Shown one piece after another: positions 1-31,450 of a stretch of DNA of 31,450 nt (within the stretch, counting starts at the first letter, position 1; each line of letters opens with the position of its first letter). The position numbers were made by a program, and so were the translations under genes. The stretch is taken from the IMG/VR virus record IMGVR_UViG_3300017774_005258, positions 1 to 31,450 of that record. One strand, written 5' to 3'. Source of the stretch: a virus (lineage: Duplodnaviria > Caudoviricetes). The notes below the pieces were generated by a model, which searched no databases, was not told where the DNA came from, and worked only from the letters and a program-made list of their open reading frames with translations.

Positions 1-2199
1 GACCAAGAACGAAAAGGTTTGGTTGAGTTCTTCAACATTATCGATGAACTTAAACCATCAATTATTGGTGGATACAATTCGGCAAACTTTGACTGGTTTT
101 GGATATTTGAGAGATGTAAAGCTCTTAACTTAGATATCAAAAAGATATCTAAATCACTAAACCCGGTAAGACCTATATCTCAAAAGGATGGAATGTTAAA
201 ACTTGCGAATGAGGTGGAGAGATTCTCACAAACTCAATTGTGGGGTTATAATGTTATTGACATTATTCATTCAGTTCGTAGAGCACAAGCAATAAATTCA
301 AGTATTAAGTCCGCAGGTCTTAAATACATTACCCAATATATAAAAGCAGAATCTCCTGACCGAGTTTATATTGACCACTTAGATATTGGTCCAATGTATG
401 CTAAAAAAGAGGAGTATTGGTTAAATGTTGAGAACGGAAAATATAAGAAAGCGGACAATCCGGCATTTGATAATTTAGATACAAGATTCCCCGGTAAATA
501 CTTAAAGGTTACAGGAGATAATATTGTAGAGAGATATCTTGACGATGACTTAGAGGAGACGTTGACAGTGGATGATGAATTCAACCAAGGGACGTTTCTA
601 TTAGCATCGATGGTACCAACAACATACGAGAGAGTTTCCACAATGGGGACAGCAACGATTTGGAGGATGATAATGTTGGCTTTTTCTTATAAACATAATT
701 TAGCAATACCCCAAAAAGAAGAGAAGACCGACTTCGTTGGAGGACTTTCTAGGTTACTTAAAGTTGGTTACTCTACTGATGTATTAAAACTCGATTATTC
801 TTCCTTATATCCCTCCATTCAACTAACTCACGATGTATTTCCTGAGTGCGATGTAATGGGGGGAATGAAAGGAATGTTGGCTTACTTCCGTAACGCTCGT
901 ATTATGTATAAAAACTTGGCGTCAGAGTATAAATCTATTGACCCAAAAAAATCATTATCCTATGACCGTAAACAACTCCCTCTGAAGATTTTTATAAACT
1001 CATTATTTGGTGGATTAAGCGCTCCTCACGTATACGAATGGGGGGAAATGAATTGCGGTGAAAAAATTACTTGTACCGGAAGACAATACCTTCGTCAGAT
1101 GGTTAAATACTTTGTTAAGAGGGGTTATACACCTTTGGTGCTTGATACTGATGGTGTGAATTTTAGCTTACCCCAAGGTGGAGTTGATGATAGAGTTTAT
1201 ATTGGAAAAGGATTGAATTGGTTGGTTAAAGAGGGTAAAGAATATAGAGGTTATTATGCCGACACTGCAGAATATAATGATTTATTTATGAAAGGAGCCC
1301 AAGGGTTAGATTGCGATGGGACTTGGGATTCCTGTATCAATTTAAGTAGAAAAAATTATGCTACGATGGAGTCTAATGGTAAAATTAAATTAACGGGTAA
1401 TTCAATTAAATCTAAAAAATTACCACTGTATATTGAGGTATTTTTAGATAAAGGGGTGAGATTATTGTTGGAGGGTAAAGGTCAAGAATTTATTGAGTGG
1501 TATTTTGAGTATCACCAAAGAATATACGACCAACAAATACCATTAAAACAAATTGCTCAAAGAGCAAGAGTTAAATTATCTGTTGATGATTACAAAAAAC
1601 GATGTGGTATGAAAACAAAGGCGGGTTCATTAATGTCACGCATGAGTCACATGGAATTAGTAATTAAACATAACTTAAAAGTATCATTAGGTGATGTTAT
1701 TAGTTATGTTAATAATGGAACTAAAGCCTCCCACGGAGACGTTCAAAAAATAACAAAAAACAATTACACTAAAAAAGAGTTAGATTTATTTACATCTGTG
1801 AATGGTGTGGAACCAGAAGATAAGTCAACATCAACAATACAACTTAATTGTTATCTGTTAGACCAAACCGAAATTGAGAATAATCCCGATTTAACGGGTG
1901 ACTATAATATCGCAAGAGCAATCTCAACATTTAATAAAAAGGTTGAACCATTATTGATTGTTTTTAATAAGGAATTAAGAGAAAGTTTATTAATCGCTAA
2001 TCCGGAAGATAGAGGGTTTTTCACTAAGACTCAATGTGAATTAATTGGTGGTGTTCCAAATAAAGATGCCGACCAAGATACAATTGAGGATTTATTAACT
2101 ATAACTGATTTAGAGTTAAAATTTTGGGATAAAGTCGGTGTTAGTCCTGACTATATTTATGATTTAGCGGAAGAAGGTTGGGAAGAACATATTAACTAA
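1..2199 (+). CDS. polB: Family B DNA polymerase with 3'-5' exonuclease (5'-truncated by window edge)
   Basis: The frame is open from base 1 (GAC CAA GAA CGA...), so the true start is upstream. Motifs: ExoII GYNSANFDW, ExoIII YLDDDLEET, region II LDYSSLYPSI, region III KQLPLKIFINSLFG, region I LDTDG, and RKNY. Confidence 0.95.
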   Translation, partial: DQERKGLVEFFNIIDELKPSIIGGYNSANFDWFWIFERCKALNLDIKKISKSLNPVRPISQKDGMLKLANEVERFSQTQLWGYNVIDIIHSVRRAQAINSSIKSAGLKYITQYIKAESPDRVYIDHLDIGPMYAKKEEYWLNVENGKYKKADNPAFDNLDTRFPGKYLKVTGDNIVERYLDDDLEETLTVDDEFNQGTFLLASMVPTTYERVSTMGTATIWRMIMLAFSYKHNLAIPQKEEKTDFVGGLSRLLKVGYSTDVLKLDYSSLYPSIQLTHDVFPECDVMGGMKGMLAYFRNARIMYKNLASEYKSIDPKKSLSYDRKQLPLKIFINSLFGGLSAPHVYEWGEMNCGEKITCTGRQYLRQMVKYFVKRGYTPLVLDTDGVNFSLPQGGVDDRVYIGKGLNWLVKEGKEYRGYYADTAEYNDLFMKGAQGLDCDGTWDSCINLSRKNYATMESNGKIKLTGNSIKSKKLPLYIEVFLDKGVRLLLEGKGQEFIEWYFEYHQRIYDQQIPLKQIAQRARVKLSVDDYKKRCGMKTKAGSLMSRMSHMELVIKHNLKVSLGDVISYVNNGTKASHGDVQKITKNNYTKKELDLFTSVNGVEPEDKSTSTIQLNCYLLDQTEIENNPDLTGDYNIARAISTFNKKVEPLLIVFNKELRESLLIANPEDRGFFTKTQCELIGGVPNKDADQDTIEDLLTITDLELKFWDKVGVSPDYIYDLAEEGWEEHIN

Positions 2200-2204
2200 A
2201 ATAG

Positions 2205-2235
2205 AAAAGGTGTCATATTCGACACCTTTTTTTTT
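2205..2235. terminator. Intrinsic terminator, probably bidirectional, between convergent genes
   Basis: AAAAGGTGTC-atattc-GACACCTTTT perfect stem followed by more T's, with an A-run on the 5' side. It lies between the polB stop (2199) and the stop of the minus-strand ORF (2234). Confidence 0.85.
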
Positions 2236-2578
2236 ATTCTAATTTTAATCCATCAGATGAAATTATATACCAGTTCCCATCCACTCTAAAGAACTCAACC
2301 GCGGCACCTTTATCAATAAGTATTTCGTCATATTGTTCATCAATTTGACCCATCATAGGTAAAATTAATACTTTTGTTAAGGTTTTAATTACAATATGTT
2401 CTGTAGTATTTTGGTCTAGTAAAACTCTACAAGTATCAACACTTTTAACTAAAATGAATTCTTCACCATTAGTTCTGTACTCAGGAATTTCAACAACTTT
2501 AATAGGTGGTTGATTTGGTATATTGGACATTGACCCAAATATTTTTTTTCCAACAATTTTTCTTGTTATAAATGTCAT
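2234..2578 (-). CDS. Hypothetical protein, beta-rich, possibly virion-associated
   Basis: 114-aa ORF 5 nt downstream of the neck gene. The C-terminal 'QIDE...ILI...AVEF...GNWYII' pattern resembles small beta-sandwich modules of phage structural proteins (inference). Confidence 0.65.
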   Translation of the reverse strand: MTFITRKIVGKKIFGSMSNIPNQPPIKVVEIPEYRTNGEEFILVKSVDTCRVLLDQNTTEHIVIKTLTKVLILPMMGQIDEQYDEILIDKGAAVEFFRVDGNWYIISSDGLKLE

Positions 2579-2583
2579 ATAAA

Positions 2584-3708
2584 TTAAATTACATATATTT
2601 GTCTTGGCATTGCTCTGAACTTTAATTGTTTGTTAAGATTCTCAGCTAATAATGCTTCACGTTCCATAACTTTATCAGGTCGTAATCTTGTCAGTTTACC
2701 TTCAGCACCAATAAGTTCTTCTATAAGTTTGGTTTTTTCATCTTTAGCTTCTGTTGCTAATGATGTATAATCCATTGTTAATTCACTATCAGGTGTTTTG
2801 ATATTCCCACTGAATTTACCTCTAACTCTTGCTAATGTTTCTTTACAGTAAGCGGTAAACCAACGACGAATCCATACTTGAGCTGGATTGTTTAAATCAA
2901 CCCAATCAATTGTCTCTAATGGAACATCTGATGGTAGCTTGATAATATCCGGATTATCCTTTAAACATTTATCTCTATCGGCAGGTCCGGCATCATAATA
3001 CCAATACCACACGCGTCCCCTCATCATAGTTCCATTTCCAAAATCAAACTTACCCCCCGGTGTTTGCATTAAATGTAATGCTTTTTTACCTTCAGGTAAA
3101 GCGGTAATTCTATATGTTAAATCTCCACCAATAATTCTTCTCTGTATATTTGTTTCTTGCATTCTTAATAACATATCGAAAGCGGGCATCATAAAGTATG
3201 ACCCCGACATACCCATTTGAGAGAACCCTCCTGCCCCTCCAAAACCACCACCAGCAAAACCACCAGCAAAAGAAAATGGGTCAAAAAGTAAACTATTACG
3301 TTCCGCGTCTGAATACCACATAATCTCATTTATTTCTCTACCCGCAGGTATTTCATAGATTTGTTGGCCTCTAACTAATTCAATATAATCTTTTTTAAGT
3401 TCCCAATCACCTCCGGCTTGTAGTCCAACAATTTTGGAATAAGCATAGGTATAACGAGTTTCATAATCTAAACTTTTAGTTATGAAGGCTCTTGATAAGG
3501 ATTGAGTGTCTAAATTTAAGTTTGCCAATGAAGTCCATTGTGATTCCACTAACCAGTCTTGAATATATTGTGAGTAGTCACCAATTGATAACTCTAACAA
3601 ACTATCCATTTGTTCGTCTTCAAGTTCCACTGAACGAAGTGGTGCCCCCAACAGGTGTCTAATTCTTGTATAGAGTTTGGTTCTTTCCGGTTCTGCGATA
3701 ATTGCCAT
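2584..3708 (-). CDS. Neck / head-tail adaptor protein (T4 gp13-like)
   Basis: N-terminal 'RIRHLLGAPLRSVELEDEQMD' and C-terminal 'WIRRWFTAYCKETLARVRGKFSG..LTMD..L..EAKDEK..LIEEL' match the gp13-like neck pattern. It has a Gly/Phe-rich internal loop. Confidence 0.8.
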   Translation of the reverse strand: MAIIAEPERTKLYTRIRHLLGAPLRSVELEDEQMDSLLELSIGDYSQYIQDWLVESQWTSLANLNLDTQSLSRAFITKSLDYETRYTYAYSKIVGLQAGGDWELKKDYIELVRGQQIYEIPAGREINEIMWYSDAERNSLLFDPFSFAGGFAGGGFGGAGGFSQMGMSGSYFMMPAFDMLLRMQETNIQRRIIGGDLTYRITALPEGKKALHLMQTPGGKFDFGNGTMMRGRVWYWYYDAGPADRDKCLKDNPDIIKLPSDVPLETIDWVDLNNPAQVWIRRWFTAYCKETLARVRGKFSGNIKTPDSELTMDYTSLATEAKDEKTKLIEELIGAEGKLTRLRPDKVMEREALLAENLNKQLKFRAMPRQIYVI

Positions 3709-3725
3709 ATAGATTTGTGTTTCTA

Positions 3726-3733
3726 TATAAATA
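3726..3733 (-). promoter_or_regulatory. Putative late promoter motif TATTTATA for the neck gene
   Basis: The minus strand reads GATATTTATATAG, 17 nt upstream of ATG 3708. The same motif precedes the plus-strand structural genes. Confidence 0.55.
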
Positions 3734-4549
3734 TCATCTAAGAGTATAAATTAAATTCTGTTTGTTAAAAACAAAATTACCATCAACAATTTTTGAGTTT
3801 TTATTATCAAACACTAAAATTTCTTTATCATTCTTTGAGAAGATTAACCAATCAGTTTTATATTTTTTAACATTACCGGCACCCATAACAAATGTTAAAT
3901 TTTGTTCCCCGATTAAATGTGTGAATGGTTTAATTTGTGCGGTTATTTCAGACCCATTTATTGTTATGATAGTATCAATACCACCAACCATATCCTGAGT
4001 ACTACCAAGTTTTCCGATAGGTTTTACATTATTTTCACCAAATTGTTTTTTAAGTAAAACAATTGTATTGTCTTCACGTTTTTGTCCCCAAGCGTGAGTT
4101 TGACCTAACACAAACATTATGGTTTGAAATGTTGATGAGTCGGTATTAAATATTCTGTCTTTATATTCGGAAATAAATAAATTTAATCTATGAACTTGTG
4201 TTATTTGGTTTTGAGTTGATTGATAATTAAAAATAATTGTAGGCTGTTGCATTGCGGATAGAACTTTATTAACGTCCCTTAACAATACACTAAACGCACT
4301 ATAATTTGTGTTAAGTTTATTGATTACTGAACGACCGGACATTTCAAAATCGTAGATACCATATGATTCACCGGGGGAGTATTCATTTTTATTTTTGTAG
4401 TATTCGTGGAATACTTCTTTAAGAACTTTATTAATATTATCTTTGAAAAGATTTTTAACCGTTGGGTTATTGTTGAATAATAATCTACATTCTTCTACTT
4501 CTTTTGGAGTACATTTTGAAACTTTTTCAGTTGGTATTTCAAGTGTCAT
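3734..4549 (-). CDS. Putative PD-(D/E)xK-fold nuclease (probable start ATG 4549, not TTG 4570)
   Basis: C-terminal half contains 'GQKRED...QDMVGGIDTII...TAQIKPF', an E...D...QxK arrangement typical of restriction-endonuclease-like folds. The start was moved because 4570 lies inside the promoter -7 box. Confidence 0.55.
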   Translation of the reverse strand: MTLEIPTEKVSKCTPKEVEECRLLFNNNPTVKNLFKDNINKVLKEVFHEYYKNKNEYSPGESYGIYDFEMSGRSVINKLNTNYSAFSVLLRDVNKVLSAMQQPTIIFNYQSTQNQITQVHRLNLFISEYKDRIFNTDSSTFQTIMFVLGQTHAWGQKREDNTIVLLKKQFGENNVKPIGKLGSTQDMVGGIDTIITINGSEITAQIKPFTHLIGEQNLTFVMGAGNVKKYKTDWLIFSKNDKEILVFDNKNSKIVDGNFVFNKQNLIYTLR

Positions 4550-4567
4550 AATTTTTAATTTAAGGGA

Positions 4568-4598
4568 CAAAAATACAAAAATATATTAAACTGCCAAA
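4568..4598 (-). promoter_or_regulatory. Bacteroidota-type housekeeping sigma promoter (-33 TTTG / -7 TAnnTTTG)
   Basis: Minus strand: TTTG (4598-4595), 19-nt spacer, TATTTTTG (4575-4568), then 18 nt to ATG 4549. This matches the known Bacteroidota consensus. Confidence 0.7.
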
Positions 4599-4603
4599 TT
4601 TTT

Positions 4604-6403
4604 TTAGACATTATTTATTTTATTCATAATATTTGCGATAAAATCTCCTTTATCTTCTAAATCATCACCCATAACGGTGTTGATGTTTTGTTTTTTTTGA
4701 TTTACCATATCATAAATAATTCCTTCTATTGAATTATCAAATATTGGGTAGTAAACCGATACCGAATTTTTTTGTCCGTATCTGTATGCTCTATCTTCTG
4801 CTTGAGCCAAATCACCCGGAACAAACGATAGGTCATTAATGATTACTGCTTCAGCTGCGGTTAATGTAATTCCTACTCCGGCCGCGCGAATATTTCCAAC
4901 AAACACTTTAATCTTTTCATTATCTTGGAATTGGTCCACGGCATATTGTCGTTGAGGTTTTGATGTTGAACCATCTAATCTCACCGCTTGTTTCCCAAAA
5001 TGGTCAGCAATTTTATTTAATGTGTCAGTAAAGTTGGTAAAGATAATAACTTTTTTGTCTTGTTCTAAAATATTCTCAGCTAATTCTATGGTATCTTTGA
5101 TTTTTTCTTCGGCAATAACCTGACGAACCTTCATTAACTTACTGAACTGAACTGTTAGGGATGTTGATTCGTCCGGATTTTTATCATACCAATCATAGTA
5201 TTCTCCCATCAGTCCTTCATAAAGTTTTGATTTTAATCTTAGATAAACCGGTGTAATAATTTTCTCAGGTAAATCTAAAACGTCTGTCTTTAATCTACGT
5301 AAAACTTGTCTTGATGTCCTATCTCTTAATTCTTCCAAATTGGTTGCACCAGCAACATTCCATATTTTACGAGTTCCTGCGGTGAATTGATAACCACCAC
5401 AATATCGTATAGCATAAGCCATCCAATTTAATGCTACAGGACTTTCAACTAATGATAATAAATTAAAATAATTCATCGGTCGGTTAGTCATCGGTGTTCC
5501 GGTTAATAACCAAACTCTCTCACATTTTTTAGAAAAACTATTAACAAGTTTGGTTCTAGCTGCTTGTCCATTACTAACATAATGAGCCTCATCTAATATA
5601 ATTAAATCAAAATTACATTGTGTGATTAAAGACTCTGTTTTACCTTTGAGGTCGTAGAAGTTTTTAAGAATATCGTAATTTACAATAACAAAATCGTGCT
5701 CTATTGAAAAATTTTTACCTTCTGAGATATAAACACTTCTATCGGTATAGTTCTCAATCTCTCTTTGCCAGTTAATCTTTAAAGATGCCGGACAAACTAT
5801 TAGTATTTTCTTTGCTCCCGTTTCTAAAGCGGCAATAATCGTCGCAGTCGTCTTACCCAATCCCATATCATCTGCAAGAATAAACCTTTTAGAACCTGCA
5901 AGTTTTTCAATCGCCTCTTTTTGATGTTCTAATGGTGGACGATTAGAGTATTTTGAATAATCCACCACAACATTCTTAATTGTGTGTGTTTTGATTAAAG
6001 CACCTTTAGGTAGCCAAAATTCGTGGATGGTTTCACCCTCTAAAATTTTACCCCAAACGTGGTAGGATTTTTCTTTCTCAACTAATAGCTTTTCAACCCA
6101 TACCTGTTCGGGGATTTTTAGTAATAATTTTTCATCGGCAATCTTTTTAGCAAAATAGGGGTCTAAATCTACCCATCGTTTGGCTACCTTTGGTGTTACT
6201 TCGTAATAATTTATTATATAGTCACATTGAGACCGTGTAGGAAAAAATCTTTTGTTGGTCTCTTTTTGGTGTTTTAATTTTAGGATGTAGTTATTTGCCC
6301 CCTGATAAGTTTCAAGGAGAGATATTGCTCTTTGTTCGATTGTAAGATTAATATTTTCTGAGGGATTGTTCTCCAAAATAATTCTTTTATAGAAATATAA
6401 CAC
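4604..6403 (-). CDS. SNF2-family (SMARCAL1/HARP-like) helicase/ATPase; start uncertain (TTG 6376 plausible)
   Basis: Motifs LADDMGLGKT (I), IVCPASL (Ia), LDEAH (II), LLTGTP (III), GVGITLTAA (V), QAEDRAYRYGQ (VI). Confidence 0.93.
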   Translation of the reverse strand: MLYFYKRIILENNPSENINLTIEQRAISLLETYQGANNYILKLKHQKETNKRFFPTRSQCDYIINYYEVTPKVAKRWVDLDPYFAKKIADEKLLLKIPEQVWVEKLLVEKEKSYHVWGKILEGETIHEFWLPKGALIKTHTIKNVVVDYSKYSNRPPLEHQKEAIEKLAGSKRFILADDMGLGKTTATIIAALETGAKKILIVCPASLKINWQREIENYTDRSVYISEGKNFSIEHDFVIVNYDILKNFYDLKGKTESLITQCNFDLIILDEAHYVSNGQAARTKLVNSFSKKCERVWLLTGTPMTNRPMNYFNLLSLVESPVALNWMAYAIRYCGGYQFTAGTRKIWNVAGATNLEELRDRTSRQVLRRLKTDVLDLPEKIITPVYLRLKSKLYEGLMGEYYDWYDKNPDESTSLTVQFSKLMKVRQVIAEEKIKDTIELAENILEQDKKVIIFTNFTDTLNKIADHFGKQAVRLDGSTSKPQRQYAVDQFQDNEKIKVFVGNIRAAGVGITLTAAEAVIINDLSFVPGDLAQAEDRAYRYGQKNSVSVYYPIFDNSIEGIIYDMVNQKKQNINTVMGDDLEDKGDFIANIMNKINNV

Positions 6404-6410
6404 ATTTTAT

Positions 6411-6424
6411 AATATTTATCAATA
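6411..6424 (+). promoter_or_regulatory. Putative late promoter AATATTTATCAATA
   Basis: 14-mer identical to the one upstream of the tail sheath gene (9814-9827). It heads the plus-strand morphogenesis cluster. Confidence 0.55.
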
Positions 6425-7185
6425 TGAATCAATTTAACCTATATTATTTGTCTTGTCCAACTACTAATGAAGTTAGGTATGTTGGGATTACAACACAACC
6501 AATAAAAAATAGGTTGTTACAACATTTACGTAAACCATCAAATTATTTAATGAAAAAGTGGATAAATTCTTTAACTGATATAGGTTTAACGCCCAATATT
6601 AAGGTTATTAAAGAATGTGACTCTTATGAAGAATTATTATTATCTGAAATAAATGAGATAAAGAAAGTTAAAAATAATGGTGGTAACTTGTTAAATATTT
6701 TAGATGGTGGAGATGTAAATCCAATGTTTGGTAAATCACATAGCAATGAGACCAAAAAAATTATGTCAGAAAAAGGTAAATTAAGAGTTGGTGAGAAAAA
6801 TAATTTTTACGGTAAAAAACATTCAGAAAATTCTAAAATTAAAAGAAAAAAAACAATTAATGAGAATGGAGGGTGTTATGGTGAAAATAACTCTAACTAT
6901 AAATACAATATTGATGTTGATGTATTAAAAGATTTATATTTAAATGAAAATAAAACAATTGTTGAAATATCTAAAATTTATAATTGTCATATTAACACAA
7001 TTAATAAAAAATTACGAGCAAATAATATTTTTAAACCAAAATCAAACAAATATAACTTAGAGATTACTGAAATTATACAACATTTAAATAATGGGTTGAA
7101 TTACGTTCAAATTGGTGAAAAATATGGATGTTGTAATAAAATTATCCATAAATTTATACAGAAAAATAACATATATGTCAAATAG
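6424..7185 (+). CDS. Free-standing GIY-YIG homing endonuclease with NUMOD3 repeats and C-terminal HTH modules
   Basis: 'LYYL...RYVGIT...NRLLQH...E...GNLLN' GIY-YIG core; NUMOD3-like 'NPMFGKSHSNETKKIMS' and 'NNFYGKKHSENSK'; two HTH-like segments (TIVEISKIYNCHINTI, NYVQIGEKYGCCNKII). Confidence 0.88.
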   Translation: MNQFNLYYLSCPTTNEVRYVGITTQPIKNRLLQHLRKPSNYLMKKWINSLTDIGLTPNIKVIKECDSYEELLLSEINEIKKVKNNGGNLLNILDGGDVNPMFGKSHSNETKKIMSEKGKLRVGEKNNFYGKKHSENSKIKRKKTINENGGCYGENNSNYKYNIDVDVLKDLYLNENKTIVEISKIYNCHINTINKKLRANNIFKPKSNKYNLEITEIIQHLNNGLNYVQIGEKYGCCNKIIHKFIQKNNIYVK

Positions 7186-7690
7186 TAAAGTGCCCATCAC
7201 GAGAATTGGAAAATTTTTTGGGGCTGAAGATTTTAATTTAGAGTTATCATTTGGACAAGAATGGTTACATAATGATATGAACTTTACATTAGTTTTATAT
7301 CGTGTTGATAGATATAAAACGAAAGCCGATGACGTGTATGGAGAAACATCTGTTGATGGTATCAAATTTTTACCACCGGTTGAATTTAAAGGTTATGTTC
7401 AAATTATGGCACCTGAGAACAAATATTTGGGGACATCTAAAATAGACCAAATGGAACCGGGTAATATGAAAGTTTCTGTATATCAACGAGATTTAGATGA
7501 ATTGGAAGTGGATATTAATTATGGTGATTATATTGGTTATTACGAAACAGAAGATAAAGTAAGATACTATACGGTTAATAACGATGGAAGGGTAACTTCA
7601 GATAACAAGCATACAATCGGGGGTTACAAACCGTTTTATAGAACAATTATGGCATCACCGGTAACAAATAACGAATTTAGAGGGTTATAA
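7175..7690 (+). CDS. Head completion/neck protein (gp14-like); probable start ATG 7175 (MSNSKVPITR)
   Basis: 'TLVLYRVD...DDVYGET...F.PPVE' and 'L.ELEVDINYGDYIGY...YYTV' fit head-closure proteins. It lies upstream of a gp15-like gene and overlaps the endonuclease end by 11 nt. Confidence 0.65.
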   Translation: MSNSKVPITRIGKFFGAEDFNLELSFGQEWLHNDMNFTLVLYRVDRYKTKADDVYGETSVDGIKFLPPVEFKGYVQIMAPENKYLGTSKIDQMEPGNMKVSVYQRDLDELEVDINYGDYIGYYETEDKVRYYTVNNDGRVTSDNKHTIGGYKPFYRTIMASPVTNNEFRGL

Positions 7691-8103
7691 TGAAAGTAAT
7701 AATAACAGAAAATAGAGTATTTGAAACAATCTATAAATATTTGGATAAAACCTATAATCCAAATCAAATGGATTGGGTTTATGGTATGGATGATGCGGAA
7801 GATGAATATTCTGAGCCGAAAGAAAACGAAAATTTTTTAATGTTCTTTAAGGGTGATTGGCAAGGCGAGTATGATACTGATGTTATTTTTCATTATTTTG
7901 ATGTTGATTTCTACGATGAAAATGACCCGTCACATAAACCTTTTAGAAACCAATCCCCAATTTTAGAAGTTATTGGTGAGCACGCGGTACATTTAGATAC
8001 TATGTTTGATAACCATTGGGAAGAACCGATGAAAAAATGGTTTCAAGATAATTTTAAGTTACCGGTTAAAACAATTTCAACATATTACGATTATGAAAAT
8101 TAA
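7690..8103 (+). CDS. Hypothetical acidic protein with MKVIITE N-terminal peptide
   Basis: 137-aa ORF coupled to the previous stop (TAATG). No recognisable catalytic motif. Confidence 0.75.
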   Translation: MKVIITENRVFETIYKYLDKTYNPNQMDWVYGMDDAEDEYSEPKENENFLMFFKGDWQGEYDTDVIFHYFDVDFYDENDPSHKPFRNQSPILEVIGEHAVHLDTMFDNHWEEPMKKWFQDNFKLPVKTISTYYDYEN

Positions 8104-8539
8104 AATTAATGAGAGTCAATATAAGAAACTATTAGAAACTATCACAAATGATGAAGAAAAAAAATTCATTGGTAAAAAAGTTATGGTGTATCGTAATTTA
8201 CATAAAGATACATTTTCAATTCAATATAAATCAAGAATTGTTTTATATGCTGATTATGTTAAATTAAACGATGTTGAATTTAGAGTTAGACCGGGTGGTA
8301 ATGAAAAAGTTGGTAGAGAAAAAAAGAAAAACGTTCACGCTTTTGTTATTGGTGATTTAGAGGATTACTGCGAATACCCTTGTGGTGATATACCAAATGA
8401 ACCTAACGATAATATTGTTACATATGACCCATACAAATATAAAAGTTTTGTACTTAAATCAACTAACGAACCAATATATAATGCAAGTAAGGTAGAAATG
8501 ATAAATTCTAAAAACAAAATATTTATAACAAAACTATAA
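8093..8539 (+). CDS. Conserved-type phage hypothetical protein with MKIKINESQ N-terminal extension
   Basis: Motifs 'VYRNLHK', 'REKKKNVHAFVIG' and 'VTYDPYK' resemble a recurrent phage protein family of unknown function (recalled, not searched). Confidence 0.75.
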   Translation: MKIKINESQYKKLLETITNDEEKKFIGKKVMVYRNLHKDTFSIQYKSRIVLYADYVKLNDVEFRVRPGGNEKVGREKKKNVHAFVIGDLEDYCEYPCGDIPNEPNDNIVTYDPYKYKSFVLKSTNEPIYNASKVEMINSKNKIFITKL

Positions 8540-8540
8540 A

Positions 8541-9575
8541 ATGGGTTTACCAAGTAAAATAAAAAAAAACTTACCACTAACAGAATCCAAAACTCTTTTA
8601 CCAAGAAGACACGAGTTGTTAGACAAAATCAATAAAGACGGAACTTTTCTTCCAAAATCTTTATTGCACGCAGATTTGGATAGAGGTTTTTTAGATTTTG
8701 TTAGAGATGATTTAAAAGTGGTTGTTGAAGGTAAAACTATCCCAACTGTTGATATTTTAGTTACAACTCAGAATTGGGCTCAATTCACAGAAACTTGGAA
8801 TTTTCAAAATATAGACAAAAATGTTGAACCTCCTTTTATAACGGTAATTAGGGTTCCGGAAGTCAAATATGGTACTAACCCTGCTCTTTTATATAATATC
8901 CCAAACCGAAAACAATATTTTTATGCTCAGGTTCCAACTTGGGATGGTCAAAGAAATGGTATGGATATTTATACAATACCACAACCAGTTCCGGTGGATA
9001 TTACTTATTCTGTTAAAATTATTTGTAATAGAATGAGAGAGTTAAATAAACTTAATCAAATCATTTTAGAAAAATTCGCTTCAAAACAAGCTTATGCCGT
9101 GATTAAAGGACACTATATTCCTATTGTTATGGGTAATATTACCGATGAGTCCGTTATGGATGTTGAGAAAAGGAAATATTATATTCAAACATACGAATTT
9201 ACTATGTTAGGGTTTTTAATTGATGAAGATGAGTTTGAGGTTGCTCCGGCAATAACAAGAGTTTTACAAGTTGTTGAAATAGATAAAAAAACAACAAGAC
9301 GTGGTAAGAGAAAAAAAGACGAAGAGGGTGTTGGAAGTCAAGCATTATTTATTGTTGGTAATAACACATTAACACAATTATTTAGTTATATTGTTGATAT
9401 TAAAATTGGTGGAATAACAAATGTTGAATCATTTGATGTGTATATCAATGATGATTACTATGGGTCTGATTTAGAGTTAATACAAATTAACTCCGGTGAT
9501 GTTTTAAAATTGGATGTTGTTAAAACTGATAACCAATTAGAATCAACAATTCAATTCATAGATAAGATACTTTAA
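8541..9575 (+). CDS. Tail terminator / tail completion protein (gp15-like)
   Basis: 'IPQPVPVDITYSVKI...ELNKLNQII...F' pattern, position just before the sheath gene, and TATTTATA at 8520-8527. Confidence 0.7.
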   Translation: MGLPSKIKKNLPLTESKTLLPRRHELLDKINKDGTFLPKSLLHADLDRGFLDFVRDDLKVVVEGKTIPTVDILVTTQNWAQFTETWNFQNIDKNVEPPFITVIRVPEVKYGTNPALLYNIPNRKQYFYAQVPTWDGQRNGMDIYTIPQPVPVDITYSVKIICNRMRELNKLNQIILEKFASKQAYAVIKGHYIPIVMGNITDESVMDVEKRKYYIQTYEFTMLGFLIDEDEFEVAPAITRVLQVVEIDKKTTRRGKRKKDEEGVGSQALFIVGNNTLTQLFSYIVDIKIGGITNVESFDVYINDDYYGSDLELIQINSGDVLKLDVVKTDNQLESTIQFIDKIL

Positions 9576-9736
9576 TCTTCACCATAAACATCTTTTGATG
9601 GTTTACATTTTTCAATAATCAATCGTTCCAAAAAACGATACATCTTTATACCCCTCTTTTCGCAGTAGGCTTTAAGAATCTCGTGTGTCTCCACCGATAT
9701 CTTTAAATTTTTAATCTTTTTGATGTCTTCATCCAT
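9572..9736 (-). CDS. 54-aa ribbon-helix-helix (CopG/Arc-like) DNA-binding protein, absent from the ORF track
   Basis: Manual translation MDEDIKKIKNLKISVETHEILKAYCEKRGIKMYRFLERLIIEKCKPSKDVYGED shows an alternating beta strand (KNLKIS), helix, G turn and second helix. Its stop overlaps the gp15-like stop. Confidence 0.8.
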   Translation of the reverse strand: MDEDIKKIKNLKISVETHEILKAYCEKRGIKMYRFLERLIIEKCKPSKDVYGED

Positions 9737-9771
9737 AAGTAGAAAAAAGGCAGAAAATAATCTCCCTAAAA

Positions 9772-9823
9772 TATAAATAGTTTTTATAAAGTAAAGTTTT
9801 TTGTTTTTTTCTAAATATTTATC
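9772..9823. promoter_or_regulatory. Back-to-back putative late promoters (minus 9779-9772 TATTTATA; plus 9816-9823 TATTTATC)
   Basis: Motifs read directly from the sequence; each points toward its adjacent gene (RHH, sheath). Confidence 0.5.
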
Positions 9824-9854
9824 AATAAAATAAATTTATAAACAAAACAAACTA

Positions 9855-12800
9855 ATGGCAACAAACAGTAAAGTATTCGTATCTCCCGGGGTATATACTT
9901 CAGAAGTTGATTTAAGTTTCGTAGCACAAAGTGTTGGTGTAACAACATTAGGTATTGTTGGTGAGACACTTAAAGGTCCAGCATTCGAACCTATCTTTAT
10001 ACGAAATTTTGATGAATTTACTAACTTCTTTGGGGGAACATCTCCTGAGAAGTTTATTAATACACAAATACCGAAGTATGAAGCTTCGTATATTGCAAAA
10101 GCTTATTTACAACAATCTAATCAATTATTTGTGACAAGAATATTAGGTTTGTCAGGATATGATGCGGGACCATCTTGGTCATTAACAACTAAAGCAAATG
10201 TTGATTGTACAACTATCAAATTTAAATGTTTGAGTTCAACAACAGTTAATTGTGACTTAGATTGTGTTTTATTCGAAACAATCCCTTTTTCAATTCCTTT
10301 TACAGGTTGTACTTTTTCAAATAATGGTGTTAAAACAAACACTGTCGGTATTACTAATAGTTCATTAATTCCTTCTCAAATTTCAGGTAAAATAAATTCT
10401 CAGTTTGAAATGTTCGATGGAAGTACTTCAACAATTAATTTATTTTTAAACAATCAAATGTCTGATGTTGTTGGGAATACAATTACTTCGGGTTCTTCGA
10501 TTTATTATTATGGTACAATTCCTACAGAAGATTATAATGTATTGGTGAATGACGGTTATTCAGCATTTACAAATGTTTATGAGGTGGATAATGTATGTTC
10601 TGATTTAGCTAACTATTGTACTCCCCAAAATGACCCATGGTATTATTCTTTATTTGATAACATCGGAGGTGGAGAATATTCTGGTAGTTCTTTTTATACA
10701 ACTATTAAAGATTTAGCAACAATTGACACATTATCAACTTGTGCCTCTTTTTATTCATTATCTGTTAGTTCATCAACTGTTTCGACTACTTTTGGTAATA
10801 TAAATTATAATACAAGAACAATTAATGTCGTATTACCTTCTACTACACCAACTTCAGGATTAACATCCTTGACTGTTATGTATAGTGCTTGTACAACGGG
10901 TGTTACAATTAGTGGGGTACAACAACAAAGTTCGGGAACAACTCAAAACTTCTCAGCGGGAACTAAACCATATGTCTTAATACCTCAAATGGGGGACTCA
11001 TTACCTTGGACGGTAAATGTTACAATTGATAATCCTTGTAATCCAACAATTTCAGGTAATACAGGTAATAATAATACCGGAGGAATTCAAGTTTGTTATT
11101 CAGGTAATTTGGAGGGGGTTTTATATGTGTTTGATGGTTTATCTTATACTGATTTTGATGATTTAGTAGTAGCTACTTTACGTTCAAGAGGTATTGCGAC
11201 TTATGGGACTAATAGTGATGGACCTCTTTATCAAGTATCAGGTTTAACTGATGTTACTTTAGATTGTACCTCATCCACATATTCTAATTTGTTAAAAAAT
11301 CCATATTCAAAATTTGGTATTAATGTAACCGATTACGAAGGGAATACTTTTTCTTTTGAAACGTCTTTATCAGAATCTGATTCTAAATATCTTTCAAAAG
11401 TATTTGGTTCCTCAAACTTTGGGAAACCAAGAACAACGGTTCCTTTGTTTGTTGAAGAAAAATTTCAAACATTACTTAATTACGGATATAATAAAGGTTA
11501 TATTAGAGGATTAAGTTGTGATTTAGTTGCTCTTCCAAGAGCGGCGGGAGAAAATTCTGACCCATCATCTTTAGGTTATTACTTAGAAAAGTATCAAACT
11601 CCGGTTTCTCCGTGGATTGTTTCAGAACTTAGAGGTAATAAAGTGTTTAATTTGTTTAGATTCATTACTATTTCAGATGGTAACGGTGCAAATGTTGAAG
11701 TTAAAATATCAATTGCTAATATGACATTTAATAATTTAACTTTTGACATTTTAGTTAGAGATTTCTTTGATACTGATAACAATCCTGTAGTAATTGAGAA
11801 ATTTACAAATTGTTCTATGGACCCTAATGATAATTCATTTATTGCGAAAAAAATAGGTACTAGTGACGGGGAATATGAGTTGAATTCAAAATACATTATG
11901 GTGGAAATGAATGAAGATGCTCCGATTGACACTTTACCTTGTGGTTTTCAAGGTTTCAAAATTAGACAATATGGGTCATCAAAACCTCCATTTCCAATTT
12001 ATAAAACTAAATATGATTTTCCTGGTGAAGTAATTTTTGACCCACCATTTGGATTAAGGTCAGGTGCTAATGACTCTGTATTGAGTGCGGGCGATAATGT
12101 TCGTAGAACCTACTTAGGAATTTCAACAGGAAATGGTGCTGGTTATGATGTTGATTTCTTTCAATATAAAGGAAAACAAAGACCGTTAAATTTGTGTATT
12201 GATAGTGACGTATCTGATTGGGCAATTTTAACAAAAGGTTTCCATATGGATGAAGGAGCTAATAACATACTAATTTCAAACTCATATACAACAAGTGGAA
12301 CACCGTCTTATTATGTTGGTGATGCAACATTTACTTCTGACCCAACAAGTGAATCAAGTCCTTATTATAGAATATACTCACGTAAATTCACATTATTAGT
12401 ACAAGGTGGTTTTGATGGTTGGGACATCTATAGAGAATCAAGAAGTAACACTGATACATTTAAATTAGGTAGAAGAGGTTTCTTAAATGGTAGTTGTCCG
12501 GACTCTATTAAATATCCTACAGCGACCGGTTGGGGTGCTTTCAAACAAATCACAGTTGGTAACAATAGTGTTGATTTTGGTAATTCTGATTATTACGCTT
12601 ATTTATTGGGTCAACAAACATTCTCAAATCCTGAAGCGGTTAATATTAACTTATTTGTAACACCTGGTATTGATTATGTTAATAATTCTGACTTAGTAGA
12701 ATCAGCAATTGAAATGATAGAGTTTAACAGAGCAGATTCATTATATATTTGTACGACACCGGATAGTGACTTATTTATTCCAAGTCCTGACCCAAGTGCG

Positions 12801-13472
12801 TTAATCTACCCACAAGAGGCGGTAAATAATTTAGAAGAAACGGGTATTGATTCTAACTATACGGCAACTTATTATCCTTGGGTGTTAACAAGAGATAGTG
12901 TAAATAATACACAAATCTACTTACCACCAACAGCGGAGGTTATGAGAAACTTAGCATTAACCGATAACATCGCATTCCCTTGGTTCGCGGCGGCAGGTTA
13001 TACAAGAGGTATTGTAAATGCAATCAAAGCGAGAAAGAAACTTACTCAAGAAGATAGAGATACTCTTTACCAAGGTCGTCTTAATCCAATAGCAACATTT
13101 GCTGATGTTGGAACAGTAATTTGGGGTAATAAAACTCTACAAATTGCTCAATCAGCACTTGATAGAATAAATGTTAGAAGATTATTACTTCAAGCTCGTA
13201 AATTGATTTCGGCAGTATCTGTAAGATTATTGTTTGAACAAAACGACCAAAAAGTAAGACAAGATTTCTTAGATGCTGTTAATCCTATCTTAGATGCTAT
13301 CAGAAGAGATAGAGGTTTATATGACTTCCGTGTAACAGTTTCGTCTGACGCAGCTGATTTAGACAGAAATCAAATGACAGGTAAGATTTATATCAAACCA
13401 ACTAAATCATTAGAATTTATAGACATTACGTTCTATATTACTCCGGCGGGAGCTTCTTTTGAGAATATATAA
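9855..13472 (+). CDS. gp18: Contractile tail sheath protein with large insertions
   Basis: N-terminal 'FVSPGVYTSEVD...GETLKGPAFEP'; C-terminal 'YYPW...PWFAAAGYTRG...LNPIA...WGNKTL...LDRINVRRLL...LLFEQND...IKPTKSLEFIDITF'. Confidence 0.96.
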   Translation: MATNSKVFVSPGVYTSEVDLSFVAQSVGVTTLGIVGETLKGPAFEPIFIRNFDEFTNFFGGTSPEKFINTQIPKYEASYIAKAYLQQSNQLFVTRILGLSGYDAGPSWSLTTKANVDCTTIKFKCLSSTTVNCDLDCVLFETIPFSIPFTGCTFSNNGVKTNTVGITNSSLIPSQISGKINSQFEMFDGSTSTINLFLNNQMSDVVGNTITSGSSIYYYGTIPTEDYNVLVNDGYSAFTNVYEVDNVCSDLANYCTPQNDPWYYSLFDNIGGGEYSGSSFYTTIKDLATIDTLSTCASFYSLSVSSSTVSTTFGNINYNTRTINVVLPSTTPTSGLTSLTVMYSACTTGVTISGVQQQSSGTTQNFSAGTKPYVLIPQMGDSLPWTVNVTIDNPCNPTISGNTGNNNTGGIQVCYSGNLEGVLYVFDGLSYTDFDDLVVATLRSRGIATYGTNSDGPLYQVSGLTDVTLDCTSSTYSNLLKNPYSKFGINVTDYEGNTFSFETSLSESDSKYLSKVFGSSNFGKPRTTVPLFVEEKFQTLLNYGYNKGYIRGLSCDLVALPRAAGENSDPSSLGYYLEKYQTPVSPWIVSELRGNKVFNLFRFITISDGNGANVEVKISIANMTFNNLTFDILVRDFFDTDNNPVVIEKFTNCSMDPNDNSFIAKKIGTSDGEYELNSKYIMVEMNEDAPIDTLPCGFQGFKIRQYGSSKPPFPIYKTKYDFPGEVIFDPPFGLRSGANDSVLSAGDNVRRTYLGISTGNGAGYDVDFFQYKGKQRPLNLCIDSDVSDWAILTKGFHMDEGANNILISNSYTTSGTPSYYVGDATFTSDPTSESSPYYRIYSRKFTLLVQGGFDGWDIYRESRSNTDTFKLGRRGFLNGSCPDSIKYPTATGWGAFKQITVGNNSVDFGNSDYYAYLLGQQTFSNPEAVNINLFVTPGIDYVNNSDLVESAIEMIEFNRADSLYICTTPDSDLFIPSPDPSALIYPQEAVNNLEETGIDSNYTATYYPWVLTRDSVNNTQIYLPPTAEVMRNLALTDNIAFPWFAAAGYTRGIVNAIKARKKLTQEDRDTLYQGRLNPIATFADVGTVIWGNKTLQIAQSALDRINVRRLLLQARKLISAVSVRLLFEQNDQKVRQDFLDAVNPILDAIRRDRGLYDFRVTVSSDAADLDRNQMTGKIYIKPTKSLEFIDITFYITPAGASFENI

Positions 13473-13479
13473 TAAATAA

Positions 13480-13512
13480 AATTATGGCCCATTGTAATAG
13501 TGGGTCATAATT
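13480..13512 (+). terminator. Stem-loop after the sheath gene (terminator or mRNA-stabilising hairpin)
   Basis: AATTATGGCCCATT / AGTGGGTCATAATT pair with two G-U pairs. There is no strong U-tract on the + strand. Confidence 0.55.
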
Positions 13513-13530
13513 CAGCCTTAATATAAAATT

Positions 13531-14349
13531 ATGTTAAAAAATAAAATAGTTGAAGGGATTGATGAGTTTGGTGCTCCTGATGAAAAATATTATGCGTTTG
13601 ATTGGGATGATAACATAGTATCGATGCCAACCAAAATCATATTAAAAGATGAAGATGGTGATGAGGTAGGAATGTCAACAGAAGATTTTGCAACTTATAG
13701 AGAAGAAATAGGTAAAGAACCTATTGAGGTTGAAGGACACACGATAGTAGGATTTGCTGAAGATGCTTATAAATGGTTTGGTGTTAAAGGTGATAAACAA
13801 TTTATTGTCGATGCTATGATGGCTAAACCGGGACCGGCTTGGCCTGATTTTGTAGAAGCTATAAATAATGGTTCAATATTTTCAATTGTTACAGCTAGAG
13901 GACATACACCTTCAGTATTAAAAGAAGGTGTTTATAACTATATTGTTTCAAATACGAATGGTATAGATTCTAATGAATTGGTTAGAAATTTAGAAAAATA
14001 TCGTGATTTAGCGGATGAAGAAAATGTATCTAAAAGAGAAATGATACGAGAATATTTAGATTTATGTAGATTTTATCCTGTTACTTATGGTGAAGGTTCG
14101 GCAACAAATCCGGAACAAGGTAAAATCAAAGCTTTAAATGAATTTGTCAAATATGTTAAGGAAATGTCTGATTATATTCAGAAAAAAGCTTACTTAAAAA
14201 ATAAGATAAGTAATTATTTTGTTCCAAAAATAGGTTTTTCAGATGACGACTTAAAAAATGTGGAAGTTGTTAAAAAACATTTTGAAAAAGACCCAGAGAA
14301 TATAATTAAAACATATTCAACATCAGGAGGAATTAAAAAAGAATATTAA
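13531..14349 (+). CDS. HAD-superfamily phosphatase-like protein
   Basis: Motif I YAFDWDDNI, motif II SIVTARG, conserved Lys (QGKIKAL), motif IV IGFSDDDLKN. Confidence 0.75.
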   Translation: MLKNKIVEGIDEFGAPDEKYYAFDWDDNIVSMPTKIILKDEDGDEVGMSTEDFATYREEIGKEPIEVEGHTIVGFAEDAYKWFGVKGDKQFIVDAMMAKPGPAWPDFVEAINNGSIFSIVTARGHTPSVLKEGVYNYIVSNTNGIDSNELVRNLEKYRDLADEENVSKREMIREYLDLCRFYPVTYGEGSATNPEQGKIKALNEFVKYVKEMSDYIQKKAYLKNKISNYFVPKIGFSDDDLKNVEVVKKHFEKDPENIIKTYSTSGGIKKEY

Positions 14350-14508
14350 AATAATTATTATAAATAAAAACTATTAAATAATTAATTATAATAACTAGGA
14401 TTTCTAGAATTATAAAAAATTTAAATCTAAAAGTCAAGAGAAAAAAATTAAATAGGTAATATTTATAATAAACAAGATAAAAAAATAAAAATTAAAAACA
14501 AATAGACA

Positions 14509-14997
14509 ATGGCCGATTTATTAATGAAAATGCCCATACCGTATGAACCAAAAAGAAATAATCGTTTTATTGTGCGATTTCCATCTTCATTAGGTATTAA
14601 TGAGTGGTTTGTTGAAGCGGCAGCTAGACCTCATATTACAATAAACGCGGTAGAAATACCTTTTTTAAATACCTCAACATATGTGGCAGGTCGTTTTACT
14701 TGGGGTAAACTAAATGTTACTTTTAGAGACCCAATTGGACCATCGGCATCACAAGCTCTTATGGAATGGGTTCGTTTATGTGCCGAGTCTGTTACAGGTA
14801 GAATGGGATATGCTGCGGGATATAAAAAGAATGTTGACCTTGAGATGTTAGACCCAACAGGTGTAGTTGTTGAAAAATGGATATTCGAAGGAACATTTTT
14901 AGACGATGTCAATTTCAATACTTTAGGTTACTCAGACGATAAGTTAGCAACAATCTCAGCTTCATTACGAATGGATAGATGTATACTCGTTTACTAA
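14509..14997 (+). CDS. gp19: Tail tube protein (gp19-like)
   Basis: 'YEPKRNNRF...ARPHI...YVAGR.TW..LNVTFRDPI...LMEW...YKK...LEMLDPTG.VVEKW...F..LGY...RMDR'. TATTTATA lies at 14460-14467. Confidence 0.93.
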   Translation: MADLLMKMPIPYEPKRNNRFIVRFPSSLGINEWFVEAAARPHITINAVEIPFLNTSTYVAGRFTWGKLNVTFRDPIGPSASQALMEWVRLCAESVTGRMGYAAGYKKNVDLEMLDPTGVVVEKWIFEGTFLDDVNFNTLGYSDDKLATISASLRMDRCILVY

Positions 14998-15021
14998 TTT
15001 TTTAACATACCCTTTACATTC

Positions 15022-15077
15022 AAAAGTAAAATCCATATATATATCGTATAACACGGTAATGTATGGATTTTACTTTT
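15022..15077 (+). promoter_or_regulatory. Long RNA hairpin (19-bp + 6-bp stems) that sequesters ATG 15063; may also act as a terminator
   Basis: AAAAGTAAAATCCATATAT (15022-15040) pairs with ATGTATGGATTTTACTTTT (15059-15077) with one G-U pair; inner stem TATCGT/ACGGTA. Confidence 0.75.
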
Positions 15078-15156
15078 TTCACAACTAATAGTAAATCGGG
15101 ATATAAGACAACAGAAAAATGGTTGTGGAAATATCAGGAGGGAATATATTATTTAA
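15063..15156 (+). pseudogene. Internally deleted endonuclease-like gene remnant (N-terminus joined to C-terminus out of frame)
   Basis: ATG 15063 gives MDFTFFTTNSKSGYKTTEKW...; another frame from 15121 gives GCGNIRREYII*. These resemble the two termini of large phage endonuclease-like mobile ORFs (recalled, not searched). Confidence 0.5.
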
Positions 15157-15207
15157 TGTTTATATAAAAAAAACATTACTTATTATTTATAATAAAAAGA
15201 AAATTAT

Positions 15208-15963
15208 ATGGATACAAATTTAATAAAAGCGGGTACTGAAAATTTTACCCTACCTCACGACATTGTTCAATTACCCTCCGGGGGGATTTTTTATAAATCA
15301 AAAATTAAATCAGTCAAAGTTGGTTATTTAACCGCTAGTGATGAAAATTACTTGATAGGTTCGTCTCGTACTTCTGATAATATTATTTTGACCTTACTAA
15401 GAAATAAACTTTACGAACATTCTTTAAGACCTGAAGAACTTTTAGATGGTGATATTGAAGCTATATTAATATTTTTAAGAAACACTTCTTTTGGACCAGA
15501 ATATAATATTAATTTAACTGACCCTCAGACAAATAAATCATTTACAACAACAATTCTTTTAGACGAATTAAATATTAAAAAAACTGAATTTAAACCGGAT
15601 GAGGATGGAACATTTACAACTAAATTACCAAAATCAGGTGTTACAGTAAAATTAAGACCAACAAATTTGAGTGATACTGTTGATTTGGACAAAATGGAAT
15701 CAGAATACCCACAAGGTAGACAATTTCCTAAAATAACTTTGAAATTATTAAAACACGTAATTGAGGTCGATGGTAATACTGATAGGTCAAAAATAAGTTC
15801 ATTTATTGATACATTACCAATTATGGATTCTAAATACATAAGAACTTTTTTAAGAGACAACCAACCTTCATTGGACCTTAAAAGAACAGCAATCGCCCCA
15901 TCAGGAGAATTGGTATCTTTCGAGATTACCTTTGGGGTGGACTTTTTTCGGCCTTTCTTCTAA
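15208..15963 (+). CDS. gp26-like baseplate hub assembly / tail assembly chaperone
   Basis: 'LPSGG.FY...V.YLTASDENYL...LLDGD..AILIFLRNTSFGPEY...LP.SG..VK...D...I..FI..LP..DS..IR...P...FGVDFF'. It lies between the tube and tape measure genes; TATTTATA at 15184-15191. Confidence 0.8.
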   Translation: MDTNLIKAGTENFTLPHDIVQLPSGGIFYKSKIKSVKVGYLTASDENYLIGSSRTSDNIILTLLRNKLYEHSLRPEELLDGDIEAILIFLRNTSFGPEYNINLTDPQTNKSFTTTILLDELNIKKTEFKPDEDGTFTTKLPKSGVTVKLRPTNLSDTVDLDKMESEYPQGRQFPKITLKLLKHVIEVDGNTDRSKISSFIDTLPIMDSKYIRTFLRDNQPSLDLKRTAIAPSGELVSFEITFGVDFFRPFF

Positions 15964-16108
15964 TCACAGACAATTAATTTTAGAAGAATACTTGTATTTA
16001 ACAAAAACAATAAATTTATCCTATTCTGATTACCAAACGATGCCTACGTATGTCAGAAAATATTTAATAGACCGAACTATTGAATTAAATACTCCAAACA
16101 TGGTGTAA
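15947..16108 (+). CDS. Overlapping +1-frame extension of the chaperone (G-T type), probably reached by frameshift
   Basis: The +1 frame reads FGLSSNHRQLILEEYLYLTKTINLSYSDYQTMPTYVRKYLIDRTIELNTPNMV*. It has no ATG until codon 32 and begins at the GAC TTT TTT CGG run. Confidence 0.7.
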   Translation, partial: FGLSSNHRQLILEEYLYLTKTINLSYSDYQTMPTYVRKYLIDRTIELNTPNMV

Positions 16109-16129
16109 AAACGATGTTTGGAGTATTTA
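16086..16129. repeat. Perfect 16-bp inverted repeat (probable terminator/processing hairpin)
   Basis: TAAATACTCCAAACAT (16086-16101) and ATGTTTGGAGTATTTA (16114-16129) with a 12-nt spacer, followed by TTTAT. Confidence 0.75.
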
Positions 16130-16149
16130 TTTATAAAACCTAATTTAAT

Positions 16150-17859
16150 ATGCAAACTGAACCAAATGCTGCAGATGCCGGAAGTAGTCTAAACATGCCT
16201 GATAGGGACATAGGAGCATCTCTAGCTTCCAATTTAAACCCTAGTGACATTAAAGAGATTGTTATAAATTTAGATGAGGCTGCGTCAAGAATGCTCAAAC
16301 AGTTTGGTCAAGCCCGAGAAATGTCTGATACAATACGGAAATCTATAACCGAATCTGTCACTTCAGTTCGTAAGTTAGGTGGTGATATTGATGATGTATT
16401 AAAGACACAATCCCAAGCCGCATCATCTTTGGGTAGAAATGTATTAATAACACAAGAAACTACAACCAGTTTATATGCGGCTTTTAAAGTTACTGGTCAA
16501 GAAGTTACTAAAATAGTTAATGCTATGGCGGATGTTGGTATTTCGGCGTCAGACGCTGGTGAGCAGATGCACAATGTTGTGAAGGTCGCGAGAGAACTTG
16601 GTGTTAATGCTGCAGCGGTGTCAGAAAAAGTTATCACTAATATGGATGCCCTTAACAAATTTAATTTCGAAGGAGGAGTGACAGGATTGGCTAAAATGGC
16701 GGCTCAGGCAACAATGTTAAGAGTTGATATGAAAAAAACTTTAGATTTAGCCGACAAAATGTTTAATCCTGAAGATGCAATTAAAACTGCGGCCGCTTTA
16801 CAAAGATTAGGTGTTACTCAAAGTGATTTATTAGACCCATTAAGATTGATGGAATTAGGTCAAAATGACCCCGCTGAATTACAAAATCAAATTGCTGAAA
16901 TGAGTAAACAGTTTGTTAAATTAGGTAAAGATGGTAACTTTGAAATTGCGCCTGGAGCTAAAGGTCAGTTAAGAGAAATCGGAAAAGAATTGGGTATGAC
17001 GGGTGGTGAAATTGAAAAAATGGCTTTAGCCGGAGCTAATTTAGATAAAAAATTAAAAGAAATAAATTTTTCAGTAAATGCGACAGAAGATGATAAAAAA
17101 TTAATTGCTAATATGGCCGAAAAGGGTAAGGATGGTAGCTATAAAGTAAAAATTGATGGGAAAGATAAAAATGTTGATGATTTAAGTAAAGAAGATATTG
17201 ATAAATTGATAGAAGAATCCAAAAAGGGTCCTCCAACAATTGAAAAATTGGCTGAAGAACAATTAGGTGTGCAAAAAGACATGCTAGCGGCAATTAAAGG
17301 CACTAGTGACTTAACTGGTTTAGCGGTATCAAATAGTAAAACAGGTGATAAACTTTTAGGAACGGCAAAGAGTGCTGTAATGAAAACAAAAACAGTTATA
17401 CCGGACACGATGACAGATTCAAGTAAATATGGAAAAACAATAGACGATATTGCTGCCGGTGTAGCGACATCAAATTTAACTACATCTTTTTCAACTCTTT
17501 CAACTTTTGTTACAGATACTTTAATGAAGGGTTTTGAAAATTTAAATAATGGTATTAATAACGTTGTTAGCCCAATGACTAACACTCCTACCTCTACTTC
17601 AAGTAATAGTTCGTCCCAACTACCCTCAAATACCAATAATCAAAATCAATCAAGTGCGACAGGTACAAATAATCAAAATACATCTTCAACTGTTAATGTT
17701 AATTACAATGTCAATGTAACGGCCAATGGTAATAATGTTAATACTGATATGGTTAAACAGGCTGTCTCAGAGGCGATAACAAATGAAAAAACAGTTTCCG
17801 CAATTAGAGATGGGTTTGAAAAATTATATCCTAAAAAAGGAGCCACGCAAGTAGCATAG
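16150..17859 (+). CDS. Tail tape measure protein
   Basis: Ala/Gly/Leu/Met-rich helical sequence in the canonical position after tube and chaperone. The Ser/Thr/Asn-rich C-terminus ends in 'VNVNYNVNV'. TATTTATA lies at 16128-16135. Confidence 0.75.
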   Translation: MQTEPNAADAGSSLNMPDRDIGASLASNLNPSDIKEIVINLDEAASRMLKQFGQAREMSDTIRKSITESVTSVRKLGGDIDDVLKTQSQAASSLGRNVLITQETTTSLYAAFKVTGQEVTKIVNAMADVGISASDAGEQMHNVVKVARELGVNAAAVSEKVITNMDALNKFNFEGGVTGLAKMAAQATMLRVDMKKTLDLADKMFNPEDAIKTAAALQRLGVTQSDLLDPLRLMELGQNDPAELQNQIAEMSKQFVKLGKDGNFEIAPGAKGQLREIGKELGMTGGEIEKMALAGANLDKKLKEINFSVNATEDDKKLIANMAEKGKDGSYKVKIDGKDKNVDDLSKEDIDKLIEESKKGPPTIEKLAEEQLGVQKDMLAAIKGTSDLTGLAVSNSKTGDKLLGTAKSAVMKTKTVIPDTMTDSSKYGKTIDDIAAGVATSNLTTSFSTLSTFVTDTLMKGFENLNNGINNVVSPMTNTPTSTSSNSSSQLPSNTNNQNQSSATGTNNQNTSSTVNVNYNVNVTANGNNVNTDMVKQAVSEAITNEKTVSAIRDGFEKLYPKKGATQVA

Positions 17860-17914
17860 ATTTTGATAAATTAAAAATAAGTTATTAATCTATTTATATT
17901 AAAATATAATAAAT

Positions 17915-20900
17915 ATGTCAAGTACATTATCGTTTGCATCTTCCTCATCATTTAGAGATATATTATTATCAAGAAATTTAGTACCTTATAGTGTTACTGG
18001 AGTTTATACACCATCATCATCCGGAATAAACACAGAATTAACATTAAGTAATTATAATGTAATAGATTCTCCGAATGAGTTAATTACAAATGGTCCTTTT
18101 GCTAATCAATTATATCCTCTTAATGAGTATGGCCCTGATGGAGGTTATGATTTAAATATTAATTATAATGGTGCTCCACTTCCGATTAATCCAAATCAAG
18201 GGGAGTATAGTCCAAATGATACGGTTTTAGATATTATTAATGAGTTTTTTATTGACTCAGCATATATTAATAACTATTACGGTCCTGTTGGTGGATTCAA
18301 TAATATGTATGGTGTTACCACCCAAATATTAGGTCAACCCATACATCAACCTTACAGAACAAATTTTATTGCTTCATCTTATTCACCCTATTTAATTTTA
18401 TTATCTCCAGACCCTGTTGGTAGTGATGGATTATTATCTCAGGATTCCTTTCTTGCAAGATTGGGAGCTCAGAAATTAAATGAACTTTTTCAAGAAAGGA
18501 TAGCTAGACAAATTTTTATCAGTACTGTTGGTCAAGTTAATTTAGAGTCATTATCTGACCCATTTGAGGCTAGTTTAATTGTATCCGGACAAGAACCTTT
18601 AGTTTATAGAAATTGGAAGATTACATCTCCGGAGGACCCAATTTTAGCCGCCGCTGATTTGATAACAAGATTAGGTGGGGCATATTGGCCTGTATCCCCA
18701 ATTCCGGGAGACTATTTCAGTGATAACACGAGAAATGGTCAAACACAACAAACATCAACGGCCTTAAATGTTGTTAATCAATTAACAGGTGGATTTTTAG
18801 GTCCAATTTTAAATGTTAAAAGAAATCCTTCTGAAATATTTTTAGCAAATACCGGAAATGGACAAAGGTCTGTTTTATTTAGAAATCTTAATTATAACCG
18901 TTATCAACCAAGTTATGATAAAAATTTTGGAGGATTATTAGGAATTGGTCAAGCAATTGTTAGTTTAATTAATCCCGATAATGGAACGTTGGTTGGGGGT
19001 TATTATGTTGGTAGTAGAAATTCTGAACCATCCACAATAACTTCTCCACCAAATCAAGTTCCTGTTAATGCTTTTGGACAACAAGAACAATCACCGGTCT
19101 ATGGACCTTCTGAATTAGGTATTCTATATGAAGGTAATCAAGATACTCTTAATTTTGGTTTGGCAGGAAAATCAATTAGTGATAGTGGGGGTATTGATGG
19201 ACAATTCATTTGGACATCCCCTAAATATAAAGCAAACGCTGGTTTTAAAGCAACACCCGGAGGAGGGTCGGGTTCGGCAGATGCAGAATTTAATTTAATT
19301 AGTAGTAATTATCTTAAAAATGAATCGACTAACATTACATTCAAACAAACCTCAATATTAGACCAAACACAGAGATTAGTTGACTCTGCGGATAATGTAC
19401 AAGGTATCTCAAGATTAAAACACGTTGGTAATGCCATAAACCAAGTTAGTAAGGTGTTTAATGATGGGTATAAAGAGATAACTAAAGGTTCACAAGTAAT
19501 TTCTTATAAAGACCAAACAACTGGTGGTGAGGCGGGGATAGAATATTGCAGAGTTTTTACAAAAGACACACCATATTACACTTATAATGACTTACAAAAA
19601 GTAGATGGGATTACTACTTCGGGAAGAAGATTTAGTAGTTCAGTTTTAGATAACACATTCAATTTAAATATTTCTCCAACCAGAAATCCTGGCTCAACTA
19701 ATATAATTGCTGATAATGAAAATGGAATTGGGGGTTATGCTAAAAAATATATGTTATCAATAGAGAATTTAGCGTGGAGAACATCGAGTAAACAAGGATT
19801 TACTTACGATGAATTACCTGTTTGTGAAAAAGGACCAAATGGGGGTAGAGTTATGTGGTTCCCACCATATAATTTGAAATTCAACGATACAAGTCAGGCA
19901 AGTTTTAATCCAGTAACATTTTTAGGTAGACCCGAACCTATTTTCACATATAAAGATACTAGACGTTCTGGTTCTTTAAGTTTTAAAATTATTGTTGACC
20001 ACGCTTCTGTTATGAATGTTTTAGTTGAAAAACAATTGAAAGGTCAAAACAAAGAAAGAATTAATTCTATTATGGATTCTTTTTTTGCTGGATGTGTTAA
20101 ATACGATATTTATGAATTAGCTAAAAAGTTTAATACCGTTCCAACTAAAGATTTATATACATATCAAAAAATATTAAATAACCCTAGCTTGGATACTGAT
20201 ACCGCAAGAGAAGTAATTCAAGAAACTAAAGGAGAACCCTCTATCGGAACATCTACCACACAGGGAACAAGTGACCCAAAAGGAGAACCTGAGTTATCAA
20301 TTGCGGATTTGACTGAGTATGAGCAATTTGGGTTTTACTTTGATAATGACATTCCCGGTCCCTCAAATAGACAAATTGTGGTACCTAATTCGGATTATAA
20401 ATCTGATTATAATAGTTATGTTTCTGAAACAAATCAAACAACTTATGTGAACAAGTCAAATAGCTTGTTTGACCCTAATAATCCTAATCGTAATGTTAAA
20501 GAATTTTTCAATAATATAGTCATTGATAATTTCAATCACATAAACACTAAGTTTGTTGAAGACGCATTTAAAATTTTAAGCGAGAAAACGGGAACTATTA
20601 AAATAACATTAAGAAGTGCTGCGTCGGCACCAGCAAACCCTACATATAATATTGCGTTATCTAAAAGAAGAGCGGTTTCTGTTACTGAATATTTAAAAAC
20701 AACAAAATTAGGAGAATTTATAGGTAACACTTTAACTTTTTCAAATCCGGAAACGGTTGGTGAGGATGAAACGGCAATTCCCAAAAAATCAGATAAATCT
20801 GTTGGAGCTTCGGTTACTTGTACTAAAGATATTGTTGATAAAAATAATAAAACTAATAATAATGCGGCTCAAACATATGCGGTCGATGCTATGGCTTGTA

Positions 20901-22858
20901 GAAGAGTTGTGTTTGGAAAAATTGATGTCACGCAAATAAAAAAAGAAATTGTTATTGAAGATAAACCAGATATTACAATAATTCCGGACGGCAAAGTTGA
21001 TATTAAACCTGACCCACAACCGAAAAAAAAGGAACCAACGTATAGAATTGATAAAAAAATTAAAGAAGGAATAAGTAAATTAATTCTAAGACGATTATTA
21101 TCTGAATGTGATTATTTTGACGTGGTAAAAAAAGAAAATCCTATGTTATATGAGTCTATTCAGGAAAAAATTAAATTTTTTAATCCTGCTTTTCATTCTA
21201 TGACACCAGAAGGTTTAAATTCTCGTTTAACTTTTTTAAATCAATGTTTAAGACCCGGAGAAACAATACCGGTAATTGGTAATAAAGGTGAGATAATACA
21301 AAATGATGCTTTAAATACTTCTTTTGGGGCACCTCCGGTATTGGTATTAAGAATAGGTGATTTTTATAATGGTAAAATTATACCAAATAATCTTAGTTTT
21401 ACTTATGACCCATTAGTTTTGGATATGAATCCTGAGGGAATTGGTGTTCAACCAATGATTGCGGATGTAACTCTTTCTTTTGACATGATAGGAGGTATGG
21501 GGTTAGCAAAACCAGTTGAGGAATTACAAAACGCATTATCTTTCAATTATTATGCTAATACAGAAATATATGATGAAAGGGCTACTTGGACAGATGATAG
21601 TTGGAAAGCTTTAGATAAACAATATTTTCAAAATTTAATTGATGAACAACCACCAATAACTGACGTTGTTAATCAACAACCAAATCCTGCTGGTGAGACA
21701 ATTGGTGAAATTCAAACAACTATACCTGGTGAAAGTGGTCAAACAGGAGACATCACTTATAAAAAAATTATGGATACTTTATTAGATGTTACTGAAGAGT
21801 ATTACACCAATATTGTAAATCAAAAAGAAAGTATGATTGACTCATTTAACGAGGGTGTGTGGCAACTTATCTCAAAAGATTTAAGTTATACAAAAGGGTC
21901 AGTTAATTTTAATATTAATAATCTACCTCCCCCTAAAACACTCACAATTTATGGTAAACCAAATTTTGATGAAAAATTAAATAAATTATTTGATACAGTA
22001 ATTGAAGATATTGATAATGACCAAAATTTCATAATTTTTGGATTAATCTCTGATAATTTTGGAGACGTTGTGTTGAGAGACGTAAAAACAAATTTAAAAA
22101 ATTATGTTAATAATTATAAAACGGATTTTACATTAGGTGTTAACGGAATTGTTACCAATATTACACAACAACAAGTAAATATGGTTCAAGTTTTTAGAAA
22201 GATTAATTACGTAAATACCGAATCTGATGGTTTGACAGTAAGTTCAAAACCAAAAATATATAATATATCAGGAACTGATGAGGTTAGTAAGTTGAGCTCA
22301 CCTATACCAATAGATACCCGTGTGGAATTATATGAAGATTATGACAGGGTGGTCACGGATATAGAACTTTTTTATCAATTTATGAGTGATACTGATATAA
22401 TAATAGATACCTATTCATTACCAAAGGATTTTATCCCTACGGAACCTGGTATTTTTACAAGTGATTCTGATAAAGCTTTTTTTATGGTTATGGCACAAGT
22501 TTTTAACAATACGAGTAATTTAAATACATTTAGAGATTTAATAATTACTGATGATATGGATAAGCAGACATCGGGATTATTAAGAAAATTTAATAAAATA
22601 GTTGATGATTTTAAAGATAAGGTTAAAGATGAATTGAAAGCAGAAAAAAAACAAATTAAAGATGTTAAAAAAAGTGAAAAGTATTCAAATTTTACAAACG
22701 TTGAAACTCTTTATAAAAAAGGTAAAACACGTAAGTTTACATATACAACAGAAATATCTCCTCAAAATGAGGAAAAAATCAATAATTTAAATTTATTATA
22801 TCAAGGTAACAATAGTGGTGATAATACAACTTGGACCGATAAAACCCAATTTAATTAG
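17915..22858 (+). CDS. Large baseplate protein: split tube-initiator-like domain with inserted OmpA-like domain
   Basis: 'WFPPY...F.D...FLGRPEPIFTY..T.RSGSLSFKI' and 'APPVLVLRIGDFY..KII..LSFTYD...QPMIADVTLSF' flank 'FYFDND...ITLRSAASA...YNIALSKRRAVSVTEYL...VGE...CRRV'. TATTTATA lies at 17891-17898. Confidence 0.65.
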   Translation: MSSTLSFASSSSFRDILLSRNLVPYSVTGVYTPSSSGINTELTLSNYNVIDSPNELITNGPFANQLYPLNEYGPDGGYDLNINYNGAPLPINPNQGEYSPNDTVLDIINEFFIDSAYINNYYGPVGGFNNMYGVTTQILGQPIHQPYRTNFIASSYSPYLILLSPDPVGSDGLLSQDSFLARLGAQKLNELFQERIARQIFISTVGQVNLESLSDPFEASLIVSGQEPLVYRNWKITSPEDPILAAADLITRLGGAYWPVSPIPGDYFSDNTRNGQTQQTSTALNVVNQLTGGFLGPILNVKRNPSEIFLANTGNGQRSVLFRNLNYNRYQPSYDKNFGGLLGIGQAIVSLINPDNGTLVGGYYVGSRNSEPSTITSPPNQVPVNAFGQQEQSPVYGPSELGILYEGNQDTLNFGLAGKSISDSGGIDGQFIWTSPKYKANAGFKATPGGGSGSADAEFNLISSNYLKNESTNITFKQTSILDQTQRLVDSADNVQGISRLKHVGNAINQVSKVFNDGYKEITKGSQVISYKDQTTGGEAGIEYCRVFTKDTPYYTYNDLQKVDGITTSGRRFSSSVLDNTFNLNISPTRNPGSTNIIADNENGIGGYAKKYMLSIENLAWRTSSKQGFTYDELPVCEKGPNGGRVMWFPPYNLKFNDTSQASFNPVTFLGRPEPIFTYKDTRRSGSLSFKIIVDHASVMNVLVEKQLKGQNKERINSIMDSFFAGCVKYDIYELAKKFNTVPTKDLYTYQKILNNPSLDTDTAREVIQETKGEPSIGTSTTQGTSDPKGEPELSIADLTEYEQFGFYFDNDIPGPSNRQIVVPNSDYKSDYNSYVSETNQTTYVNKSNSLFDPNNPNRNVKEFFNNIVIDNFNHINTKFVEDAFKILSEKTGTIKITLRSAASAPANPTYNIALSKRRAVSVTEYLKTTKLGEFIGNTLTFSNPETVGEDETAIPKKSDKSVGASVTCTKDIVDKNNKTNNNAAQTYAVDAMACRRVVFGKIDVTQIKKEIVIEDKPDITIIPDGKVDIKPDPQPKKKEPTYRIDKKIKEGISKLILRRLLSECDYFDVVKKENPMLYESIQEKIKFFNPAFHSMTPEGLNSRLTFLNQCLRPGETIPVIGNKGEIIQNDALNTSFGAPPVLVLRIGDFYNGKIIPNNLSFTYDPLVLDMNPEGIGVQPMIADVTLSFDMIGGMGLAKPVEELQNALSFNYYANTEIYDERATWTDDSWKALDKQYFQNLIDEQPPITDVVNQQPNPAGETIGEIQTTIPGESGQTGDITYKKIMDTLLDVTEEYYTNIVNQKESMIDSFNEGVWQLISKDLSYTKGSVNFNINNLPPPKTLTIYGKPNFDEKLNKLFDTVIEDIDNDQNFIIFGLISDNFGDVVLRDVKTNLKNYVNNYKTDFTLGVNGIVTNITQQQVNMVQVFRKINYVNTESDGLTVSSKPKIYNISGTDEVSKLSSPIPIDTRVELYEDYDRVVTDIELFYQFMSDTDIIIDTYSLPKDFIPTEPGIFTSDSDKAFFMVMAQVFNNTSNLNTFRDLIITDDMDKQTSGLLRKFNKIVDDFKDKVKDELKAEKKQIKDVKKSEKYSNFTNVETLYKKGKTRKFTYTTEISPQNEEKINNLNLLYQGNNSGDNTTWTDKTQFN

Positions 22859-22860
22859 AA

Positions 22861-23187
22861 ATGAATAATAAACAAAATTACAATAGATATAACGATTTTT
22901 TGTTAAACGGTGAACAAAGTGTTGTACCCTACATTTCTATTTCGAGTAAAGCTTCTGATAAAAGATTTATTTATAAAATAGGACAATCAAGATTAGATAA
23001 AATGTCACAACAATATTATGGGACACCAACATTCGGGTGGTTGATTCTTGCTGCTAACCCAATCTTTGGTGGTGTGGAATGGAATATACCAGATGCTGCT
23101 ATATTGACAATACCATTTCCTTTAGTATCTTCTTTACAAGAATATAAATCCCGATTAGACAATCATTTTTATTACTATGGTAGGTAA
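22861..23187 (+). CDS. LysM-like baseplate wedge protein (gp53/gpX-like)
   Basis: 'YKIGQSRLDKMSQQYYGTPTFGWLILAANP...IPDAAILTIP'. Confidence 0.8.
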   Translation: MNNKQNYNRYNDFLLNGEQSVVPYISISSKASDKRFIYKIGQSRLDKMSQQYYGTPTFGWLILAANPIFGGVEWNIPDAAILTIPFPLVSSLQEYKSRLDNHFYYYGR

Positions 23188-26100
23188 ACCCGAAAATATA
23201 TTGGTCGAATTTGACTATAATAATATATCAATCATTGACCCAAATAAGGTTTTAGATAGTGATAATAATGTTATTGATAGGTTCATTAGACAAGAAGATT
23301 TAGTTATGTATGCTAATCTTGAGTGTGATGTTATACCAAGAACTAAATTAGCCATTGGTACTGGAATTGGAGATTCCATTAGGACAGTGTCTATCTCAAA
23401 AATTAATTTTTTAAAGCCTGGAAATAAACCTTATTTAGATAATTCATATACTGATGAATTAACCGGTAAAGATTCTATAAAAGGAAAAGGAGTTAATCAA
23501 CCAACTCTTAACACTATTACAAATCCAATTAATAGTGAAGATTATTATATTAAACAAACCATCAGTTCAGGAGGGAAAGCTGGTTCTATGGATAGTGGTT
23601 TATTAGGTATTACAGATATACAAATTAAACAAGGATTAGATTTTACTCCAGTAATAGACATAAAATTGACGGACATTAAAGGACGTGCATTATTTGAGGC
23701 GGGAGATAATTCACCATATGCTACATTTTTTAATTTACCTTATCCATTATTTTATCTCACAATTAAAGGATTTCTCGGTAAGGCTGTTAGATTAGGTTTA
23801 ATGTTACAAAATTTTACATCAAGTTATAATTCTGAAACGGCTAACTTTGACATAAGTTTAAAATTTTATACGTATAAATATACCGTTTTAACGGAAATTA
23901 CTATGGGTGCTATTTTAGCAACACCTCATATGTATCAATCAAGGTTTAATATTGCTCAAAGTAGTGGTGGTCCTAGTAAAACAACAACAACTCAAAGTGT
24001 TTTGGTTGAAAAAGGTTTTCAAAAAATAAGGGAGATGTATAGTGAATATAAATCTAAAGGTTTAATTTCTGATGATTTTCCTGAAATTACTTTAATGCAA
24101 CTAAGAGATAGACTCAAAAATTTTATTAAAAATATATTAGATTCTTTTGTTCAACAAAATTTAGACCCATTAACAGATTTGAAAACTTACGGGGAACAAT
24201 TATTAGATTATCAAAAAACGGTATTTTACACTTTAAAAGTTTCTTGGTTTTACGAATTTATGGATACTGAAAATTTTTTCATTTTAAACAATACGGCTGA
24301 AAAAATTTACGTCTTTAATAAGAGTTTAACTCCTCAAAAAAAAATTGAAGCTAAAGAAAAATTAAAAAGTATTATATCTCGTTATAATACTTTATTAAAT
24401 AATAATAAAACTTGTGGTTTAAATGGTTCTTATACTATTAATGGAAAAACAATAAAATCTTCAATACCAAACAGTATTATATACGAAAATTTTGTAAAAA
24501 AAATTAATGGTGACGATATTAATTTAGAAGAAACTTACAAACAACAAAGAAAAAATAATTCACCAACACCCGAAGATTTAAGTAAATTTAAAACCGAATT
24601 AGAAAACAATGGACTTTTTAATAATTTAAACATTACTCTAAAAAATGGTGCAAAACAAGTAGAATCAGATTATTTTGTATTTGAAGGTAATTTATCGTTT
24701 GTTGATTTAACTGAAAAAATTAATAAGGAATTAAAAATCAAAAGTAATGAAATTGAGGATGCGTTAACAAATGCCCTTTCTGATTTATTGAAAAAAAGTG
24801 ATAATGGGATTGGGTTTGTCCCAACAATTAGAAATATTTTAGCTGTTATATTCGCTAATGGAGAAGCTTTTTTACGATTATTAGATGATGTTCACACCAA
24901 AGCATGGGAAAAAAGAGATTCTGAAATCAGGAAAAAAGTTATTTTTAGTAGTGAAATTTCAAATGCTAGTTCAGATAATAAAACTTCAGGTGACGATAAA
25001 AATCAACCGGTATATCCTTGGCCACAAGTCATAAAAGCGACTCCGGGTGAAAATGGTCAAGAAAAATATGAGTTAAGGTATCCCGGTGATAGTGATATCA
25101 TTGGTGAAACCAAAGGTGGTTCATATGATGTTTGGCCAGAAATTGAGTTTGTTGAAGAATTTATTAATGGATTGACTCAAAAAACTCCCCCACCTGCACC
25201 ACCAGCAAAAATTTCTAATGTTGTTACTGAACCTAACAGATTCACTTTGGGGGCAATTGAATTTCCAATAAATAATCAAGTTTTTCAGAATAAGAATATT
25301 AGTAAGTTTATATATGAAATTTATGAAAGGGCTGATTTAACATCTCACTATTCTAAGTTAGATAGGACAACAAATTCAAGTTCAGAATCCGATAAAATAT
25401 CAAATGTTATTGCCGAAGGTGAAACAAATAATATTACTAAAAGTTTAGATTATACTAGTGATGCTCAATTAACTAAAACATTGAAAGAATATAATATACC
25501 ATCTAAGGATTTTGAAAAAATGTTAAAAAACATTTCAAATAATGGAGCTTCAGAAAGTTGGCAGAATTATATACGAGCAATTCCTAATACAGGATATATT
25601 AAAAACTTAGTCGAAAATAATTCGTTTAAATTCATTAGTAATCAAGACATAAATAGTTCCTTATCACAACCAGTTGTTTCAATAACAAATGAAAATGATA
25701 TTGTTAATTATTTAAATAGTTCAACAACATCAAATCAGTTTGATTTTACTGATTTATATCCATTTACAAATAAAGAATGGGTGAAAAATAATTTGGCAAA
25801 TGGTACTGCGACTGATGAAAAATTAGCGTTTAACACAACAAAATCACTAATTTTTAATACTAATAAAAAAGTTATATCAAATTTTAGTGATTCTCAATCT
25901 GGTGATAGTAAAAAACCAATAACTAATTTTATTTACAAAAAAATTGTAGAACCTACAAATTATGTTAATAACTTAAGGAATTTCTATAGTACAAGAACTT
26001 ACACAACTCAATTACCTACTGAGGGTGATGTTAAGTATTTAAATTATTCGGGGTTTGTTAGTGATTATCAAACAACTTCGATTTTTAATACTCCATATTT

Positions 26101-29100
26101 TATAAACTCAATTCAACAAGGGGTAAGTAAATCTATTAATAGTGAAGAAAATCCATATGTTAGTTCGGCTTATTTATTTATTAATAGTTTACCATTATCA
26201 ACATTAAGAGAAAAGTATAAAACATATAATGGAACAGATGCAAATTATTCGGATGAAAGTTTAGATTACATTTTTGCAACTATGAAAAAATTTGCAGCAA
26301 TTCATAAAGTTCCGTATGCTTGGGTTTTAAAAATAGGTTCAATTTGGCATCGTTATAAAACATATCTTAACACAAATATTGACATTTTAAGTGATTGTTG
26401 GAAGGATTTTGATTACCTATCTAATTTTGACCCTGTAAATAATGATAAAAATAGGGCTTATAAAATTAATATTCCTAATGGATTAAGTGCAACAACAATT
26501 GTTTTAGAAAACTATTCTACAGGTCAAACATCGACATTTAGTGGTAATGTAACCACCATAAATATTGGGTTTTATCCTAAACTTATTAATTCCTTTAATA
26601 TATTTTATCAGGGATATAGTCTTTTTACAGGATATACTGACACAGATATTCAAACAAGTATTGATAAAAATGAATTAATTTTAAGTTATGTACCGGAAGC
26701 GGTTATTAATAATTTAAATAATAAAATACCGTCTTCTAGTGTTGTTAATAAAGTAATTCCTTGGTCTGTTTCGGTTAATACAGACTATGGTGATTATCAA
26801 TATATTATGCCATCACACGGTAGTTTAATAAATCAAACAAAGGATGAGTGTATAAATAATCTTGATGAAATTGTTTATTCATTATCCGCTAATACTTCAA
26901 TGTATAATGGTTCTGTAAGATTATTTTGGGCGTCACCTAATTATGGTTATTTTGATAATAGTAAAGTTACCCCACCCCTTCCATTACAATATTTAAAACA
27001 AATTTTTTCTGGTTTGGAATCTCAAGAAAATTTCTCAATCAATGGTGATGTTAATAATTATACCGAAATGAGTGAAATGTTTTCTGTTTTTGACAAAAAT
27101 GAGTTAGATGAGTTTGAAAAAAAATTTTTAAAGTTTTCTGATTCAATTTATGACTACGACGATACGGAAAATTTAAATGAAACAGAAACAGAAAAAACAT
27201 TTAAAAATTTCCAATCATTAATGAGAATTATGATGAAAATCCCAAACACAGATATAGAACAACCATCTGTGAATGAGATTCAAAGTAAACAATTAGTCAG
27301 TATGTCTAATTTAATAACTAATTTTTTAAATTATGATGTGTATTTTAAAATTGGGAACCCGTCATCATTTAATAAACAATTATTTTATACATTTTCAAAT
27401 AATCATAAAATAGAAACACCAATAACTTGGGATTATTATAATTATAATACACCAAATTCATTACCTACTACCGACCCTAATTCACCATCATTAAATGTAT
27501 CTATATTTTTAAAACCAGATGAGTGGGTAGCGTTAGAAACATACGTTGGTTTTTCTGAAATATCCGGATTAACTTATTCAGATAATGGGTCATTTATTAC
27601 GGACTTTTTTGTGGATTGTAATATTGCTTTCGATGTGTATAACATAGAAAAATTAGCACCAATTATTAAAATATATGCTACTCAAAAATTAAAAGACAAC
27701 ACTTTAAATTATGACAAATTTGTCAATTTGATGAATGGTTATTTAGATGGTTTAGATTCCTTTAATAGTGCAATTATTAAAAACACTGTAATTAAATTAC
27801 AAAAATTATTACCTGATGTTAATTTTTCACCACAACCAAAAATTGAAACTGTTTTAGAGAGTAAACAAAGCAAACTTGAATTATGGGAATCTTTTAAGGC
27901 AACAAATGATAAATGGATATCAGGAATTGATTTTAAATCAAAAACTTTATTTGAAGATGTTTTATTATTAGACAGAGCCAGTAGAGATGTTGGTAATATT
28001 ATTTTAGTTGATATTGAAAAAATATTTAATGATTTAGATAAAATTAACGTTACTCAAACAATGTTAACATATGTCAGAACAATTTTGATTGATAATCATT
28101 TTGTAATTATGAATATACCGTCATATGTTAATTTTTATAATGTTCAAGATGCAATCAAAAACCCTGTGCCAAGACCTGATGGTACTACAGAATTTGCTAA
28201 CAGTTTATTTGGCACTTTTTTAAGTGTTGATTACAGAGAATCTTCGGCAAAAATGGTTTGTTTTTATGGAGGTAAACCGAGTGAGCAGTTAGATTTAAAA
28301 GATAATGTAGATTATAGATTCAGAAATGATGCTTTTGATTTAAGAAGACAAGATAATCCGTTAGTTGAAAATCAAACAAATAAAAAAGATTGGGATAAAT
28401 CTAATAAAGTTGTTGGTTTTAACATCGATTTTGGACCTCAAAATCAATCTATTTTTAAAGGATTTAGTGTTTCTCAAGACCCGGGACAATCAACAGCAGA
28501 ATCATTGGAGATGATTTATAAAATGGCAAATCAATCAAATAATAAAGGGGGTTCTACCCAAAATATTTCACTTTACAATTTATATAAAAATAGAAGTTAT
28601 AGTTGTCAAGTTGGTATGTTAGGTAATGCTATGATACAACCAACTATGTATTTTAATTTAAGACACGTCCCAATGTTTAGCGGTCCATATATGATAACGG
28701 AAGTCAGTCATAGTATTAGACCAGGTGGTTTTGATACAACTTTTTCAGGTATTAGACAAGCAACAACATCTTTACCAAAAATAGATAATTATCTCCAATC
28801 TCTAAAAACAACTTTATTACAATCAATTCTTGAGAGAAATAATAAAAATAAACAGGAAAAAGAAAAAACTGTACTTAAGGAAAAGTCCGATAATGATAAT
28901 GTTAAAAAACAAACTAGTGATAAAGTTGATGAAAATACAAAAAAAGAAGCAAAAAACGTAAGTAATAGTCAAAATTGTAAACCTGATAACCCTAAGTATG
29001 ATAAGTTTACGGTGACTGATGATAAAGATAAAGTAAGTTCTAGTGCAACATATAAACAAGTTGTTGATTTAATAGCGTCAAAAACACCCACAGGAGACCA

Positions 29101-30082
29101 AAAAATGAGATATGCGGTTTTTGCAACAATGTATATAAGGTCATCTCAAAGTCGTATGTTACAATCTAATTTCAATAATTACAGTGCTGTGGATTTATTA
29201 CAAGATTGGGGACCATCGGTTGAAGAATTTTTTAAAACAAAAAAATACTATTGTAGTGATTCAAATAAACCGTATGTTGTGTTTGATAGTTTAAATCAAA
29301 ATGTTGAATTTTTAATTTCTAGATATAAAAATAGAGTTGATACTATTAAAAGTATCTCCGCGACAGATATTGCAAAGTTTATAATAATATATGGTGATGC
29401 AGCTATTCCAACATCAGATTCTGTTTATACATCAATGAGTTCTACAGATATTAAAACAATTGAAAGTCTTGTTGAATCCGCTATCAAAGAATATAATCCA
29501 TCAAGTGGAAATAACACTAATCAAACACCACCGGCACCAACAGCGGTTCCTCAAACAACTAGTGATGATAAAGGTGTTCTTGAAGACTCATTAGTTTTAA
29601 ACACTTATTTTTTTAATAATTTAAAAATAAATAGTAACGGGTCTTTAAGTGGTGATTTTGTTATTCTTAGTAATGGTAATATATTAAGTCAACCATACCC
29701 CGCTAAATTATATCTTCCGGGTCAAATGAATTTAGTTGAAATTGCTACTTTTACTATGAACACTAATCAAAACAATACAGGTTCATTCATAACTAATGCT
29801 AACATTATTGAGGCGATAGACCTAGTTCGTAATCGTGATTCGTATGAAAACGCTTTTATTGTTGTAATTAACGCATTTTCTAATTTAAGATTTGTACGTA
29901 ATAAGGTTATTATGCCGTTGGACTGTCCTGGTGAAGGATTTACATATCGTCAGATAATTGATGTTGGTGATTGGGATGCCATTAAAGATGATATATGTTG
30001 TAATTGTTACCCTAATCCATATACCGGTATGCAAATTGTTTGGGATGGAAAATCTTGTTCTAAAAATGGAACAACCTGTTAA
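23177..30082 (+). CDS. Giant baseplate hub protein (gp27/gpD/VgrG-like termini) with extra domains
   Basis: N-terminal 'LGITDIQIK...PVIDIKLTD..G..LF...FYLTIKG'; late-control-D-like 'YSCQVGMLGNAMIQP..YFNL..VP.FSGPYMITEVSHSI...FDTTFSGIR'. It follows the LysM gene. Confidence 0.65.
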   Translation: MVGKPENILVEFDYNNISIIDPNKVLDSDNNVIDRFIRQEDLVMYANLECDVIPRTKLAIGTGIGDSIRTVSISKINFLKPGNKPYLDNSYTDELTGKDSIKGKGVNQPTLNTITNPINSEDYYIKQTISSGGKAGSMDSGLLGITDIQIKQGLDFTPVIDIKLTDIKGRALFEAGDNSPYATFFNLPYPLFYLTIKGFLGKAVRLGLMLQNFTSSYNSETANFDISLKFYTYKYTVLTEITMGAILATPHMYQSRFNIAQSSGGPSKTTTTQSVLVEKGFQKIREMYSEYKSKGLISDDFPEITLMQLRDRLKNFIKNILDSFVQQNLDPLTDLKTYGEQLLDYQKTVFYTLKVSWFYEFMDTENFFILNNTAEKIYVFNKSLTPQKKIEAKEKLKSIISRYNTLLNNNKTCGLNGSYTINGKTIKSSIPNSIIYENFVKKINGDDINLEETYKQQRKNNSPTPEDLSKFKTELENNGLFNNLNITLKNGAKQVESDYFVFEGNLSFVDLTEKINKELKIKSNEIEDALTNALSDLLKKSDNGIGFVPTIRNILAVIFANGEAFLRLLDDVHTKAWEKRDSEIRKKVIFSSEISNASSDNKTSGDDKNQPVYPWPQVIKATPGENGQEKYELRYPGDSDIIGETKGGSYDVWPEIEFVEEFINGLTQKTPPPAPPAKISNVVTEPNRFTLGAIEFPINNQVFQNKNISKFIYEIYERADLTSHYSKLDRTTNSSSESDKISNVIAEGETNNITKSLDYTSDAQLTKTLKEYNIPSKDFEKMLKNISNNGASESWQNYIRAIPNTGYIKNLVENNSFKFISNQDINSSLSQPVVSITNENDIVNYLNSSTTSNQFDFTDLYPFTNKEWVKNNLANGTATDEKLAFNTTKSLIFNTNKKVISNFSDSQSGDSKKPITNFIYKKIVEPTNYVNNLRNFYSTRTYTTQLPTEGDVKYLNYSGFVSDYQTTSIFNTPYFINSIQQGVSKSINSEENPYVSSAYLFINSLPLSTLREKYKTYNGTDANYSDESLDYIFATMKKFAAIHKVPYAWVLKIGSIWHRYKTYLNTNIDILSDCWKDFDYLSNFDPVNNDKNRAYKINIPNGLSATTIVLENYSTGQTSTFSGNVTTINIGFYPKLINSFNIFYQGYSLFTGYTDTDIQTSIDKNELILSYVPEAVINNLNNKIPSSSVVNKVIPWSVSVNTDYGDYQYIMPSHGSLINQTKDECINNLDEIVYSLSANTSMYNGSVRLFWASPNYGYFDNSKVTPPLPLQYLKQIFSGLESQENFSINGDVNNYTEMSEMFSVFDKNELDEFEKKFLKFSDSIYDYDDTENLNETETEKTFKNFQSLMRIMMKIPNTDIEQPSVNEIQSKQLVSMSNLITNFLNYDVYFKIGNPSSFNKQLFYTFSNNHKIETPITWDYYNYNTPNSLPTTDPNSPSLNVSIFLKPDEWVALETYVGFSEISGLTYSDNGSFITDFFVDCNIAFDVYNIEKLAPIIKIYATQKLKDNTLNYDKFVNLMNGYLDGLDSFNSAIIKNTVIKLQKLLPDVNFSPQPKIETVLESKQSKLELWESFKATNDKWISGIDFKSKTLFEDVLLLDRASRDVGNIILVDIEKIFNDLDKINVTQTMLTYVRTILIDNHFVIMNIPSYVNFYNVQDAIKNPVPRPDGTTEFANSLFGTFLSVDYRESSAKMVCFYGGKPSEQLDLKDNVDYRFRNDAFDLRRQDNPLVENQTNKKDWDKSNKVVGFNIDFGPQNQSIFKGFSVSQDPGQSTAESLEMIYKMANQSNNKGGSTQNISLYNLYKNRSYSCQVGMLGNAMIQPTMYFNLRHVPMFSGPYMITEVSHSIRPGGFDTTFSGIRQATTSLPKIDNYLQSLKTTLLQSILERNNKNKQEKEKTVLKEKSDNDNVKKQTSDKVDENTKKEAKNVSNSQNCKPDNPKYDKFTVTDDKDKVSSSATYKQVVDLIASKTPTGDQKMRYAVFATMYIRSSQSRMLQSNFNNYSAVDLLQDWGPSVEEFFKTKKYYCSDSNKPYVVFDSLNQNVEFLISRYKNRVDTIKSISATDIAKFIIIYGDAAIPTSDSVYTSMSSTDIKTIESLVESAIKEYNPSSGNNTNQTPPAPTAVPQTTSDDKGVLEDSLVLNTYFFNNLKINSNGSLSGDFVILSNGNILSQPYPAKLYLPGQMNLVEIATFTMNTNQNNTGSFITNANIIEAIDLVRNRDSYENAFIVVINAFSNLRFVRNKVIMPLDCPGEGFTYRQIIDVGDWDAIKDDICCNCYPNPYTGMQIVWDGKSCSKNGTTC

Positions 30083-30127
30083 ATTAATTTTTTCTTAACT
30101 AACAGATATTTATATATAAAAAAGATT

Positions 30128-30352
30128 ATGGATACAAAAACAATATTAGAAAATTACTTAGGTAAAAAAACCCGTACAACTGAAAAAGATATGGGTAATG
30201 GTTCGAAACAAGTTTGTGACTTGGATTCGGGAGATTGTTATACGATTAGAATGAAAGATGGTCTAATTGAAAGAGTTGATAATACAATGAACCAAAATAG
30301 AAAAATACAAGTTGAAACAACGACTGGTGTAAAACAATTATTAAACGGATAA
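30128..30352 (+). CDS. Hypothetical protein with CxxxxxxC motif
   Basis: 74-aa ORF containing 'VCDLDSGDCY' and preceded by TATTTATA at 30107-30114. Confidence 0.75.
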   Translation: MDTKTILENYLGKKTRTTEKDMGNGSKQVCDLDSGDCYTIRMKDGLIERVDNTMNQNRKIQVETTTGVKQLLNG

Positions 30353-30353
30353 G

Positions 30354-31019
30354 ATGAAAAAAATAGACAATAGAATTTTAGAAGAAATTGCTCGATATAA
30401 CTCAATCAATAATTATATTGTTGAACAAGATGCTACATTACCTCCACCTCCGGGAGACCCAAACGCTTTACCCCCAACGGGAGAAGCTCCGGCACCTGTT
30501 GACCCAAATTTAGCACCCCCTGCTCCGGCAGCACCTACAGGACCTCAACCAGTTGATTTAGAAAATGACCCTGATGTAGAAAAAGTTGGTGAAGGAGACT
30601 CTGAAGGTAAAACTGAAGAAATGGACATTACCGATTTAGTAAAATCTCAGAAAAAAGTTGAACAAAAACAAGAAGAATATTTTGATAACTTATTCCAGCA
30701 TTTAGATAATTTAGAAAATAAATTAGGTGAAATGGATGGCATTATGACTAAGTTAAATGACTTAGAAATGAAGATTGAAAAATATAGAGAAAAAACTCCC
30801 CAAGAAAAATTAGAACTTAGAAGTTTAGATTCGGGACCATTCAACCAAAAACTAAGTCAATTTTTTGACGATAAAGAAGAGGATATGGAAAAATCCGGAA
30901 AAAATGAATATATTTTAACTCAAGACGATGTTGAAGATTATTCACCAATTGAAATTAAGAAAACATTTAGAAATTTTGGAGATGAAGGAAAACCAACATC
31001 ATTCCAACAATTAAGATAA
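30354..31019 (+). CDS. Acidic Pro-rich/coiled-coil protein, candidate prohead core/internal protein
   Basis: Pro/Ala low-complexity segment, acidic linker and heptad region (LDNLENKLGEMDGIMTKLNDLEMKIEK), with N-terminal I-x-E motifs. Confidence 0.7.
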   Translation: MKKIDNRILEEIARYNSINNYIVEQDATLPPPPGDPNALPPTGEAPAPVDPNLAPPAPAAPTGPQPVDLENDPDVEKVGEGDSEGKTEEMDITDLVKSQKKVEQKQEEYFDNLFQHLDNLENKLGEMDGIMTKLNDLEMKIEKYREKTPQEKLELRSLDSGPFNQKLSQFFDDKEEDMEKSGKNEYILTQDDVEDYSPIEIKKTFRNFGDEGKPTSFQQLR

Positions 31020-31020
31020 G

Positions 31021-31052
31021 ATAAGACGGACTAAAAAAGTCCGTTTTATTTT
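31021..31052 (+). terminator. Intrinsic terminator ending the structural cluster
   Basis: ATAAGACGGACT-aaaaa-AGTCCGTTTTAT followed by TTT. Confidence 0.8.
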
Positions 31053-31062
31053 CACAAACAAT

Positions 31063-31091
31063 TTGACAAACACACGGCTGACACTTATACT
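31063..31091 (+). promoter_or_regulatory. Sigma70-like promoter TTGACA-N17-TATACT
   Basis: TTGACA 31063-31068, 17-nt spacer, TATACT 31086-31091, then 29 nt to ATG 31121. Confidence 0.65.
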
Positions 31092-31120
31092 TTTATAAAC
31101 CTTTAAATATTTTAAACACT

Positions 31121-31450
31121 ATGGCGACAAATTCATTAGACGCAGTTTTAGCTCAATACGAGAAAGCTAAACAAGGTAGTACTTCTTCTACCTCAAAATT
31201 TACACAAGAAGAAAGAATGAAAAAATACTTCGCCGCAAGCCTTCAAGATAAGGAATCTCAAGGCCAAAGAAGATTAAGAAGCTTACCAACATCAGATGGT
31301 ACTTCACCATTTAAAGAGGTATGGTATCACGAGATTCAAGTTGATGGAAAATTCCAAAAATTTTATGACCCGGGAAAAAATGACAATGAACGTTCACCTT
31401 TAACTGAGGTTTACGAAGAACTTCGTTCGACAGGTAATGAAAATGACAAA
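31121..31450 (+). CDS. gp32-like single-stranded DNA-binding protein (3'-truncated)
   Basis: Manual translation is open to the window end: MATNSLDAVLAQYEKAK...MKKYF...QRRLRSLPTSDGTSPFKEVWYHEIQVDGKFQKFYDPGKNDNERSPLTEVYEEL... The R-x-L-P...PF....H pattern is gp32-like. Confidence 0.7.
   Translation, partial: MATNSLDAVLAQYEKAKQGSTSSTSKFTQEERMKKYFAASLQDKESQGQRRLRSLPTSDGTSPFKEVWYHEIQVDGKFQKFYDPGKNDNERSPLTEVYEELRSTGNENDK

Follow-up and report, generated by a model that had tools for sequence, protein, structure and literature searches.

The locus studied here raises the question of how a phage expresses a second open reading frame that overlaps the end of a tail gene in a different frame. The window, i.e., the whole stretch of DNA that was analysed, is a contig of 31,450 bases and represents the entire record. 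According to Pfam and PHROG profiles, its genes include those for DNA polymerase B, an SNF2 helicase, sheath, tube, and a gp26-like protein as well as large unannotated tail genes. Close relatives were found on contigs of up to 318 kb and the matching sequencing runs were mostly freshwater metagenomes; the lineage carrying the locus is described here as freshwater giant phages. The gene starts in the window are A/T-rich and none of the 17 shown has an evident Shine-Dalgarno (SD) sequence when judged by eye, which recalls Bacteroidota as a possible host type. The features of the locus are:

14509–14997, plus strand: tail tube gene (T4 gp19-like; phrog_4542 tail tube, E 6e-23), upstream context
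15208–15963, plus strand: gp26-like gene, 251 aa, short chaperone form (G or TAC-N; PF12322, E 2e-10; phrog_150, E 2e-14)
15894–15939, plus strand: 5′ RNA stem-loop, outer stem 15894–15900 with 15933–15939, variable inner stem at about 15912–15930; putative stimulator
15943–15951, plus strand: shift site UUU_UUU_CGG, predicted P-site codon 15946–15948 moving to UUC at 15947–15949
15950–16108, plus strand: T or TAC-C domain in the +1 frame, 52 codons; open and selected frame, detected by a T-domain HMM in relatives
16150–17859, plus strand: probable tape measure gene, 569 aa, judged by position

The tube gene also showed a weak match to Pfam PF06841 that was under the cut-off. The tape measure candidate had no match in Pfam or PHROG; in the phages LIS04 and HSE3 the gene at the same position is annotated as tape measure. 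With the tube gene before it and the probable tape measure gene after it, the gene pair is placed as in G/GT systems. Between the sheath and tube genes lies a 272-aa gene (13531–14349) without a Pfam or PHROG match; its DWDDN motif gives it what we take to be the look of a HAD-like phosphatase. The spacer ahead of the gp26-like gene contains an inverted repeat (15023–15080), recognized by eye as AAAAGTAAAATCCATA and its complement, which is possibly a terminator or processing stem. Two very large ORFs of the tail region, 17915–22858 (1647 aa) and 23177–30082 (2301 aa), had no Pfam match.

The probable shift site at the end of the gp26-like gene

The gp26-like ORF terminates with GGG GTG GAC TTT TTT CGG CCT TTC TTC TAA and contains a T6 run at 15943–15948; the predicted P-site codon specifies residue 247. 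The +1 frame is open from 15854 to 16108, which corresponds to 53 codons when counted from TTC at 15947. Its first ATG occurs only at 16040, and TTG codons are present at 15932 and 15992. The -1 frame provides Phe and nine further codons before a stop. CGG accounts for 3 of 309 Arg codons and is the joint rarest sense codon among the 9727 codons of 18 window ORFs, in which an in-frame TTT_CG occurs a single time, at the shift site. A first-pass annotation of this DNA had described the gene end, the open +1 frame with its 53-aa segment, the early closure of the -1 frame, the missing early ATG and the rarity of CGG, all of which were confirmed. It had also proposed a +1 (or -2) frameshift with a +1 product of about 299 aa beside the one of 251 aa; the predicted fusion was computed to be 299 aa with +1 and 300 aa with -2, with 52 further codons after the P-site codon. 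An assembly error at the T6 run was rejected: of four sequencing runs compared, one DNA run and one RNA run provided near-identical contigs over the site, and these list no indel there; the RNA-run contigs give neither strand nor level. The run is also present in near-identical IMG/VR copies.

According to the mechanism proposed here, peptidyl-tRNA-Phe would exchange its pairing with UUU for one with UUC at a moment when the A site holds the rare CGG, which might be decoded slowly in the host. The gp26-like gene would then give the 251-aa chaperone and, as a minor product, the 299-aa fusion. Observed support comes from the site itself, the open and selected +1 frame, the lack of a conserved start, the codon bias, and a covarying 5′ stem. 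Judged from the sequences, programmed ribosomal recoding at the locus is very probable, and a programmed +1 frameshift yielding the 299-aa fusion beside the 251-aa chaperone is probable.

Conservation of the site and probable direction of the proposed shift

Four scans of viral contigs with at least 80 loci each and 15 GenBank regions yielded 336 sources including the window. T4 was set aside, one source had no G match and nine were truncated, which left 214 non-redundant junctions. Using an iterated HMM of the T domain seeded on +1 frames, the domain was detected in 208 of these junctions, 206 times in the +1 frame and twice in the -1 frame; six were missed by the +1-seeded model. After manual inclusion of two of these missed loci, in which a +1 ORF is evident, filtering to less than 90% identity left 158 relatives.

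In the loci with Phe-Phe-Arg, the second Phe codon is TTT in 83/83, the first is TTT in 79 and TTC in 4, and Arg is encoded by CGN in 83/83 compared to a background of about 13% (87% AGR); one scan pattern required the residues FF[RL]PF, so that the amino acids at this position were selected but not the codons. UUU_C with CGN in the A site, as in influenza PA-X, is thus conserved in all 83 loci. All four CGN codons occur among the relatives, and therefore the rarity of CGG alone is not required. A Phe-Phe-Trp (UGG) variant is found in 46 of the 158 relatives, with TTT as first Phe codon in 46/46.

Within 40 codons past the G stop, a stop in the +1 frame was found in 0/41 relatives, whereas each other frame was stopped in 41/41. 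For the 41 loci of equal geometry, a rough pN/pS was 0.42 in the +1 frame compared to 1.54 and 1.31 in the other frames, and the third-position entropy was 1.37 compared to 0.86 and 0.60. By these sequence measures, the +1 frame is under purifying selection. Its conservation starts directly at the site, with Ser at +3 in 83/84 loci. The Phe codon three places past the site (15955–15957 in the window) is TTC in 81/81 relatives compared to a background of 22%, which is explained by this Ser in the +1 frame. The first-pass annotation had recommended an alignment of related loci and had named homologs without the T run, or without coding conservation in the +1 frame, as arguments against a shift; the alignment revealed a conserved site and coding-type conservation instead. 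With a second ORF that is out of frame, lacks its own start and follows a conserved slippery site, the locus has the composition of a G/GT pair.

A -2 slip of peptidyl-tRNA-Phe on U6 (UUU to UUU), as in phage Mu, would insert an extra Phe and give a product of 300 aa. Re-pairing after such a slip is perfect at the window site, and 135 of the 158 sites, including the window, allow Phe re-pairing in both directions; 14 allow only +1, 9 only -2, and none allows neither. The +1-only sites are distributed over several lineages and include L106, inside the window's own well-supported clade, and the cultured phages HSE3, GXN1, and pSt2308. TTC TTT CG, where -2 re-pairing is impossible, occurs in 4/83 Phe-Phe-Arg sites and TTT TTC CG in 0/83, and for this reason +1 is favoured over -2. 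In addition, backward shifts are damped by upstream hairpins in vitro according to the accessible part of PMC6321510. A -2 shift in the window consequently appears improbable, and by far the larger share of the ribosomal case is assigned to +1 on the sequence evidence. The recoding proposed in the first-pass annotation is thus supported, and of its two directions +1 is the likely one, although most sites fit both.

The nine sites that fit only -2 (NTT TTC) belong to one subclade with longer G proteins (L256, L257, L259, L263, L266, L267, L273, L274, L292), in which some members have an ATG shortly after the site; the subclade is a candidate for natural -2 frameshifts within the gp26-like family. 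In Listeria phage LIS04 (L083, 2190–2208), the site TTT TTT AGT lacks UUU_Y after the second Phe, which leaves a +1 shift at the first Phe or a -2 shift as the options.

Slippage of RNA polymerase on the T run with the help of the stem-loop forming in the transcript, as happens in Roseiflexus IS630, would produce a minority of mRNAs that are one U short and translated normally. The GC-rich stem 3 nt ahead of U6 does resemble the stem-loop-stimulated polymerase slippage in Roseiflexus described in the accessible part of PMC5009743. However, relatives with TTC TTT CG or CTG TTT CG have T runs of just 3, the same text gives runs of 9 for context-free slippage, and the RNA-run contigs show no indel at the T run, which is weak evidence since contigs drop rare variants. 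We regard polymerase slippage as very unlikely.

Just as unlikely, the +1 ORF might be expressed as a small gene of its own, either from TTG 15932 (58 aa) or through reinitiation, in parallel to annotated cyanophage gp51 genes, which are assumed to start independently. In 41/158 relatives no possible start precedes a TTG at -5 codons, and separately expressed chaperone pairs have been proposed for some Microbacterium phages in the accessible part of PMC7302621. However, the first possible starts of the 158 relatives are spread between -46 and +31 codons; 27 have no ATG, GTG, or TTG up to 6 codons past the site, an ATG is missing up to +6 in 125, and 7 carry a +1-frame stop two codons ahead of the site (e.g., L155, with TTG then TAG). 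The conserved independent start at TTG 15932, which the first-pass annotation had considered a possible counter-argument, was thus not found. Furthermore, TTG 15932 sits inside the 3′ strand of the stem, and a separate start leaves the fixation of TTT and CGN unexplained.

A covarying stem upstream of the shift codon

The first-pass annotation gave no upstream hairpin, and the conserved 5′ stem described here adds to it. The outer stem (15894–15900 with 15933–15939, 7 bp) has an interior of 32 nt and ends 6 nt ahead of the shift codon. Synonymous codon choice is atypical between codons -14 and -2, and folding of codons -19 to -2 gave a mean dG of -15.1 and a z of -2.28 relative to codon-preserving nulls (84 loci), compared to z values of -0.67 to +0.02 for five upstream control windows. 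The studied locus itself showed a z of -2.59 at the stem region. Against the stem stand a single-sequence dinucleotide z of only -1.56 and the RNAalifold result, in which four pairs were retained.

Covariation was analysed in 81 of the 84 loci (three without the motif were dropped), representing 80 distinct sequences, in which the outer stem is 90.7% paired. The outer-stem covariation was 0.261 compared to 0.159 in shuffled alignments (reached by 0/500) and at most 0.070 in slid controls; the structure was derived from the same sequences that were used for scoring, which favours the stem. The number of pairs with double changes was not above that of the shuffles (259/500). At 15897–15936, where both paired bases are synonymous third positions, 72 sequences have C-G, 5 have A-U, 1 has G-U, and 2 have a broken pair; the A-U state involves at least three changes on a quick tree, where L165 (A-U) is sister to L143 (C-G) with a support of 99. 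Taken together, the upstream covarying stem is quite probably real. A fixed inner helix was rejected, as only 55.5% of it was paired in one register and the register shifts between subclades. An intrinsic terminator was rejected as well: a scan of 14300–16400 found none, and a terminator here would interrupt the G ORF. Two Rfam matches lay far under the gathering score and were taken as chance. A conserved 3′ structure was not found in the +1 loci, where the mean dG of -5.4 to -5.8 resembled the background.

The stem might refold behind the ribosome, act like the SD duplex of prfB and in this way favour the +1 shift. According to PMC6321510, hairpins located upstream promote +1 and reduce -1 shifts of 70S ribosomes in vitro, with engineered ones reaching about 60% of the effect that the SD has on +1, and PMC10885494 discusses upstream hairpins as possibly overlooked. 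For the stem as frameshift stimulator we consider the chances evenly balanced. In a rival explanation, which we hold to be rather unlikely, the +1 shift occurs but GGGGUGG pairs with the anti-SD, or the stem has another function such as mRNA stability or pausing. GGG is indeed found at codon -4 in 73/81 loci compared to a background of 11%, the SD duplex was the stronger +1 stimulator in the accessible data of PMC6321510, and the hairpin of a sister group lies 33 nt away from the site. On the other hand, changes from GGG to GGT accompany changes from GCC/ACC to GCA/ACA/TCA on the partner strand, which SD pairing does not predict, and the lack of evident SD sequences at the window gene starts also argues against it.

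This sister group, with Phe-Phe-Trp (L192–L245), has a covarying hairpin of its own, with 6 bp and a G-rich loop, 57 to 33 nt ahead of the site, which in 50 hand-picked loci is 85.8% paired with double changes in 5/6 pairs. Because it ends about 33 nt ahead of the site, it is too far away for an E-site-adjacent effect. The group also shows fixed C-ending codons (listed as CTT, AAC, GTC) from the hairpin to the site. A pseudoknot was unsupported, its second helix being 78% paired with one double change.

As a -1 control, a cyanophage-type motif scan provided 120 loci, of which 77 were usable and 74 distinct. In these 74 T4-like relatives the -1 frame is open in all cases, the upstream folding signal is absent (z -0.08), and downstream folding is more stable than in the +1 loci (dG -9.7 vs. 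-5.4), a contrast that spans few lineages rather than many independent events. Inspection by eye of the open frames of 24 GenBank relatives assigned the second domain to +1 in 7 and to -1 in 17, the latter with a T-rich run at the same Phe-Phe position; in all 24, the domain follows a Phe codon with which the gp26-like gene comes to its end. An upstream z below -1.5 was obtained for 4/7 of the +1 loci compared to 3/17 of the -1 loci; two of the seven +1 loci, LIS04 (z +0.83) and HSE3 (z -0.82), have a weak or no upstream signal. At the gp26 ends of cyanophages and other T4-like phages (L089, L336–L345, L346–L465), T_TTT_TTC precedes gp51, which occupies the -1 frame; a stop in this frame often lies a short distance upstream, together with more stable folding downstream. 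The annotated gp51 starts in such -1 loci are probably artefacts, and the sequences suggest that T4-like relatives without the hairpin are likely to undergo a backward slip at this position; in T4 itself, the two are separate genes. Tentatively, and with the odds slightly against it, the direction of frameshifting may have changed within one ancient gp26/gp51 locus while the U-rich Phe-Phe site stayed the same, the +1 lineage using a refolding hairpin as SD substitute.

Relationship to known tail chaperones and frameshift sites

The gp26-like protein belongs to the T4 gp26 family (PF12322, phrog_150; S-PM2 gp26, E 4e-5). Its structural model (pLDDT 84) had no Foldseek match in the PDB at E 0.001 and agreed with a model of the SP-15 baseplate hub protein with a TM of 0.82. 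Both the complete model and the C-half by itself gave 3FGX, 3KLU, and the HK97 chaperone 2OB9 as top VIA-align rows (Z 5.1–6.5). The C-half aligned with HK97 TAC 2OB9 (Z 5.6, rmsd 3.6, 81 aligned) and the N-half with 3FGX (Z 6.5, rmsd 4.8, 91 aligned), both Z values being under the usual background of 8. We take 3FGX and 3KLU to be tail chaperones. The two halves of the protein resemble each other weakly (E 4e-4), and two chaperone-type domains appear in tandem at residues of about 6–104 and 125–225. A tandem tail-chaperone fold is plausible on the basis of these models.

In the T family, 13/124 members matched phrog_634 (gp51-type; best E 3e-8) and 14/124 matched DUF6760, and the T profile matched S-PM2 gp51 with a probability of 69% and E 4e-5. 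The gp51-type assignment holds at the family level; the window's own 52-aa T segment had no PHROG match. Homology to the C-terminus of T4 gp51 did not reach significance: residues 219–244 align, but at an E of 0.066, and the HMM was not significant. A natural in-frame G-T fusion was not found: a search with the T profile, limited to 7982 longer-protein candidates, gave four hits, none of them a G fusion, which is weak evidence.

T4-like gp26/gp51 were reportedly described as tail assembly chaperones by Vladimirov, Gautam, and Davidson in 2022. Their paper (Virology 566:9) is cited in the accessible parts of both PMC12846349 and PMC10885494, in the former for poly-T -1 signals in TAC-N genes of T4-like phages, and we therefore treat the G/GT reading of gp26/gp51 as known. 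The accessible part of PMC3004832 lists gp26 and gp51 as hub assembly chaperones and mentions no frameshift, and that of PMC5009743 describes G/GT shifting as widespread, by -1, -2 or +1, "except T4," with a likely +1 shift in HSTV-2. The G/GT system that the first-pass annotation had proposed for a gp26-like gene is thus supported, but it is prior art, and +1 shifts in tail chaperone genes were already known as well. A literature search, thin on subscription papers, found no report of a +1 shift or a 5′ hairpin in gp26-like genes, and the accessible parts of PMC12484599, PMC12282133, PMC12859696, and PMC7302621 contain no report of a UUU_UUU_CGG site. New here is the covarying 5′ stem ahead of the shift codon, which is absent in the 74 -1 T4-like relatives and may serve as stimulator.

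With lambda gpG/gpGT, as described in the accessible part of PMC5009743, the locus shares a position between the tube and (probable) tape measure genes and a short chaperone followed by a C-terminal domain that is out of frame. It differs in the frame (+1 rather than -1), in a G protein that is twice as long and appears to have two domains, and in a stem located 5′ rather than 3′. By analogy to lambda, the short form might coat the tape measure and the long form recruit the tube protein. T4-like gp26/gp51 belong to the same families (PF12322, phrog_150, phrog_634), with a second domain that is in the -1 frame in most GenBank relatives rather than in +1 as here. In the haloarchaeal myovirus HSTV-2, which PMC5009743 describes besides Mu (-2), a tail chaperone is likely also extended in the +1 frame, in a different protein family and host domain. 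PA-X, for which the accessible part of PMC3498833 reports a +1 shift at UUU_CGU by MS with a P-site slip on UUU_C, shares the UUU to UUC movement and the following Arg CGN. The phage site would operate on a bacterial ribosome, has UUU instead of UCC as E-site codon, includes the Trp (UGG) variant, and carries a conserved 5′ stem, whereas no stimulator is evident in PA-X according to the same text. The prfB site and the engineered upstream hairpins in the accessible part of PMC6321510 share a duplex just 5′ of the E site and a slow (at the phage site presumably slow) A-site codon; here, the codon is sense rather than stop and the duplex is a natural 7-bp stem with a large interior rather than an SD duplex or an engineered 12-bp hairpin.

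Internal +1 sites easily escape detection, and a stimulator has been defined for few of those in bacteria. If the stem acts as proposed, bacterial +1 frameshifting would here be stimulated by a natural 5′ hairpin, in phages without evident SD sequences at their genes; such stimulators have so far been shown with engineered constructs. The gp26-like family offers hundreds of natural variants with -1 and +1 (possibly -2) shifts at one homologous position, including cultured members such as Bacillus phage SP-15, which makes the cause of frameshift direction directly testable. Annotations can be corrected as well, since GenBank records such as those of LIS04, GXN1, pSt2308, and SP-15 lack the second ORF or give it in truncated form.
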